From NCBI GenBank assembly GCA_965217865.1, contig CBDCJO010000001.1:192001-256000 (forward strand): a DNA stretch of 64,000 bases, in the 5' to 3' direction. Every line of letters starts with the position of its first letter. The first letter of the stretch is position 1. The position numbers were made by a program, and so were the translations under genes. The notes beneath the pieces are model-generated. The model was not told where the DNA came from and did not search any database. It worked only from the letters and a program-made list of their open reading frames with translations. This DNA comes from Candidatus Latescibacterota bacterium. GTDB taxonomy: Bacteria > Latescibacterota > UBA2968 > SICM01. Positions 1 to 64,000 of this stretch are shown here, piece by piece.

Positions 1-483
1 GAAACACGTGAAACCCCTCGCGGTCAATTCCCGTGCTTCATCTACGATGGCCTCCACCTCCGGATACCTGTGGAGGACGGGCATGAAGGGGATCCGGGTT
101 CTGACCATTCCCCCCAGGAGTTTACATAACGGCTCCCCGCACGCCTTGGCCATAGCATCCCAGAGGGCCGATTCGAGTCCGCAAAGGGTCCGGACATTTC
201 CCGTCACGTCGTCCCACCCGATGCGATCCCGGATCCTCTCGATGTCGAACACATCCTCATCCATCACCCTGTTCACGGCTCGGTTCAATGTCTCGAGTTG
301 ACGCTCCGGCTCCCCCACCCGGACGCTTTCTCCGACCCCAACGATCCCCCTGTCGGTCTCCAATTCAACGATGATGGTCACGTAACCTTCGGGTCTTTGG
401 TCGATCTTCGTACCCCCGGGAAAACGCACCGCATCCGAGTAAGGAACCCTGATGATCGTGGACTTGACGTTTGAGACCTTCAT
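1..483 (-). CDS. Mandelate racemase/muconate lactonizing enzyme family protein (enolase superfamily), 3' end outside window
   Basis: Manual translation from ATG at 483: MKVSNVKSTIIRVPY...IVELETDRGIVGVGES...GLESALWDAMAKACGEPLCKLLGG, the typical MR/MLE N-terminal domain. Not in the ORF track because it runs off the edge. Confidence 0.85.
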   Translation of the reverse strand, partial: MKVSNVKSTIIRVPYSDAVRFPGGTKIDQRPEGYVTIIVELETDRGIVGVGESVRVGEPERQLETLNRAVNRVMDEDVFDIERIRDRIGWDDVTGNVRTLCGLESALWDAMAKACGEPLCKLLGGMVRTRIPFMPVLHRYPEVEAIVDEARELTARGFTCF

Positions 484-596
484 GTGAGTTAACCGCCTTT
501 TTATAAGGGATTACACTTTATTGTCATTCGTTTACATTAAACCATCAAAAGAGTCGGAACCGGTGCAACGCGATCGAATTTATTCAATTTGGCTAT

Positions 597-1865
597 TCAT
601 TTTTCTTTTTGCTCTCGAACCGTGATTCTTCCCCAGTAGGAGTAGGAGTAGACTTCCCCGTGGGGATACACGTGAGCGCCGGGGTGGATCCGGATCATAT
701 CCATACCCTTTTTGAGAGGATTGAGCGCCCTCTCGAAGTCCCCTCCTTTTTCCCTTCGGAGTTCGTCATCGATCCATAAACGCCAGGTGCCTTTGGAATT
801 GTCCCAGGCCATTCTGACTTTGTAAACTCGCCCGTTCTCCGCTTGAAGGGGGGGGTCGAAGCTATCGTAGTAGTACATACCGCCGGGGGGGATAAGCCCG
901 GACTCAACCGCAGCGCTTATCTCCTCCCAGGAATCTTTTCGCTCCCCCGAGGAACACCACAACCCGTTGTATATCATAACGCTTATAGAGCCACCCCCTT
1001 CCCCTGGCCGCTGCCCCTCCTCATTCACCCCAAAGGCGATCTCCTGGCGTACGTCCGTGGTCATCATCTCAAACGTGACCGAGCCTTTTAGGACCGACGA
1101 GGGCATCCTGCACACCACATCTCCGTACTTCGTGCAGACCTCCAACCATCGATGGTCTTTCATGCTCAATTTGCTGTCGTGCCACTTTTCCTGGGGGTAA
1201 TACTTCTTCACCGCCCAGTCGTTCCAAAAATGTGGAAAATTTTCGTAATCTACCTGTTTCCCCCTGGTGGTCTGCGCATAGTGATCCAACCAGATCACGG
1301 TGCCCGGTTCCACCGTCTCCGTCTGAAGTTCCAGCTTGTCGATGGATGAAACCCCCTTCACGAGGGGGACTTCGAAGGCCTTTCCATCGAGTTTGAAGGC
1401 GAAACTTCCTTTCTGAAAATCGAAACCCCCGAATTCATACTTGTGAAGCGTGGATCTGATGGCATACAATCGCCGGTTGGACTGCCACCAGGTGGGGCCG
1501 ATCGAGTTGTCCGCCCATTCCCTTTCCCCCGTCCACTGAAAAGTCAACATCGCCCCGGAGTCCACAAAATCCCGTCCGTCGCTGAAGGCCATGAGGCCTT
1601 CCCTGTCGATCCTTAAATCCGCGGCCGGCCGATCGTCCTCCCCGTAAAGGACGACGTGGTAAACCCTACCACAGGTGACTTGCATCGAAAGTTCTACCGT
1701 GGAATCCCCCCCGGTGATCCTCTCGCCGAGAAGACGGTTACACTGTACCCGCCCCTGTGATCCGTCCATCGTGAAAAATTGGTCATCACCGATGGTGTAT
1801 TTCCCGCTTCCCAGCGGGTCGTGCCAATGCCACGCCTGATCGAATAAGATCTCTTCTTCGGACAC
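597..1865 (-). CDS. Hypothetical protein, beta-rich (possible lectin/LamG-like modules)
   Basis: Long ORF; probable GTG start at 1865 after AAGGAG. Trp/Tyr-rich strands such as YKVRMAWDNSKGTWRLWIDD. Confidence 0.6.
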   Translation of the reverse strand: MSEEEILFDQAWHWHDPLGSGKYTIGDDQFFTMDGSQGRVQCNRLLGERITGGDSTVELSMQVTCGRVYHVVLYGEDDRPAADLRIDREGLMAFSDGRDFVDSGAMLTFQWTGEREWADNSIGPTWWQSNRRLYAIRSTLHKYEFGGFDFQKGSFAFKLDGKAFEVPLVKGVSSIDKLELQTETVEPGTVIWLDHYAQTTRGKQVDYENFPHFWNDWAVKKYYPQEKWHDSKLSMKDHRWLEVCTKYGDVVCRMPSSVLKGSVTFEMMTTDVRQEIAFGVNEEGQRPGEGGGSISVMIYNGLWCSSGERKDSWEEISAAVESGLIPPGGMYYYDSFDPPLQAENGRVYKVRMAWDNSKGTWRLWIDDELRREKGGDFERALNPLKKGMDMIRIHPGAHVYPHGEVYSYSYWGRITVREQKEK

Positions 1866-1882
1866 GCATTCTCCTTTGACTT

Positions 1883-2572
1883 TTACTGTTCTTGGCCGGG
1901 GGTTGTCGACCCCCGTCTTGCCCAAACGATAAACATGGGATCCATCGATCGGTCGGGCGTCGTGTTGCGCTTGACCACTTTCGGGGGATGGAACATTTCA
2001 GAGAGCTCAAAATATCTTTTCACGATTGCGATATGGCTGTCGTTGTCAGATTCCCGCCACATCCGAACCGCTTTTTCCCAGAAGCAACGGTCCGAAAACG
2101 CAACACAGAAAGGGCTCTCGGGTTTCAACAACCGGGCGACCTCACGAAAGACATCCAGGGGATGGGTCAGATACTGCACCGAGACGCTCATCACGGCGGC
2201 ATCGAATGAGCGCGGGGGGAACTTTGTCCGGGGATCCCGGTTGATATCCCGCACGACGAAATCGCTAAGGATCGGATTGTCCCCCATTTCCTCGGCATTT
2301 AATCCCACCCCTACGACCTCCCCCTTAAACGAGCCGGGCAGGTGAGACCTCCAGTTGCTCATCAGGTCCAGGGTTTTCCCGTCCTCCGGCAAAACCTCCG
2401 AATAGAAGGATCGAAGCGCCTCCACGGCGCCTTCGTCAATATGGACAAGCTTGCGTGCCTCCGAGTAAAAAACCGGGTCATCGGATTCATTGAGCCGCTC
2501 ATAAGCCCCCAGCTGAAACGGATCGTTTTTCAAATACCGTCTCCTGGACAGATCACGTTCAACGCCCTGCAA
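1883..2572 (-). CDS. Class I SAM-dependent methyltransferase (type 11-like)
   Basis: ESDDPVFY..RKLVHIDEGA, LDLMSNWRSHLP, VGVGLNAEEM, SFDAAVMSVSVQYL, FSDRCF motifs. Confidence 0.85.
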   Translation of the reverse strand: MQGVERDLSRRRYLKNDPFQLGAYERLNESDDPVFYSEARKLVHIDEGAVEALRSFYSEVLPEDGKTLDLMSNWRSHLPGSFKGEVVGVGLNAEEMGDNPILSDFVVRDINRDPRTKFPPRSFDAAVMSVSVQYLTHPLDVFREVARLLKPESPFCVAFSDRCFWEKAVRMWRESDNDSHIAIVKRYFELSEMFHPPKVVKRNTTPDRSMDPMFIVWARRGSTTPGQEQ

Positions 2573-3426
2573 ACCACCGTAATAGTCGCAGGGGTTTTAC
2601 AGAGGGGTTCCCCATCGCCGAAGATCCACATCGGTGTGGAAGATTCGATCCTCAATCGTTCCGTCCGAAGGATTTCCACGGATGCGGAATTCACGTGGGA
2701 TCCGAAGAACACCAGCGGAAACAGAAGCAGCACGCGCCATCGGGGCATGTGATGCACGATGCAGATGTCCAGGACGCCGTCATCGCAGACAGCGGAAGGC
2801 ACAATCCGCATCCCCCCGCCATACGTCGAAGTATTCCCGGCTGCAGACAGAAACACTCGCCCCGTCACAGTCCCGAAGTCCCCGGTCAACCGCATTTCGG
2901 GGCTCCGATAGGTCAAAAGCGTCTTGAGCGTCCCCAAAATATATGCCGCGGTCCCGCCCAAGGGCTTCCCGTTCTCGTGGATTGAAAGGGCGACTTCCGC
3001 GTCGAATCCGACCATCGCAACCGTGCAGAAATACCGATCCCCCACCCGGCCCAAATCGATCCGGCGCACCTGCCCTTCAACAAGGAGATCCGCCGCGTGA
3101 GCGGCCCCTTTCGGAAGGTTCAGGACGCGGGCGAGATCGTTTCCGGTCCCGCAGGGCACGATCCCCACGACGGTGTTCAACCCCGCCGCAGCCGACACCA
3201 CTTCGTGCACCGTTCCATCTCCCCCGCAGGCCACAAGCCGTTGGACGCCATCCTTTACGGCCTCCGCAGCGATGACGCGTCCGTGTCCCCTTTCTTCCGT
3301 GAACGTCAACCGGACGGAAATCCCCTTCTCCGCTAACCTTCTACGGACCTCCTCACCCACCGACCTTCCCCGTCCCCTTCCTGAGACCGGATTGGCGACT
3401 ATGAGATATTCTGGGATCGACATCAA
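2530..3426 (-). CDS. Diacylglycerol/lipid kinase, YegS/BmrU family
   Basis: NPVSG, GGDGT, GTGNDLAR, YGGG and DGE motifs. Confidence 0.92.
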   Translation of the reverse strand: MMSIPEYLIVANPVSGRGRGRSVGEEVRRRLAEKGISVRLTFTEERGHGRVIAAEAVKDGVQRLVACGGDGTVHEVVSAAAGLNTVVGIVPCGTGNDLARVLNLPKGAAHAADLLVEGQVRRIDLGRVGDRYFCTVAMVGFDAEVALSIHENGKPLGGTAAYILGTLKTLLTYRSPEMRLTGDFGTVTGRVFLSAAGNTSTYGGGMRIVPSAVCDDGVLDICIVHHMPRWRVLLLFPLVFFGSHVNSASVEILRTERLRIESSTPMWIFGDGEPLCKTPATITVVCRALNVICPGDGI

Positions 3427-3601
3427 AACACAGGTCCGGATACCGGAAATGGAAAACCGCGAGCGTCGGGTGTTCGGAGTCGAAAGTGGGAGTCCGAGGT
3501 CCAGGAGTCGAAGTTCAAAACCGGTATGACCTCATTGGATTTTCTTCTGGACACGGACTCCTGAATGCTGACTTCCGGCGTGGGCGGGAGCGAGGAACTT
3601 T

Positions 3602-5149
3602 TTACCCGACTTTCACGTACAGAAAGGGCGGAATGCTCAACCCGACGACGTCATCCCCGGAATTGATTTCCCTGGCAAGACCCAGCGCATGGTTTATGCT
3701 GGGTGCCCAATCAACTCCGAGTTTTTTGGCGGTCTTATCGTCCCTGGGACCGACGAGGATGACCTTTGAGAGATATTTCAGAGGATAGGTTGCCCAGTAC
3801 CAGACGGTAAACGGGTGGAAGCCGTGGTGTGCGTATTTGTTCCGGTAACAGTCTATGAGATAGGGGTCAAGTGCGAATTTCTCCTGGAACTTTTGCTGCA
3901 TTTCGAAAGGTTCCGTGGTCTCGGCTAAGACCTCTTCATAAAATTTCTTATACGCAACGTGATATTCTTCGTGAAAGATCTCAAAGGTGGGGTTGACGAT
4001 GATAATCACCCCCCCTTTTTTTACGATCGGTCTATTATAAAACCAGTTGAAAACATAACCCAGTACATCGCTGACCACCAGAACGGGGTTGATGCGCGCC
4101 CCCACCGAGTAAGGGCTCAGGTCCGGAAGCCCGAAAACAAGGGTGCCGAATTGTCTGGGCACGGGAACGGTCAACTGAGCGTTCACGGCGTTCAGGGTCT
4201 TTGCGTGGACATCATCGATGGCCCCGGCGTTGATCTCGATCGGATCGTAGGACGTGCGGATGCCTTTGAAAATTTGGAATCGGAGGGGTTCTGGAAGCAC
4301 CGCCATGCTCGCAGGGGTGAAGAACTTCAGAACGCGCTCAATGGGGTTACATCGGTCGTTCGGTTTGCTGATGTATCTCAGGTAGAACGGGTAAGTCGCG
4401 CTGTTCATCGGGGCTTCCAATACCATAATCCTACAATGTTTCTGAAGGAACCTGCTCATCCTTTCGATGGAAGCGTGCATGCACGAATTTTCCGGCTGCA
4501 TCACGTGAGGGTTCTCCGATGTCATCTGGGGAGAATGGTGAGGCGCAATCGAACGGTAGGTTCCCAAACCCACCGCGACCGATTTATGGCCCCCGTTCAG
4601 AGGTATCTGAACCGTATCGACATAGATGACCAGATCGCTTTCGACCACCGACCGGTCTACCTCCACGGCTTCCCCCGCTTCGGTCTCTCCGAGGAAAGTG
4701 ATATGATCGGGATCTTCCGCATCGAAATTTCGCAATTGTTCCGGATAAAACGCCTGCATGAGTCTTTTACCCAACATGGCGGCCAACTCGTGTCTTTTCA
4801 TTTTTCGGTGAAGCGCGACCGCACAGATCAGTCGGATATTTTCCTTCTGAACCCCGTAGGAGAACAATTTTGAGATCAGGGTTTCGATGACGATCTGCCG
4901 GATATCCGGTTTTTTTGTCGCGGGGAAGGGCTGGCAATTATCGTCGAAAGCGATGGTGATTCTGGATTGGCCGTTGACGATTTTACTTAAGGGGGGCATC
5001 CCGCAGGGATTTTCAATAGCCTCCTGGACCGACTTCGGAATATCCGGTCTTTTTATTCCAGGAACGTGTGGAGGGGAATAATAGATTTCAGAATTGTCAG
5101 GCAGGTTTGCATTAATCAGATTGTTGCCCGAGTATGTCAGATATTTCAT
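3602..5149 (-). CDS. LarA/DUF2088 (lactate racemase-like, nickel-pincer family) protein
   Basis: EAIENPCGMPPL, IAFDD, AVALHRKM, GGHKS...HH with LarA-like Lys-x15-His spacing. Confidence 0.8.
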   Translation of the reverse strand: MKYLTYSGNNLINANLPDNSEIYYSPPHVPGIKRPDIPKSVQEAIENPCGMPPLSKIVNGQSRITIAFDDNCQPFPATKKPDIRQIVIETLISKLFSYGVQKENIRLICAVALHRKMKRHELAAMLGKRLMQAFYPEQLRNFDAEDPDHITFLGETEAGEAVEVDRSVVESDLVIYVDTVQIPLNGGHKSVAVGLGTYRSIAPHHSPQMTSENPHVMQPENSCMHASIERMSRFLQKHCRIMVLEAPMNSATYPFYLRYISKPNDRCNPIERVLKFFTPASMAVLPEPLRFQIFKGIRTSYDPIEINAGAIDDVHAKTLNAVNAQLTVPVPRQFGTLVFGLPDLSPYSVGARINPVLVVSDVLGYVFNWFYNRPIVKKGGVIIIVNPTFEIFHEEYHVAYKKFYEEVLAETTEPFEMQQKFQEKFALDPYLIDCYRNKYAHHGFHPFTVWYWATYPLKYLSKVILVGPRDDKTAKKLGVDWAPSINHALGLAREINSGDDVVGLSIPPFLYVKVG

Positions 5150-5203
5150 AAGGCCCCGCCCCGGTTATGAACCCGGAAGATCCGTGTCAGACTCGTCCTC
5201 CCC

Positions 5204-6397
5204 CTACCCTTCGCGTAAATCAAAAGCCGTTTTTATCGAGCCGTTGCGTCCGGTATGCATGGCCACCTCTAAGGCCTCCCGGTAATCCCGAAGGGGAAAC
5301 TTGTGGGTCACGAGCGATGTAAGCCCGTCCTTGAGCCCCTCCATGAGTCGAAGCGCCAGCTGGAAGGTGCGAATCGTCTCGCCGTCCCAGCATTCTGTAC
5401 CGTACGTGTAAGATCCGACGACCTGCAGCTCCTTATACCAGATCGAGGTCCAATCCACACCGGAGGGAATCGCAGGCATGCCCACCAGTATGGTCTTCCC
5501 CCTTGCTCGCGTAAAGCGAAGGGCGTCATCGATCGTCCGGGCGTTCCCGACGCAGTCAAAAACGACATCCGCCCCTCCCACCAGGACCGACTTCCCGAGC
5601 TCCGGCCGAAGTTGTTCCGCCCCCGTAGCTTCACATACGGACTCGTAGAGGTTCCTCCCATCCTGGATGATTTCGTTCGCTCCCAGTCCGAGGGCGGATT
5701 CTTGCTGGTGGGAGTATCGGGCAACCGCGATGATCCTGCTTTCGCTCCCGAGCGCCCTCAGGGCTGCAACGGTCAACAACCCGATGCTTCCACACCCGAT
5801 AATCAGAACAGTGGCTCCTTTTTCAGTCATACCGCGAAGGGCCCCGTGGACTGCACACGCAAAGGGTTCGATCAACACGGCCTCTTCGTCGGTCATGTCA
5901 TCCGGTACAGGATGAACCTGAAAAGGATGTGCAACAAGTGACCGACTCCAGCCGCCTCCCGTATCTCTGCAGAATCCTGTCTGAATGCCGGATGAGATGA
6001 TGCCTTTCGTTGTCTTTTCACAGTTTCCATAATCCCCGGCGGTACACCGGCGGCAGTGGTCAACCCCCCTGACCACGCAGGGTAACGCGGGTTCGAGAAC
6101 CACACGCCGCCCTTCTTCCGTCTCTCCCACCATCTCGTGACCGAGTACGAACGGGGTGGAGACAAAAGGCGAAAAATAGGGACTGCCGTTCGCCGAGACC
6201 GTCGCAAGGTCCGATCCGCAGATCCCGCTCAGTCTCGGTTTGATCCGGATCCACTCAGGGGACGGAAGCTTCGGTTCCTCGATCTCGGATAGTCGGATGC
6301 AGGAATAAACTCCGGTGCTCAACCCGGTCCAATACCCCCCCAACAATCTTACCTTCAGATAGCGCGGGATGCTCTTGATGTACTGGATGGCCTCCAT
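5204..6397 (-). CDS. Zinc-binding (MDR) alcohol dehydrogenase
   Basis: GICGSD, GHE, structural-Zn Cys cluster, GCGSIG Rossmann motif. Confidence 0.92.
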   Translation of the reverse strand: MEAIQYIKSIPRYLKVRLLGGYWTGLSTGVYSCIRLSEIEEPKLPSPEWIRIKPRLSGICGSDLATVSANGSPYFSPFVSTPFVLGHEMVGETEEGRRVVLEPALPCVVRGVDHCRRCTAGDYGNCEKTTKGIISSGIQTGFCRDTGGGWSRSLVAHPFQVHPVPDDMTDEEAVLIEPFACAVHGALRGMTEKGATVLIIGCGSIGLLTVAALRALGSESRIIAVARYSHQQESALGLGANEIIQDGRNLYESVCEATGAEQLRPELGKSVLVGGADVVFDCVGNARTIDDALRFTRARGKTILVGMPAIPSGVDWTSIWYKELQVVGSYTYGTECWDGETIRTFQLALRLMEGLKDGLTSLVTHKFPLRDYREALEVAMHTGRNGSIKTAFDLREG

Positions 6398-6453
6398 CTC
6401 TCAAGATAGCCTCAATATATAACGGGACAGGGTATTCGATTTCGACCTTGAAT

Positions 6454-7161
6454 TTAAACCTTCCGGCTCACGCTCCATTCAGCCACCTCCCACCCGCCTT
6501 CTTCTGCTGCCCTCCGAAGCCTCCCTTTCGGATTTACCGCCACCGGATGTCCAACACAGCGGAGCATCGGCATGTCCGCGCCGCTGTCGCCGTATGCGAA
6601 GCTTTCCGCAAGGTCGATCTGTTGGGCTTCAGCGAACTCCCGCACAAGCCGGGCTTTTTCCTCGTCTCCGACCGGAGGACCGGTCAACCTTCCGGACAAA
6701 ATTCCGTTCTCCTCAGACATCCGTACGGAGATCACATCGCCCACATCGAGCAGCCGGGCAAGAGGGGCCACGATGAAGTCCAGGGAACCCGTGATGAGCA
6801 CCACCCGCTCCCCGTTATCCTGATGTCGCTTGACTCGTGCAACCGCTTCGGAGTACAATCTCGGCCTGATTTCACGCTCAAATAGCCCACCGGTCTGTTC
6901 GCGAAGTCGTGAGCCCGGCATCCCCCGATAGCTTCGATAAAAGACCCGGTTGAATGCGCTTCTGCTGATTTTGTCGATAAGGATGAAGGAGATGATTTGA
7001 GGAATGAACCCCGTCCAGAAGAAAATTTTTTGAAGTCTGGATCGGTCATGGGTCGCGAAATAGGCGTAGTAATGAACGATCGTAGCCCGGACAATGGTCC
7101 CGTCGACGTCGAAAAAAGCAGCCCTGGACCCGATCGAATCCATCTGTCCCGCAGACCCCAT
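6454..7161 (-). CDS. HAD-IB family (phosphoserine phosphatase-like) hydrolase
   Basis: FFDVDGT, ITGS, conserved Lys, AYGDSGADMPML, AVNP. Confidence 0.92.
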   Translation of the reverse strand: MGSAGQMDSIGSRAAFFDVDGTIVRATIVHYYAYFATHDRSRLQKIFFWTGFIPQIISFILIDKISRSAFNRVFYRSYRGMPGSRLREQTGGLFEREIRPRLYSEAVARVKRHQDNGERVVLITGSLDFIVAPLARLLDVGDVISVRMSEENGILSGRLTGPPVGDEEKARLVREFAEAQQIDLAESFAYGDSGADMPMLRCVGHPVAVNPKGRLRRAAEEGGWEVAEWSVSRKV

Positions 7162-7173
7162 AGGTGAAAATAC

Positions 7174-9168
7174 TCACGGCCCCGATGGTTCGGGGTTCAA
7201 AAGGCTTGTGATATGAACAGCCTGGAAAAGGGACGCTGACTCCACCTGAGTACGGAGCGATCTCCGCCGTGGCAGCAGGGTCGTCTCTCCGGGCATCGGA
7301 GGAGATATCACAACCTCGACCAATCCGGGATTGATGTGGAGGTTTCCCTTCGGGCACTTGGGCCAAAGGGAATGGATGCCACGGAAGGCGAGTGGAATGA
7401 TGACAACGTCATGGGGAAGCAGTGCGAACAGGGCGTGTTGGAGGGGGGGAGATTGGAGGCCAAAGGCAGCGATGGTCCCCGCAGGATAAGTCAGCCCGGG
7501 TCTTTCCCCCAGGGCCTGAACCAGGCGCTGAGTCGTAGGGATGGCATCCCGGGATCGCTCGAGCGTTACATATCCGTCCACATCTGCGAGCAATCCGTCG
7601 AATCTCTCCGCGGACATCCCGAACATGGTCATCGACCAGGAGCCGATCTTCACACCGGCATTGGCCAGCCCTGTGCGAGCCAGGATCACGAATGGAACCG
7701 GTCGTTTCCACCCCATCGCCCCCAAAAATTCTGGACTCCCCAGAACGTGGTACATAACGGGATGGTCCAGGTAACTCTGATGCGTGGGCAGCATGAGAAT
7801 CTTCTTCTTTCCGCTTCCAAGCTCAAGCCCTTGCGCGATCGGAAGGAACTTGGGATCGATCTGGATCTTTACCTGAATGCCGAAGGTGCGAAGCGTGGCT
7901 TCCGCCCAGTCCAGGCAATACTGCCAGGCGAGTTCACTCCTTTCGGCTGAATCCAGATCGGCCTTGGTTAAATTTATTTTTCGCCGCCCCAACCTGAAGG
8001 AGGCAATCACCCAGCGTCCCAATCTCAACCCTCGGGACCAATTGGACAATACGGAACTTCGGCCGACGTGAGGATACTCGAGGAAATGACCGCTGACTTG
8101 ATCCGAAAGCAGAGGGGGTACGGACACCGGATGAAGCCCTTCAACACCCGCGCGGACTGAATCTTTAACCCGAAGAATATCCCGATTGACACGTGCGACC
8201 AGGCGTATAGCTGTGTCGGTCATATCCCGTGTCAGATAACTGTAGTGATGCCCGTACCAGTATCCGGCCGGTTTCAATTGAGCTGGATTTTCCCGGTGCG
8301 CCCCCAAAAATTCGACCATCATGCTCTGGGCACGATTGATCTCCCCCTTGAGTGACTCGGCGGCCGACCGACCCAACCCCAGATCGCCGAATTCGTAAAG
8401 CTGGTAGCGAAGCAGATCCGCTTCTGTTATGACCTTCCACACGGAACTCCCGAACCAGGCGAAATTGGTATAGGCGTTGTAGCGTGTGGTCAGAAATTCA
8501 CCGGCGGCGATATAATCCAGGGTGCTCTTGACGACCTTTCGAAGCGAGTCCAGCAGAGGAGCCTCGGTCGTATGTCCCCCAAACGTGCATGCGTAGTTGC
8601 CCCCCCATCTCGGGTCGTCGCAGACCGCAACAGCGGGCAACGCCTCGGCGACGCCCTGAGCGTGGGACATCGGAACCCGCGAAATTTTTGCCCGCTCAAG
8701 CGCAGCCTCTCCCGCGTCGGGAACCAGGAGATCCTCCTTCGCCAACACATCCACGTAGAGGCTCTGGTAAAGTTGAAGCAAGTCCTCCTCGGTTCCGATC
8801 CCCCTATCGACGAATTGCTTCTGAACCTGAATATAGATAAGGTTTGCCTCGTGATAAGCCGGACAGGCGCTTTGGAACTGTGCGTGGGATTCGGACAGCC
8901 GTTTCTCCCTCAAGGCGGGTACACGATCGAAGATGGTCCGGATGAGCTTGGCCCTTTTCAAGAGACCCGGAAGGCCGATCGAACCCTGCTCATTCCGGCT
9001 CGGGGGCCAGATGAGTTCGTCGGGATCCCAACCTTCAAGGTGCCCGTCGGAACGCGCGATTTCGACCATCTCCTGCGCGGCCTGGTCGTAGATGTTCAAC
9101 ATTCCATCCGGGTCCTTCAGCAACTCTTCATAAAGAGGGTTGGGACCTATCTCAAACTTTTTCTCCAT
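7174..9168 (-). CDS. Large protein with C-terminal PlsC-type acyltransferase domain and unknown ~400-aa N-terminal domain
   Basis: PTHQSYLD (HX4D), YPAGT (block III), VIIPLAFRG in the C-terminal third. Confidence 0.75.
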   Translation of the reverse strand: MEKKFEIGPNPLYEELLKDPDGMLNIYDQAAQEMVEIARSDGHLEGWDPDELIWPPSRNEQGSIGLPGLLKRAKLIRTIFDRVPALREKRLSESHAQFQSACPAYHEANLIYIQVQKQFVDRGIGTEEDLLQLYQSLYVDVLAKEDLLVPDAGEAALERAKISRVPMSHAQGVAEALPAVAVCDDPRWGGNYACTFGGHTTEAPLLDSLRKVVKSTLDYIAAGEFLTTRYNAYTNFAWFGSSVWKVITEADLLRYQLYEFGDLGLGRSAAESLKGEINRAQSMMVEFLGAHRENPAQLKPAGYWYGHHYSYLTRDMTDTAIRLVARVNRDILRVKDSVRAGVEGLHPVSVPPLLSDQVSGHFLEYPHVGRSSVLSNWSRGLRLGRWVIASFRLGRRKINLTKADLDSAERSELAWQYCLDWAEATLRTFGIQVKIQIDPKFLPIAQGLELGSGKKKILMLPTHQSYLDHPVMYHVLGSPEFLGAMGWKRPVPFVILARTGLANAGVKIGSWSMTMFGMSAERFDGLLADVDGYVTLERSRDAIPTTQRLVQALGERPGLTYPAGTIAAFGLQSPPLQHALFALLPHDVVIIPLAFRGIHSLWPKCPKGNLHINPGLVEVVISPPMPGETTLLPRRRSLRTQVESASLFQAVHITSLLNPEPSGP

Positions 9169-9180
9169 ACATCCTTTTCC

Positions 9181-10821
9181 TTAAATCTTCTTCTTTTCGA
9201 TTTCTCCATCCGGATCCACCCCGTCCTCCGATTCTTTCAGGACGTGCCTTTTCAATCCGGGGATATGAATCTCCTGGATATACGCCTTCCAGTCGATACG
9301 TCCCACATCGAAGTTGAAGATCCTCTGCTCTTCTAAATTTAAATCCCGGTACAGGCGACGGGTGTTCTTCGTGGCAAACCGACAATCCAGATTGGTGTAG
9401 GGACTATAGATCTCGGCAAGGGACATCACTTTTTGAAGCGTGGCCTCCAGGGTGGTGACCCTTCGTCGCAGCGCCCGCGACCAGGGAATCGCCGAGACAT
9501 TATCGATCAACCATTGAAGTGTATTCAGCGGAATCTGGTATTTCAAACGACAGCGCCGCCGGAACTTCCTCGGTGAGGGAAAGGACCATCGATGTACCGG
9601 AATCGGGTCCCCTCCGCGGGTCCGCATAGGGTTCTTAAGGAAATATTCATGGACCAGTTTAAACATCTCTCCGAGTTTCAGCGGATTTTCAGTTCCCGTC
9701 GCAACTTGGTAAACCGCGACCTCTTTTCCGAAATTCGGTTTGGCCAGGGCAGCAAGCATCGCATTGACCACCATATCCACTGGCACGACATCGAGCACGA
9801 TATCGGGATTTGCAGGGAAGTCGGATATCCTCCCTTTGCTGTAATGAACGATCAACGTGTCTGCCACTTTTAATCCGTCAAGCCATCCGGGCTCAGGATC
9901 CACCAGGCTGCTCTCGATGATCGATGGACGAACGATGATGGTGGGCATATCCCCCCGTGTCTGGAGAATGGCCAGCTCCCCCATCGCCTTCGTGAGGGTA
10001 TAGCTGTCGTGCCACCCCATCCCCCTCGCCCTGCGCATCCCTTCATCGATCAACCTTCGGTTCAGCCACCGTTTTCGGGTGGCTTCGATAAGGGTCTGCA
10101 TCCGGTGCTCGGATATGGCGCGACCGTTCTGCTTTCGGATCGACCTTTGGAATTTCGCCCTCATCTCGGGAAGCCGCGATTCCTCCTGAACGCTTCGGCT
10201 GAATGTGATAATGTCCTCGATCTCCCGGTCCAGATCGAAGACATTTCCGTCTCTTCCCAGATGTGCGACGGTCTGCGAAGAAAGGATCGGTTCCTCGGGA
10301 ACCCGTCCGGTCTGCCTTCCGTTGACATATGCCGTGGAAACGTGCAGGAAAATCGGTTCGCGACACCCCGTTGCAAACTCGACCATTCGCATGGGTCCGA
10401 GGGTATTCAGCTCCAGCGCGAGATCGAGACGTTCATCAAAGACCACGGTGGCCGCGACATTAATCAGGACCTGCACCTCTTCAGCCAACCTGGCGCGCGT
10501 ATCCGGATCGAAACCCAGGCCGTCCTGGGACAGATCCCCTCCAACAGCCGACACCTTAGACCGTATAAAATCCCAGAACCCGTCGCCATACATCCTCCGC
10601 AACTTGGCGAAAGCCCTCGACTCGAACACCTCTCTCTCCAGACTTTCCTGGGCGGACAGAATCCCGCCATCCGGCCCGCGACGAGGTCTGATCATAAGAT
10701 ACAGCCGTCCCACATCCGGGATTTCCGACAGGATCTTCTCCACGAACCCCTTCCCCAGGAAACCCGTCGATCCGGTGACGAAGAGCTTTTTACCACTAAA
10801 AAAATCGGCGATAGTCGACAT
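9181..10821 (-). CDS. Fatty acyl-CoA reductase (NAD_binding_4 plus C-terminal Sterile domain)
   Basis: VTGSTGFLG, HVSTAYV, YTLTKAMGE (YxxxK), IVRPSII, DVVPVDMVVNA, FNFD...IDWKAY. Confidence 0.92.
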   Translation of the reverse strand: MSTIADFFSGKKLFVTGSTGFLGKGFVEKILSEIPDVGRLYLMIRPRRGPDGGILSAQESLEREVFESRAFAKLRRMYGDGFWDFIRSKVSAVGGDLSQDGLGFDPDTRARLAEEVQVLINVAATVVFDERLDLALELNTLGPMRMVEFATGCREPIFLHVSTAYVNGRQTGRVPEEPILSSQTVAHLGRDGNVFDLDREIEDIITFSRSVQEESRLPEMRAKFQRSIRKQNGRAISEHRMQTLIEATRKRWLNRRLIDEGMRRARGMGWHDSYTLTKAMGELAILQTRGDMPTIIVRPSIIESSLVDPEPGWLDGLKVADTLIVHYSKGRISDFPANPDIVLDVVPVDMVVNAMLAALAKPNFGKEVAVYQVATGTENPLKLGEMFKLVHEYFLKNPMRTRGGDPIPVHRWSFPSPRKFRRRCRLKYQIPLNTLQWLIDNVSAIPWSRALRRRVTTLEATLQKVMSLAEIYSPYTNLDCRFATKNTRRLYRDLNLEEQRIFNFDVGRIDWKAYIQEIHIPGLKRHVLKESEDGVDPDGEIEKKKI

Positions 10822-10949
10822 GATACGAATTAAATAAGGAATTCAGCCGTGGTGGGGGCGCGACGGAGATCAAACCTCCGTGATGGCGCCAAAGGGAACA
10901 ATCGGGTTAGGATGTCTCGAAGCCGAATGTCCCCGGGGGCAGAAGAAAA

Positions 10950-12716
10950 TCAGTCAGAATCAGACTGCTGATCCACGATCGACCCGGATGGCCGACCCTT
11001 CCGAAGTTCGGGGATTGCGTGCCGCCGAACCTTTTGAGTGGAGGTCTTGGGAAGCTCTTCCTCCAGAACAGATATTCTGCGGATCCGTTTGTAATCCGCC
11101 ATCTGACTGTTCAAACGGCGAACCTCTTCACGCACGGCGGTCTCGATCTCTTCGGGGGAATAAGGGGTCCCACGCTCGTCCTCCATTTGATCGAAGCATT
11201 CCTTTTCCGAAACGACAAGGACCTCGATATCCTCCCCACCCCCGTCCCCGGTCGGAACACCGTAGACCAAGGTTTCCTTGATGAGAGGGCTTGGGTTCAG
11301 GAGTGTCTCGATCTCCTCGGGATAGACATTCTTCCCCCCAGGCGTCACGATCACGTTCTTCGAACGCCCGCAGATATGCAAATATCCATCCCGGTCAATT
11401 CTTCCCAGATCTCCCGTATAAAACCACCCATCCTTCAAGGCCCTCGCCGTCATCTCCGGATCCTTGTAATACCCTTTCATGACGATGTCTCCTGCCGCCA
11501 GGATCTCCCCCACGCCATCGGGTCCAGGGTCTCGGATCCGGACTTGGGACCCGGGCACCGGGACGCCGACCGAATCGTGGCGCGGTCTCTCGGCGGGATT
11601 CACCGTCAACACGGGAGAAGTCTCCGTCAAGCCGTAACCCTGTGCAAACGAAAATCCCAGATCCTCGAAACCCTGCGGAATCGTAATGGGCAGCGGGGCC
11701 CCACCGCAGATGAACAGCCGGACACTCCCTAAACCCGCCTTCTGCCGGAGACTTCGGAAGACCTTGCCACCCACCTTCAAGCCCAGGCCTATCCGGAGGC
11801 CCTTCACGATTCCCATCATCGCACGAAACATGGCCTTGACGGCCGCCGGTTTCTGGTTCACCCCCCGCAAAATCCCGGCGTGAAGTTTCTCGAAGAGAAG
11901 GGGCACGCCAAGCATGACAGTCACGTTCGTATTTCGCATGTCATCTAGGAGGTCCCTGGATTTCAAGCTCCGGGCGTACGTCACGGTCGCACCCACATCC
12001 ACGGGACAGATCAGGCCTCCCGTGCATTCGAACGTGTGGTGCAGGGGGAGGACAGAGAGGAATATATCTCCACTCCCGAGACGAATAATCTCCTGGGCCC
12101 CCCTTGCATCCGTCAGTATGTTCCGGTGGGAAAGCATGACCCCCTTCGGTTTTCCCGTCGTCCCTGACGTGTAGATGATCGCGGCCAAATCATCGGGGGT
12201 AACCCCTGGGGATTCCGACATCGGGGCCCCGGCCTCCAGGACATCACCCCAACCGTCCATGCATATGACCCGATCGATCCCATCCATCTCCTGAGCGGTT
12301 TCTCTAAACCGCTCGGAAACAATCATCCATCGGGTCCCTGAGTCCCTCGCAATCGCCTGGATCTCGGGCGGTTTCATCAACGAATCGAGCGGAATGGCGA
12401 TTCCGCCGCAGGCCTGCGACGCAAAGTAGGCAATAGCCCATTCCGGACGATTTTCCCCCAATATGCCGACGGTTTCACCCGGCCGAACGCCGATCGCCCG
12501 CAACCCCCCGGCCAGCGCGGCCGTCTGTTTGCCCAATTCCCGGTATGTGAGCCGATCGTAAGCACCTTTCCGCCAGGTTTGAAGCGCCACCTTTTCGTCC
12601 AGCTGGGCTGCTCTTCGGGCAACCATCGCTGGAATCGTCGACTCGTCTGCCACGGCTGAACCCCTGAATTGAAAGGGTTTGTTTTTATCTGGATCCGGTT
12701 CGGGCGTTAGGACCAT
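10950..12716 (-). CDS. Long-chain fatty acid-CoA ligase (AMP-binding); alternative GTG start at 12653
   Basis: IIYTSGTTGKPKG, GYGLTET, TGDLG, KNVYPEEIE, PKTSTQK. Confidence 0.93.
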   Translation of the reverse strand: MVLTPEPDPDKNKPFQFRGSAVADESTIPAMVARRAAQLDEKVALQTWRKGAYDRLTYRELGKQTAALAGGLRAIGVRPGETVGILGENRPEWAIAYFASQACGGIAIPLDSLMKPPEIQAIARDSGTRWMIVSERFRETAQEMDGIDRVICMDGWGDVLEAGAPMSESPGVTPDDLAAIIYTSGTTGKPKGVMLSHRNILTDARGAQEIIRLGSGDIFLSVLPLHHTFECTGGLICPVDVGATVTYARSLKSRDLLDDMRNTNVTVMLGVPLLFEKLHAGILRGVNQKPAAVKAMFRAMMGIVKGLRIGLGLKVGGKVFRSLRQKAGLGSVRLFICGGAPLPITIPQGFEDLGFSFAQGYGLTETSPVLTVNPAERPRHDSVGVPVPGSQVRIRDPGPDGVGEILAAGDIVMKGYYKDPEMTARALKDGWFYTGDLGRIDRDGYLHICGRSKNVIVTPGGKNVYPEEIETLLNPSPLIKETLVYGVPTGDGGGEDIEVLVVSEKECFDQMEDERGTPYSPEEIETAVREEVRRLNSQMADYKRIRRISVLEEELPKTSTQKVRRHAIPELRKGRPSGSIVDQQSDSD

Positions 12717-12749
12717 TCCCGAGCCAGAACCTGTTAAAATTTCCGATCA

Positions 12750-12778
12750 AATTTACGCCCCACCCCTGGTTTTGTCAA
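12750..12778 (-). promoter_or_regulatory. Sigma70-type promoter of the lipid operon
   Basis: TTGACA-N17-TAAATT on the minus strand. Confidence 0.65.
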
Positions 12779-12799
12779 GATCCACCCGCCCCTCCCCCA

Positions 12800-13129
12800 T
12801 CAACCCTGAAGGTGGTAAACTTCCTCCATCATCGCCCACCACTCCCCTGGACGGGCATCCGCTACCGGTTCCTGGAACCCATTCATCAACTTTTGCCACA
12901 CCGCGCACCTCGGATCTTCCATGTAGGAGGAGAAGTCGCTGTCCCAGTTGAAACTGTCTTCGGTCAGGGAATACATAAACAGTCTCCGGCCGATCAGGAA
13001 GATTGTCATTTCCTTGATGCCGATCCCCCGCAATCCGGCCTCGACTTCCGGCCAAACCCTCCGATGATGCTCCTTGTAGACCTCGACCGTTTCCGGTTTC
13101 AAATTCAACGTCAGCCCGAATCTTTTCAT
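12800..13129 (-). CDS. rhaM: L-rhamnose mutarotase family protein
   Basis: YKEHHRRVWPEV...GIKEMTIFL...W...M...WWAMMEEVYHL. Confidence 0.85.
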   Translation of the reverse strand: MKRFGLTLNLKPETVEVYKEHHRRVWPEVEAGLRGIGIKEMTIFLIGRRLFMYSLTEDSFNWDSDFSSYMEDPRCAVWQKLMNGFQEPVADARPGEWWAMMEEVYHLQG

Positions 13130-13169
13130 CCTAAAACCTCCATAAGTATCAAGATTTTTTTTAGTTATA

Positions 13170-13198
13170 ATGATAGAAGGTCATTACAGCCCTGTCAA
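13170..13198 (-). promoter_or_regulatory. Sigma70-type promoter for rhaM
   Basis: TTGACA-N17-TATCAT on the minus strand. Confidence 0.65.
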
Positions 13199-13222
13199 GC
13201 CTTTTCCTTCCCGTCTTTCTGC

Positions 13223-13251
13223 TTGACAAAACCCCTGTTCATGCGTATACT
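13223..13251 (+). promoter_or_regulatory. Sigma70-type promoter for WG-repeat gene (divergent from rhaM promoter)
   Basis: TTGACA-N17-TATACT. Confidence 0.75.
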
Positions 13252-13438
13252 ATTTTCTGAAACTTTGGACCAATGGACAAATATCGCCTCGTTCCGTGAT
13301 CCAGGAAGTCGGGGACGCAGAACGAATCCCCCCGGGCTTTGGGGAGTTAAACTTTATGTGAGTGGAGATCGACTTCTGCGATCCGGATATCCGGGGAGAG
13401 TCTGAACAGTTTCCCGGGTTTAATGGAGGAAAGACTTC

Positions 13439-14455
13439 ATGAAGACGCGTATACGAAAATTTATATTTATCCCGATATCCCTGCTCCTGATGGTTTCTTC
13501 GTATATCTGGGCGGCAGATAAGAAAATCATGCTTTATCCCGTTGTCCAGAACCGGAAGTACGGATACATGAATCGAAGGGGTAAAATCGTCATCGAGCCG
13601 AAGTTTGACTATGCGTGGTCCTTCTCAGAAGGCCTGGCCGGAATCGTTATAGACCGGAAGGGCGGTTATATCGACCCGAAGGGAAACATCGTCATACAGC
13701 CCCAATTCGACCGGGCATGGCCGTTCTCCGACGGATTGGCCCTGGTGACAATCAAAAGGAAGGGATCCTACATCGACAAAGCGGGACAGTACGCAATCTA
13801 TTCCCTCAAGCAGGTGATCGATGAAGATGGGGCGCTGACGGATTCCACGACCGCGATCTCCCTGTCCGATGCGAATAAATTCTATACCGAAGTCCAGGTT
13901 GGATCGAAGATCAGGGTGCCGAAACAGTTCAAAAAGGCCAGACGATTTTCCGACGGCCTTGCGCGCGTCGCGCATCAAGGCAAGGGAGGGTATATCGATA
14001 CATCAGGCGCCTTTGCGATCGAACCGAAATATTTTACCGCCCGCGACTTTTCGGAGGGGCTCGCACCCGTGAGGGTGGTGGGTGGTCTATGGGGCTATAT
14101 CGATAAGAACGAGGAGTTCGTGATAGAGCCTCGATTCTGGGATGCGGGTGATTTTTCAGAAGGTCTCGCACCAGCACAGCAGTCCTCGGCAGCACAATGG
14201 GGATACATCGATAAGAAAGGGGATTCCATCATATCGGCCAGGTACCGACGTGCGGAACCGTTCTCGGAAGGGATGGCCGCTGTCAAATTCAGCAACGACA
14301 TGTTCGGCTATATCGACCTCGCGGGTAGATTGGCCATCCCGGCCAAGTTTGACCGGGCTTATCCCTTTTTACACGGCCTGGCACGGGTGAAGGTCGGCCG
14401 CAAGTATGGCTACATCAACAACAGGGGAGCTTATGTCTGGGAACCCACTGAATAG
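13439..14455 (+). CDS. Secreted WG-repeat (KWG/WG_beta_rep) protein
   Basis: Signal peptide; repeated GYIDxxGxxxIxPxFxxAxxFSEGLA units; GGAGG RBS. Confidence 0.92.
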   Translation: MKTRIRKFIFIPISLLLMVSSYIWAADKKIMLYPVVQNRKYGYMNRRGKIVIEPKFDYAWSFSEGLAGIVIDRKGGYIDPKGNIVIQPQFDRAWPFSDGLALVTIKRKGSYIDKAGQYAIYSLKQVIDEDGALTDSTTAISLSDANKFYTEVQVGSKIRVPKQFKKARRFSDGLARVAHQGKGGYIDTSGAFAIEPKYFTARDFSEGLAPVRVVGGLWGYIDKNEEFVIEPRFWDAGDFSEGLAPAQQSSAAQWGYIDKKGDSIISARYRRAEPFSEGMAAVKFSNDMFGYIDLAGRLAIPAKFDRAYPFLHGLARVKVGRKYGYINNRGAYVWEPTE

Positions 14456-14614
14456 CCACTTCTCGTCGGCATCGGATTGAAAATAGTGCTTCTCGGTCAG
14501 GCAAAATCGCTCCCTCCCCAAATCCCCTCCCATCCTCCCTGGCCAAGGGCTCACCTTTTCTCTTTCTGATTCCTGACGTCATGTAATTCTGCTTTTCTCT
14601 TCTGCCCTTCTCCT

Positions 14615-17062
14615 ATGTCCATCCCCGCGCTTCTGAACGAATGGCGAAACGACCCCGAAGTCGCCCCCAACATCGCCGCCTGGCGAACCTTCCCCGAGCG
14701 TCAAAGAACGGCCGTGCCATTCCCGGCCGGGCTCCATCCCCTTCTGAAAGGGGCGTTGCTCCGGCGCGGGATCGACGTCCTCTACACACACCAGGGCCAG
14801 GCGTTGGAACACATACTTGCCGGCCGGCACACCGTCATCGCCACGGGCACGGCCAGTGGAAAAACCCTCTGTTATAACCTTCCTGTCTTGAATCGACTCC
14901 TCGTTGATCCGTCGGCACGCGCGCTCTACATCTTCCCCACGAAAGCCCTGGCCCAGGACCAGAAGGATGAATTGAGGGGGTTTATCGGTGGTTTTGAAGA
15001 AGGTTCCGAAGAGGGAAACCCGCAGCAGCGGATTCCTGTCTCGACATACGACGGAGATACGCCAAAAGGGGTCCGGTCCCGGCCGGGGGAACGCCCGGTT
15101 GGTCATCAGCAACCCGGATATGCTTCACTCCGGAATCCTGCCCCATCATACATTGTGGTCCGAATTTTTCCGCCACTTGCATTTCGTGGTGATCGACGAG
15201 ATACACGTCCATCGAGGCGTGTTCGGCTCGCACGTTGCGAATGTCCTTCGCCGCTTGAAGAGAATCGCGGATTTCTACGGATCAGCACCCCGGTTTATCC
15301 TAACTTCCGCGACGATCGCCAATCCCGAAGAGCACGCCGAACGGCTTGTCGAAGACCACGTCTCACTCGTGGAGGTGGACGGCGCGCCACGGGGGGAGAG
15401 GCATCTCCTGATCTACAACCCGCCGATCGTAAACCGCGAACTCGGCCTTCGCCGAAGCGCCCTGTTGGAGAGCGTTCGCATGGCACGGGACCTGTACAAG
15501 CACGATGTGCAGACCATCGTTTTTGGTCGAACCCGTCGGACCGTTGAATTGATCCTCGGATATCTGCGACGCACCTCGACTCCATCTGCCCACGGGGACG
15601 ACGAAGATGATCGAATACGGGGGTATCGCAGCGGTTACCTGGTGAAGCATCGGAACGAGATCGAGCGGGGACTCCGGGAAGGGCTTGTGCGTACGGTGGT
15701 CGCAACAAATGCCCTCGAACTTGGAATCGATATCGGAGGCATGGGGGCTTCGGTGATGACCGGCTATCCGGGTTCCGTTGCAGGGACCTGGCAACAGGCT
15801 GGCCGCGCAGGCCGCAAGCGCGAATCCTCTCTTGCCGCCTTGATCTCTTCGGCCAACCCACTCGATCAATTCCTGGCGCACCATCCTGACTATTTTTTCA
15901 AAAAATCTCCTGAACAAGCCCTGATCAATCCCGATAATCTCCTGATTCTCTTACAGCATCTGCGGTGTTCGGCGTTCGAGCTCGTTATCCTTCGGGGATG
16001 GTCACCCTGCGAAGCGCCTCTTCCAACCGTGTGGATCTGGAGGCGGCTGAGGAGAATTCCTGGAAAACAATCGGTCACGTGGACATCACCAGCGCTCCCT
16101 GGATGGTCCATCCCCAGGCCATATATCTCCACGAGGGCCAGGCCTACTCCGTTGAGGATCTGGACCTCACCCGAAATGTCGCGCGATTGCGTCCGTGCCA
16201 GGTGGATTATTACACTGAGCCGCGAACCGAATCCACGGTAAGCCTCTTGGAAAAATCCCGCGAGACCCCGGCCTTCGGTGCCACGAAGCTTCACGGTGAA
16301 ATCGCTGTCACGACCCGGGTGACGGGATTTCAAAAGATCAAATGGTTTACCCACGAAATCCTTGGCGGGGGAGAACTCTCGTTGCCTCCAACCCGTCTAC
16401 AGACAACCGGGTATTGGCTCTCCCTGACCGGCCAAACCGTCGAGGGGCTTCGTATGGAGGGGTTGTGGACCAACGACCCTAACGATTACGGGCCCAACTG
16501 GGCGTTGCAACGGGAAAAAGCGATGGAACGCGACCGATTTCTATGCCAAATCTGCGGCGGAACGGAGGTTGAGGTGTCTCATCACGTTCATCACAAGATT
16601 CCGTTTCGCACCTTCGGATCATACGAGCAGGCCAACCGGTTGACCAACCTGGTGACACTTTGCTCAGTCTGCCACCGTCGCGCGGAACAGGCCGTGAAAA
16701 TCCGAAGCGGCCTGGCCGGCCTGGCATACATCCTGGGCCATCTCGCGCCCCTGTTCCTGATGTGCGATGCAAGGGATATCGGCGTTCATTTCGACCCCCA
16801 ATCCCCGCTCTGGGAGGCCCGTCCCACCGTCGTAATCTATGACCTGGTACCGGCCGGGATCGGTTTTAGCGAGCGCCTTTTTGAAAGGCACCAGGAACTG
16901 ATCGCGCGGGCCCACGATCTTGTAGGTTCCTGCGAATGTGGAGAGGGTTGCCCTTCCTGCGTAGGGCCTGCGGGTGAAAACGGAGAGAACGGGAAGCGCG
17001 AGACCCAGGGAATTCTCTGGGCCATTCTACCGCCCAGAGACCACTCTTGTAATTTGCCATGA
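14615..17062 (+). pseudogene. mrfA: MrfA/Hrq1-type DEAD/DEAH helicase with DUF1998 and inserted HNH domain; split over three frames
   Basis: TASGKT and PTKALAQDQ (frame 1); DEIH, SAT, ALELGIDIG, QQAGRAGR (frame 2); C-terminal CECGEGCPSC (frame 3). Breaks near 15082 and 15984. May be sequence errors rather than true pseudogenisation. Confidence 0.8.
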
Positions 17063-18336
17063 CGACGCTTACGGATAAACTCAAGTCTCTGTCGGTTCAG
17101 GGCGTTTCGCTCGACAATCCCCGGGCCTCTTCGGCGCATCCTATCGATCAGGTTCTTCCATGCCGTAACCATGCCACCGACCGGGGGGAGGCCTTCCTCG
17201 TTGAGACAATCCACCCGCGGGATTATCGCCACGGTCGCTGCCCGATATATCCCCGGGCTTCGCTGAGGTCCTTTTTAGAGGGGTTGAAACAACCGGACCT
17301 CCCGTCGCTCGAACCCCGCCATTTCGCATATCTGGACACCGAGACCACCGGGCTTGTGGGCGGAACGGGCACATATGCCTTTCTGATCGGGGTTGGACGC
17401 TTCGATGGCCACCAGTTCCGCCTGGCGCAATTTTTTATGCGGGACCCGATCGAGGAGCCTGCGGTTTTGGCAGCGCTATCTAATTTTTTGCAGCCTTGCA
17501 GGGCCCTCGTAACCTTCAACGGAAAGGCCTTCGACCTCCCTCTCTTGAACACACGCCACATCGTAAACGGCACACATCCTTCTCTGGCCGTCTTCCCGAA
17601 CATAGACCTCCTCCCAATCGCTCGGCGAATCTGGCGCCACACCCTTTCCAACAGGTCCCTCGGAAATCTCGAGGAAAAAATCATTGGGGCAGAGCGAACA
17701 CACCTGGACGTTCCGGGTTGGATGATCCCCGGGATTTATTTCGATTACCTTAGGTCCGGCGATGGCCGACCCCTTAAAAGCGTGTTTTATCACAATGCGA
17801 TGGACATCCTCTCCCTCGCAGCCCTGTTCAATCACCTCGCGAGAATGCTCGAAGACCCCATCAATCGGGTTGTATTCGGCCCCGAACTCTACGGAATCGG
17901 AACCATTTACGAAGATCTGGGACATTTCGAGGCCGCTGCCGGGATCTACGAACAGGGGTTGAACCATCCCTTGCCGGAAGATGTTCGTGACAAGATCCTT
18001 CGGAAGTTGTCATACCTGGAACGACGTCGCGGGAATCTATCCGGAGCCGTCGATTTGTGGCTCAGATCCGCCCGTCACGGGAAGGTGTATGCCCACGTTG
18101 AATTGGCCAAATATCACGAACACAAAAGACGCGATTATCGGAGGGCAAAGCAGTGGACCCTCACGGCGATCGATCTGGTCAATCAGGGAGGACTCCCGCC
18201 ATACAACCGTGGCAGGTGGCTTCGGGATCTGGACAGAAGACTTGGACGCCTTCGGAGAAAAGCGGATAAAAGTGCGTTTGAAAACCTGAAGGACGCAGGG
18301 CCTTTCTCCCGGGACACATCGCTAAGGGTCTCTTGA
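17059..18336 (+). CDS. mrfB: MrfB/YprB-like RNase H-like (DEDD) exonuclease with C-terminal TPR-like region
   Basis: LDTETTG, TFNGKAFDLP, DLL..ARRIW, HNAMDILSL, ELAKYHEH; 4-bp overlap with the helicase stop. Confidence 0.85.
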   Translation: MTTLTDKLKSLSVQGVSLDNPRASSAHPIDQVLPCRNHATDRGEAFLVETIHPRDYRHGRCPIYPRASLRSFLEGLKQPDLPSLEPRHFAYLDTETTGLVGGTGTYAFLIGVGRFDGHQFRLAQFFMRDPIEEPAVLAALSNFLQPCRALVTFNGKAFDLPLLNTRHIVNGTHPSLAVFPNIDLLPIARRIWRHTLSNRSLGNLEEKIIGAERTHLDVPGWMIPGIYFDYLRSGDGRPLKSVFYHNAMDILSLAALFNHLARMLEDPINRVVFGPELYGIGTIYEDLGHFEAAAGIYEQGLNHPLPEDVRDKILRKLSYLERRRGNLSGAVDLWLRSARHGKVYAHVELAKYHEHKRRDYRRAKQWTLTAIDLVNQGGLPPYNRGRWLRDLDRRLGRLRRKADKSAFENLKDAGPFSRDTSLRVS

Positions 18337-19607
18337 GCAACCGGAACGCTTCGGATCACCAGGACATCCAGGGGCAGATCGACCGCGCCCTGAGGCGTAA
18401 CTTCTCCGTACTCGCCTTAAACCAGATCACGTTGCGGATGGGGTGGATCTTACGCACAGAATCGGTCATCATCCCGGGATTTCTCGATCACCTGGGTGCC
18501 TCCGGCCTCCTGCGGGGACTCCTTCCCACGGTCAGCCGAATCGGCTCAAGCTTCTCGCAACTGCTTGTCACCCCCTCCTTATCCCAACTCCACCGCCAGA
18601 AGTGGGCATATATTACAGCCAGCGGCCTGCTTGGCCTCCCTTGGATCTTCATCGGTCTCCTCCTGTTGTTCACCTCCCTTCCTCCCGCCACGATGCTCTC
18701 TATCTTCATGGTGCTTTACTCGATCAGCGCCGTTGGGTACGGCCTTTCCACCCTCACCTTCGGGACCATCCAGGGTAAACTCATTCCGCCTCGCAGAAGG
18801 GGAAGGCTTCTGGCGGTTTTCGGCGTGAGGGGAGGCCTGCTCTCCCTCGGCATCGCGGCCATTCTCCTCCCCCTCTACCTGACGGATCTAAAGGCTTCAT
18901 ACGGCCCGATTTTTCTCCTGTGCGGCTCGTTCTTTGTCTGTGCCACCCTGATTCTCCTCGGGATACGCGAACCCCCACGGCCGCAACGGGGCGTTCCGCC
19001 GAAACTTCACGGGTTCATCGAGGATTCGCTCAGAATCATACGAAAAGACAAGAACTTCCGCGTTCTGATTCTGGTTGTAATGCTGATGTACCTCACGCTT
19101 CTCCTGTTCCCGCACTACACCGTTTTCGGCATGAGGCGGGTCGGGGTAGAACCTCACGGCTTTGTGACCCTCGTCATCGCGCAAAACAGTGTTTTTGCCT
19201 TGGCCTCATTCTTCATGGGGAACCTCGCTGACCGACGGGGAAATCGGGCGATGCTCAGACTCGTGGCCTGGGTTGCCGCGCTGGTGCCCCTCCTGGCCGT
19301 GATCATCTCCCTTTTACCGCCCGGGATCGGCAAAAGCCTCTATCCTCTCGTCTACGCCTGTATCGGATTTACGCCGGTATCCCAGCGCATTGTCACAAAC
19401 TACACCCTGGAGATCGCCCCCAAAGAACGGCACACCCAGTACCTGGGGATCCTGAATGTCCTGCAGAACATCCCAATTTTTTTCGCCCCACTGGTGGGCT
19501 GGACAATCGACGTGGTCTCTTTCGAGCCTGTCTTCATTTGTTTCACCGTCCTGATGTTGTTCGGAGCCCTGTTGTCCGTCTGGTTGAAAGAACCCCGAAA
19601 CGGCTGA
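18333..19607 (+). CDS. MFS transporter
   Basis: About 12 hydrophobic segments; GNLADRRGNR loop motif; RRRGRL motif. Confidence 0.85.
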   Translation: MSNRNASDHQDIQGQIDRALRRNFSVLALNQITLRMGWILRTESVIIPGFLDHLGASGLLRGLLPTVSRIGSSFSQLLVTPSLSQLHRQKWAYITASGLLGLPWIFIGLLLLFTSLPPATMLSIFMVLYSISAVGYGLSTLTFGTIQGKLIPPRRRGRLLAVFGVRGGLLSLGIAAILLPLYLTDLKASYGPIFLLCGSFFVCATLILLGIREPPRPQRGVPPKLHGFIEDSLRIIRKDKNFRVLILVVMLMYLTLLLFPHYTVFGMRRVGVEPHGFVTLVIAQNSVFALASFFMGNLADRRGNRAMLRLVAWVAALVPLLAVIISLLPPGIGKSLYPLVYACIGFTPVSQRIVTNYTLEIAPKERHTQYLGILNVLQNIPIFFAPLVGWTIDVVSFEPVFICFTVLMLFGALLSVWLKEPRNG

Positions 19608-19717
19608 AAACCGGATAGCTCCTCTAAAGATCCCTTGCAGCCGTGGCGCAACTTTCCTATATTCAGAAAGTACTGGTATCCTGCTTCATTCACCCAAGTC
19701 CGTACTCGGAGGTCACC

Positions 19718-20320
19718 ATGCGAAAACTGACCCTCTCAATTTCGATCGTTTCCTTCTGTATCGGTTCTGTTCTCCATGCCGAGGAGGAAGGGATCATGCA
19801 CTTCCTTTCCGGGAACGTTCGGGTGAATGGAGAGAAGGCCACCGTCGGCATGGTAATCCATAAAGGCGTAACCGTTGAGACCGGTCCTGAATCCGTAGCT
19901 GAAATCCGTTATGGTCACGAGACAAGCCTCCGCATCCGGGAGAAAAGCAGCGTAAAGATCGACCGGACCGCCAAAGCTTATCGCATCCTGCTTGCACACG
20001 GCACAATCCTCAACCTGGTAAAGCGAAATTCCGAGTTTGAAGTTCGGACCCCCAACACCGTTGCCGGGGCCCGTGGAACCATCTTTTTTGTGCACGTGTT
20101 AGACGATACATCCGCCTATATCTGTACCTGTAACGGGACGGTGGACCTCCGGGATGGGGAGAGGGTGTTAAAAACCGTGAGCGCCTCCCACCATCGGCCT
20201 TATCGCATCTACGGCAAACCGGGGCAAATCGCTATGGAGGATCAGGGGATGATGATGCACACGGATGTCGAGATCTTCGAAATGCGTTACCGGATGGAAC
20301 AGGAACCCGTCAAAGAGTGA
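19718..20320 (+). CDS. Exported FecR-domain protein
   Basis: ATG after GGAGG; signal peptide; VETGPESVAEI and VRTPNTVAGARGTIF motifs. Confidence 0.8.
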   Translation: MRKLTLSISIVSFCIGSVLHAEEEGIMHFLSGNVRVNGEKATVGMVIHKGVTVETGPESVAEIRYGHETSLRIREKSSVKIDRTAKAYRILLAHGTILNLVKRNSEFEVRTPNTVAGARGTIFFVHVLDDTSAYICTCNGTVDLRDGERVLKTVSASHHRPYRIYGKPGQIAMEDQGMMMHTDVEIFEMRYRMEQEPVKE

Positions 20321-20568
20321 CCCCTTAATTCATTATTCAATCGCTTCGCCCCCAGGGCAACCCCTCGAACATTCCCCCCATCCCACCCTCCGTTTAAATA
20401 GAATCGCCCCTCTCCCATATCGGTCACCACGAGGGCTCCTACTGGAAGAAGGGCGCGAACTTCGGCTCACCCCAGAACCGAGTTCTTCCATAAAATATCG
20501 TCATGCCCGAAATTAAAACCGTGTGAAGCGTCACGGGTTTGGGGTGATATGAATCACACATACCCATT

Positions 20569-21198
20569 ATGCGTCTGATCATCATTCGTCACGGCGAAGT
20601 CTCCTGGAACTACGCGGTCGACAACGACCCTTCTCTGAATGAAAACGGTCATGAACAGGCCCGGCGCCTGGGGATGCGATTCGAGAACCTGCGGATCGAC
20701 CGGCTCTATTCGAGTCCCATGGTGCGGGCGAAGCAGACAACGGGCTACATCTCAAAGACCGTGGGCCTTGAGCCGGAGATCCTTCCCTGGCTTCGAGAGA
20801 TCCGATCTCCACTTCTGACCGAGGCAGAGATGGCGCAGGTGGAAGCCAGGCCCCTGGAGCAATGGTGGGACGGTTTTCCGGGGGAGGAAGAGACCTTTCG
20901 AACGTTTCAGGAGCGTGTTGCGACAGGGACCGATGCACTCCTGGATCGGCTCGGAGTAAGACTGGGAAGGGTATCGGAAGGGGCCCGGACGGGTCCCGAA
21001 AAACAGGTTTGCATCGTTTGCCACGCGGGTGTCGCCGCGACGATGGTGTGTCACCTGACCGGAATAGAGACCGTGCCGTGGGAGTGGTACCGCTTCGGGA
21101 TGGGCTACACCGGGGTGTCCCACGCTCGAATCAGGCCATTGTGCGACGCCGTCATCAGCACACTGACCCTGTTCAACTGCCGAAAACATCTCGACTAG
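20569..21198 (+). CDS. Histidine phosphatase (phosphoglycerate mutase-like) family protein
   Basis: IIRHG, SSPMVRAKQT, LRE, VCHAG. Confidence 0.9.
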   Translation: MRLIIIRHGEVSWNYAVDNDPSLNENGHEQARRLGMRFENLRIDRLYSSPMVRAKQTTGYISKTVGLEPEILPWLREIRSPLLTEAEMAQVEARPLEQWWDGFPGEEETFRTFQERVATGTDALLDRLGVRLGRVSEGARTGPEKQVCIVCHAGVAATMVCHLTGIETVPWEWYRFGMGYTGVSHARIRPLCDAVISTLTLFNCRKHLD

Positions 21199-21260
21199 GC
21201 ATTGATTTTTATGGGCTTTACGTTATTTTTTATGGGCTCTTGGGCACGATGAGAATCGTC

Positions 21261-21289
21261 TTGACTTGATTGGGGCTTATCTATATCTT
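21261..21289 (+). promoter_or_regulatory. Putative sigma70 promoter for the caspase fusion gene
   Basis: TTGACT-N17-TATCTT in an AT-rich intergenic region. Confidence 0.5.
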
Positions 21290-21407
21290 TTTCATATGCC
21301 GGGGGGTCCATTTCCCGGAATTTTCTTTTTTAACAATTGTCTTTATTCAATGTCCAGACGGTGGTCTTTGCCATCATCTGGCATAATAAGGGATCAAGGG
21401 GAAAGAT

Positions 21408-24400
21408 ATGGCCGGCACTGATGCGTGGTCCGATCTGAGAGAAGGGGCCATTCGGAAGTTCTGTTTCGTCGAGGTGGACCTGGCTGGACACTCGCTGATC
21501 GCCGCGAATAACTCCACGCGGGACGCCGAGGATACCTTCAGCAACTTCCTCGATTTCATCATAGAATGCGCCGAAAGCCATATGGGAAGGCCCTGGGGTA
21601 TCGCCGGGGACGGAGGGCTCTTTGCATTTTACGACGATGATGTAACGACGATGGCCGAGGAGGCGACAAAGAGCGCCCTTGAGATCATCGACAATCTGGA
21701 CGGATTCAACGAAACCAAGAGCAAGGTCAAAGAGGAGGTGCGGGCACGCATCGCGGTTCACCTTGGGGACGCCAAGTACCGCGAACAAACAGGCCGGATT
21801 CAGAGCGACGACATCAACTTCGTCGCCCATCTCGAAAAGGGTAAAACCAAACCCAATTCCGTTTCAATCTCCTCAGGCGTCTACAGGGAACTTGTACAAG
21901 ATGAACTTCGGACCCGGTTCCGCGACAATGGGATTTTCGAGGAGCGGTCCGTCTACACCTCCGCGCCCCCTTCTGAAGAGGATGAGGCCGAAGGCCCTGA
22001 ACCCGAATCCAAGCCGCCCGATGAACCCGGAGCCCCGCTCACGCTCGCAGAGATCAAAGACCGCTACGCCCTGGTCATCGGAATCAGCGATTACAGCGAC
22101 GAGTCCATCCCGAAACTGAAATACGCCGCCCAGGATGCCCAGGCTGTCCACGATACGCTGATTCAGTACAGCGACTTTAAAGAGGAGAATATCAAGCTTC
22201 TCTTGAACGAGCAGGCAACATACCGGGAGATCAAGTCCGCCCTCGGGACCTTCCTTCCGCGAAACGCGGAGGAAAACGATTCGGTTTTCATCTATTTTGC
22301 GGGGCACGGTTGCCCCGACGTGGACCATTCAGGGCACAACACAGAAGATAACATCGCAAAATATCTCGCCCCCTACGACGCGGTTCGGGATGATCTTTAC
22401 GCAACGGCCTTCCCCCTGGACGACATGAGCGCGATGCTTCAGCGAATCGCTTCCAAATATGTAGTCCTCGCCCTCGACACGTGTTATAGCGGTCAGGCCG
22501 GAAATGGACGGACCTTCGAGACCGTGAATACGCGTGCCGTCCTGAATAACGCCTTCCTGAACAGGATCTCCGGGGAGGGCCGTGTGATCCTCACAGCATC
22601 CGACGTGAATGAACTGTCGATGGAGCTCGACCAGTTCGGGCACGGCATCTTCACCCATCACCTCCTGGCCGGCCTTACGGGTGAGGCGGACACGGACAAC
22701 GATGGGGCCGTGAGTCTACAGGAGCTTTACGAATACATTTCCGAGAGGGTGACGAGAGACGCCATGTCGGCCGGAGGAAGGCAGCATCCCCTCCTGCGGG
22801 GTTCCATGCCGCTGAGGCTCCCGCTGACCATGGCGCAGTTCTCGAAGCCTGAAGCCAAAGTTATCGATCCTGTGAGCCGTGACCTTGAGGAAGCCATCCG
22901 TCTTCAGAGCGTCGGCCAGTTCGATGAAGCCGTGGAGCTCCTCTCCGGAGTCCTGCCAAACGCCGGCGATCGAGCGACCGAGGTCATGAGGGCCATTGCC
23001 AAGACCCGCCTCCTTAAAGGCGATGTGGAGGGTGCGCTCTCAGAATACCTGCGGGCAATTGAAGCCGACCCTTTATCTGCGGTCAGCCACGCGGATTATA
23101 GCGGGGCCCTGCTGAAAGCAGGGGATTACGTTGCCGCGATCGAAGCCCTTCGAAGGGCCGTTAAAATCGACCCGGAACTTCGGGACCAGGGCGTCCTGAT
23201 CGAGATGGATCTCGAGGCGAAAATTCGCGAAAATCCGTCCGATTGGAAATTGAGATTTGCCCTGGCCGGCACCCTGGTCCTGCAGGGAAATCTGGATGCC
23301 TCCGTCGAACAGATTCAACGCGCATCCGATGCCGTCACCGATGAGGACCTGGATACCCTGGCAAACGATTTTGCAGAAAATCCTGCCTTCGTTGATCTGC
23401 GTGCCACGGAGAAGGCATCGGAAGCTCTGACCCTGCTGAAATCCAGGCAGGAAGCGCTGGAGGGTTTCAGAGCCTGCCTGAAGGAGGGGGAGCAGCTTCG
23501 AAAAGACGGCAAAGTGGCCGCCGCCCGGAAGCGTTTTGCCGAAGGGGCGCAGAAATGGCCCCGGTATCAGGAGGTCCTGTCCAAGAAGGCCGCCGAAGTT
23601 GCTGCGGTGGAAGAAACCCTTAAGCAGTCCAACCTCGATCGGCTTACGAAGGAGCCATACCTGGACGATCTGGCCGAAAAGACCCTGGCTGCCAAGGATC
23701 GTTCGAAGGCAGGCGGGGGTGACCGCGAGGCCACGATGAACAAAGCCCGGTTAGAGGAGGCCCTTACATCCTCCGGCTACCTTCCCATCGACATGGATTC
23801 CGCCTTTAAGCTTTTTCTTAAGAAATACATTTCCCGTTCGGAGAAAGTGGTCGCGGAGAAGGCCGAGCACGCCAAGCGGCTGATCCAGGCTGATTTTCTG
23901 GACCGGGCGAAAGACGTGGTCGACACGATTCTGAGCATCAACCCTGCCCACCCGATGGGCAAAGCCCTTGCAAAGAGGCTTTCGAGCCTCAAACAGCAAC
24001 AGGCCGAGAGCACCAAGGCCATCACGATGGTTCAGAAACTGATCCGTGAACACGAATATGAGAAGGCCGTTTCTCTCCTCAAGGGCCAGGCAAAACTCCT
24101 CAGCAGTCGGAGGGAGTACGCTCAACTGCTGAAAATCGCCGAGGAGGGAAAGAGCCGGGAAGCCGCCGTGAAGTCCTTCTTCGCGGTGGCCGATCAGAAA
24201 GAGGCGCAAAAGAAGTGGATGGAGAGCTTTACCATCCTGACGCAGATCCGCCTGGCGCAACCGGATGACCCCAGGGTGGAGAAGCGTTACCAGCAGATCA
24301 AACGCAGGGTGCGGGAGTGGGAGAAGGGGAAGACGACGCAGGTCCCAGAGGGTATGCTCTTTGTACCCGCTGGGTATTTCGTCATGGGCGAGGCCGCAGA

Positions 24401-24644
24401 TGGAAAAAGGATTCGATCGCCTCGCCTGCCGGTGTTCGTGGACGGCTTCTACATCGATCGATGCCCGGTAACGATGGAACGCTATCGCGAATTTCTCGAT
24501 AAGATCGAGAAGTCAGATGACCACAGTCGGTGTCATCCCGACGAACCGAGGGGAAAGTCCCTCGCAGAGATAATCTTGGCGAATTTATGGATGCCATTCC
24601 CCTTTAGCCCCTGGGGGTATCCCGTACCGTCCAGCCGCTCGTGA
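21408..24644 (+). CDS. Class III nucleotide-cyclase-like + caspase (peptidase C14) + TPR/helical + truncated FGE-sulfatase fusion protein
   Basis: VDLAGHS and AGDG (cyclase); ALVIGISDY, FAGHG, LDTCYSG (caspase dyad); TPRs; MLFVPAGYFVMG...FYIDRCPVT (FGE start). The last ~30 aa are antisense HD-GYP sequence. Confidence 0.8.
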   Translation: MAGTDAWSDLREGAIRKFCFVEVDLAGHSLIAANNSTRDAEDTFSNFLDFIIECAESHMGRPWGIAGDGGLFAFYDDDVTTMAEEATKSALEIIDNLDGFNETKSKVKEEVRARIAVHLGDAKYREQTGRIQSDDINFVAHLEKGKTKPNSVSISSGVYRELVQDELRTRFRDNGIFEERSVYTSAPPSEEDEAEGPEPESKPPDEPGAPLTLAEIKDRYALVIGISDYSDESIPKLKYAAQDAQAVHDTLIQYSDFKEENIKLLLNEQATYREIKSALGTFLPRNAEENDSVFIYFAGHGCPDVDHSGHNTEDNIAKYLAPYDAVRDDLYATAFPLDDMSAMLQRIASKYVVLALDTCYSGQAGNGRTFETVNTRAVLNNAFLNRISGEGRVILTASDVNELSMELDQFGHGIFTHHLLAGLTGEADTDNDGAVSLQELYEYISERVTRDAMSAGGRQHPLLRGSMPLRLPLTMAQFSKPEAKVIDPVSRDLEEAIRLQSVGQFDEAVELLSGVLPNAGDRATEVMRAIAKTRLLKGDVEGALSEYLRAIEADPLSAVSHADYSGALLKAGDYVAAIEALRRAVKIDPELRDQGVLIEMDLEAKIRENPSDWKLRFALAGTLVLQGNLDASVEQIQRASDAVTDEDLDTLANDFAENPAFVDLRATEKASEALTLLKSRQEALEGFRACLKEGEQLRKDGKVAAARKRFAEGAQKWPRYQEVLSKKAAEVAAVEETLKQSNLDRLTKEPYLDDLAEKTLAAKDRSKAGGGDREATMNKARLEEALTSSGYLPIDMDSAFKLFLKKYISRSEKVVAEKAEHAKRLIQADFLDRAKDVVDTILSINPAHPMGKALAKRLSSLKQQQAESTKAITMVQKLIREHEYEKAVSLLKGQAKLLSSRREYAQLLKIAEEGKSREAAVKSFFAVADQKEAQKKWMESFTILTQIRLAQPDDPRVEKRYQQIKRRVREWEKGKTTQVPEGMLFVPAGYFVMGEAADGKRIRSPRLPVFVDGFYIDRCPVTMERYREFLDKIEKSDDHSRCHPDEPRGKSLAEIILANLWMPFPFSPWGYPVPSSRS

Positions 24645-25804
24645 ATCTGCCCGATGACCTCGGGGATAATCCGAGGCATGCTGCTTTGGGTGCTGACCAT
24701 CTCCGTACTATAAAGGGGGTGCTTTCGAATCTCTACAAACTCCTGAGGAGACAGTGGGGAGGTCTTGGTGACAATGGCCTCGGGAACCCGTACCATGCCC
24801 ACATCCTGGAGGAGGGCGATGACTCCCACGTCGAGCACATCCTGTTTGACCAGGTTCATCGCGACCGCCACTTCGGTGGCCAGGATAGAAACTTTGCACC
24901 CCTGGGCGAAAACGGGTGAGTTTTCATCATTCTTGTTCAGAACACCGAGCATGACATTTCCATCATTCATCAGGACGCTGAGGTTCTCGGCAACGATTTG
25001 GCGATGGTTTCGCAGCGCCCCGGTGCCCAGGCGAGGAGCCCCGGTCTGCTGATCCGAGGACAAGGTCTGCTCAAACTGATCCGCAGATTCGTCCATCACT
25101 TTCTTCACCTGCGAGACCCGCTGGGGCGTCCAGGGTGTCGGGGTCCTCTTGAAATGAACACCCAGCGCGGAATCCGCTGGGACTTTTTCGAGCTTCTGCC
25201 GGGTTTCGGTCCTTTCGGACTCAAACGTCTTCCGCACCACCCGGGGGGTCCTGGCCGGCCGCTGCCCCTTGACGCGGCCGATAAAGTTCCCCACGGCCAC
25301 AGTGACAAAGTCCCTGGGGTCCAGCAACTGATCCCCTTCCAACTGATATATCTTGTCGGGTTGCTCATTTGTGATCTTCTTCAACTCTCCGATATGATCG
25401 CCAGTCAGGGTTTTGTCCTCCTGCACCCAGAGGTAGGCATTCAACACTTTGTAGGTATCCGGCTCAATCCGATCCCCCTCTTGGAGCCCGTCCACTCTGA
25501 GGACCTTGTGATCCTTGGAAGGATCGTAGGATACCCCCTCCCGTCTGGCCAATAATACCGCTTTATGCTCCTCGGCTGTTAGGCTGTAGACGCCTGTTTT
25601 TGACCAGACCTTCAGGTTGGGGATATCCTCAGCCGATATCGGGACACCTGCGGTCAGCAGCAGCCTTCCGCTGCTGGCGTAGATAAAATGGCTGAGGGTC
25701 TGACCTGGCTTCACATTTTCGAAATTGAGGAAATCCATCAGGCTCCACCTGTTCGGGGGGACGAATGCTTGATTTCTTTCGAAAAATAGCGTGTTGTACG
25801 TCAT
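24533..25804 (-). CDS. HD-GYP domain protein, C-terminally truncated and degenerate
   Basis: ALLQDVG (HD replaced by QD), KHPLYS, IHERLDGTGYPQGL, FAKIIS; the ADxxDA...RPY tail is missing. Confidence 0.75.
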   Translation of the reverse strand: MTYNTLFFERNQAFVPPNRWSLMDFLNFENVKPGQTLSHFIYASSGRLLLTAGVPISAEDIPNLKVWSKTGVYSLTAEEHKAVLLARREGVSYDPSKDHKVLRVDGLQEGDRIEPDTYKVLNAYLWVQEDKTLTGDHIGELKKITNEQPDKIYQLEGDQLLDPRDFVTVAVGNFIGRVKGQRPARTPRVVRKTFESERTETRQKLEKVPADSALGVHFKRTPTPWTPQRVSQVKKVMDESADQFEQTLSSDQQTGAPRLGTGALRNHRQIVAENLSVLMNDGNVMLGVLNKNDENSPVFAQGCKVSILATEVAVAMNLVKQDVLDVGVIALLQDVGMVRVPEAIVTKTSPLSPQEFVEIRKHPLYSTEMVSTQSSMPRIIPEVIGQIHERLDGTGYPQGLKGNGIHKFAKIISARDFPLGSSG

Positions 25805-25862
25805 GAGTCAAGGCCAAAATTCAAGGTTTACACCCGGCAAAGGCCTCTGGACCCGTGACCCT

Positions 25863-26240
25863 TCACGACTTTCCCAGATAGGCGATGGCGTCCATAGCGA
25901 TTAACCATCGGTTCAGGACCACCTGAAAAGTAGATCGCGTCGGCAGGGGGGGGGTAAAATAGGTTTTGTAAACCTCGTTGAACTGTTGAAAATGACCCAA
26001 ATCTGATAAATACGCGGTGACTTTTACGACTTCTCCCAGGGTCCCCTCCCCCGCCTCCACGATGGCCTGTACGTTCTTAATGGTACGGGCGGTTTGCTCT
26101 TCTATCCCATCCCCTACAACCTCTCCAGTCTCAGGATCGACAGGTCCAACCAAAGAGACAAACAGGTAATCCCCGGCCCGCATGCCCTGAGAATATGGAC
26201 CCGGTTTGGGGGCGCGATCCGTGGATATCGGCTTATTCAT
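25863..26240 (-). CDS. RidA/YjgF family reactive intermediate deaminase
   Basis: APKPGPYSQG, VVKVTAYL, FNEVY, PTRS. Confidence 0.88.
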   Translation of the reverse strand: MNKPISTDRAPKPGPYSQGMRAGDYLFVSLVGPVDPETGEVVGDGIEEQTARTIKNVQAIVEAGEGTLGEVVKVTAYLSDLGHFQQFNEVYKTYFTPPLPTRSTFQVVLNRWLIAMDAIAYLGKS

Positions 26241-26458
26241 CTGGAGCCTCCTGTTTAAGAGTTGAGGATAAAGAGGAATTCGATGGGATCGGCCAGCCGC
26301 GGGGGGAAACCTGAACGTGTGGATAAAACCGATCCGGATCTGCGGGCTCTAATTCCGATGCGGACGAGGAAGCCGTGCGGTGGATGAGATCGACGCTTCG
26401 TTTCAACCCGATGAATATGAACCAATGGCGGACAGATGACGACAATCGTTTCCGTGAT

Positions 26459-28786
26459 CTAGTAGATCTTCTCCCCTTTTTCATTAAGCCGGGTCACCTC
26501 GGAAACGCCTTTTACCTTTCCGATTTTTTGAATCAGGTCCTGAAGCCGCTGAACATTGGGGACGTGGATCACAAACCTGTTCAAGATCTGACCTCTCTCG
26601 GTCTTCAAATCTCCCCCGCTTACGTTTGTCCCGGTCTCGGCAATCGCCTTGGTGATGTCGTGCAACAGGTTCTTCCTGTCCGACCCTTTCACCAGGACTT
26701 GAGTGGTAAAGGCCTGGTCTAGCTCCGCATCCCAATGCACTTCTACGATTCGCTCCTGATCATCCATTAAAGTTGAGACGTTAGAGCAATCCGTGCGATG
26801 GACCGATAAACCCCTACCCCGTGTAATCATGCCGACGATCTTGTCCCCAGGGATTGGATGGCAACATTTGGAAAGCTGAATCATCAGATTGTCCATTCCC
26901 TGGATCCGCACCCCACCGGTGGGTTTGGCCCTTTGGGTTGTCTCACTCGCGGGTGATCCGGCTTCCCCTTCTTTGATCTCCGGAAAAAGCCTCCTTACCA
27001 CTTTTGCGACCGATAGCTCTCCGAAGCCGATTTGAGCGTGAAGATGTTCCTCATCGGAGACGCCGAAGCTGAGCACTGCCGGCTGGAGATCCAGTCCCTT
27101 TGGTTTTTTGCCTAATTTTTTTATTTCTCTCTCCAACATTTCCTGACCAAGACGTACGCTGTCGGAAAACTCCTCATCCTTCAAGAACCGTTTGATCCGG
27201 CTCCGGGCCTTGGAGGTCTTCACCAAAGCCAACCAATCCCTCGACGGTTTCTGGTGGGGTGAGACGATCACTTCCACCGTCTCCCCGGTTATCAGGACCC
27301 TCGAGAGCCCCACCATCGCCCCGTCCACTTTTGCGCCGATGCAGTGAAGCCCGATGTCGGTATGGACGGCGAAGGCAAAGTCGATCGGGGAGGCACCTTC
27401 TGGAAGCTGGATCAGATCTCCGTTGGGGGTGAAGACAAAGATCTCGTGGGGAAAGAGATCGATCTTCAGTTCCTCCATGAACTCCTTCGGATCGGCCGTA
27501 TCGGCCTGCGAGTCCATGAGCTGTCTGAGCCAGGTCACATGACGGTCCAACGGGGTTTCCTCGCTTCGGTCCTCCTTGTACCTCCAATGCGCAGCTATGC
27601 CCGTCTCGGCGATCTGATGCATCTCCAATGTCCGGATCTGCACTTCAACCATCTGGCCGTCCGGTCCGATCACAGTCGTGTGCAGGGACTGGTAAAGGTT
27701 CGACTTCGGGGTTGCGATAAAATCCTTGAACCGGGCCATCACCGGCGTGAACATGGTATGGACAAGACCCAGGGCGTGATAACACTCCCGGACTGAGCTT
27801 ACCACAATTCTCATAGCAAAAAGATCGTAGATGTCTTCAAATTTTTTATTACGGTTTCGAACCTTTCCGTAGATGCTGTGAAAATTTTTGGGCCTACCTT
27901 GGATCTGGGCCTTCACCCCGGCCTCTTTCAAGGCTTTTTTGAGATGTTTCTGGATCTGTGAGATGTACGCCTCCCGTTCTTTCCGTTTCAGAGTGATCTT
28001 TTCCTGGATGTTACGGTAGACATCCGGCTCCAAAACTTTCAGGCTAAGGTCCTCCAATTCCCATCGGATTCGGGCGATCCCGAGTCGATGCGCCAGCGGG
28101 GCATAGACGTCGCGGCTCTCGATGGCCTTCTGTCTCCGTTTCTCCTCGTCTTCAAGATGTTGAAGCGTTCTCATGTTGTGGAGCCTGTCGGCCAGCTTGA
28201 CCAGGATCACCCGGATGTCCTTCGACATCGACAGAAGCATTTTTCGGAAGGTTTCAGCCTGTTCGGTTTCCTGACTGAGGGCCCCCTCTCTCAACCCCGG
28301 GGACTCGGAGGCCTGGTCCGGGGACGGAAGGGGTTCAAGGCCATCCTCCGCATGTTGGGTGAGCTCCGTACCCCCATCCACCTCGTCGGACTCATCGTCT
28401 CCCTTGATGTGACGAATCTTTGTGACACCATCCACGAGTGTGGCTATCTCCTCTCCAAACTCGTCCCGCACCCGATCGAGTGTGACTCCGGTATCCTCGA
28501 TCACGTCGTGCAAGAGGCCAGCGGCAACGGTGATGACATCGGGATTCAGATCGTTCAGGATCCGGGCGACCTCCAGACAATGGTTTAAATACGGTTCGCC
28601 CGACTTGCGTTTTTGGTCTCTGTGGGCGTACGCCGCCAGATGAAATGCCCGCGAAATCAAATCGAGGTCATTTCTCCGGCTTTTGGCGTAAACCTCCTGA
28701 AGCAGGCTTGAAAGCGCAGGATCTCCCTTTTCCCGCTCCAGGACCGCCTTCGCCGAAGGGGCTTTTTGTTGGGTCGATTTAGGCAT
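26459..28786 (-). CDS. rel: Bifunctional (p)ppGpp synthetase/hydrolase Rel/SpoT
   Basis: HxxQKRKSGEPY, LHDVIED, KLADRLHNMRTL, YQSLHT, EVQIRT, TGS, CC and ACT domains. Confidence 0.96.
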   Translation of the reverse strand: MPKSTQQKAPSAKAVLEREKGDPALSSLLQEVYAKSRRNDLDLISRAFHLAAYAHRDQKRKSGEPYLNHCLEVARILNDLNPDVITVAAGLLHDVIEDTGVTLDRVRDEFGEEIATLVDGVTKIRHIKGDDESDEVDGGTELTQHAEDGLEPLPSPDQASESPGLREGALSQETEQAETFRKMLLSMSKDIRVILVKLADRLHNMRTLQHLEDEEKRRQKAIESRDVYAPLAHRLGIARIRWELEDLSLKVLEPDVYRNIQEKITLKRKEREAYISQIQKHLKKALKEAGVKAQIQGRPKNFHSIYGKVRNRNKKFEDIYDLFAMRIVVSSVRECYHALGLVHTMFTPVMARFKDFIATPKSNLYQSLHTTVIGPDGQMVEVQIRTLEMHQIAETGIAAHWRYKEDRSEETPLDRHVTWLRQLMDSQADTADPKEFMEELKIDLFPHEIFVFTPNGDLIQLPEGASPIDFAFAVHTDIGLHCIGAKVDGAMVGLSRVLITGETVEVIVSPHQKPSRDWLALVKTSKARSRIKRFLKDEEFSDSVRLGQEMLEREIKKLGKKPKGLDLQPAVLSFGVSDEEHLHAQIGFGELSVAKVVRRLFPEIKEGEAGSPASETTQRAKPTGGVRIQGMDNLMIQLSKCCHPIPGDKIVGMITRGRGLSVHRTDCSNVSTLMDDQERIVEVHWDAELDQAFTTQVLVKGSDRKNLLHDITKAIAETGTNVSGGDLKTERGQILNRFVIHVPNVQRLQDLIQKIGKVKGVSEVTRLNEKGEKIY

Positions 28787-28841
28787 ATCCAGGAATCAAG
28801 GATGGTTGAACACGATGTCGTCCGTCCCCTATTAGAAATTT

Positions 28842-28870
28842 AATATATCCACGAAGGCCTCTTTTGCCAA
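28842..28870 (-). promoter_or_regulatory. Sigma70-type promoter for rel
   Basis: TTGGCA-N17-TATATT on the minus strand. Confidence 0.55.
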
Positions 28871-28900
28871 GCCGCAACTTCGGGGGGAATCACGCAATAC

Positions 28901-29257
28901 CTATCTTCCCCAGAATTTCCAGAACGGCTTTCTTCTCGACTTGGGCCTTGGGGTATCGTTCGCCACCGCTGCCAACCGATTCAGTACCTGATCCAGAGCG
29001 GCCTTAAACAATGAAGAGGATTTCTCCTTGTCGGTTTCCACCACACGCAAACTCAACCGGACAATCTGTTCAACGTCCGAAGGGAAGACGTGATGAGCGA
29101 TCTCCTCATCCTCTCTTCCCGCCTGCCCTCCCACACGGGTGCGATACGCCGCGATCGCCGCCTGCTTGAACGGCTCCACATCACGATGCTCGATGGCCTC
29201 CCGTATCCCGTTCTCCAGGGAAAGGGTGATCCGTTCGGTCAATTTATCCTTGTCCAA
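28901..29257 (-). CDS. Hypothetical helical protein with basic/aromatic C-terminus (KPFWKFW)
   Basis: TTG start after GGAGG RBS; own upstream promoter. Confidence 0.65.
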   Translation of the reverse strand: MDKDKLTERITLSLENGIREAIEHRDVEPFKQAAIAAYRTRVGGQAGREDEEIAHHVFPSDVEQIVRLSLRVVETDKEKSSSLFKAALDQVLNRLAAVANDTPRPKSRRKPFWKFWGR

Positions 29258-29288
29258 TGACTTTCCTCCGAAGGGACTCCTTAAATGT

Positions 29289-29317
29289 TATATACGGTTC
29301 ACGCCGTAAAAAGTCAA
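29289..29317 (-). promoter_or_regulatory. Sigma70-type promoter
   Basis: TTGACT-N17-TATATA on the minus strand. Confidence 0.6.
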
Positions 29318-29503
29318 GGGGCCGTGTCCGGTGGTGGTCTCTTTTTTGGCTTGACTTTCTCAGCACAACACTTAAATATATCGATAAAGTAAGTTGCCGA
29401 GGCAAACCAGAGCACCGGAACTTCAAGATCCCCCGACGGTAGAGGATATCATCTCAAACCACGGATATTTCCTTTCGCTTTCCATTCTGTTCCTCACCCC
29501 ACG

Positions 29504-30211
29504 ATGCCTTTTCCCTCCCTCTCACACAATTTGAATGAATTGCCCTACCCCACTCGGGAGAGGCGTGTGGATCTTGGCATCCTATCTATAAAACTGCTCT
29601 TGGTCGCCGACATGAACCAGATCAACCGGACAGGCCTGAACCTTGACGACCCGCCTTATTGGGCTGAGCTCTGGCCTTCAGCGGTGGGATTGGCCCGATC
29701 CTTGATCGAGCGCCAAGACCTTTCCGGTATGCGGGTGCTGGAGGTGGGATGCGGTCTGGGCCTGCCGGGTATCGCTGCTGCAAAGGCCGGTGCGTCGGTC
29801 CTTTTGACCGATGCGAATCCCGATGCGCTTGCATTCGCCCTGCTGAACGCTCAACGAAACGGCTGTCGAAACATTGCGACCCATCGGTTTAACTGGCGCT
29901 ACGCCTCCCTTGACGACTCCTTCGATATGATCATCGGATCGGAAGTCGTCTACGACATCGACGACTTCGAACCGATCTCTCGCCTGGTCGCGAAGAACCT
30001 CCACGATTCGGGTCGCGCGGTATTCGCCGAACCTCAGCGGGATATCGCCCGTGATTTTTTCGATGCCATGACGGCAAAGGGCTTCGTCCGGTTTCGATCT
30101 TTCCAACAGGTGGAGATGTGGGGCCAGTCACATCGGATCGGGATTGCAGATTTCGAACGAAAAGACTGCACAAAATCCGAAAAACCGAAATCCTTCGCGG
30201 AGCTGCCCTGA
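29504..30211 (+). CDS. Class I SAM-dependent methyltransferase (Methyltransf_16/METTL21-like)
   Basis: PYWAELWPSA, VLEVGCGLGLPG, FDMIIGSEVVY. Confidence 0.88.
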   Translation: MPFPSLSHNLNELPYPTRERRVDLGILSIKLLLVADMNQINRTGLNLDDPPYWAELWPSAVGLARSLIERQDLSGMRVLEVGCGLGLPGIAAAKAGASVLLTDANPDALAFALLNAQRNGCRNIATHRFNWRYASLDDSFDMIIGSEVVYDIDDFEPISRLVAKNLHDSGRAVFAEPQRDIARDFFDAMTAKGFVRFRSFQQVEMWGQSHRIGIADFERKDCTKSEKPKSFAELP

Positions 30212-30366
30212 GCGAACGAAGTGAGCCAAAGCCCCAGCCATGAGCGGAACGAAGTGGAGTCGGAGGAGGGCCCATGAATTAGGTTGATTTGAAATCGACC
30301 CAATATCACGTGACCTGAAAGCCATCCTGAGCGGAGGCCCCTTCAGGGGCCGAAGTCGAAGGATGG
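30206..30366. repeat. Three REP-like imperfect palindromic elements (CCTGAGCG...AGTCGAAGG type)
   Basis: Related copies at about 30206-30231, 30238-30266 and 30322-30366; the last has an internal GGCCCCTTCAGGGGCC hairpin. Confidence 0.6.
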
Positions 30367-30378
30367 TGATTTAAGGCG

Positions 30379-31599
30379 ATGAATTACACGCGCGAGAGGA
30401 GACGGCAAGTGCCCTACGCAAGGTTGAAAGACCACCTTCGTCAGGAGTTAAAGGAGATCGAGGAGGCAGGTCTATTCAAAGAGGAGCGAGAAATCACCTC
30501 CCCTCAGGGGGCGGCCGTTACGTCGTCATGTGGTGAAATGGTCAATTTCTGCGCCAACAACTATCTGGGTTTGGCCAACCATCCCGAAATACTCTCGGCC
30601 GCTTCCGAAGGCCTTATGGCGCACGGATTCGGGGTGGCCTCCGTTCGATTCATCTGCGGAACCCAGGACGTTCATCGTCAACTGGAGAACCGGATCTCAG
30701 AATTCCTCGGCACTGAGGAGACCATCCTCTACACCTCGTGCTTCGACGCGAACACCGGTCTGTTCGAGACAGTTCTGGGGCCTGAGGATGCCATCATCAG
30801 CGACGCGCTGAACCACGCCAGCATCATCGACGGCATCCGGCTCTGTAAAGCCACTCGTTACATATACCGCCATTCGGACATGGCCGTTCTGGAGGAGAAG
30901 TTGAAGACCTCCCGCTCGGAACGATTCCGGATGATCGCAACCGACGGTGTCTTCAGCATGCAGGGAGACCTTGCCCGGCTCTCGGACATCTGTGAACTCG
31001 CCGACAAATACGACGCCCTCGTGATGGTCGACGACTCCCATGCCACGGGCTTCTTCGGCCCCGGTGGACGGGGAACACCGGGGCACTTCGGTGTGACGGA
31101 TCGGATCGACGCGCTCACGAGTACGCTCGGCAAGGCCATGGGAGGTGCCTCCGGCGGATTCACAACGGGTCGCGCGGAGATCGTCGACCTCCTTCGCCAG
31201 CGTTCACGTCCCTATCTTTTCTCGAACGCGTTGGCGCCCCCGATCGTTTGTGGCGCCCTGCGGGGGCTCGAACTCGTCTCCGAGCATCCCGAGCTTCTCC
31301 AACGGCTTTTCGAAAACACCCGCCGTTTTCGGCGTGAATTGACGAAGATGGGCATGCCCATCCGGGAGGGGATCCATCCCATCGTACCGATTATGATCGG
31401 TGACGAACCGCGGTGCGTGGAGATGGCACGGGCCTTGAACGCCCGCGGGATCCTGGTGGTTGGTTTCAGCTATCCCGTGGTCCCCAAAGGCGAAGCCCGC
31501 ATCCGCGTCCAGATCTCGGCCGCCCACACCCCCTCGCAGATCGATCATGCCGTCCAATCGTTCGCGGAGATCGGAAAAGACCTCGGCCTGATCGGATGA
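30379..31599 (+). CDS. kbl: Glycine C-acetyltransferase (2-amino-3-ketobutyrate CoA ligase); possible GTG start near 30409
   Basis: [61 protein letters not shown]. Confidence 0.95.
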
Positions 31600-31649
31600 A
31601 CGGATCGGACAGGCGTGGTGAGACGCCATCCGGTCGATCGGAGAACAGA

Positions 31650-33182
31650 ATGCCTCGGATCGCGATAGGAGAAATCAAACAAGAGTCCAATTCCTTCTCC
31701 CCTGTCAACGGAGACTGGCCTCATTTTCGGGACGGGGGATACCTGCTCAGGGGACGAGAGATGATCGATCGGCTTCGAGGGACGGCTTGTGAGATAGGAG
31801 GTGCCTTGGAGATTTCGGACCGGAATCCGGGGTTTGAACTCGTTCCGCTTCTGGCCGCTCACGCAGGTGCCTCCGCAGGGCCGTTAAAACGCTCGGTTTT
31901 CGACGCGATGCTTTCCGAACTGCTCCATGGGCTTCACCACGCGCCTCCCCTGGACGGAGTCTACGTGTGCTTGCACGGGGCCACGATCGTGGAAGACCTC
32001 GAGGATGCGTGCGGAGAGGTCCTCCGTTCCGTCCGAAAGGAAATAGGACCGGATACACCCCTGGTCTCCACCTGCGACCTGCACGCCAACGTGACACCGC
32101 GGATGACAGACTCGGCCACTGCCATCGTGGGTTACCAGACCTCCCCCCACGTAGACCTGGACCGAGCCGGAAGACGCGCGATGGAGATCCTTCTCGGAAC
32201 CATCTCGGAAGGCCTACGGCCGACCGCCGCGCTCTGCCGTCTTCCGATGATCCTTCCCGGGGAAACCAGCGTGACGATCGAAGGACCCCTGGCCGAAGTG
32301 ATCCAGGAGATAAAGGCCGTGGAAACCGTTCCTGGAATCCTTTCGGCCTCCGCCTTCGCTGTTCAGCCGTGGCTCGACCTTTCCGACGTCGGTTGCAGCG
32401 TGCTCGTCGTGACGGATGGGGACGGCTCGCTTGCACGCTCTCAGGCCGAACGAATCGCGGACCTTTTTTGGCAACGACGGGACCGATTTCATGTGAGGTT
32501 GGCCCCTTTGTCGGACACGATCAGCCTCGCCTCTCGGGGGAACGGAGGGCCGTATGTCGTATCGGATGCCCCTGACGCTCCGTCGTCCGGAAGCACCGGA
32601 GATTCGACGGAGATCCTCAAGGCCCTGCTAGATTCGAGATTCGATCGAACCGCCCTCTTGAACGTTGTGGATCCGGTTGTGGTCGAACATGCGATCCAGG
32701 CGGGGATTGGAGCTACGATCAACGTCTCCGTGGGTGGGAAGCTTGCCCCTGATTTTTTCTCACCCGCACGTATATCCGGATATGTCCGGACGATCTCCGA
32801 CGGAAATTTTATCCACAAGGGGGCCGGCTACCGGGGGGTTGTGTTCCAGCGGGGCCGCACCGTCGTGCTGCAATCCGGGTCGATCTCCCTGATGGTCATG
32901 GAACGCCCTGTCATTCAGTGGGACCTTCAGTTCTATCGATCCCTTGGATTGGAACCCACCGATGCCCGGATGGTTGTGCTGAAATCCCCCCAAGGGTTTC
33001 GCGCGGAATACGGCCGTTTCGCCGAGGCGATTCTCTTTCCCGATGTCAGGGGGATCTGTAGCTCGCACCTGGCTTCGATGCCATGGAAACGGATCGGCCG
33101 GCCGATTTATCCGATGGACGAACCCCGTGACTGGCGGAGCCCTCCGATCGGATGCGTGCACATCCCGGAGGGAATCGCTTGA
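31650..33182 (+). CDS. M81 family metallopeptidase (MlrC-like)
   Basis: RIAIGEIKQESNSFSP, LHGA, DLHAN, PHVD, VLKS. Start reassigned to ATG 31650. Confidence 0.9.
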   Translation: MPRIAIGEIKQESNSFSPVNGDWPHFRDGGYLLRGREMIDRLRGTACEIGGALEISDRNPGFELVPLLAAHAGASAGPLKRSVFDAMLSELLHGLHHAPPLDGVYVCLHGATIVEDLEDACGEVLRSVRKEIGPDTPLVSTCDLHANVTPRMTDSATAIVGYQTSPHVDLDRAGRRAMEILLGTISEGLRPTAALCRLPMILPGETSVTIEGPLAEVIQEIKAVETVPGILSASAFAVQPWLDLSDVGCSVLVVTDGDGSLARSQAERIADLFWQRRDRFHVRLAPLSDTISLASRGNGGPYVVSDAPDAPSSGSTGDSTEILKALLDSRFDRTALLNVVDPVVVEHAIQAGIGATINVSVGGKLAPDFFSPARISGYVRTISDGNFIHKGAGYRGVVFQRGRTVVLQSGSISLMVMERPVIQWDLQFYRSLGLEPTDARMVVLKSPQGFRAEYGRFAEAILFPDVRGICSSHLASMPWKRIGRPIYPMDEPRDWRSPPIGCVHIPEGIA

Positions 33183-33258
33183 TACGCAGATGACTGGAAC
33201 CTTTCGGGGGTTCACTCGTCCGAATTAGACGCCTTTCAATCCGAAATCCAGGGTCCCA

Positions 33259-34041
33259 ATGGCCGAATCTCCAGATCTCTCAAGACTCCCAGGTTATATC
33301 ACCTATCTCAAACAGTGGCGACTTCCCCACCTCCGGATCGGATTTATCTGGTCCGCAACATCACACTTCTGTGCCTTTGCCATCCTGTTCGTCTGGTTGT
33401 CCTGGTCCGGAGAACCCGAAGTCCGGCAGATCAGACTACGGGAATGGGATTCCCCCCAAAAGCTCTTTCTGCACGATATCCCCGTAATCCTCGAAGGAGG
33501 GGGAGGTACAACCGACCTGGAAGCCCCCCCGGGCCCCGGGATCGGAGAGGTTGCCGTCGAGATCCCCCCACTGGCCATTCCGGTCCCCGTAGCTGACGAC
33601 TTGGTTGCCCCCGATGCCACCATCGTAACCCAGGACAATGCCGATCTTGCGGGGCTCATGCCCGATGAACACGCGGATACAACGGGTGGCGGCGGGGGCG
33701 GCGGGGGTGGCGGATCCGGAGGGGGTTTCGGAGGAGGGGTCGGGGGCGGCCTTGGAAAGGGATTCGGATCTTTTCAAACCCCGCCCCGGCCAGTGAAGAT
33801 CGTGATGCCAGGTTATCCGGAGTCGATGGGCAAAGAGGAAAAAAAGGTCCTTTTTTTAATCCTGGTGGATGAATCGGGGAATGTGATTGAGGATCGGATT
33901 ATCGAATCCTCCCGCTCTACGGTTTTGGACAGGATCGCTGAAGAGGCTGTACGGAAATCCCTGTTTATCCCTGCAAAACAGAATGGTCGTTTCATCAAGG
34001 CGTGGACCCGATATGAAGTGACGTTCGGTCGAAAGAATTAA
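33259..34041 (+). CDS. TonB family protein (TM anchor, Gly-rich linker, TonB_C)
   Basis: S-x3-H in the TM helix; YPES..., LVDESGNV, SS...LD..A..AV, FIPAKQNG. Confidence 0.82.
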   Translation: MAESPDLSRLPGYITYLKQWRLPHLRIGFIWSATSHFCAFAILFVWLSWSGEPEVRQIRLREWDSPQKLFLHDIPVILEGGGGTTDLEAPPGPGIGEVAVEIPPLAIPVPVADDLVAPDATIVTQDNADLAGLMPDEHADTTGGGGGGGGGGSGGGFGGGVGGGLGKGFGSFQTPPRPVKIVMPGYPESMGKEEKKVLFLILVDESGNVIEDRIIESSRSTVLDRIAEEAVRKSLFIPAKQNGRFIKAWTRYEVTFGRKN

Positions 34042-34066
34042 GCCTGAGAAACATATTTAGGAAGAA

Positions 34067-34107
34067 CAAAAAAAAAGGGACGACCTTTACGGTCGCCCCT
34101 TTTTTTG
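34067..34107. terminator. Bidirectional intrinsic terminator
   Basis: A9-GGGACGACC-TTTAC-GGTCGCCCC-T7 between convergent genes. Confidence 0.85.
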
Positions 34108-34119
34108 GTGTAGCCTTAA

Positions 34120-34560
34120 TTATTTGATGTCCGCGTGAAAATCGTTCCAATCTTCAAGGGCATTCAGGTGGACCGCATCCAACACGGAACCGTCGTCTGT
34201 CCGACCTGCCGCTGAGAGAATGCTGGTGCGGGTTTCGTCCGCGTGGTTGTAGCCTCGGATCGCGGAATTTAAGGCCTCCACTTCGCCCTGATTGAGGCTG
34301 CCGCCTTTCTGATCGAGAATCCACTGTTCGAACTGCGGGTAGGTAGGAAACTCACTACGCAGGTAGGCCAGGGTGGCGTCCCGATCCAGCTTCAGGCCGT
34401 CGAGGACCATCTGATCAAATCCCATTCCGCAGATATCGTGGCCCTCCGGCAGTAGATCTCTCGCACCCATGAGAACTTTTAACCAGAGTCTCGGCAGGTG
34501 GCAAACCCCCAGGGGGCCCTGTACATCGGAACTGATCAATGGGACGATCGAATTAGCCAT
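34120..34560 (-). CDS. DUF5069-like protein
   Basis: VPLISS..GPLGVCHLPRLWLK, GFDQMVL, PTYPQFEQW; GGAGG RBS. Confidence 0.7.
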   Translation of the reverse strand: MANSIVPLISSDVQGPLGVCHLPRLWLKVLMGARDLLPEGHDICGMGFDQMVLDGLKLDRDATLAYLRSEFPTYPQFEQWILDQKGGSLNQGEVEALNSAIRGYNHADETRTSILSAAGRTDDGSVLDAVHLNALEDWNDFHADIK

Positions 34561-34615
34561 CTTTCACCTCCTTGGTAAAATGGACTCGGATTTTCCAGCT
34601 ATCAGAACGCAATTC

Positions 34616-34644
34616 AAAATATGCGGAGAGCGTTTCCGTGTCAA
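34616..34644 (-). promoter_or_regulatory. Sigma70-type promoter for the DUF5069-like gene
   Basis: TTGACA-N17-TATTTT on the minus strand. Confidence 0.6.
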
Positions 34645-34696
34645 GTCATTTAACTGAGAGAGAGTTACCGCTATCTGGTGCCCCTTCTGGTCCTAA

Positions 34697-35067
34697 TTAT
34701 CGATCTTTAAACGATTCCTCAAGATTCTTGTCGAGCACAAAAACGAGGATATGCTTTCCGGTTTTGGTGCTGAGGTCGGTCAGGAGACTCAAGACCCGGC
34801 AACCGGTGAGCTCCTTTATCCAAGTTTCAAGCATGTCCTTCGAGGTTTCCACCAGTCGAAGACGCATCTCCCGGATCAGGGAAGAGCCATTTGAATCTTT
34901 GGCCAGGTGACGTTCGGCGGGCATCAGCACACCCTGCAGACGCACCACGGCCATGTCCTGGACGATAACGGGCCCCGTCCGGAACCCCGTCCGATATGCT
35001 GCTTTTCGAACCGGATCAGAAGTTTGCTGATCTCGGCCTCCATCTGTCCCTTCGTCAGATTCTGCAC
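34697..35067 (-). pseudogene. DUF2294/MpsC-family protein, frameshifted near 34970
   Basis: GTG-QNLTKGQMEAEISKLLIRFEKQHIGRG in one frame; VIVQDMAVVRLQGVLMPAERHL...TDLSTKTG in another. Confidence 0.7.
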
Positions 35068-35082
35068 CGCACCGCGCTCCCA

Positions 35083-35502
35083 TCATGATTCCGGTTTCTC
35101 ATCTTCCAACTCAAACATGGCCACGATGCTCCCCGTCAGCGGGCTGATGGCTGTCTGCACGTCGAGAACCCGTCTATCCATCGCATCGGCTATAAGCTGT
35201 TCCACCGACGGTTCCGCCCCTCCCTTGAAAAGCATTGTCGTAAACCTCTCCACCAGATCCTGGCCCCGTTCAGTCAGGGCGAGATGTTTTTCAGGGGCCG
35301 GAAGCACCTCCTTGAGGTGGACGATGACCACATCACCCCTCACCATCACATTGACCGAAGAAGGTCGAATCCCCATTTCCTGCCGCTCGAACTGTTCGAC
35401 CAGGTCGCCGATGGCAGCTTGCAGGGTGCTATTTTCCTCAGGCATCACAAATTCAGGAGTCGGGTGGTCACGGATCGAATTTCCGCGGACAAAATCTTTC
35501 AC
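35083..35502 (-). CDS. DUF2294/MpsC-family protein
   Basis: FERQEMGIRP, VIVHLKEVLPAPEKHLA, ISPLTG. Confidence 0.72.
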   Translation of the reverse strand: MKDFVRGNSIRDHPTPEFVMPEENSTLQAAIGDLVEQFERQEMGIRPSSVNVMVRGDVVIVHLKEVLPAPEKHLALTERGQDLVERFTTMLFKGGAEPSVEQLIADAMDRRVLDVQTAISPLTGSIVAMFELEDEKPES

Positions 35503-35907
35503 TCACGGGTTATTTTTCAGAATCTGGTCCTTCTCGACGACAAAACCGACAAGCCGCTTCTTGCCCAGCTGTTTCAGGTAATGGAGCAGGGAGATTTCAG
35601 ACTCCTTCAAATTGAGCTTGTGCTGCTGACTCAACCTCCGGATCATCGTCTCTACCGTCGTCTGGCCATCGCACATATCCCAAACCCCCGAACCCACTTC
35701 GTCAAGGATCAGCTTTCTCCGTTCCGGAAGATGTAAAAATTTGGCCAGAAGATCGATTTTCCACGATTCCCGGGTTCGTACAATCGTGATGCAGACCTCG
35801 CCGTTTTCGTCCCGATCCCACGTGACCGCGTCATTCCGAGTGGGTTTTGAGGTAAGCATCGCTTCGCGACTGATCCGGGGACTGCGACGGGTGGCAAACC
35901 ACCTCAC
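35503..35907 (-). CDS. PqqD-family (RRE-like) protein
   Basis: LDEVGSGVWDMCDGQTTVETMI...YLKQLGKKRLVG; GTG after GAGGAGG. Confidence 0.8.
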   Translation of the reverse strand: MRWFATRRSPRISREAMLTSKPTRNDAVTWDRDENGEVCITIVRTRESWKIDLLAKFLHLPERRKLILDEVGSGVWDMCDGQTTVETMIRRLSQQHKLNLKESEISLLHYLKQLGKKRLVGFVVEKDQILKNNP

Positions 35908-36829
35908 GACAGACCTCCTCAAGAGGAGCGGCTTCCCCCTCACGTTTGTATACCGTCAAGGCGGCGAAGATCTTATTGGATTCGGGACAATGCCAAGCCC
36001 ACCCTTCCAGGAAAAATCGTTTCTTGGCATAGAGAAAGGGAAGCGGACTCAGGAATCCGCGCAACCTGCTCTTAGGCCTTCCCTCCAGGCGGATGCCGGG
36101 ATGCCTCTGACCCGAAAAGGGTTCGATATGAAAATCAAGGTCTCGAAGGAGTTTATCATAAAAATCTTCAAACCAGTCCTGAAGGGATCTCTCCCTCAAT
36201 AACACGCCGGCCATACTTAAACGGTCCACCTGGAGGGTGGTCTCACCGTCTAAGAACCTGAGCTGGATGTGGCCCGATCGAAGGGTGGAAGTGTCCAGAT
36301 CGAATCCCTGGGGGATATGGCACAAAAGATCGTAAAGCGCCCATATCCCAGGGACTTCTGGATCCTGGTCTTCCAGGGACAGCAGGATATCCCGGGCGAC
36401 CACAAGGATATCTTCTTTGAGTTTTCCGATGATTCTGATGAACGCCAACCTCTTCGACTTCCGAAACCGGCGGGCAAGGGCGTAGACACGAAAGTCCGTT
36501 TCCCAGAAGATGGTCTCCTGATCATCCCCTGAAAGCCGTCCCCGGGTACCCGGCATGGCAAATGGGCGGTGAACCTCCAGGGGTCCGGACTTTCGTTGAA
36601 TCTGTTTTTCAAGTTCCTCAACAAATCGATCCACCGTACTCGAGATGGCCACATCTTCCCGGTCCCCCCTCCATTCCAATTCCATCCGAACCATCTCCGT
36701 GTCGTCTAGACGAATGCTCCCGGAATGAAACCCACCCGTGATTCGCCCCGGATTCCATTCCGCGGGGATGCGCATCAGGAAACCCTGCCATCCGAGAGGC
36801 ACCCAGTCTGTATATCGAACCTTCTTCAT
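35831..36829 (-). CDS. Hypothetical protein with two internally similar halves
   Basis: Long ORF, probable ATG 36829; similar motifs LGWQGFLMRIPAEW and WALYDLLCHIPQGF. Confidence 0.65.
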   Translation of the reverse strand: MKKVRYTDWVPLGWQGFLMRIPAEWNPGRITGGFHSGSIRLDDTEMVRMELEWRGDREDVAISSTVDRFVEELEKQIQRKSGPLEVHRPFAMPGTRGRLSGDDQETIFWETDFRVYALARRFRKSKRLAFIRIIGKLKEDILVVARDILLSLEDQDPEVPGIWALYDLLCHIPQGFDLDTSTLRSGHIQLRFLDGETTLQVDRLSMAGVLLRERSLQDWFEDFYDKLLRDLDFHIEPFSGQRHPGIRLEGRPKSRLRGFLSPLPFLYAKKRFFLEGWAWHCPESNKIFAALTVYKREGEAAPLEEVCREVVCHPSQSPDQSRSDAYLKTHSE

Positions 36830-36902
36830 AGCACAAAGATACACCGGTAAACATCCGACCGTCAAGATTTTTCCTGAACTGCACGTCCGGGCAGATTGGG
36901 GC

Positions 36903-36931
36903 TTGACAAATGAACTCATGTGCAGTATATT
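36903..36931 (+). promoter_or_regulatory. lexA promoter with candidate SOS box
   Basis: TTGACA-N17-TATATT with TGAAC-TCAT-GTGCA in the spacer. Confidence 0.7.
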
Positions 36932-36966
36932 CAAATGGGCAGCGAACCATCCTCAAGGAGGTCACT

Positions 36967-37596
36967 ATGAGAAAGACGTTGACCGAAAGACAACGGTCGA
37001 TCTACGAATACATCGTGGATGTCATTCGCACTATGGGCTTTCCTCCCACGATCAGAGAGATGATGGGGGAGTTTAACATCGCCTCCACGAACGGCGTCCG
37101 TACGACATTGTCAGCCCTCGCTAAGAAGGGATATATTCGAAGGCGACCGATGCTCTCCCGTGGAATTGAGCTCACCGACTTCGTTGACCGCAGCATTCCT
37201 GACGCAACCAGGACCAGCCAGATCCCGATGGTGGGCAAGGTGGCGGCCGGAGAGCCGATTCTCGCTGTAGAGAACGTCACCGGAACGCTCGGGGTGGACA
37301 GGACTTTTTTGCCTACGGAGGGGGTTTTTGCGCTGGAAGTACAGGGAGAGAGTATGAAGAATGCGGGGATCTTTCACGGCGATTATGTCCTTGCGCGTCA
37401 GCAGGAACACGCGGATCCAGGGGATATCATCGTCGCGATCGTAGGCGATGAAGCCACTGTGAAACGATATTACCGGGATGGGAGCGGAGTCCGATTGATG
37501 CCTGAGAACGAATCTTTCGAACCACTCATGATCAACGGGGGGGACCCGGATTTCAGGATTTCAGGGAAGGTTGTCGGATTGATGCGTAAGTTTTAA
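36967..37596 (+). CDS. lexA: SOS repressor LexA
   Basis: LTERQ, PPTIRE, VAAGEP cleavage site, GESM, ATVKR; ATG after GGAGG. Confidence 0.96.
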   Translation: MRKTLTERQRSIYEYIVDVIRTMGFPPTIREMMGEFNIASTNGVRTTLSALAKKGYIRRRPMLSRGIELTDFVDRSIPDATRTSQIPMVGKVAAGEPILAVENVTGTLGVDRTFLPTEGVFALEVQGESMKNAGIFHGDYVLARQQEHADPGDIIVAIVGDEATVKRYYRDGSGVRLMPENESFEPLMINGGDPDFRISGKVVGLMRKF

Positions 37597-37619
37597 GCCG
37601 GACGGATCCGGGCTCTTCA

Positions 37620-38723
37620 TCAACCCCTGACGAACATCTTTCCGGGAAGTTGCTTAGCCAGTCCCGCCAGTTCCAACGATAGCAGAGTTCCAAGGGTTTT
37701 GCCCGGAGGGAAACCGATTACCGACGCGATTACATCCACGTGGGTGATCTCAGTGGAAAGCGCGGTCAGGACGGCAGTCTCATCCTGGGACAGCTCGCGG
37801 TGGAACGGTAACTCAGCCTGGAGGGGGGATGGCATTCCTCTGAGATTCCCCTGAAGCTCCTCAACGACATCCTGCACACCCTGGACCAGCTTCGCACCGT
37901 TTTTGATTAACCGGTTTGCACCCTGACTATTCTCTGAGTCGATCGGCCCGGGAACCGCGAACACCTCCCTTCCCTGTTCCAGGGCGTGCCGGGCGGTAAG
38001 AAGCGCTCCGCTTTTCACACTCGCTTCCACGATCAGAACCCCCAGACTCATACCGCTGATGATTCTATTCCGCTGGGGAAACAAATTCGCTTCCGGTTTT
38101 GTTCCCATCGGGAATTCGGACACGATCGCTCCGGATTGTGAAATGTCCTCGAAAAGCCACTGATTTTCCGATGGGTAGACCACGTCGGTCCCGCATCCCA
38201 GTACTGCCACGGTTCTTCCTCCCCGTTCGAGTGTGCGTTGATGTGCGATCGTGTCGATGCCTCTGGCAAGCCCGCTCACGATCGTAAATCCCAGTTCAGC
38301 AAGACCCGAAGTCAGCATCCGCGCAATCTTCTTCCCGTATTCGCTGGCTATCCTCGGCCCGACCACGCCCACACAAAAACCCTTCCACATCTCGTGGGAT
38401 CCCTTGATAAACAGAATCGGCGGTGGGGCGTGGATCTCCCTGAGCAGAGACGGATACCGGATGTCCTCCAACGTTATGATCGTGGTCTCTTCCCTTTCTG
38501 CTGCGTTTATTTGGGACGCCACCCAGCCCTCGTCCGTATTTTGTATGGCCAGTGCCGTTTCCCGGTCCATCCGTGGCAAGGCCATTAAGGCATCGAGCGA
38601 TGCGGAGAGGGCAGCACCCGGGTTCCCAAAATTCAGTAGCAACTCCCTGTAAAGGCCCGGCCCCACCCCCTGTACCGACAGGAGCCTCAGCCAAGGCTTC
38701 ACCTCTTCGATATCAATCTTCAT
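37620..38723 (-). CDS. dprA: DNA-processing protein DprA/Smf
   Basis: YPSLLREI..PP, VSGLARGIDT, FPQRNRIISG, SGALLTA, GREVFAVPG. Confidence 0.95.
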   Translation of the reverse strand: MKIDIEEVKPWLRLLSVQGVGPGLYRELLLNFGNPGAALSASLDALMALPRMDRETALAIQNTDEGWVASQINAAEREETTIITLEDIRYPSLLREIHAPPPILFIKGSHEMWKGFCVGVVGPRIASEYGKKIARMLTSGLAELGFTIVSGLARGIDTIAHQRTLERGGRTVAVLGCGTDVVYPSENQWLFEDISQSGAIVSEFPMGTKPEANLFPQRNRIISGMSLGVLIVEASVKSGALLTARHALEQGREVFAVPGPIDSENSQGANRLIKNGAKLVQGVQDVVEELQGNLRGMPSPLQAELPFHRELSQDETAVLTALSTEITHVDVIASVIGFPPGKTLGTLLSLELAGLAKQLPGKMFVRG

Positions 38724-38988
38724 TTCGATGGCCTCAACAGGCTAATCTCCCCGTCAGGGCTTGCCATGGTTGGGTTGTGAAAGATTTTTTCGCAGGGTGA
38801 TCAATATTTGCACGTGTGCACGGAAAGAGTTTCACTCCAGTGACACGATATGATCGGACTGATGCACGTGTTCAACGGGTTTGAAGATCGGAACCACGAA
38901 TCGCAGAGTTGGTCCCCGAACCAATAGGCAATTTGAATGCCAGGTACCGACGGGTTTGATCCGCGGTAAATCTTCGGGGTGTACAATC

Positions 38989-39021
38989 AAAAGCCGCAGC
39001 CGGTACTTCCAGCTGCGGCTC
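38989..39021 (-). terminator. Intrinsic terminator after rlmD
   Basis: AGCCGCAGC...GCTGCGGCT-TTT hairpin on the minus strand. Confidence 0.65.
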
Positions 39022-39049
39022 AATCGCTTCGGCATCAGTGCGATAGCCA

Positions 39050-40408
39050 TCAGGCTCTTTTTACCGCCCTGATCACCGTTTCGCAGTGGGCGGTCTGAGG
39101 GAACAGATCGACCAGGCGTGCCCGATCTGCACGATAACCCGCCGCCTGCAAGCGGGACAGATCTGCCGCAAGGGAGGTTGGATTGCAGGATACGTAGACG
39201 ATCCGGGATGGGGAAAGCTCGATCAAGGTCCTGAGCGCCTCGGGGTGCATGCCGGGCCTGGGGGGGTCCACCACGACGACCTCATACCTTTCCCCCTGCC
39301 TATTGAGCTGCTTCAGAATCACGGTGGCCTCCCCGTGGATAAACCGACACCCCGTAACCCCATTCTCGGCGCAATTCCGCAGGGCGTCTTTAACCGCGTC
39401 CTCGGAAGACTCAACCCCGATCACGGATTCGGCCTTCCGTGCCAGATACATCGCAATCACACCGGTCCCTGAATACAGATCGAGGGCGCGATCCCCAGGG
39501 CGCGGATCTGCGTAATCATGGACCAGTTCATACATCCGTTCCGCTTGCCTCGGGTTGGTTTGAAAAAAGGAATTGGGCGAGATCCGGAAGGCAAGGCCTC
39601 CGAGTTCCTCCCGGATGAATCCTTCGCCGTGGAGGACGGTCATAAAGTCCCCTACGGCCACCTGCGCCATCCGCCGATTGACCGTGTGAATTATAGTTGA
39701 GACCTCCGGAACAGACTCCAAAAGGGATTTCACCATCGCGGGGCGCGATTCAAAGGGTTCATCCGAAGTGACCAGATTCACCATGACCTCTCCGGTTTTT
39801 ACGCCCTCCCTGATCGTGAGGAAGCGTAACAATCCTCGATGACGTTTCAGGTCATAGGACTGAAGGCCTTCAGATCGGGCGAAGTCGCGAATTGCCGCAA
39901 CGATTCGATTTGAGACCTCCGATTGGAGGTGGCATCGGCTAAGATCGAACACCTTGTCAAACTTCCCCCTCTGGTGAAGCCCCAGAATGACCTCGCCTCC
40001 CTTCTGGCCGAAAGAAAACTCCATCTTATTTCGATAGAAGAAGGGTTCTTCGGCGACCATTGGATCCTCGAATTCTAAGTCCATCTCGGAACGCGCGAGA
40101 GTTTCACGGACGATTTTCAACTTCAGTCGGACCTGGTCTTCGTAGGGGATGTTCTGCCAAAGACATCCGCCACATGTCCCGAAGTGTGTGCAGACCGGGG
40201 AAATCCTTTCTAGCCCAGGTTCCACTAGCGCAGTCATTCGGGACTCCAACATCTGCTTTCGCATACGACCAACCCGAACCTCAACCCGATCGCCGGGCAT
40301 GGCACCGGGCACCCTGAAGGTAATCCCATCCGATTGTCCAACCCCCTTTCCATCAGGGTCCAGGCCAACGACGGAAAGCGTGACCAGACTGTTTCGTCTG
40401 GGTTTCAA
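39050..40408 (-). CDS. rlmD: 23S rRNA (uracil-5)-methyltransferase RlmD
   Basis: TRAM domain, CTHFGTCGGC, YRNKMEF, SFFQTN, DPPR, YVSCNP, DLFPQT. Confidence 0.93.
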   Translation of the reverse strand: MKPRRNSLVTLSVVGLDPDGKGVGQSDGITFRVPGAMPGDRVEVRVGRMRKQMLESRMTALVEPGLERISPVCTHFGTCGGCLWQNIPYEDQVRLKLKIVRETLARSEMDLEFEDPMVAEEPFFYRNKMEFSFGQKGGEVILGLHQRGKFDKVFDLSRCHLQSEVSNRIVAAIRDFARSEGLQSYDLKRHRGLLRFLTIREGVKTGEVMVNLVTSDEPFESRPAMVKSLLESVPEVSTIIHTVNRRMAQVAVGDFMTVLHGEGFIREELGGLAFRISPNSFFQTNPRQAERMYELVHDYADPRPGDRALDLYSGTGVIAMYLARKAESVIGVESSEDAVKDALRNCAENGVTGCRFIHGEATVILKQLNRQGERYEVVVVDPPRPGMHPEALRTLIELSPSRIVYVSCNPTSLAADLSRLQAAGYRADRARLVDLFPQTAHCETVIRAVKRA

Positions 40409-40418
40409 TATCGTCTCC

Positions 40419-40462
40419 TAAAAAAGAGGGCAAGTCCGACAAATAAAGCCGGATTGTCCTAA
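40419..40462 (-). terminator. Terminator of the alpha operon
   Basis: Imperfect hairpin GGACAATCCGGC...GTCGGACTTGCCC followed by a T run on the minus strand. Confidence 0.55.
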
Positions 40463-40498
40463 TTTCACACAAGGCTGCGGCCTGCTGCTACCCGCGTC

Positions 40499-40936
40499 TT
40501 ACGCAGCCTGCTCCTTGGTCTTGGGTTCCGATGGTTTTGACCCCTTGCGACTCTCCTCCGGAGGTGTTGCCTTTCCAACCTCGTCGCCCGAGAATGTTAC
40601 GACCGATATCGGGGCCCCATCCCCTTTTCGAATTCCGATCTTAAGAATCTTTGTGTAGCCGCCTGCTCTGTCCACAAACTGGGGGGCGATCTCGTCGAAA
40701 AGGCGCTTGACGATCTTCGGATTCCTGACCGACTTGAGGACCTGTCGGCGGGAAGCCAGATCCCCCCGCTTGGCGAACGAAACCAGCCGATCCACGACGC
40801 CCCGCAGCACCTTGGCCTTCGCGTCCGTCGTCCTGACGCTCCCCTCCTGGATCAGTGAAGCAGCGAGGTTTTTGAGCAACGCCTTCCTGTGACTGGAAGT
40901 GCGACCCAATTTTCGGACTTTGCGTCCGTGCCGCAC
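40499..40936 (-). CDS. rplQ: 50S ribosomal protein L17
   Basis: MRHGRKVRKLGRTSSHRKA; RAGGYT. Confidence 0.97.
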   Translation of the reverse strand: MRHGRKVRKLGRTSSHRKALLKNLAASLIQEGSVRTTDAKAKVLRGVVDRLVSFAKRGDLASRRQVLKSVRNPKIVKRLFDEIAPQFVDRAGGYTKILKIGIRKGDGAPISVVTFSGDEVGKATPPEESRKGSKPSEPKTKEQAA

Positions 40937-40938
40937 GG

Positions 40939-41958
40939 TTAAAAATCCTCCTCCAAAGGGGTTGTTTCCTTCTTGTGTTCTCCAAGACCTTTGTATAGTA
41001 AGACGTCCATCCCAAAGCTCATCCCAAGGCCGGTCAGGATCGCATTCAACTCATTCAGAGACTTCCGGCCGAAATTTCGGTATTTCAACATTTCGGGTTC
41101 CGTCTTCTGAACGAGATCTTCCAAAGTAACGATGCCCGCAGCCCGGAGGCAGTTTGCTGAACGGACCGAAAGCTCCAATTCCTCAACCGGCATCTCGAGA
41201 AGGTTTCCGATTCGCTGGGCCTCCTGGTCAACCTCATCCTCCTCAACGTCTTCGATGCCTTCCTCTTCGAAATTAATGAACAACTCCAGGTGGTCTTTTA
41301 GGATTTTTGCCGCGAACGATAGCGCGTCGTCTGGTTTCATCGCGCCGTTGGTCCACACCTCGAGAATCAGCTTGTCATAGTCCGTGCGCTGACCTACACG
41401 CGCGTTCTCGATTTCGTAATGGACTTTCCGAATTGGCGAGAAGATGGAGTCGATCGGGATGGTGCCCAGAGCCTGGTCTTCGGCCTTATTTTCCTCTGCG
41501 AATACATACCCTCGCCCCCCACCCACCACGATCTCCATCTTGAAAAGACCATCCTCATCCAGGGAGGCAATGTGCAAATCCGGATTGACGATCTCGACTT
41601 GAGGATCGACCTGAAGATCTCCCGCCTTTAGATCCCCTGGCCCTTTGTGTTCTAGAGAGATGGTCCGTTCCTCATCCGCGTGGAGCCGGAGGCAGACCTC
41701 TTTCAGATTGAGAATAATTTCCGGAACATCCTCGACCACGCCCGGTGCGGTGGAGAATTCATGATGCACACCCTCCATCTTAACCGACTTGATCGCGGCC
41801 CCGTGGATGGACGAGAGCAACGCCCGGCGGAGGGCGTTTCCGATCGTCGTCCCAAATCCCCTTTCCAGGGGCTGAAGGATGAATTTTCCATACATACCGG
41901 TCAGCGTTGACTCTTCGATCTGCACCGCTCTGGGCATGTGCAAACTTTTCCACTTCAT
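40939..41958 (-). CDS. rpoA: RNA polymerase alpha subunit
   Basis: PLERGFGTTIGNALRR, RVGQRTDYDKL, NFGRKSL. Confidence 0.98.
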   Translation of the reverse strand: MKWKSLHMPRAVQIEESTLTGMYGKFILQPLERGFGTTIGNALRRALLSSIHGAAIKSVKMEGVHHEFSTAPGVVEDVPEIILNLKEVCLRLHADEERTISLEHKGPGDLKAGDLQVDPQVEIVNPDLHIASLDEDGLFKMEIVVGGGRGYVFAEENKAEDQALGTIPIDSIFSPIRKVHYEIENARVGQRTDYDKLILEVWTNGAMKPDDALSFAAKILKDHLELFINFEEEGIEDVEEDEVDQEAQRIGNLLEMPVEELELSVRSANCLRAAGIVTLEDLVQKTEPEMLKYRNFGRKSLNELNAILTGLGMSFGMDVLLYKGLGEHKKETTPLEEDF

Positions 41959-42017
41959 ATCTACCCTCTCACAGGCCTTGCTCTGTCGTTGAGGCGAATC
42001 TTCGCCAAAAGGAGACC

Positions 42018-42644
42018 CTACTTGGAATAGAGCTCGACGATGAGTTGCTCCTCCACTGGGGTCGGGATATTTTCCCGAGTAGGATACTCGGTTAACGTAC
42101 CCATTAGATTGCTCTTATCCACGCTCAACCATGGCACAAGTTGGCCATCCCCCGCCCGTTTAAGAGAATCGTGGACAAGTGCCATTTGGCGGCTCTTTTC
42201 TCGAATCTGGATCTGATCGCCGGGAGCCAGACGGTAGGAGGGGATATCCACCAGACGATCGTTTACCGATACGTGACGATGCCGGACAAGTTGGCGGGCT
42301 GCTTTCCGAGATGGGGCAAAACCGAGCCGGTAGACCACATTATCAATTCGGGTCTCCAGAAATCTTAGAAGGGTTTCACCGGTGACCCCTTTGAGTTTCG
42401 CCGCCTTGACAAACGTCGTATGGAATTGTGCTTCGAGCAACCCATAAACCCGCTTGGCCTTCTGTTTTTCACGAAGCTGAAGGCCGTATTCAGAAAGTTT
42501 TGGGCGTCGCTGCCAGTGCATCCCAGGAATGTAGCCCCGCTTTTCAAAAGAACATTTGTCCAGATGACATCGGACGCCTTTCAGGAAAAGCTTGGTTCCT
42601 TCCCGTCTACATAACTTACAATTTGGACCCGTAAACCGTGCCAT
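42018..42644 (-). CDS. rpsD: 30S ribosomal protein S4
   Basis: CKLCRREG, QLREKQK, LIVELYSK. Confidence 0.98.
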   Translation of the reverse strand: MARFTGPNCKLCRREGTKLFLKGVRCHLDKCSFEKRGYIPGMHWQRRPKLSEYGLQLREKQKAKRVYGLLEAQFHTTFVKAAKLKGVTGETLLRFLETRIDNVVYRLGFAPSRKAARQLVRHRHVSVNDRLVDIPSYRLAPGDQIQIREKSRQMALVHDSLKRAGDGQLVPWLSVDKSNLMGTLTEYPTRENIPTPVEEQLIVELYSK

Positions 42645-42685
42645 GTAACCTCATTGCTCCTTTAATATCTCCGGGAAACCGACCG

Positions 42686-43081
42686 TCAAACCCTCCTGCG
42701 TTTGGGTGGACGGCAACCGTTATGGGGAATCGGGGTAACATCTTTTATGGCCGAGATCTCCAGGCCGGCGGCCTGCAGGGATCGAACGGCTGCCTCTCGA
42801 CCGACTCCTGGGCCTTTAACCCACACCTCAACCCTCCGAAGTCCCATCCCCATGGCCTCCTTGGCAGCCGAGTCCGCAGCCAGTTGCGCGGCGAAAGGCG
42901 TGCTCTTCCTGGACCCCTTTTGCCCGATCTTTCCAGCGCTCGCCCAGGATATAACCTGGCCCTCTCGATCGGTTAAAGTAACGATCGTGTTGTTAAAACT
43001 GGCCTTGATATGCGCCACTCCAACCGCATCCACACGTTTGTTCTTCCTGCGCACTCTGCGCCTTCCCGTCTCAGGCGGCAA
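42686..43081 (-). CDS. rpsK: 30S ribosomal protein S11
   Basis: [26 protein letters not shown]. Confidence 0.98.
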
Positions 43082-43141
43082 TTCAACCTCCTTCCGATGA
43101 CAGGGTCAGAAATTCCGGTGAGACCGTCAACCCCGACCCTG

Positions 43142-43522
43142 CTATTTCCGCTCCTTCTTTACCCTTGCAACCGTACCTCTTTTGGGGCCCTTCCGCTCCC
43201 GTGCGTTGGTCCGCGTTCGCTGGCCTCTCACCGGGAGTCCACGTCGATGCCTGTAACCCCGGTAGGACCCGATGTCCATCAACCGCTTGATGTTGATCTG
43301 TACCTCGCCCCGGAGGGCGCCCTCGACCTTGTAGTTCCCCTCGATGTTGTTCCTCAGACGCCCAGTCTGTTCTTCGGTCATCTGATTGACCCGGGTGTCC
43401 GGATCCACCTGGGAATTTTGGAGGATCCGACGTGCGCTGGACGGACCGATCCCATAGATGTAAGTAAGGGCAACCTCTATCCGCTTTTCCCTCGGAAGAT
43501 CCACTCCCGCAATTCTGGCCAC
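43142..43522 (-). CDS. rpsM: 30S ribosomal protein S13
   Basis: [24 protein letters not shown]. Confidence 0.98.
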
Positions 43523-43562
43523 GGTCTGTCTCCTATGACTGAGATACGGGTCGGCCTTTGTT

Positions 43563-43733
43563 TCAGCCTTTTCCTTTTGACCTTTTCCCTTTAAACCGGG
43601 AGGAGGAACCCCTGATCGGGCCCTGTCTCTGTTTGTGCCGTGGATTCGCGGAGCATATGACTCGCACGATCCCTCTGCGCCGAACGATCTTGCAGCGTAT
43701 GCACCTTTTCTTGACCGAAGATTGGACTTTCAC
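43563..43733 (-). CDS. rpmJ: 50S ribosomal protein L36 with 18-aa C-terminal extension
   Basis: GTG start 43733; [26 protein letters not shown]. Confidence 0.92.
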
Positions 43734-43796
43734 GACTCTGGGTCCGGAAACGACCTTCTTCAGATTGGTCTGGTTGAAAACGATCAACGGCCGGGG

Positions 43797-44015
43797 CTAT
43801 TTATACCTGTAGGTAATTCGCCCTTTGGTCAGGTCGTATGGCGACAACTCGATGGTCACTTTGTCCCCGGGGAGGATCTTAATAAAATGCATCCGCATCT
43901 TGCCGGAGATATGTGCGAGCACCTTGTGCTTTTCGTCGATCGCCACCCTGAAAGTCGCGTTGGGAAGCGATTCGATCACAGTTCCTTCCACCTGAATGAC
44001 GTCTTCTTTGGGCAT
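43797..44015 (-). CDS. infA: Translation initiation factor IF-1
   Basis: [25 protein letters not shown]. Confidence 0.98.
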
Positions 44016-44027
44016 AACGCTCCGTCT

Positions 44028-44687
44028 TTAAGATCGTCCCCTCTTCCTATCCAGAGCCTGGACGATCCGCCCGTGGACTTCTTCAACCTTACCCTCGCCG
44101 TCGACTTCCAACATAAACCCCTTTTCTTCGTAGAAACGTTTGATTTCGGCAGTTTCATGCTGATAGATCTTAAACCGCTCCTGAATCGTCTCCGCCACGT
44201 CGTCTGGCCTTTGTGTCAGTCGAGCCCCACATCGATCGCAAATTCCTTCGCGACGGGGGGGGGTTGTTATCAAATTATAAACGGCTTCACAGGACGGGCA
44301 GACGCGCCTTGCGATCAATCTCTTAACAAACAACTCCAACCGGACCTCCAGGCTGACAACTGCGTCCAGGGGACGATCGATACCTTCCAGGAGGGCGTCA
44401 AACCCTCGAGCTTGTCCTAAAGTCCTCGGAAAACCATCCAGGATATATCCCGGATCGCAGTCCGACCGCAACAGCCGCTCGCGCACGATGTCCAGGATTA
44501 AAGGGTCCGGCACCAGATGTCCCCTGTCCACGTGATGGGCGGCATCCTTACCCAGATCGGATCCGTTTGAGATGGCCTGCCTCAGAATATCACCTGTGGA
44601 GATATGCGGAATCCCGTAAGGGGACTCCAGCTTCTTTGCCTGCGTCCCCTTACCAGATCCCGGCGGTCCAAGTAGCACCACCCGCAA
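44028..44687 (-). CDS. adk: Adenylate kinase (Zn-LID type)
   Basis: GPPGSGKGTQ, HISTGD, LDGFPRT, two CxxC motifs. Confidence 0.97.
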   Translation of the reverse strand: MRVVLLGPPGSGKGTQAKKLESPYGIPHISTGDILRQAISNGSDLGKDAAHHVDRGHLVPDPLILDIVRERLLRSDCDPGYILDGFPRTLGQARGFDALLEGIDRPLDAVVSLEVRLELFVKRLIARRVCPSCEAVYNLITTPPRREGICDRCGARLTQRPDDVAETIQERFKIYQHETAEIKRFYEEKGFMLEVDGEGKVEEVHGRIVQALDRKRGRS

Positions 44688-44705
44688 CCCGGTCCCCTTT
44701 CGCTT

Positions 44706-46052
44706 CTACCGACGACCTCTAATACGGCCTTTCTTCATGAACCCGTCGTAATGCCTCATCATCAAATGGGACTCGACCTGTTGAAGGGTATCGAGCGCCA
44801 CCCCGACCACGATCAGAAGCCCGGTCCCTCCGAACAAATCCATCAAGCCCGGGTCGACGTTCATCCAACCCACCACGAAATAGGGAAAAATAGCGATCGA
44901 AGCCAAATAGACCGAACCCGGAAGCGTAATTCGGGTCAGGATGCGGTCGATATGGTCCGATGTTCGTTTGCCCGGGCGAATGCCAGGGATGAATCCGCCG
45001 TATTTCTTCATGTTGTCGGCCAGGTCGACTGGATTGAACACGATTGCGGTATAGAAATATGAAAAGAAAATTATCAATAAGGCGGTCGCCATCCAATACG
45101 GCAGAGATCCCGGCATAGGTCCCGGGGTAAAATGCATGGCCATCGATTGCATGATTTCCACGTCCGGGAACATCTGTGCAGCCGTGGAGGGGAGAAACAT
45201 GATCGCTTGCGCGAAGATGATCGGAATCACACCCGAAGTGTTGACTCGTAAAGGGATGTGCGTCGCCTGACCGCCGTAAACCTTTCGCCCCACGATCCGC
45301 TTCGCGTATTGCACCGGAATCTTACGTTGGCCTTGTGTGAGGAGAACCACGACGGCCGTAACAGCCACAATCAACGCAAGAATGAACAACTCTCCGAGAA
45401 TTCCGAACTTGATCTCTTGATTGGTTACGAAATTCTCGTATTCCCTGCCAATCGCCTGGGGAAATCGCGCCACAATCCCGATGAAGATGATTAACGAAAT
45501 CCCGTTCCCGATCCCCCTTTCGGTGATCTGTTCACCGAGCCACATGATGAAGACCGTCCCCGTCGTGATGCTCAGCATCGTCATCAGGGTGAAGCCCACA
45601 CCAGGATCGGTGACCACCGGCGCGCCGGTCTGCGGAGAGGACAGGCTCTTCAGAAATATGCTGACTCCGAACGACTGGCCCAATGCCAGCAGCACGGTCC
45701 CATAGCGCGTGTACTGGTTGATCTTCTTCCTGCCCTCTTCTCCCTCTTTTTGAAGTTTCTGAAAATGGGGGATGACCGACCCGAGGAGCTGAAGGATGAT
45801 CGACGCGCTGATGTAAGGCATAATGCCGAGGGCGAACACCGTTGCCCTCGAGAAGGCGCCACCCACGAACAGGTCGTAAATCCCCAACAATCCCTGCTGC
45901 GCCGACGAGAAATAATCCAACAGGGCCTGGCTGTCGATACCCGGGGTTGGAACGTGCCCCCCGATCCGGTACACGACCAGAATGGCCAATGTAAAAAGAA
46001 TGCGGGATCGTAATTCAGGTATCCGGAAGGCACTCTGAAAACTCTTCAGCAC
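44706..46052 (-). CDS. secY: Preprotein translocase SecY
   Basis: ALGIMPYISASII, GIGNGISLII, IPGIRPG, GGTGLLIVV. Confidence 0.98.
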   Translation of the reverse strand: MLKSFQSAFRIPELRSRILFTLAILVVYRIGGHVPTPGIDSQALLDYFSSAQQGLLGIYDLFVGGAFSRATVFALGIMPYISASIILQLLGSVIPHFQKLQKEGEEGRKKINQYTRYGTVLLALGQSFGVSIFLKSLSSPQTGAPVVTDPGVGFTLMTMLSITTGTVFIMWLGEQITERGIGNGISLIIFIGIVARFPQAIGREYENFVTNQEIKFGILGELFILALIVAVTAVVVLLTQGQRKIPVQYAKRIVGRKVYGGQATHIPLRVNTSGVIPIIFAQAIMFLPSTAAQMFPDVEIMQSMAMHFTPGPMPGSLPYWMATALLIIFFSYFYTAIVFNPVDLADNMKKYGGFIPGIRPGKRTSDHIDRILTRITLPGSVYLASIAIFPYFVVGWMNVDPGLMDLFGGTGLLIVVGVALDTLQQVESHLMMRHYDGFMKKGRIRGRR

Positions 46053-46092
46053 AGGATGAAACCTCGCTACAGCGTAGGGGCATCAGACGAGA

Positions 46093-46536
46093 CTATGAAA
46101 TGATCTCAACCTTTCCGCCGGCCTCCTTAATCTTGGCCGAAGCCGTTCCGGAGACAGCGTGTACACGAAATTCAACCGCCCGTTCCAATTCCCCGCTTCC
46201 CAGGACCTTAACCTTTCCCGAGGCATCCCGGATCAACCCCGCAGCCCGGAGCAGGTCCGGAGTGACGACATCATCCTGAACGCGGTCTTTAAGGTCCTTC
46301 AGATTCACAATCTGGTAGCGTTCGCGTTGAAGGGGACCAACCCCGATCTTTGGGAGCCTGCGCTGAATGGGCATCTGGCCACCTTCGAACCACGCCCGAC
46401 GTTTTGAGCCCGATCTGGACTTTTGGCCCTTCGAACCCCGGCACGCGGTCTTGCCGTGTCCGGAACCCGGACCACAACCCACGCGTTTATGACGCTTAAC
46501 TCCATGCTCTGGAGGGGAAAGCTGACCTAAATGCAC
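46093..46536 (-). CDS. rplO: 50S ribosomal protein L15
   Basis: GSGHGKT, FEGGQMP, RRLPK. Confidence 0.97.
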   Translation of the reverse strand: MHLGQLSPPEHGVKRHKRVGCGPGSGHGKTACRGSKGQKSRSGSKRRAWFEGGQMPIQRRLPKIGVGPLQRERYQIVNLKDLKDRVQDDVVTPDLLRAAGLIRDASGKVKVLGSGELERAVEFRVHAVSGTASAKIKEAGGKVEIIS

Positions 46537-46568
46537 AAACGCTCCTGACTGCTGAAACGATATCGCTA

Positions 46569-46763
46569 TTACTCTGCCTCACCCACCTTGACAAGATGAG
46601 CTATTTTGAAAATCATCCCCCGAATCTGCGGGGTATCTACGTGAACCACCCGTTGACCCATCCTGCGGATCCCCAGGGCTTTCAAAGTCGCTTTCTGATC
46701 CGCTTTCCGCCCGATGCCGCTTCGAACCTGGACGATTGAAAGCTGCCCCTCTGCAATTGACAT
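46569..46763 (-). CDS. rpmD: 50S ribosomal protein L30
   Basis: [24 protein letters not shown]. Confidence 0.93.
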
Positions 46764-46774
46764 TTCGGCCTCCT

Positions 46775-47281
46775 TCACGCCCCTTCTCCCCGATGCCCAA
46801 TCCCTCGCATCCGGGCGACGGTTTCAGCGTCACGAAGTTTGGTCAAACCCTCAAGCGTGGCTTTAATCGTATTGTGAGAATTCTGCGACCCCAAGGACTT
46901 GGTCAAGACATTCTGGACGCCGGCCATCTCAAGGACCGCCCGGATGCCTCCCCCCGCAATCAAACCCGTCCCCGGGGCAGCGGGTTTCAGGAGGACCCGA
47001 CCCGCCCCGAATCGACCGATCACCTGGTGCGGGATTGTCCCATTGATGAGAGGGATTCGGATGAGATTCTTCTTGGCCGTCTCAGTACCTTTCCGGATCG
47101 CCTCGGATATCTCCCCGGCCTTCCCCATCCCCACACCCACGTGGCCGTTCCGGTCCCCCACCACCACCAGGGCGTTGAAAGCGAACCGCCTGCCGCCCTT
47201 CCGGACGTGGGCAACCCGATTGATGCTGTTCTGAACAACGACCTCAGCCAGGTCGAGCTGTGATGAATCTATCCTTGGCAA
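46775..47281 (-). CDS. rpsE: 30S ribosomal protein S5
   Basis: [24 protein letters not shown]. Confidence 0.97.
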
Positions 47282-47305
47282 CGGATCCTCTCCTGTATAA
47301 AAAGC

Positions 47306-47677
47306 CTAAAACTCCAGGCCGCCCTCTCTGGCCCCTTCCGCGAGAGATTTGATGCGTCCGTGAAAACGGTGCCCCCCGCGATCGAATACCACCTTTTTGA
47401 TCCCGGATTCAATGGCCTTTTCGGCGAGGAGCCGACCGACAATCCGGCTCTTTTCACACTTCCCGCTCACCCCTGAAATCTGGGTTTCCACGTCCTTTGA
47501 TAGGCTCGACAACCCGACGAAGGACTTTCCTGCGACGTCATCTACGACCTGGGCCTCGATGTTCTTCAGGCTCCGGCTGACGACCAACCTGGGGCGCTCG
47601 GCGGTCCCGGAGGCCTTGCGGCGTACCCTCCGATGGCGGGTTTTCAATATCCGCTGCTTTTTTACTCGAGGATCCAA
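47306..47677 (-). CDS. rplR: 50S ribosomal protein L18
   Basis: [23 protein letters not shown]. Confidence 0.97.
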
Positions 47678-47704
47678 GGGGCACTCCTGAAAATCATGGC
47701 GACA

Positions 47705-48265
47705 CTACGCGGCAGTCTTTCCGGCCTTTCGACGCACGTGCTCGTTCAGATAACGAATCCCTTTCCCCTTGTAAGGTTCAGGAGGACGAAGCTTCCGAAC
47801 CTCGGCGGCGGTTTGGCCGACAAGCTGTTTATCGATCCCCTTGACCACCACGGTAGCCTGGGCGTCCTCCACGCCGGAGGTCGGGGGCTCTGTGGTGAAT
47901 TCTATCCCCTCTCGAGGAGGGACGACGACAGGATGGGAAAAACCCAGCAATAGTCGTAGATTGGGGCCCTCCAGATCCGCCCGGTATCCGATACCCACGA
48001 TGACCAAGCGCTTTTCAAAGCCCGTTGTGACCCCCTGGACTGCGTTGTCGACGAGTGACCGGCCGAGTCCCCACAAGGCGTTCACCTTTCGATCCTCTGA
48101 CACCGGAGAGATCGCCACCAAACCATCTTCCACCGCGACAGAGAGGGAGGGATGAATCGGAACATCTAACTCCCCTTTTGGCCCCTTGATGTTAAGGGAA
48201 TCCTTTCGAGGTTCAACGGAAACACCCGAGGGCAAAGGGATCGGTTTTCGGCCTACACGAGACAT
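47705..48265 (-). CDS. rplF: 50S ribosomal protein L6
   Basis: MSRVGRKPI, KGPKG, RPPEPYKGKGIRY. Confidence 0.98.
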   Translation of the reverse strand: MSRVGRKPIPLPSGVSVEPRKDSLNIKGPKGELDVPIHPSLSVAVEDGLVAISPVSEDRKVNALWGLGRSLVDNAVQGVTTGFEKRLVIVGIGYRADLEGPNLRLLLGFSHPVVVPPREGIEFTTEPPTSGVEDAQATVVVKGIDKQLVGQTAAEVRKLRPPEPYKGKGIRYLNEHVRRKAGKTAA

Positions 48266-48323
48266 AGCTTTCCCAAGAGGGATTCAACTCCATCGGAGCG
48301 AAGGACACGGGGGGGTCCACAGA

Positions 48324-48722
48324 TCACCAGATATAGCAGAGGACCTCCCCTCCCAATCCGTCCTCGCGGGATTCTTTGTCTGTCATAATTCCTTTGGACG
48401 TCGAAATCACGGCGATTCCCAGTCCGTTTAAGACCCGGGGGATCTCCTTCTTTGCGACATATTGTCTTAATCCCGGGCGGCTCACCCTCTTCAGGCCCTG
48501 GATAACGCTCTCATCATTCGAATCATACTTCAAATACAACCTGATAAAGCCCTGCCGGCCATCCTCCACGTAAGTATGGTGGTTGATGAAGCTGCTCGCC
48601 TTTAAGATTCGAGCGATCTCCCGCTTGACTCCGGATGCCGGCACATCCACCTTCTTGTGCCCCGCGGTGCACGCATTTCGTATTCGAGTTAACATATCCG
48701 CAATCGGATCTGTCATTCCCAT
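48324..48722 (-). CDS. rpsH: 30S ribosomal protein S8
   Basis: [24 protein letters not shown]. Confidence 0.98.
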
Positions 48723-48739
48723 CGTGACGCCTTCCCTTT

Positions 48740-48925
48740 TTACCAGCTTGCTTTCGTGACGCCGGGAATTTCACCCAGAAGCGCCAGTTCCCTGAAGCAG
48801 ATTCGGCAGATGCCAAAATGCCTCATGAAACCCCTCGCACGACCACAACGATGGCATCGATTATGTCGTCGGACTCCGAATTTGGGCTTCTTATTCGCCT
48901 TCACTATCCATGCTTTAGTGGCCAC
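48740..48925 (-). CDS. rpsN: 30S ribosomal protein S14 type Z
   Basis: GTG start; RC..CGR...[15 protein letters not shown]. Confidence 0.96.
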
Positions 48926-48948
48926 GTTACCCCTCGCTCGAGTTTGGC

Positions 48949-49494
48949 TCAATTCCCACTGAAAGGCATTCCGAATAATCTGAGGAGTTCGAAAGCCTCT
49001 TCATCCGTCTTGGCCGTCGTGACGATCGTCACGTCCATGCCCCTTATGCGATCGATTTTATCGTAATCGATCTCAGGAAAGATGATCTGTTCCTTGATGC
49101 CCAATGTGTAATTTCCCCGGCCATCGAATGAATTCGGAGATACCCCGCGAAAATCCCGGATACGCGGAATCGCAAAATTAAGGAATCGATCCATAAATTC
49201 GTACATCCGGTCTCGCCTCAGGGTTACACTACACCCGACCGGAACGCCCGCCCGCAACTTGAAGTTGGAAATCGCCTTCTTGGACCTCCGGATCGACGGC
49301 TTCTGGCCCGTGATCGCGGTCATATCCCGAACAGCTCCGTCCATCAGGTTGGGTGTTTGAATCGCCTCTCCCACCCCCATGTTGATCACGACCTTCTGAA
49401 GGCACGGGACCTCCATGACATTTCGATACCCGAATTGTTTCGTCATTCCGGGTACGATCTCCTGATGGTATATCGTATTCAACCTGGTCTTCAA
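48949..49494 (-). CDS. rplE: 50S ribosomal protein L5
   Basis: TTG start after GAGGGG; [21 protein letters not shown]. Confidence 0.97.
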
Positions 49495-49504
49495 GTCAAC
49501 CCCC

Positions 49505-49825
49505 TCAATCCGTCGCCCCGATGACCTCTCCACAACTTCTGCAGATTCGTGCACGTTTTCCATTCTCGACCGGAGCGACGCGAACTTTTGAGCTCGTGTT
49601 GCACTCGGGGCATATAAGGATCAGGTTGGACACGTGAACCGGCGCCTCTTTTTCAATAATGCCCCCTTGCGGGTTGTTGCGATTGGGTTTGGTGTGCCGT
49701 TTGATAAAATTAACGCCCTCGACGATCGCCCGGCCCCGGTCCGGAAACACGGCCAGCACCCGTCCTTTCTTTCCCAGGTCCTCCCCGCTCAGGATCTCTA
49801 CAGAATCGTTCTTTCTAATACGCAT
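49505..49825 (-). CDS. rplX: 50S ribosomal protein L24
   Basis: [21 protein letters not shown]. Confidence 0.97.
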
Positions 49826-49832
49826 GGGGGCC

Positions 49833-50201
49833 TCATAGTACTTCCGGAGCCAGGGAGACGATTCGCATGTAGCGCTTTTCCCTCAACTCGCGCGCAACCG
49901 GTCCGAAGATCCGCGTCCCCATAGGCTCTCGGTCATCGTTGATGATCACCGCCGCGTTATCGTCGAACCGAATGTAGGATCCGTCTTTCCGTTTGATCTC
50001 TTTCGTGGTTCGGACAACGACCGCCTTGCAGACCTCCCCCTTCTTGACCGTACCGTTGGGATCGGCCACTTTCACTGCGACCACGATGATATCACCGACC
50101 GAGGCATAACGCTTGCGGGTCCCACCCAGCACCCGAAAGCACATGCATTTTCTCGCCCCGGTATTGTCGGCCACATTCAAAACCGTGTATTCATGAATCA
50201 T
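49833..50201 (-). CDS. rplN: 50S ribosomal protein L14
   Basis: [26 protein letters not shown]. Confidence 0.98.
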
Positions 50202-50207
50202 GCCGTC

Positions 50208-50468
50208 TCACTTTGCCCGCTCCGTCACTTCCATCAGTCTCCAACGTTTGGTCTTGCTAAGAGGGCGCGTCTCCATGATCGTAATGATATCTCCAACCTT
50301 TGAAAGGTTCTCTTCGTCGTGAACCGAGTATTTCCGGCTTCGCCTCAAAATTTTCTGGTAAAGCGGATTCTGAAACGAACGTTCCACGACGACGAGGCGG
50401 GTCTTATCACATTTATCGCTGACGACCCGTCCGATTCGGACCTTCCTTTTTCCCCGGCTTTCAGCCAT
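50208..50468 (-). CDS. rpsQ: 30S ribosomal protein S17
   Basis: [21 protein letters not shown]. Confidence 0.97.
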
Positions 50469-50727
50469 CTGGACCCTCCCCGGGGAGTTCAGAAGCCGGT
50501 TGTCCCGTCCCACCATCGCCAGTCCCAAGCGTGTGAAGCCCCAAAGAATGTTCCCTCAAGACCGTCTTCAAGCGTGCCACCTCCCGCCTAACCCTTCGGA
50601 CTGAAATTTGATTGGTCAACTGTTTCGTCACCAACTGGAAGCGAAGGTTAGAGAGTTCGTCCTGGCGGTCGGCCAGGTGTTGTTGGACCTCTCCGACGCT
50701 CATGCTTCGATATTCACTCACCTTCAA
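50461..50727 (-). CDS. rpmC: 50S ribosomal protein L29 with C-terminal tail
   Basis: [24 protein letters not shown]; position in operon. Confidence 0.93.
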
Positions 50728-50748
50728 GAGACCACCTCCTGATTCCCC

Positions 50749-51162
50749 TCAGTTCGCACGCCTTTCAACCAACCGGGTCTTTATGGATAATTTTCGCCCG
50801 GCCAGACGGATGGCTTCCTGCGCGGACTCCTTTCCGATCCCTTCGATCTCGAACAGAATCCGGCCGGGCTTGACTACCGCCACCCAGTGCTCGGGATTTC
50901 CCTTGCCTTTTCCCATCCGGGTCTCGGCTGGCTTAACCGTAACCGGTTTGTCCGGGAAGACTCGGATCCAGATCTTCCCCCCGCGGCTCACGTGGCGCGT
51001 CATCGCAACCCGGGCGGCCTCGATCTGCCTGTTGGTGATCCATCCCGGTTCTAAGGCCTGAAGGCCGAATTCCCCGAAGGAAATCTGCACCCCGCGCGCG
51101 GCCACCCCCCTCATCCTGCCGCGTTGTTGTTTTCGGAATTTGACCCGTTTGGGCATCAACAT
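50749..51162 (-). CDS. rplP: 50S ribosomal protein L16
   Basis: [18 protein letters not shown]. Confidence 0.98.
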
Positions 51163-51168
51163 TGCCCG

Positions 51169-51837
51169 TCATCCTCCTGATCCACCCAGTTGAACCTCCC
51201 CGCTCCCATCCCCCGCCACCTCTCCTTTGCAGATCCAAACCTTTACACCGATGGTCCCCGACATGGTGTAGGCGGTAACCGCCGCGTAGTCTATATCGGC
51301 CCGCAGGGTATGCAAGGGCACGCGGCCGGCCGGCTCTGAGCGCTCCCTTCGGGACATCTCCGACCCGCCGAGCCGGCCCGAGCAGACCACGCGGATCCCT
51401 TCTGCTCCCATCCGGATCGTGGAGGCGATGGCCTTCTTCATCGCCCTTCGGAAGGCCACTCGCTGTTCGAGTTGGCGGGCGATATTCTCCCCAACAAGAT
51501 AGGCGTCCAATTCGGGGCGTTTGATCTCTTGGATGTTAATGTAGATGTCTTTCCCCGTGACGTGCTTCAACTCGTCCCTGAGCTTATCCACCTCAGCACC
51601 CTTCCTTCCGATAACGATCCCCGGACGCGCGGTGTGGATGTTAATTGTAACCCGCTTGGGTGCCCGCTCAATCTCGATGGCCGAAACACCCGCCCGCTGC
51701 AGCCTGCTCCGAACGTACCTCCGGAGCATCAGGTCTTCCTTCAGCAGACCTGTGAAATCTTTCTCGGCGAACCACCGAGAACGCCAGCCTTTGACGATCC
51801 CAAGACGAAACCCAATCGGATGTGTTTTTTGGCCCAC
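51169..51837 (-). CDS. rpsC: 30S ribosomal protein S3
   Basis: [30 protein letters not shown]. Confidence 0.98.
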
Positions 51838-51838
51838 C

Positions 51839-52207
51839 TCAGACTCCTTGTTTTTTACCCCTGGATTCCTGGCCGTCCGATACGACGACCGTTATGTGAC
51901 TCAACCGCTTTCGGATCTGACCCGCCGCACCCCTTGGCATCGGCAAGAGCCGCTTGAAGGCGATCCCCCCATCCACGAAGATCTCCTTGATGAACAGGTC
52001 CTCGTGGTCCCCCTTGTCCCCCTCCGCCACGTCCCAGTTTGCCGCTGCTGAACGGACGGTCTTCTCTACGATGCGAGCCGCCTTTTTAGGGGGAAAATGC
52101 AGCTGATTCAGGGCGGATTCCACGTTTTTTCCCCGTACCAAATCAACCACCTGTCGGGCTTTCCTGGGTGATAATCTGACATATCGAGCGACTGCTCGGG
52201 CTTCCAC
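51839..52207 (-). CDS. rplV: 50S ribosomal protein L22
   Basis: [21 protein letters not shown]. Confidence 0.97.
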
Positions 52208-52236
52208 AAGGACCTCCGAACCATCAATTGATCAGG

Positions 52237-52524
52237 TTATCTAACCGAAGTCGACCGTTCTGTCGCTCTTTGCCGATGCCCGCGAAAAGTCCGGGTGGGG
52301 GCGAACTCACCGAGTTTGTGCCCGACCATATTTTCAGTGATGTAGACCGGAATAAATTTGTTCCCGTTATGTACGGCGAAGGTATGACCCACAAAATCAG
52401 GCGAGATGGTCGAACCTCTTGCCCAGGTTTTGATCACACGCTTGTCCCCAGACTTGTTCATCTGCTCGACTTTCTTGAGCAAACCCAGATCAATAAAAGG
52501 GCCCTTTTTGATCGAACGCCCCAC
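52237..52524 (-). CDS. rpsS: 30S ribosomal protein S19
   Basis: [21 protein letters not shown]. Confidence 0.98.
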
Positions 52525-52563
52525 GTCGGCTTTATCCTCCTGTTTACTTCATTGATCGCGCCA

Positions 52564-53391
52564 TCAGCCTTTTGATTTTCGCGGTCGGATGATCAGCGGA
52601 TTCGGCTTCTTTTTTCGCGTCTTATAACCCTTCGTTGGCCATCCCCACGGAGACCGGGGATGCCCACCGCCCGAAGCCTTTCCCTCGCCCCCCCCCATCG
52701 GGTGATCGACGGGGTTCATCGCCACGCCCCGGACCGTGGGGCGGACTCCAAGCCAGCGGGAGCGACCCGCTTTGCCGAGGGACAGGTTCTCGTGGTCAAG
52801 GTTACCCACCTGCCCGATCGTCGCATAACAGTCGAGTTTGACCTGTCTCGTCTCTCCGGATGGGAGGCGAAGATGGGCGTACTTCCCCTCTTTTGCCATC
52901 AGTTGAATTCTTGAACCCGCGCTCCGCCCGATCTGGCCGCCTTTCCCCGGTTGGAACTCGACATTATGGATTTCTGACCCAAGGGGAACCCGCTCCAACG
53001 GCATGGCATTGCCCGGCCGAATCTCGGCACGATCCCCCGCCATAACGGGATCTCCTACCTCCAATCCCACCGGTGCGATGATGTATCGTTTCTCCCCATC
53101 GATGTACTGGAGGAGGGCGATACGGGCGGAGCGATTCGGATCATATTCGATCGAAGCCACACGGGCGGAGATGTTGCGTTTGTCCCGTTTAAAGTCAATT
53201 TGACGATACCGCCTCTTGTGACCTCCCCCCCGGTGACGGCAAGTCACCACACCCCTGTTGTTTCGACCCCCCTTTTTCCGAGAGGACCTTAAGAGGGATT
53301 TTTCCGGTTTTGAAGTCGTAATCTCATCGAATGATGAGATCGTCTTGAACCTCAGCGTGGGGGTTGTCGGTCGAAAACTCTTAACGGCCAC
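52564..53391 (-). CDS. rplB: 50S ribosomal protein L2
   Basis: [31 protein letters not shown]. Confidence 0.98.
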
Positions 53392-53447
53392 GGGAATCCA
53401 TCCGTTTAATGGGATCAGGAAAACGGTGATCTTCTAGGGGTGTCGGT

Positions 53448-53738
53448 TCAGGTCCCCTCAAAGAACTCAATTTTATCTCCGGCCTGTAGGGTCACAATCG
53501 CTTTTTTACGGTCCGGTCGACGTCCCCGATACATTCCCATTCGCTTGATCTTACCGTGCATCCAAAGCGTTCGGACGCCGACGACCTTCACGTCGAACTT
53601 CTGTTCGACCGCCCGCTTGACATCGATCTTGTTGGCGAAACGATCTACCTCAAACACCACTTTGTTTTCTCGATCGGTGAGGACCGTAGACTTCTCTGTG
53701 ATCAGAGGTTTGCGAATGACATGATTTGGATTTTTCAC
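53448..53738 (-). CDS. rplW: 50S ribosomal protein L23
   Basis: PLITEKS, ANKIDVK, KKAIVTL; GTG overlaps the rplD stop. Confidence 0.97.
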   Translation of the reverse strand: MKNPNHVIRKPLITEKSTVLTDRENKVVFEVDRFANKIDVKRAVEQKFDVKVVGVRTLWMHGKIKRMGMYRGRRPDRKKAIVTLQAGDKIEFFEGT

Positions 53739-54370
53739 GGTGCGCCCCAAACCTCCGACATTCTGTTCAGGGCTGATGTCGTAAACAGAACCGTCTCAGA
53801 CCGCATCACGTCATACACGGAAAAGCTGTTCGCGGGCTTTACGTCCAGCCCAGAAATATTTCGACAGGATTTGAAAAGGACCGGATCCGACGGGTTGACC
53901 ACCAGAAGGGCCCTGCGATTCTGAAGACCCAACGCCCGCATCAGATCGGCCACCTTTTTCGTCCGGGGTGTTTCGAGGGAAATATCCTCAAGGACCCTCA
54001 CCTGGCCTTCCCGCATTTTGAGGGTCAGCGCAGACTTCAAGGCCAATCGCCGAACCTTCTTGGGCACCTTTTCACGGTATCCGTGCGGATGAGGGCCATG
54101 CGCCGTCCCTCCGCCCACCCATACGGGAGATCCCCTCGTTCCCGAACGAGATCGTCCGGTTCCCTTCTGTCGCCAGGGTTTACGCTTCGTTCGGTTGACC
54201 TCCGCACGGGTCAACGTATCCGCGTTTCCCTGCCGCTGCGCATTCTGGAAGGCCTTCACCGAGAAATAGATCGCCTCTGAAGACGGCCGGTCAATCTCGA
54301 AAATCGCGGATGGAAGTTCGGTCGTTCCCACGACGCCCCCGTCCAAGTTGTAAATATCTAAACCTGCCAT
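53735..54370 (-). CDS. rplD: 50S ribosomal protein L4
   Basis: RQG, KPWRQKGTGR, GGG.AHGP. Confidence 0.97.
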   Translation of the reverse strand: MAGLDIYNLDGGVVGTTELPSAIFEIDRPSSEAIYFSVKAFQNAQRQGNADTLTRAEVNRTKRKPWRQKGTGRSRSGTRGSPVWVGGGTAHGPHPHGYREKVPKKVRRLALKSALTLKMREGQVRVLEDISLETPRTKKVADLMRALGLQNRRALLVVNPSDPVLFKSCRNISGLDVKPANSFSVYDVMRSETVLFTTSALNRMSEVWGAP

Positions 54371-54377
54371 CTCGAGC

Positions 54378-55001
54378 TCAACCTGCCTTTCGAATCGAGA
54401 CAACCCCGCCCCGTGCCCCCGGAACGGCCCCTTTTACAAAAAGAAGATTTCGCTCTTTGTCGATTCGGACCACCGACAGCCCCTTGACGGTCACCCTGCG
54501 GTTTCCCATCCTGCCCCCCATACGCACGCCTTTGAAAACCCGGGATGGATAGGAACTTTGACCGATCGAACCCGGAGCGCGATGACGGTCCGATTGGCCG
54601 TGAGTCTTGGGCCCGCCTTTAAAATGATGTCTCCGAATGGTCCCGGCGAAACCTTTACCCTTCGAACACCCCGTTACGTCCACCTGATCTCCATCTTCAA
54701 ACATCGCAACGTCCAGGATGTCCCCTATTTGATACGTCTCCTCCGAAGTCAGCCGGAACTCTCGGAGTATCCGCTTGGGTTCAAGACCGGCTTTTTCAAA
54801 GACCCCGGCATCCGGACGGTTCACGCGCTTTGACGGAATGTCCTCATAGCCGATCCGCACCGCCCGGTAGCCGTCAACGGCCTCTTCTTTGACCTGGACC
54901 ACTGGACAGGGACCCGCCTGGATGATCGTCACCGGGACAAGGTCGTCATTCTTCCCGAAAATCTGGATCATTCCCACTTTTCTGCCAACCAAAGTCGCCA
55001 C
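54378..55001 (-). CDS. rplC: 50S ribosomal protein L3
   Basis: GRKVGM, SKGKGFAG, RAPGSIG, KGAVPG. Confidence 0.98.
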   Translation of the reverse strand: MATLVGRKVGMIQIFGKNDDLVPVTIIQAGPCPVVQVKEEAVDGYRAVRIGYEDIPSKRVNRPDAGVFEKAGLEPKRILREFRLTSEETYQIGDILDVAMFEDGDQVDVTGCSKGKGFAGTIRRHHFKGGPKTHGQSDRHRAPGSIGQSSYPSRVFKGVRMGGRMGNRRVTVKGLSVVRIDKERNLLFVKGAVPGARGGVVSIRKAG

Positions 55002-55028
55002 GGTTCAAAACCTCTACCGGAAGTCCGC

Positions 55029-55337
55029 TCAAGCCTTGATCTCTATGTCGATGCCAGCCGGAAGATCCAGCTTCATCAAGGCATCCACCGTCTGAGGGTT
55101 AGAATTGTAAATGTCGATCAGTCTTTTATGGACCTTTGTCTGGAACTGCTCACGGGATTTCTTGTCCACGTGCGGTGATCGGAGCACGGTATACAACGTC
55201 CTGTCCGACGGAAGGGGGATAGGCCCTGCGATCAGCGCCCCGGTCCGTTTGGCGGTTCTTACGATCTCATCCGCGGAACGATCCAACGACCGATGATCGT
55301 ATGCCTTCAGGCGAATACGTATCTTTTGAGAAGGCAA
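55029..55337 (-). CDS. rpsJ: 30S ribosomal protein S10
   Basis: [29 protein letters not shown]. Confidence 0.98.
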
Positions 55338-55408
55338 AAAAACCTTTCCATAGGGACGCTCTCCCGCGTCCCGAAAAAACGTGAAGGGTTGGGGACTCCG
55401 GTGAACCC

Positions 55409-56599
<1,191 letters not shown>

Positions 56600-56663
56600 T
56601 GTTGCTGCCTCCTTGAAGGGGATTGCCCGGATCAGCGGCAGTCTTCGCGGCCGGACCCCGGTC

Positions 56664-58745
56664 TTAGATGCCTCGAACTTTGGCTATGATTTCATCGGCG
56701 ATGTTTTTCGGTGCTTCCTGGTACCTGGAGAATTGCATGGAATGAATCGCTCTCCCCTGTGTCAGCGATCGAAGGCGTGTGGCATAACCGAACATCTCGC
56801 TAAGCGGAACCACGGCGGTCACAACCTGTGCATCCGGTCGGTTTACGATACCCATGATACTTCCTCGGCGCGCATTCAGGTCTCCGATGACTTCCCCCAT
56901 GTATTCGCCCGGGACCACCACCTCCACATCGAAAACCGGCTCCAGAAGATAGGGGTCCGCTTTTTTGGCCCCCTCTCGAAAGGCCATCGAACCAGCGATC
57001 TTGAAGGCTATCTCCGACGAGTCCACTTCGTGAAAGGAACCGTCATAAAGGGTCACCTGCACATCCTCTACGGGAAACCCCCCCAGCACCCCGCTGGTCA
57101 TCGCCTCCTGGATCCCTTGCCTCACGGGATTGATGAATTCCTTGGGGATCCTCCCCCCCACGATTTTATTCTCAAAGGCCAGGCCCACGCCCGGTTCACC
57201 GGGCCCCATTTCGATACAAACGTGGCCGAACTGCCCCCGTCCACCGGATTGGCGGACGAACCGTCCTTCGGACTTAACCGTGTCTCGAATCGACTCTTTG
57301 TAGGCCACCTGAGGTTTGCCGACATTCGCCGTGACCCGAAACTCCCGAAGGAGCCGATCTACGATGATCTCCAGGTGAAGCTCACCCATTCCTGAGATGA
57401 TCGTCTGTCCGGTATCCGGATCGTTGGACACCTGGAAGGTCGGGTCCTCTTCCGTGAGCTTCGACAAAGAAGTGCCCAAAAGATCCTGATCGGCCTTGGT
57501 CTTGGGCTCAATGGCCACATCGATGACCGGCTTGGCAAACTGTATCGTCCCCAAGATGATCGGGTGCCGCTCATCGCAGAGCGTATCACCGGTGGCAGTA
57601 CCCTTCAACCCCACCATCGCGGCGATGTCCCCTGCGTGCACCTCCTGCAGTTCCTCTCGCTTGTTGGCGTGCATCCGGAGCAACCGTCCGACCCGTTCCC
57701 GGCGGCCGCTGTTTGCGTTCAGCACGTAAGATCCGGTCTTGAGGCAACCGGAGTACACCCGGGAATAGGTCAGGCGGCCCACATACGGATCTGTCATAAT
57801 CTTGAAGGCAAGCGCGCAAAATGGATCCTCGTCCGAAGCGGACCGCTTCTCTTCCGCTTTGGAATCGGGATGGCGACCGACCACCTCGGTGAGATTGAGT
57901 GGATTCGGGAGATAGTCTATCACCGCATTCAAAAGCCTCTGTACCCCTTTGTTCTTGAAAGCAGATCCGCACAGAACCGGCACGATTTTTACTTGGGCCG
58001 TGGCCTGTCTGAGGGCACTTTTGATCTCTGAGACGGAGATCGGTTTTCCGTCGAGAAATTTCTCCATCAGTCCATCGTCGAAATCGGATACGGCCTCGAG
58101 AAGCTTCTCCCGATAGAAGAGGGCTTTTTTGACCATATCTTTGGGGATCCCGGATTCCACGAACTTGACCCCCAGCGAATCCTCGGGATACGTGAGGGAT
58201 GTCATCTGCACCAGGTCAATCAGGCCGGAATAGATATCCCCCGAACCCAGAGGGAGCTGGATCGGGACAAATTTACCCCCTAAGCGCTCCTCCATCATTT
58301 CGAGGACCTGGTAAAAATCCGCACCGGTCCGATCCATCTTGTTCACAAAGGCGATGCGAGGCACCATGTAGCGGTCGGCCTGACGCCACACGGTCTCGGA
58401 CTGAGGCTCCACGCCTCCCACGGCGCAGAATAGGCCGATGGCCCCGTCCAGCACGCGCAGCGAACGCTCCACTTCAGCCGTAAAGTCGACGTGCCCGGGG
58501 GTGTCGATGATATTGATCAGGTGGTCATCCCACTCGCAAGTGGTAGCTGCGGACGTGATGGTGATCCCCCGCTCCCGCTCCTGCTCCATCCAGTCCATCG
58601 CCGCTGCCCCGTCGTGGACCTCCCCCATCCGATGCAGCTTTCCGGAATAGTACAGGATGCGTTCGGTGGTCGTCGTCTTGCCCGCGTCGATATGGGCCAT
58701 GATCCCGATGTTCCGGATCTTTTCTAAGGAAACTTCTCGTGCCAT
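56664..58745 (-). CDS. fusA: Elongation factor G
   Basis: [31 protein letters not shown]. Confidence 0.99.
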
Positions 58746-58808
58746 AAAATCCGCGTCAATCTCCTGATTCTATCGATCGCCTTTCGCACCTTCTCCAACT
58801 GGCCGATC

Positions 58809-59279
58809 TCACCCTCTGTAATGTGCAAACGCCCGGTTCGACTCCGCCATACGGTGCGTATCCTCCCGTCTTCGAATCGCCCCGCCCTCGTTCTTGGCGG
58901 CATCCATCAATTCACCCGCCAACCGTTCGGCCATGCTTTTTTCAGAACGCTCCTGAGAGTAAGTGATAAGCCATCTTATCGAAAGACTCGTCCTCTGATC
59001 CTGACGGACCTCAACCGGAACCTGATAGGTCTGGCCCCCGACCCTCCTGGACCGGACCATGACAGCCGGCTTGACGCTCTCCACGGCCTTCTGAAAAACA
59101 TCGATCCCAGGCTGATCCGTTCGCTTTTCAACCAAGTCGAGCGCTTTATAAAAGATCCGTTCCGCGACGCTCTTCTTCCCGCGCTTTAAGAGGCGGCTGA
59201 CAAATCGCGTCGCGAGGATGTTATGATACTTGGGGTCGGGGAGAACCGGTTTTTTTTCAACCTTCCTTCGCCTCGGCAT
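58809..59279 (-). CDS. rpsG: 30S ribosomal protein S7
   Basis: SRRVGG.TYQVP, HRMAESNRAFAHY. Confidence 0.98.
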   Translation of the reverse strand: MPRRRKVEKKPVLPDPKYHNILATRFVSRLLKRGKKSVAERIFYKALDLVEKRTDQPGIDVFQKAVESVKPAVMVRSRRVGGQTYQVPVEVRQDQRTSLSIRWLITYSQERSEKSMAERLAGELMDAAKNEGGAIRRREDTHRMAESNRAFAHYRG

Positions 59280-59337
59280 AAATCCTCAATTCGAAAAACT
59301 CATGCCTCGCCGCAGGAAATGCGGCGAGCCAATCCCT

Positions 59338-59709
59338 TCACTTCGGGGCCTTCGCACCGTACTTTGACCGACTCTGTTTTCGATCCGCCACGCCCGTTGT
59401 GTCAAGGACGCCCCTTATGATGTGATACCTCACCGAAGGGAGATCCTTTACTCGGCCGCCGCGGACCAGAACGATTGAGTGCTCCTGGAGGTTATGCCCC
59501 TCTCCCGGGATGTAGGCTGTGACCTCCATCCCGTTCGTCAACCGAACGCGGGCGACCTTCCTCAAGGCGGAATTCGGTTTTTTCGGGGTCTGAGTCGTCA
59601 CCCGGAGACAGACACCCCGCTTTTGGGGGCTTCCCCGAAGGGCGGGCGAAGCGGACTTTTGGCCCTTCCTTTTTCTCCCGAGACGGACGAGTTGATTTAT
59701 CGTTGGCAA
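59338..59709 (-). CDS. rpsL: 30S ribosomal protein S12
   Basis: [27 protein letters not shown]. Confidence 0.99.
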
Positions 59710-59741
59710 GCAAAACCTCCTGCTATCGCAGATAGCCTTTC

Positions 59742-59770
59742 AACATAGTCATTAATTTCAACATTGTCAA
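59742..59770 (-). promoter_or_regulatory. str operon promoter overlapping the rpoC stop codon
   Basis: TTGACA-N17-TATGTT on the minus strand. Confidence 0.7.
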
Positions 59771-62700
59771 GCTTTTATTGTCTCCGGTTCATCCTCTCCC
59801 ACGGAAGCGACATGGGGTTCGTTGTCCGGATCCACGAGGGTCACGCCGGAGTATCGGTTCATCCCGGTCCCGGCCGGAATCAGATGGCCGATAATCACAT
59901 TCTCCTTCAGGCCAAGTAGATTGTCAACGCGCCCCTGGACGGCCGCATCGGTCAGCACCCTCGTCGTCTCCTGGAAGGACGCCGCGGAGACGAAGCTGTC
60001 CGTCATCAGGGACGCCCGGGTGATCCCGAGCAGCAGAGGTTGATAGGTGGCAGGGTCTCCGCCTTCTGCCACGACCTTCGCGTTTTCATCGAAGAACCGG
60101 AACTTGTCCACAGCCTCCCCCTCCAGAAAATTCGTATCCCCGGAGTCGACAAGCTTCACCTTCTGCAGCATCTGTCGAACGATCACTTCGATGTGCTTGT
60201 CGTTAATCTTGACCCCCTGCAGCCGGTAGACATCCTGAATTTCGTTCACCAGATACTCCTGCACCGCCTGGACACCCTGGATTCCAAGGATATCGTGAGG
60301 ATTCACCGAACCTTCCGAGAGCTGTTCTCCCGCAAGGACCCGATCCCCTTCGTGTACGCGCAGATGCTTCCCGTAAGGAATCAGATAACGCCGCTCCTCG
60401 CCCTCATCCGAGATGACGGTCAACTCCCTGGCGCCCCGCACAATCCCCCCTAACTTCACCAGACCGTCGATCTCGGTCACCACGGCCGGATCCTTGGGCC
60501 GGCGAGCTTCGAAGAGTTCGGCCACCCTGGGCAATCCCCCGGTGATATCTCGGGTCTTGCTCCGTTCCCTCGGGATCTTAACCAGAATGTCCCCCCCCTT
60601 GACTTCGTCTCCATCGCGAACAAAAAGCCTGGCCCCGACCGGGAGAAGATAGTGTGACAGCTTGTTTCCCCCCCCATCTATCACCTCGATATGAGGGGAT
60701 AACGTCCGATCCCGATGTTCGACGATAACCGGATGGCGAAGTCCGGTCGCTTCGTCGGACTCCTCCCGGTAGGTAACATCGTCCACGATGTCAACAAACC
60801 GTAGAGCACCCGGCTTATCCGTGACGATCACGTTGTTGTAAGGATCCCACTCATACAGGACCACGCCGCCCTCGACCTCGTCCTTCTCACGGACCTTCAC
60901 CACGGCCCCGGCAGGAACGTGGTAACGCCCCCCCCTCGGTCTCCCCTGCTGATCGAGCAGTTCGATCTCGCCGTTTCGACCCACGGCCACAAGGCCTTCC
61001 CCCGGCCTTTCCACGGCATCGAGGTTGTTGAAGTGCACCGTGCCCGCCCGCTTGGCCGTGATGCTCGACTGTTCCGCGATCCGGGAGGCCGTGCCTCCGA
61101 TATGGAATGTCCGAAGCGTCAGTTGGGTCCCGGGTTCCCCGACGCTCTGCGCCGCGATAACCCCGACCGCGTCTCCCACATCCGCGAGCCGACCGGTGGC
61201 CAGATTTCGACCATAGCACTTCACACAGACCCCCCTGCGCGACTCGCACGTGAGCATCGACCGGATCCAGCATTTCTCGATGCCTGCATCGGCGATCTTG
61301 TCGGCAAGCTCTTCGTCGATGAGCACGCCACCCTCGACGATCGTCTCTCCCGAGATCGGTTCAATCACGTCGTTCAAAAGGGTGCGCCCGACGATCCGGT
61401 CCGCCATGGGCTCCAGAATGTCCTCGCCCTCCTTTAACGCCCCGATTTCGATCCCCAGGATGGTTCCACAGTCCTCCTCGGAGATGATCACATCCTGTGC
61501 CACATCCACCATCCGGCGCGTCAGGTAACCGGCCTCTGCCGTCTTGAGGGCGGTATCGGCCAGACCCTTTCGGGCGCCGTGTGTGGATATGAAGTACTCC
61601 AGAACGGTCAGCCCCTCCTTAAAGTTCGATATGATGGGGGTCTCGATGATCTCGCCAACCGCACCGGTGATCTTCTTCTGTGGCTTGTTCATCGGTCCCC
61701 GCATGCCGCCGAGTTGCTTGATCTGGTCGTCGCTGCCCCGGGCCCCGGAATCGGCCATCACGAAGATCGAATTGAATCCACCTTCGTCCTGTTCAAGGAC
61801 TTCTTTCATCACCCGGGCGACATCGTTTGTGGTGTGTTGCCATACATCGATTACCTTGTTGTAACGCTCCCCGTCGGTGATGATACCCCGCCGGTACTGG
61901 TTTTGAATGTTCTCGACCTCTTTTATCGCCAGATTTACCATGGCATCTTTCTGATCCGGCACGACCACATCTTCCACCCCCACCGTCACCCCCGCCTTGG
62001 TGGCATACCGGTAACCCAGGGTTTTGAGATGGTCCACGAACTCGGCAGCCTTTCGATTTCCATACCGGTTATGAACCTGTGTGACCACGTCTTTAATCTT
62101 CGGCTTGTCCACCACCTCGTTGACGTAGGGGACCCCATCGGGGATGATCGAGTTGAAGATAATTCTCCCAAGCGTCGTCTCCATGATCGTCCCGTCCATT
62201 CGTACATTGATCGGCGTGTGCAGGTCCAGCCGCTCGTAGGCGTGAGCCGTCAGGGCGTCCTCAGCGCTGGAAAAACGCTTCAGTTCGTCCCCGTCCCGCT
62301 TCGCCATCTTCGTCAGGTAGTATGTCCCCAGGGCGATATCCTGAGGTTTGTCGATCACGACCGGGGACCCATCTGCGGGTTTGAGGATATTGTTGGCCGC
62401 CATCATCAGCACCCGGGCTTCGACCTGGGCCTCGAACGACAGGGGGAGATGAACGGCCATCTGGTCCCCATCGAAGTCTGCGTTGAATGCCGCACAGACA
62501 AGGGGGTGGATCTGAATCGCCTTCCCTTCCACCAGGACCGGCTGAAATGCCTGGATGCCAAGCCGATGGAGGGTCGGGGCCCGATTGAGAAGAACACAGT
62601 GGTCCTGGATGATCTCCTCGAGGATATCCCACACCTCCACCCGTTCCCGTTCCACGAGCTTTTTGGCGCTCTTGACGGTTTGTACGAGGCCTTTGTCTTC

Positions 62701-63843
62701 GAGCTGCTTGATGATAAAGGGTTTGAAGAGTTCGAGCGCAATCCCCTTCGGCAGGCCGCACTGACTCAGTTTGAGCTCGGGTCCACAGACGATGACCGAT
62801 CGTCCGGAATAATCGACGCGTTTCCCGAGCAGGTTCTGTCTGAAACGCCCCTGCTTCCCCTTCAGGAGGTCGGACAACGATTTCAGCGACCGGTTGCCAT
62901 CACCGCGAACAGCCCGGGACCGTCGACCGTTGTCGAAGAGGGCATCCACGGCTTCCTGAAGCATCCGTTTCTCGTTCCGAAGGATCACTTCCGGAGCCTT
63001 GATATCGATCAATTTCTTCAGGCGATTGTTTCGGTTGATCACCCGCCGGTACAGGTCGTTCAGATCGGAGGTTGCAAAACGCCCCCCCTCTAACGGGACC
63101 AGGGGTCGCAGGTCGGGGGGGATGACTGGAATAACTTCCAGGATCATCGATTCCGGCCGGTTCTGAGACCCCCGGAATGCCTCCACGACCTTCAGGCGTT
63201 TTAGGGCCTCCTGCTTGCGCTGTACCGATGTCTCCATCCTGGCATTCGTCCGCAGTTCGGCCGACAGAATATCCATTTCGATCTCCGACAGGATCTTATA
63301 GACGGCCGGAGCCCCCATCTCCGCCGTAAAATTATAACCCTGTTCCCGGAGCTGTTCCACCTCGTCCTCAGACAGAAGATCCTTTCGCTTCAAATCAGGC
63401 GCATCCCCCGGGTCGAGCACGACGTAAGACTCGTAGTAAAGTATGCGCTCAAGGTTCCGCACGGAGATATCGAGGAGATAGCCCATCCGGGACGGGAGGG
63501 ATTTGAAGTACCAGATGTGGGAGACGGGGACTGCCAATTCGATGTGGCCAAGGCGCTCCCGGCGGACCTTCGACTGCGTGATCTCAACCCCGCATCGGTC
63601 GCAGATAATGCCTTTGTAACGGATCCTTTTGTATTTTCCGCAGTGGCACTCCCAATCCTTCACGGGGCCAAAAATCCGCTCGCAGAAGAGGCCATCCCGC
63701 TCCGGTTTGAAAGACCGGTAGTTAATCGTCTCAGGCTTTGTGATTTCCCCTCGCGACCAGCCTCGAATGGTCTCAGGCGAGGCCAGTTGTATCAGGATCG
63801 AGGAGAAATTAGGCGACTTTTTCGCAACATTCAAGTCTGCCAC
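59767..63843 (-). CDS. rpoC: RNA polymerase beta' subunit
   Basis: [35 protein letters not shown]; GTG start 63843. Confidence 0.99.
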
Positions 63844-63921
63844 GTCCAAACCCCCTTCGGGTCAAAATTCGTGAGTCGGCCAGAATCTTTCATCCCAGCT
63901 CCGTCGCACACCGTCCGTCCT

Positions 63922-64000
63922 TCAATGGGTTTCTCCATCTTGTAAAACCACGTCCATCCCGAGGCTCTGCAGCTCCTTGACGAGAACATTAAACGACTCG
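63922..64000 (-). CDS. rpoB: RNA polymerase beta subunit, 3' end only
   Basis: Manual translation ESFNVLVKELQSLGMDVVLQDGETH*. Confidence 0.95.
   Translation of the reverse strand, partial: ESFNVLVKELQSLGMDVVLQDGETH

Follow-up and report, generated by a model that had tools for sequence, protein, structure and literature searches.

Two routes to ether lipids are present in Myxococcus xanthus, one based on AGPS and one AGPS-independent and encoded by elbABCDE (MXAN_1531-1527; BGC0000871), as a review sets out. The same review states that how fatty acids are turned into alkyl ethers in M. xanthus is unknown, and lists elbC without a known function (PMC9131029). The elb route has been shown genetically to make ether lipids, and the ElbB and ElbC protein types belong to it. 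MXAN_1529 is a LarA homologue (LarAH) of group 15 and corresponds to elbC, because the locus tags run from elbA (1531) to elbE (1527); the DUF2088 gene that the original prediction had placed at this locus is therefore real. When elbB, upstream of elbC, is disrupted by a polar insertion, elbD on its own gives partial rescue, a result compatible with leaky polarity or back-up by AGPS, but also with a dispensable ElbC.

The second described system is the FAR + GNPAT + AGPS pathway of animals, of M. xanthus (MXAN_1676-1674) and of most genomes of the class studied here. A third related system is LarAH group 14, whose loci in Frankia, Nocardioides, Kribbella and Rubrobacter have the same neighbours as the locus described below (COG0204, COG0560, COG1063 and COG3320). 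These acyltransferase, HAD, Zn-dehydrogenase and FAR neighbours were tabulated in 2020 (PMC7583248 Table S1), in a table that gives neighbours only and a paper whose main text contains neither 'lipid' nor 'acyl'. Elb-like clusters of Poribacteria and Acidobacteriota contain elbD-/elbB-type genes, reductase/adenylation splits and adjoining DAG kinases (bioRxiv 10.64898/2026.06.23.733905), and its text is silent on elbC, racemase and DUF2088. Split elbD loci and the LarAH gene neighbourhood are already in print; what had been missed is the exchange between a gene module and AGPS. The literature searched, from which subscription journals were mostly absent, showed no link between LarAH and the ether step.

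The window, which is the whole 64-kb stretch of DNA analysed, carries the following features.

12750..12778, minus strand: predicted sigma-70-like promoter match, TTGACA-17-TAAATT
10950..12716, minus strand: long-chain acyl-CoA ligase, 588 aa as listed (PF00501, 292 bits; motifs present)
9181..10821, minus strand: fatty acyl-CoA reductase (FAR), 546 aa (PF07993 and PF03015; GSTGFLG and YTLTK motifs)
7174..9168, minus strand: acyltransferase, 664 aa, helical N-domain and PlsC/GPAT-fold C-domain, HQSYLD at 463-468
6454..7161, minus strand: HAD-IB phosphatase of ElbB type, 235 aa (TIGR01490 over cut-off), part of the exchangeable module
5204..6397, minus strand: Zn-dependent medium-chain dehydrogenase, 397 aa (PF00107 and PF08240)
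3602..5149, minus strand: LarA homologue of the ElbC / LarAH14-16 family, 515 aa (PF09861, 123 bits), candidate ether-bond-forming enzyme
2530..3426, minus strand: YegS/DAGK-family lipid kinase, 298 aa, accessory (TIGR00147 over cut-off)

All seven genes are co-oriented, and both coordinates and family matches confirm the set of lipid genes first proposed. The intergenic gaps from ligase through kinase are 128, 12, 12, 56, 54 and 175 bp, so that the range of 12-56 bp given for FAR to LarA was exact. No ACP gene was found in the cluster, bearing out the description of separate proteins with no visible ACP; elsewhere the genome encodes two ligase-acyltransferase proteins that are not linked to it, one of them giving an ACP-like match. 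The separation of genes is not an assembly artefact, since a single contig from another public run covers the whole stretch, differing by 119 substitutions, 3 bp inserted in frame and 2 bp deleted between genes. The splitting of FAR, ligase and acyltransferase into three genes is seen both in that run and in relatives.

The cluster and the M. xanthus elb locus have in common FAR, acyl-CoA ligase, acyltransferase, HAD phosphatase (ElbB), LarA homologue (ElbC), an NAD(P)-dependent oxidoreductase and the absence of AGPS from the locus. In contrast to elb, the cluster has no fusion and no ACP, its acyltransferase is of a different family, a lipid kinase is added, and a Zn-dependent MDR takes the place of the ElbA/ElbE NAD-dependent epimerase/dehydratase, the M. 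xanthus locus being devoid of a Zn-dehydrogenase. Compared with the corresponding domains of a FAR-ACS-ACP-AT fusion from the same phylum (G054), FAR is 45% and the ligase 35% identical. Against five ElbD-type fusions, M. xanthus ElbD not being among them, the ranges are 37-45% and 31-36%; a sixth fusion, cut in the wrong frame, was left out. The window HAD is 42-50% identical to HADs directly behind ElbD fusions. These identities, and the presence of ElbB and ElbC types, support the original prediction of ether-lipid chemistry and kinship with elb.

The further claim of a split ElbD is not borne out by the acyltransferase, which is dissimilar to the ElbD acyltransferase domain (E 0.028) and represents a class-wide family with AGPS as its usual neighbour: it is present in 125 of 125 class genomes, and of the 53 genomes outside f2 that have both, 50 have the two genes no more than 5 kb apart. 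Its designation as PlsC-type holds for the PlsC/GPAT fold and the HxxxxD motif, while the PlsC Pfam score of 19.2 bits is below the cut-off of 23 and the N-domain is unmatched. The structure model (pLDDT 87) matches 5kym with a Z of 15.6 and an rmsd of 3.1 over 222 residues. The N-terminal ~370 residues are helical and gave no clear match, with no usable hit in the Atlas, no PDB sequence match and only generic helical-bundle structural matches; longer fused versions of the protein were looked for and none was found, which is weak evidence. Judged by its gene position, the protein is likely a DHAP acyltransferase in the GNPAT role. FAR, which likely supplies the fatty alcohol, occurs in 125 of the 153 phylum genomes and 122 of the 125 class genomes, and in the loci examined an adjoining ligase is confined to family f1.

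In relatives, the 590-620 aa gene behind FAR and acyltransferase is AGPS (543 bits over residues 20-589 against mammalian AGPS, 4bby). The FAR and acyltransferase of the window are orthologues of the pair in these AGPS-bearing relatives and hold the same operon position, whereas AGPS and SDR are absent and HAD, Zn-dehydrogenase and LarAH occupy the site. A search of the window genome for AGPS gave no match at 1e-60 and only partial FAD-oxidase matches of 21-27%. What the data establish is the gene content, the family assignments and, in this phylum, the mutual exclusion of the two sets: AGPS occurs in 118 of its 153 genomes, LarAH14-16 in eight and both in none. Among the 127 genomes with the acyltransferase, 118 have AGPS, seven have HAD, Zn-dehydrogenase and LarA homologue, none has both and two are interrupted by contig ends. 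The module genes co-occur in this survey, the Zn-dehydrogenase being confined to the same eight of 153 genomes as LarAH and the HAD to nine, namely these eight and G002. The locus is better read as a FAR + acyltransferase core common to the class, to which an exchangeable module is joined downstream, than as a split ElbD.

The exchange is evident within single genera. G001 (LarAH) and G002 (AGPS) belong to one genus and have identical gene order up to the acyltransferase, and in a second genus G142, G143, G145 and G146 carry LarAH and G144 carries AGPS. A quick acyltransferase tree of 25 of the 127 sequences requires at least three changes between AGPS and module, and the split of seven versus 118 rests on these few independent events. 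No weight is given to a Fisher test, since related genomes are not independent. It is the three-gene module, not LarAH singly, to which the distribution points. A search for SDR orthologues at 1e-55 retrieved only G002 and G144, and the SDRs beside AGPS belong to several clades. The Ger/PlsA domain (PF09989) was not found in the window genome (G000), G001 or G146, with a positive T. maritima control, and G036, a LarAH genome, additionally has a Ger/PlsA-like domain. The kinase follows LarAH in G036, G054, G142, G143 and G146, is not in the G001 locus, and also occurs in some AGPS loci.

The module is also found with ElbD. In G054 a true ElbD fusion is followed by HAD, ADH, LarAH and kinase, and in four genomes of Poribacteria and one of Phycisphaerae a FAR frame of ElbD length, the dehydrogenase and LarAH are present and a full-length AGPS is not. 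The elbC/elbE roles missing from the Poribacteria clusters map to an unlinked pair of LarAH and dehydrogenase in these genomes. In a second phylum (planctomycetes, 251 genomes) all 12 LarAH-positive genomes have FAR, which is present in 21 of the 251 overall. Exclusivity is not absolute, since two of these 12 (G251 and G332) also hold an AGPS-like gene and M. xanthus has both routes; four of the 21 FAR-positive planctomycetes have neither LarAH nor an AGPS-like gene, and five of 11 planctomycete LarAH loci have no dehydrogenase and no kinase within the stretch examined. Some LarAH genomes are drafts of 84-93% completeness, and no FAR was found in the draft G145.

We consider it highly probable that the operon makes 1-O-alkylglycerol ether lipids, and on balance we favour the ElbC-like LarA homologue, with a predicted nickel-pincer cofactor, as the AGPS-independent ether synthase. 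From family and position, the ligase would make acyl-CoA, FAR would reduce it to fatty alcohol, and the 664-aa acyltransferase would acylate DHAP, as is required of it in loci that have FAR on one side and AGPS on the other. The Zn-dehydrogenase, which among solved structures comes closest to ketose, threonine and polyol dehydrogenases, is likely a backbone carbonyl reductase, doing the job of the SDR beside AGPS or of ElbE, and the kinase would rephosphorylate the product. By elimination, formation of the ether bond would be left to the LarA homologue, since of the three proteins that stand in the place of AGPS the HAD is a plain phosphatase and the dehydrogenase a plain reductase. The acyl-for-alkyl exchange of AGPS is redox-neutral, as is LarA chemistry, and this likewise speaks for the LarA homologue as bond-former.

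One may alternatively envisage that the module replaces AGPS as a set, with LarAH in an auxiliary role, isomerising or epimerising the glycerol or triose backbone, and another member forming the bond, be it FAR by aldehyde chemistry, the dehydrogenase or the acyltransferase N-domain. All characterised LarA homologues are isomerases (PMC7583248), the nearest structures, single-histidine LarAHs, are located among triose-phosphate genes, ElbD has been linked to aldehyde rather than alcohol, and the N-domain has no assigned fold. Yet FAR and acyltransferase are unlikely sole bond-makers, because the same pair works with AGPS in 118 genomes; moreover, five ElbD/LarAH genomes lack the window-type acyltransferase, M. 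xanthus elb has no Zn-dehydrogenase, and the second histidine required for racemisation is missing. Taken together, these observations make an auxiliary LarAH unlikely.

It is decidedly improbable that ether synthesis has been lost and that the module salvages or degrades alkylglycerols or acyl-DHAP, or that wax esters or free fatty alcohols are the product of the operon. Salvage, too, employs activities of the phosphatase, dehydrogenase and kinase type, and the genome is without AGPS, but wherever FAR and acyltransferase persist without AGPS the module is there (FAR in draft G145 excepted), it follows true ElbD fusions, and its ElbB and ElbC types come from the genetically established route. 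The wax-type lipids of the original prediction gained no support; the wax ester synthase profile PF03007 matched none of four genomes, though no control gave a match either.

Returning to the LarA homologue as ether synthase, its full-length match to NF052592 (groups 14/15/16) scores 510.7 bits (E 3.6e-153), with 101 bits for the next family and under the equivalog cut-off of 740 bits, which places it by sequence as a divergent clade of LarAH14-16. Via the same profile it is assigned to one family with ElbC (MXAN_1529). It is ~70% identical to Poribacteria homologues. The g30 proteins are sister to the window clade in the LarAH tree (support 0.87, long branches), and a separate acquisition is suggested because they share only 32-33% identity. 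A scan of viral contigs with the LarA homologue gave no match.

The closest solved fold is that of LarA_Sp and LarA_Bw (9Q2U/9Q3K, 9Q3J; TM 0.78 to 9q3k), in which the cofactor-site residues and the first catalytic His are kept and the second histidine is missing, as in the window protein; they differ from it in being only 19-24% identical, in their carbohydrate-gene context and in an Asn at the second-histidine site. K189, H205, D70 and H114 align with K195, H211, D73 and H115 of LarA_Sp. The ribose Asp (D70), first catalytic His (H114), thioamide Lys (K189) and nickel-ligand His (H205) are invariant in 17 of 17 proteins, in an alignment that reaches down to 32% identity. At the site of the second racemase histidine (H174) the alignment shows no His in the window protein, and the position of LarA R75 is Gln73; both absences have likewise been reported for groups 14 and 15. 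The window genome encodes larB, larE and larC, the last in two unlinked parts. We predict from these residues that the protein carries the nickel-pincer cofactor. That LarAH would form the ether bond without this cofactor, or with another, is very unlikely, for against the Gln at the R75 position, a larB distribution (93 of 96 class genomes) that does not track LarAH and one single-histidine relative that could not be cofactor-loaded in vivo stand the invariant lysine and nickel-ligand histidine, a closest structure solved with cofactor bound, and larB in four of four and larE in five of five further LarAH genomes tested. Seven activities were assayed with the Frankia LarAH14 and none was seen (PMC7583248), a result that is neutral with regard to ether chemistry. 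Hexadecylglycerol was considered for the unidentified 316.5 Da ligand of LarA_Sp on account of equal mass and was rejected in view of host, gene context and the many compounds of the same mass.

As to mechanism, one may speculate, tentatively, that the HAD phosphatase frees the primary hydroxyl and that the cofactor then takes a hydride from it, upon which the acyl group would be eliminated, the fatty alcohol would add and the hydride would return. Such a scheme would explain why HAD accompanies LarAH and not AGPS, and in it a single histidine would suffice. The broader proposition, for which we consider the chances even, is that ElbC-type LarAHs are nickel-pincer-dependent ether synthases, a flavin-free second solution to the AGPS reaction that would act on a dephosphorylated backbone together with HAD and carbonyl reductase, would have changed places with AGPS more than once and in either direction, and would fill the bond-forming gap in the elb pathway of myxobacteria, Poribacteria and others.

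The locus joins two gaps, the unassigned ether step of elb and the LarAH groups 14/15 without a reaction, and names one protein and one cofactor as candidates for that step. It amounts to a natural swap experiment, with the same FAR, acyltransferase and genus and either AGPS or the three-gene module. If this reading is right, the nickel-pincer cofactor would gain its first reaction other than isomerisation, and bacterial ether-lipid producers a marker gene. A further suggestion is that an animal-like FAR-acyltransferase-AGPS route is encoded by nearly all members of an uncultured class.

The ligase probably begins at the GTG at ~12653, a codon in line with the ATG in two relatives. Upstream, the promoter match originally noted is present; taken alone the match is no more than chance, with 10 sites of this class in the sequence against 7.6 +/- 2.8 in shuffles, but both hexamers and the 17-bp spacer also precede the ligase in the two same-family genomes compared (G001 and G002).

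The cluster in the window is very probably an ether-lipid operon, and its module of HAD phosphatase, Zn-dehydrogenase and LarA homologue (LarAH) probably replaces AGPS, the flavin ether-bond-forming enzyme, in function. The cluster comprises seven genes, all on one strand and in this order:

12716-2530, minus strand: acyl-CoA ligase, fatty acyl-CoA reductase (FAR), 664-aa acyltransferase, HAD-IB phosphatase, Zn-dehydrogenase, LarA homologue, YegS/DAGK kinase

The intergenic gaps from ligase to kinase are 128, 12, 12, 56, 54 and 175 bp, and the same frames are present in one contig from another sequencing run, spanning the whole stretch. The order and gaps of the co-oriented lipid genes thus bear out the original prediction. 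Promoter-type sites in the window are not above chance (10 versus 7.6 ± 2.8 expected); the two hexamers of the predicted promoter recur with 17-bp spacing in the relatives G001 and G002. In these two genomes and in G000, which carries the window, an L-rhamnose mutarotase gene (12800-13129, minus strand) lies 5′ of the ligase and a small methyltransferase gene (1883-2572, minus strand) comes after the cluster. The mutarotase gene has its own promoter match (11/12, at 13198-13170). A DEAD helicase of the MrfA type, into which an HNH domain is inserted (14615-17062, plus strand), is split across three overlapping frames by frameshifts that may be assembly errors; an RNase H-like gene (17059-18336) lies behind it.

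In the 20 acyltransferase loci retrieved, the next gene is often a 590-620 aa FAD oxidase, then an SDR. The oxidase of G002 is AGPS, with 543 bits over near-full length to the mammalian structure 4bby, compared with 105 bits for the highest-scoring entry other than AGPS. Among the 153 genomes of the phylum, AGPS is found in 118 and LarAH14-16 in eight, and none has both. The Zn-dehydrogenase marks the same eight genomes, and the HAD these eight and G002. The acyltransferase is present in 127 of the 153 genomes, including all 125 of the class, and FAR in 125 of the 153, in family f2 mostly inside frames as long as the ElbD fusion of Myxococcus xanthus, about 1,400-1,500 aa. Homologues of the acyltransferase have named sources in Latescibacteria, Handelsmanbacteria and Gemmatimonadetes, which points to a probable Latescibacterota-like host. 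The 127 acyltransferase genomes divide into 118 with AGPS, seven with LarAH and two with neither; in one of the latter (G080) the contig stops in an AGPS fragment and in the other (G024) the acyltransferase runs off the contig. Of the 53 genomes outside f2 that have both AGPS and the acyltransferase, 50 have the two within 5 kb of each other, and the SDR follows AGPS at about 1 kb or less in 13 of 17 AGPS loci read from the phylum. FAR, the 664-aa acyltransferase and AGPS occur in nearly every class genome (e.g. loci L104:4230-10483 and L105:7417-13976), the class AGPS scoring 47% to the mammalian-type query range and 543 bits to 4bby, and an animal-like ether-lipid route is a probable core trait of the class. 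The genome G145 has a second LarAH14-16 gene (L126:682-10624), above the family cut-off, which sits in a different lipid or natural-product context: it comes after a 1,708-aa ligase-ACP-luciferase-like-methyltransferase-reductase protein and before a phosphatidylserine decarboxylase.

The exchange also occurs inside genera. One genus holds both G001, with LarAH, and G002, with AGPS, in the common order rhaM-ligase-FAR-acyltransferase, and G002 retains the HAD behind AGPS and the SDR. In genus g30, four genomes have HAD-dehydrogenase-LarAH (kinase in view in three) and G144 has AGPS. In a quick tree built from 25 of the 127 acyltransferases, well-supported branches require at least three state changes. 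The AGPS genes of G002 and G144 share 70% identity and form a group of their own (0.999), separate from the usual class AGPS; their sequences suggest re-acquisition, in which case swaps would have run in both directions. Identity to the window LarAH is 32-33% for that of g30 and about 70% for Poribacteria homologues. Known ether-lipid routes are described in PMC13159169; of these, the Ger route does not account for the AGPS loss in G000, G001 and G146, and a Ger-type domain is carried by G036. The assignment of LarAH in place of AGPS was not found in the published literature searched; new here are the within-class count on a fixed FAR-acyltransferase background and the swaps inside genera.

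Of the predicted split ElbD-like cluster, the FAR (37-45% identity) and ligase (31-36%) do resemble ElbD domains, but the acyltransferase shows no resemblance to that of ElbD. Compared with the M. xanthus elb operon, the window locus has no fusion, ACP or ElbE and has another acyltransferase, and is not elb in the strict sense, although it likely works like it. Since elbA-elbE are MXAN_1531-1527 (PMC13012113) and MXAN_1529 was placed in LarAH group 15 (PMC7583248 supplement), ElbC is a LarA homologue. The same supplement gives acyltransferase, HAD, Zn-dehydrogenase and FAR-like reductase as group 14 neighbours; a neighbourhood of this type was already tabulated there in 2020, with no lipid reading in the main text. 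PMC9131029 describes elbC as of unknown function and the steps to the alkyl ether in M. xanthus as unknown, and reports AGPS in a second operon. A split elb-like cluster is not new, since a 2026 sponge preprint (10.64898/2026.06.23.733905) reports split elbD, adjoining DAG kinases, and elbD and agps matches in Latescibacterota. The window LarAH matches NF052592 at full length with a score below cut-off. G000 also encodes ligase-acyltransferase proteins of 896 and 859 aa (C2:2971344-2974034 and C2:4026704-4029283), 28-32% identical to ElbD minus its FAR, the longer with an ACP-like match; each is a possible source of the sn-2 acylation.

The modelled window LarAH best matches single-histidine LarA homologues (TM 0.78 to 9q3k). 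Four of its residues correspond to functional ones in LarA_Sp, a single-histidine homologue (preprint 10.1101/2025.08.19.671153): D70 to the ribose Asp, H114 to the catalytic His, K189 to the thioamide Lys and H205 to the nickel His. All four are unchanged across the 17 proteins aligned, and the alignment reveals no second catalytic His. LarA homologues of this kind may catalyse another hydride-mediated reaction (PMC7583248). G000 has larB, larE and larC, the last in two unlinked parts (C2:4853382 and C1:130877, N-terminal and C-terminal); larB, found in 93 of 96 class genomes, does not discriminate LarAH carriers. The nearest structures to the Zn-dehydrogenase are ketose and polyol enzymes, and reduction of a dihydroxyacetone carbonyl therefore fits. 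The C-domain of the modelled acyltransferase has a PlsC/GPAT fold (Z 15.6, rmsd 3.1 over 222 residues to 5kym). Its N-domain (residues about 10-370; gene at 7174-9168) is all-helical, confidently modelled and contains invariant positions; neither its fold nor its family could be clearly matched. In the proposed route, acyl-CoA would yield fatty alcohol, and acyl-DHAP would be formed and, in our presumed order, dephosphorylated; LarAH would then swap acyl for alkyl, followed by carbonyl reduction and rephosphorylation. We lean towards LarAH, with its usual cofactor, as the enzyme that forms the ether bond, and a scheme of transient oxidation, elimination and addition is offered only tentatively.

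Outside the class, G054 has a single 1,449-aa FAR-ACS-ACP-acyltransferase fusion, with genes for HAD, dehydrogenase, LarAH and kinase behind it. Of the 269 GTDB loci for the window's LarAH clade, the best 80 are nearly all from Poribacteria; their fetched flanks contain the dehydrogenase in 43 and FAR or HAD in none. Whole-genome search of five of these genomes (four Poribacteria, one Phycisphaerae) found the dehydrogenase in all five, along with a FAR frame of ElbD length, and full-length AGPS and the 664-aa acyltransferase in none; the HAD follows ElbD in four of four fetched loci. Among 251 genomes of the phylum of the Phycisphaerae genome, which we take to be Planctomycetota, 12 have LarAH, all with FAR (versus 21 with FAR overall), and 11 have AGPS-like genes, two of them together with LarAH. 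Five further FAR genomes have AGPS-like genes without LarAH and four have neither, while four AGPS-like genomes are without FAR. The HAD is absent from three of four genomes with ElbD and AGPS only, and the fourth has a distant one (36%). Planctomycete loci L146-L148 and L155 read acyltransferase-AGPS-like-SDR, in genomes where the FAR query matched nothing. In one Poribacteria chromosome (L028:10001-10562), three tandem copies of the first 34 LarAH codons, spaced at 230 bp, precede the intact gene.

What the first reader, a model, noticed from the sequence alone, without database searches (positions are those of the whole stretch)
21408..24556. Divergent nucleotide cyclase-caspase-TPR-FGE fusion: candidate conflict or signalling effector
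Seen: the N-terminal class III cyclase fold keeps both metal Asp residues (VDLAGHS, AGDG), but has Gly at the usual substrate-specifying Lys and His at the N-x3-R arginine (INFVAH). It is followed by an acidic Pro linker, a caspase domain with intact His-Gly and Asp-x-Cys dyad, an EF-hand-like DTDNDGAVSLQE, TPR/helical repeats and the start of an FGE-sulfatase domain. No signal peptide. Known: caspase-like proteases, cyclases (e.g. Pycsar PycC), TPRs and FGE/C-lectin-fold domains each recur in bacterial immunity systems. Inference: a one-protein sensor-protease whose cyclase either makes a non-canonical nucleotide or acts as a dimerisation switch for the caspase.
Basis: partly seen in the sequence, partly recalled or inferred. 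Interest (0 to 1): 0.72.

Follow-up and report, generated by a model that had tools for sequence, protein, structure and literature searches.

The report
Rewired cyclase fused to bacterial caspase
A real bacterial gene joins a cyclase-shaped domain with a rewired active site to a caspase-like protease and binding repeats, likely forming a one-protein sensor whose cyclase part is predicted to act as a nucleotide-binding dimer switch, although this genome's copy has lost its tail in a natural deletion.

Summary
ORF 21408-24644 encodes a class III cyclase fold (pLDDT 96.7, Z about 22 to adenylyl cyclases), a C14 caspase with an intact His300/Cys359 dyad, a TPR-like solenoid and the start of an FGE domain.

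The window copy is a natural deletion allele. About 1.46 kb is missing at 24561/24563, which by synteny removes the FGE tail, a response-regulator gene and an HD-GYP tail. Intact 1218-1222 aa orthologues exist at 68-99% identity.

The cyclase variant is not unique. It belongs to a family of 587 clusters that keeps both metal aspartates but mostly lacks the base Lys, the catalytic Arg (His instead) and the C-terminal Lys (Glu instead). Its closest copies are shuffled onto trypsin, TPR, PRTase and Shedu-nuclease proteins.

Best reading (0.45): a conflict-type sensor-protease with a nucleotide-binding dimer switch. Against defence: a syntenic core-chromosome location, slow evolution, and no effector partner or DGR. 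No dimer model or activity data exist. Cyclase, FGE and caspase in one chain is already published, in another order. The scan had no note on this sequence, only a different caspase-FGE fusion elsewhere. Verdict: a new variant of a known kind.

The parts
21408..24644 (+). ORF of 1078 aa: cyclase-fold module, caspase, TPR-like solenoid, truncated FGE domain and 27 residues of read-through; a deletion allele of a 1222-aa gene
   Evidence: 1038 of 1051 residues identical to intact P0312 and P0316
21420..21965 (+). Class III nucleotidyl-cyclase fold (aa 5-186): D24 and D68 kept; G64 at the base Lys; N137 kept; H141 at the transition-state Arg; E178 where adenylyl cyclases have the C-terminal Lys; short dimer arm
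21966..22055 (+). Acidic, Pro-rich linker (aa 187-216), the least conserved segment (52% identity to the G001 orthologue)
22056..22847 (+). Peptidase C14 caspase-like domain (aa 217-480): dyad H300 (22305-22307) and C359 (22482-22484); D243 and D357 align with the metacaspase aspartates; the only C14 domain found in this genome
22689..22724 (+). DxDxDG 'EF-hand-like' stretch (aa 428-439) inside the caspase domain; a family trait, not a separate domain
   Evidence: 80 of 116 caspase relatives; Pfam EF-hand below cut-off
22866..24332 (+). TPR and TPR-like all-helical solenoid (about aa 487-975)
   Evidence: Pfam TPR; all-helical model of the G001 orthologue matching TPR superhelices only
24339..24560 (+). 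N-terminal remnant of the FGE-sulfatase (C-type-lectin-like) domain; 171 residues of the intact allele are missing
24547..24564 (.). Deletion junction. The left parent ends at 24561, one base belongs to neither parent (24562), and the right parent starts at 24563. The join forms a perfect 6-bp hairpin with a 6-base loop. 1462 bases stand here in the long allele.
24533..25804 (-). Convergent HD-GYP gene truncated by the same deletion (HD_5 profile positions 9-131 of 170); its genuine part ends at 24563

Best explanation
The gene fuses a cyclase-fold module, a caspase-like protease with an intact catalytic dyad, a TPR-like solenoid and an FGE domain, and the intact protein likely works as a cytoplasmic sensor-protease of the conflict (anti-invader) type, in which the cyclase module is predicted to serve as a metal-nucleotide-binding dimerisation switch rather than an ordinary cAMP/cGMP synthase. 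Shown: the fold, the domain order, the dyad, the altered active-site residues and their conservation across a family, shuffling of the module onto unrelated C-terminal parts, and the deletion in this allele. Inferred, step by step: (1) the FGE and TPR parts bind a ligand or partner protein; (2) two cyclase modules pair head to tail, as class III cyclases do, with Mg-nucleotide held by D24/D68 at the interface; (3) pairing brings two caspase domains together across the flexible linker and activates them; (4) the protease cuts after Arg/Lys in itself or in an unlinked target. The window allele would keep steps 2-4 but has likely lost the FGE sensor.
For: Fold. Family signature in the 150 best representatives: D24 134 of 139, D68 143 of 148, N137 112 of 143; H141 86 of 143 with Arg in only 5; the base-Lys site is Lys in 8 of 149; E178 88 of 137. 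Of 126 rows with all sites, 122 keep both Asp, 4 have both Asp plus Arg141, and 63 read D-D-N-H-E. The metal site is therefore conserved while three basic residues of canonical cyclases are replaced. One orthologous module (P0048, L003) has lost D24, N137 and H141 yet sits on an intact FHA-trypsin protein, which fits a role that does not need catalysis. One 12-row clade (SH-aLRT 98, quick tree) carries five different C-terminal parts: caspase-TPR-FGE, FHA-FHA-TM-trypsin, TM-TPR, PRTase, and a helical region plus Shedu nuclease. The Shedu-fused copy is 87% identical in DNA to the G001 copy up to the domain end. Wider family fusions include EAD7, TCAD9, TIR, Mrr, FGE and calcineurin-like phosphoesterase, and 4 of 41 proteins hit PADLOC PDC-S60. 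The caspase dyad is conserved in 114 of 114 (His) and 114 of 115 (Cys) relatives. Literature passages: inactive cNMP cyclases, caspases and FGE domains recur in predicted conflict systems (PMC7159879); one Gemmata protein joins cyclase, FGE, TRADD-N and caspase (PMC8195603); a caspase without a linked effector protected E. coli from phages (PMC12642450); caspases and paracaspases are activated by dimerisation (PMC4357240).
Against: The gene sits in core chromosome. Six upstream genes and the downstream HD-GYP gene are syntenic in a second genus, and relA, lexA, dprA and the ribosomal-protein operon lie 2-40 kb away. It evolves no faster than its neighbours: 69% overall and 79% in the cyclase, against 56-72% for five neighbours. 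No cNMP-binding effector, EACC1, MoxR/vWA or DGR gene was found beside it. No relative was found in viral contigs (0 of 73 candidates). Only one copy of the module was found per genome, so it cannot bridge two different proteins as effector-associated domains do. Strict conservation of D, D, N and H fits an enzyme equally well. Of 83 family members scanned, 63 had no Pfam hit at 1e-4 and 4 had a response-regulator domain; a spirochaete branch lies among DNA-repair and metabolic genes. Metacaspases, the closest solved relatives of the caspase domain, are active as monomers (PMC4357240).
Confidence: 0.45

Rival explanations
1. The module is an active cyclase with non-canonical chemistry or specificity. 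His141 and Glu178 replace the usual basic residues, and the protein makes a cyclic or other modified nucleotide as a second output beside proteolysis.
For: Both metal Asp are kept in 122 of 126 rows, and N137 plus H141 in 72 of 126. The cyclase is the most conserved domain of the protein (dN 0.15). It has a weak match to PADLOC PycC models (E 9.4e-6) and Z 19.9 to the cUMP synthase 7r65. Pyrimidine and guanine cyclases of Pycsar and Pucsar use different base residues on the same two-Asp scaffold (PMC11224242; preprint 10.64898/2026.08.12.744502). The genome has 21 cNMP-binding domains.
Against: The non-canonical but active cyclases in the passages I read keep the Arg and vary the Asn (Ma1120, Rv1900c); this family does the reverse. 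The C-terminal Lys is also replaced: KG in 10 and EG in 41 of 126 rows. There is no receptor gene nearby. A close copy has lost D24, N137 and H141.
Confidence: 0.27
2. The protein is an ordinary signalling or regulatory protease of this lineage and not a defence factor. It may use the same switch, but in physiology, perhaps alongside the convergent response regulator and HD-GYP phosphodiesterase.
For: Synteny, slow evolution and the core-chromosome position. Response-regulator fusions occur in the family. Caspase-FGE and caspase-TPR fusions are common in bacteria, with varied neighbours (33 of 671 carry FGE; PMC3501461). The C-terminal FGE segment is nearly constant among orthologues, with no sign of hypervariation.
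Against: The distribution is very patchy: the module is in 4 of 168 genomes of the phylum and the full architecture in 2 of 41 relatives. The module was recently shuffled onto a Shedu nuclease. The neighbouring regulator genes face the other way, so they are not one operon with it.
Confidence: 0.25
3. For the window allele only: the deletion has made it a decaying remnant without its normal input, and the biology lies in the intact orthologues. This reading is compatible with the best explanation.
For: One event removes 171 FGE residues, the HD-GYP tail and, by synteny, a whole response-regulator gene. The missing parts are nowhere else in the genome (best identities 43% or less). A neighbouring helicase is split over three frames.
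Against: The first 1051 codons are intact and 98.8% identical to full alleles. The allele is seen in two studies and in a second assembly, so it is either young or tolerated.
Confidence: 0.55
4. The fusion or its truncated end is an assembly artefact.
For: Two convergent truncated genes meet at a hairpin, the genome's contamination estimate is 9.3%, and a nearby gene is frameshifted.
Against: The fusion is found whole in 4 clusters from several sources. The deleted junction is bridged by contigs in 3 of 7 runs laid, including X12 from a study other than the possible source, and the long form shows in 3 of 7. P0317, from another assembly, has the same read-through tail.
Confidence: 0.02

Closest known systems
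Conflict-system proteins combining cNMP cyclase, caspase and FGE (FGS) domains (Kaur et al. 2020 PMC7159879; Kaur et al. 2021 PMC8195603, the Gemmata massiliana cyclase-FGS-TRADD-N-caspase protein)
   Same: The same three domain types in one chain; FGE as the presumed ligand-binding part; inactive cyclases are described there as possible nucleotide binders or regulators (passages).
   Different: Different order, a TPR solenoid in place of TRADD-N, no MoxR, vWA, VMAP, EACC1 or EAD gene beside it, and a conserved D-D-N-H-E site that the passages read do not mention.
Class III adenylyl/guanylyl cyclases (CyaB 3r5g, CyaC 1wc1, Ma1120 4wp8, Rv1900c 1ybu)
   Same: Fold (Z 21.6-22.2, rmsd 1.6-2.1, 155-172 residues aligned), both metal Asp and the transition-state Asn.
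   Different: 16-21% identity; no base-specifying Lys/Asp or Glu/Cys pair; His for the Arg; Glu for the C-terminal Lys.
Pycsar PycC / Pucsar PucC and the 'immune clade' cNMP cyclases (PMC11224242; bioRxiv 10.64898/2026.08.12.744502)
   Same: Divergent class III cyclases with altered base residues; weak PADLOC PycC match. The preprint's immune clade 1 has fusions of the kind seen in this family (section 5).
   Different: No CNBD-TIR or membrane effector gene is next to it; it is structurally no closer to PycC (Z 19.9) than to adenylyl cyclases (Z 22). Whether this family lies inside their clade 1 could not be checked, because the figure and Table S1 were not visible.
Bacterial caspase-like proteases (C14) fused to TPR or FGE-sulfatase (PMC3501461; NCBIfam NF047832 EACC1-associated caspase)
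   Same: C14 domain with dyad, DxDxDG motif, TPR and FGE partners; 438 relatives at E 1e-20 or better.
   Different: None of 156 other caspase/TPR relatives carries this cyclase module; the score is below the NF047832 cut-off (108 against 140).

Membership tests
Class III nucleotidyl cyclase (active AC/GC) | Class III catalytic-domain fold | tested here: met
Class III nucleotidyl cyclase (active AC/GC) | Two metal-binding Asp | tested here: met
   D24 and D68
Class III nucleotidyl cyclase (active AC/GC) | Base-specifying Lys+Asp (AC) or Glu+Cys/Gly (GC) | tested here: not met
   G64 and R130 at these sites; both are variable in the family; definition from PMC4215837 passages
Class III nucleotidyl cyclase (active AC/GC) | Transition-state Asn-x3-Arg | tested here: not met
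   N137 kept, His141 for Arg; Arg in 5 of 143
Class III nucleotidyl cyclase (active AC/GC) | C-terminal hairpin Lys that binds the triphosphate (its role is recalled, not from a call) | tested here: not met
   F-E-E here against V-K-G in the genome's own canonical cyclase; KG in 10 of 126 rows
Class III nucleotidyl cyclase (active AC/GC) | Head-to-tail dimer with active sites at the interface | not tested
Class III nucleotidyl cyclase (active AC/GC) | Converts NTP to 3',5'-cNMP | not testable with these tools
   needs an assay
Pycsar / Pucsar | Cyclase gene next to a CNBD-TIR or membrane effector gene | tested here: not met
   neighbours are a His phosphatase, a response regulator and HD-GYP in the window and in G001
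Pycsar / Pucsar | Cyclase belongs to the PycC clade | tested here: inconclusive
   PADLOC PycC E 9.4e-6 only; Z 19.9 to 7r65 against 22 to adenylyl cyclases; no PycC sequences were in my tree
Peptidase C14 (caspase-like) | Caspase fold with His-Cys dyad | tested here: met
   Pfam PF00656 above cut-off; H300/C359 align with yeast metacaspase and are conserved
Peptidase C14 (caspase-like) | Proteolytic activity and P1 preference | not testable with these tools
   D243 (115 of 115) and D357 (114 of 115) suggest Arg/Lys; that these two form the S1 pocket is recalled
EACC1-caspase and MoxR-vWA ternary conflict systems | EACC1, or MoxR plus vWA, encoded beside the caspase/cyclase gene | tested here: not met
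   none among the neighbours scanned
EACC1-caspase and MoxR-vWA ternary conflict systems | EACC1 elsewhere in the genome | tested here: inconclusive
   PF19953 found in 0 of 4 genomes, but no control genome rang
DGR target protein | Template repeat and DGR reverse transcriptase; hypervariable FGE C-terminus | tested here: not met
   0 RVT_1 in G001, G002 and G033; 3 in G000, far away and without a template match; C-terminus nearly constant in 10 sequences
Catalytic formylglycine-generating enzyme | Pair of catalytic Cys after the RGG motif (motif recalled, not from a call) | tested here: not met
   no Cys between RGG and the terminal GFRC in 9 of 10 intact C-termini; the tenth ends aberrantly

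The most novel reading that the evidence does not exclude
A large, little-annotated branch of class III cyclase-fold domains with a conserved D-D-N-H-E site is a mobile signalling head. It makes or senses a nucleotide other than cAMP/cGMP and switches on whatever is fused behind it (caspase, trypsin, Shedu nuclease, TIR, PRTase). Here it would make a single-chain, nucleotide-gated bacterial caspase.
Probability: 0.22. Interest if true: 0.8.

Novelty: new variant of a known kind. Interest (0 to 1): 0.5.

Why it matters
The parts and their co-occurrence are known, and caspase-FGE and caspase-TPR fusions are common. What a specialist could use is the cyclase family. It has 587 clusters that Pfam mostly misses, a conserved but non-canonical active site, and very recent shuffling onto proteases and a defence nuclease. 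A single 186-residue domain assay would decide whether it is a new second-messenger enzyme or a nucleotide-gated dimer switch. That bears on the open question of what the many uncharacterised cyclases in predicted immune systems do. The natural pair of intact and sensor-less alleles is a ready control for the role of the FGE domain.

Tried and rejected
Missing halves elsewhere in the genome (inversion or translocation): not found; best matches were 43% identity or less, so this was rejected in favour of deletion.

Assembly artefact: rejected. Run X5 has no cover at the junction and tells nothing.

Arg130 as a pyrimidine-cyclase signature: dropped, since it is Arg in only 35 of 145 family rows. 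EF-hand as a special calcium sensor: rejected. DGR target: rejected.

Viral copies: none with alignment A3. G002 lacks the gene, but also the His phosphatase and HD-GYP orthologues, so it says nothing about presence or absence at the locus. The EACC1 search had no working control. The promoter-like site at 21261-21289 is at chance level (1 found, 0.4 +/- 0.6 expected).

A mixed cyclase-plus-caspase alignment (A5) misaligned the caspase rows and was not used. The FGE part of the second model was low confidence (pLDDT under 50), and its Foldseek hits show only TPR likeness. The careful tree did not finish; the quick tree is quoted, with 13 rows dropped for domains under 150 aa. dS is near saturation (1.0 or more), so only dN and identity are used.

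Papers: PMC549627 was not held, and PMC2447327 returned no passages. Eight literature searches returned no paper on this domain order or on the D-D-N-H-E signature; the library lacks most subscription journals.
Full report
Observation. The ORF runs 21408-24644 on the + strand, 1078 aa. Pfam finds a C14 caspase domain (aa 219-467), TPRs (531-590) and the first 60 of 255 positions of FGE-sulfatase. It finds nothing in the first 186 residues. That segment matches the cyclase 3mr7 by sequence (E 1.8e-6) and folds with pLDDT 96.7 on an 84-row alignment. It superposes on class III cyclases: Foldseek TM 0.78 to CyaC; Z 22.2, rmsd 2.0, 172 residues to CyaB; Z 19.9 to the cUMP synthase 7r65. The region between TPR and FGE is an all-helical solenoid in a model of the G001 orthologue, with only TPR-like matches. 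The 'EF-hand' motif occurs in 80 of 116 caspase relatives and is a family trait.

The window copy is a deletion allele. The convergent HD-GYP ORF (24533-25804, -) is cut at the same point. Seven runs were laid as contigs. The short form is bridged in X1 and X4 (study P1; X1 may be the source) and in X12 (study P2). The long form shows as a joint with 1462 extra bases in X6 (P3) and as loose ends in X2 (P2) and X11 (P4). X2 also holds a 61-base junction piece (depth 16.7, beside long-form pieces at 13 to 13.6) that is one letter short of the bridging rule. X5 has no cover there. The 90% cluster of seven sequences holds three intact proteins (1221-1222 aa), the window's protein, a second sequence with the same read-through tail, and two fragments. 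In G001, a different genus of the same family, the order is WG-repeat, helicase, RNase H-like, MFS, FecR, His phosphatase, the 1218-aa fusion, then on the other strand a response regulator and a 531-aa HD-GYP. The missing FGE tail, regulator gene and HD-GYP tail add up to 1408 bases by that yardstick, against 1462 observed. They are not elsewhere in the genome. That the regulator gene lay in the deleted stretch is inferred from synteny. The junction has one base from neither parent and forms a 6-bp hairpin, seen at 193 of 20000 random positions. This suggests fold-back synthesis during repair, which is inference.

Distribution. The full architecture is rare: 4 clusters at 90% identity (96, 69, 68, 68% to the window) among 44 hits from 7993 scored candidates, and 2 of 41 related genomes. 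The cyclase module is in 4 of 168 genomes of the phylum, one copy each. None of 156 other caspase/TPR relatives carries it. Named records with the closest copies are titled 'uncultured Gemmatimonas sp.' and Candidatus Handelsmanbacteria, which only hints at the host's wider group. Against G001, identity is 79% in the cyclase, 75% in the caspase, 61-74% further on and 69% overall; five neighbouring genes give 56-72%. The wider window is core chromosome. These points count against a typical defence island.

The cyclase family. A profile search found 587 clusters at E 0.001 or better, and the best 150 were examined. Both metal Asp are nearly invariant (134 of 139; 143 of 148) and Asn137 is mostly kept (112 of 143). 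The transition-state Arg is His in 86 of 143 and Arg in 5, and the base-Lys site is Lys in 8 of 149. The C-terminal hairpin has Glu where the genome's own canonical cyclase has Lys; D-D-N-H-E is the pattern in 63 of 126 complete rows. That this Lys binds the triphosphate is recalled. In the passages read, unusual but active cyclases keep the Arg and vary the Asn (PMC4215837; PMC4886424), the reverse of this family. One close copy has lost D24, N137 and H141.

Shuffling. In a quick tree (146 rows; 13 dropped as short) the window's module falls in a 12-row clade (SH-aLRT 98). Its members carry caspase-TPR-FGE, FHA-FHA-TM-trypsin (next to a PP2C phosphatase, a lipoprotein and a PEGA-FGE gene), TM-TPR, PRTase, or a helical region plus a Shedu nuclease. 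The Shedu-fused copy is 87% identical in DNA to the G001 copy over 269 bases and diverges at the domain end. Its contig starts inside the cyclase, so only half the module is seen and a mis-join cannot be excluded. Of 83 family members scanned with Pfam at 1e-4, 63 had no hit. The rest included response regulator (4), FHA plus TCAD9 (2), TIR (2), PRTase (2), and one each of EAD7, Mrr, FGE, phosphoesterase, HAD, AsnC and DUF5919. Four of 41 hit PADLOC PDC-S60 and one hit mad2. A spirochaete branch of about 305 aa sits among DNA-repair and metabolic genes. The family is therefore used in both conflict-like and signalling-like settings.

The caspase. It is the only C14 domain found in G000 and in G001. 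It is closest to yeast and plant metacaspases among solved structures and scores below cut-off for NCBIfam's EACC1-type caspase. The dyad and two Asp (D243, D357) are near invariant. A preference for Arg/Lys is inferred from metacaspases (PMC4357240 passages; the S1 assignment is recalled). A caution: one bacterial defence caspase was modelled on an Asp site (PMC12642450). No substrate gene lies beside it. The FGE domain of intact alleles lacks the catalytic Cys pair (motif recalled) and shows no hypervariation, and there is no DGR. It is best read as a fixed binding module.

Mechanism. I put 0.45 on a conflict-type sensor-protease in which FGE/TPR bind a ligand, the cyclase module pairs around metal-nucleotide without normal turnover, and pairing activates the caspase. 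Only the anatomy, conservation and shuffling are shown. Binding, dimerisation, activation and role are inferred, and no dimer model could be run. An active cyclase with new chemistry gets 0.27 and a purely physiological protease 0.25. Separately, the window allele is probably functionally crippled (0.55).

Comparison with what is known. Passages of PMC7159879 describe cNMP cyclases (some inactive), caspases and FGE domains in predicted conflict systems, and a cyclase replacing a caspase in EACC1 systems. PMC8195603 reports a Gemmata protein with cyclase, FGE, TRADD-N and caspase in one chain (passage). PMC3501461 counts FGE in 33 of 671 bacterial metacaspases (passages). FGE serves as a presumed sensor in DGR targets and STAND proteins (passages of PMC10907252 and PMC13581612). 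The Pucsar preprint (abstract and sections 5 and 7) defines two immune clades of cyclases. This family may lie in its clade 1, but the figure and supplement could not be seen. PMC11224242 was read as passages. The protein works like these systems by architecture. It fails membership of Pycsar, EACC1/ternary systems and DGR targets on gene context, and of canonical AC/GC on three active-site features. Eight searches found no description of this order or signature. The scan's own index had nothing by sequence or place and one different caspase-FGE fusion by words.

Verdict. This is a real, conserved but rare fusion, seen here as a natural truncation allele: a new variant of a known kind, interest 0.5. 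The most valuable lead is the D-D-N-H-E cyclase-fold family, which one biochemical assay could resolve.

Noticed in passing
window 14585-17062 (+): An MrfA-like helicase (DEAD, Helicase_C, HNH, MZB) is split over three reading frames, while G001 has one 911-aa ORF. It could be a pseudogene or sequence error; not checked against reads.
   Followed up: partly
L052:3-2849 (+): The cyclase module, 87% identical in DNA to the G001 copy, is fused to a long helical region and a Shedu SduA nuclease domain, upstream of a Ppx/GppA phosphatase.
   Followed up: partly
L017:744-6903 and L050:7075-13231 (+): Apparent operon of PP2C phosphatase, cyclase-FHA-FHA-TM-trypsin, LPP20 lipoprotein and PEGA-FGE protein; this cyclase copy has lost D24, N137 and H141.
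   Followed up: partly
L058, L029 and other spirochaete loci: A branch of about 305-aa family members with an unannotated N-terminal part of about 120 aa; in L058 and L029 they lie downstream of family B and family X DNA polymerase genes.
   Followed up: no
proteins P0126, P0129, P0151, P0172: Proteins of 909-968 aa whose N-terminus matches the PADLOC candidate system PDC-S60, followed by this cyclase module.
   Followed up: no
proteins P0314, P0315, P0317: A deleted-tail sequence and a split long-tail pair are all listed with the same longest contig length (5,782,071); possibly two alleles in one assembly. Unexplained.
   Followed up: no
G000:C2 about 451000, 487600 and 815000 (L042-L044): Three reverse-transcriptase genes, two of them near-identical, beside transposase and Fic-like frames; by my reading not DGR-type.
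   Followed up: partly
window 21200-21400: An AT-rich spacer before the gene, with a chance-level promoter-like site and a hairpin followed by a T-run at 21299-21328.
   Followed up: partly
window 3602-10821 (-): Lipid and acid metabolism cluster with a nickel-pincer (LarA-like) isomerase, a HAD hydrolase and a fatty acyl-CoA reductase-like gene.
   Followed up: no
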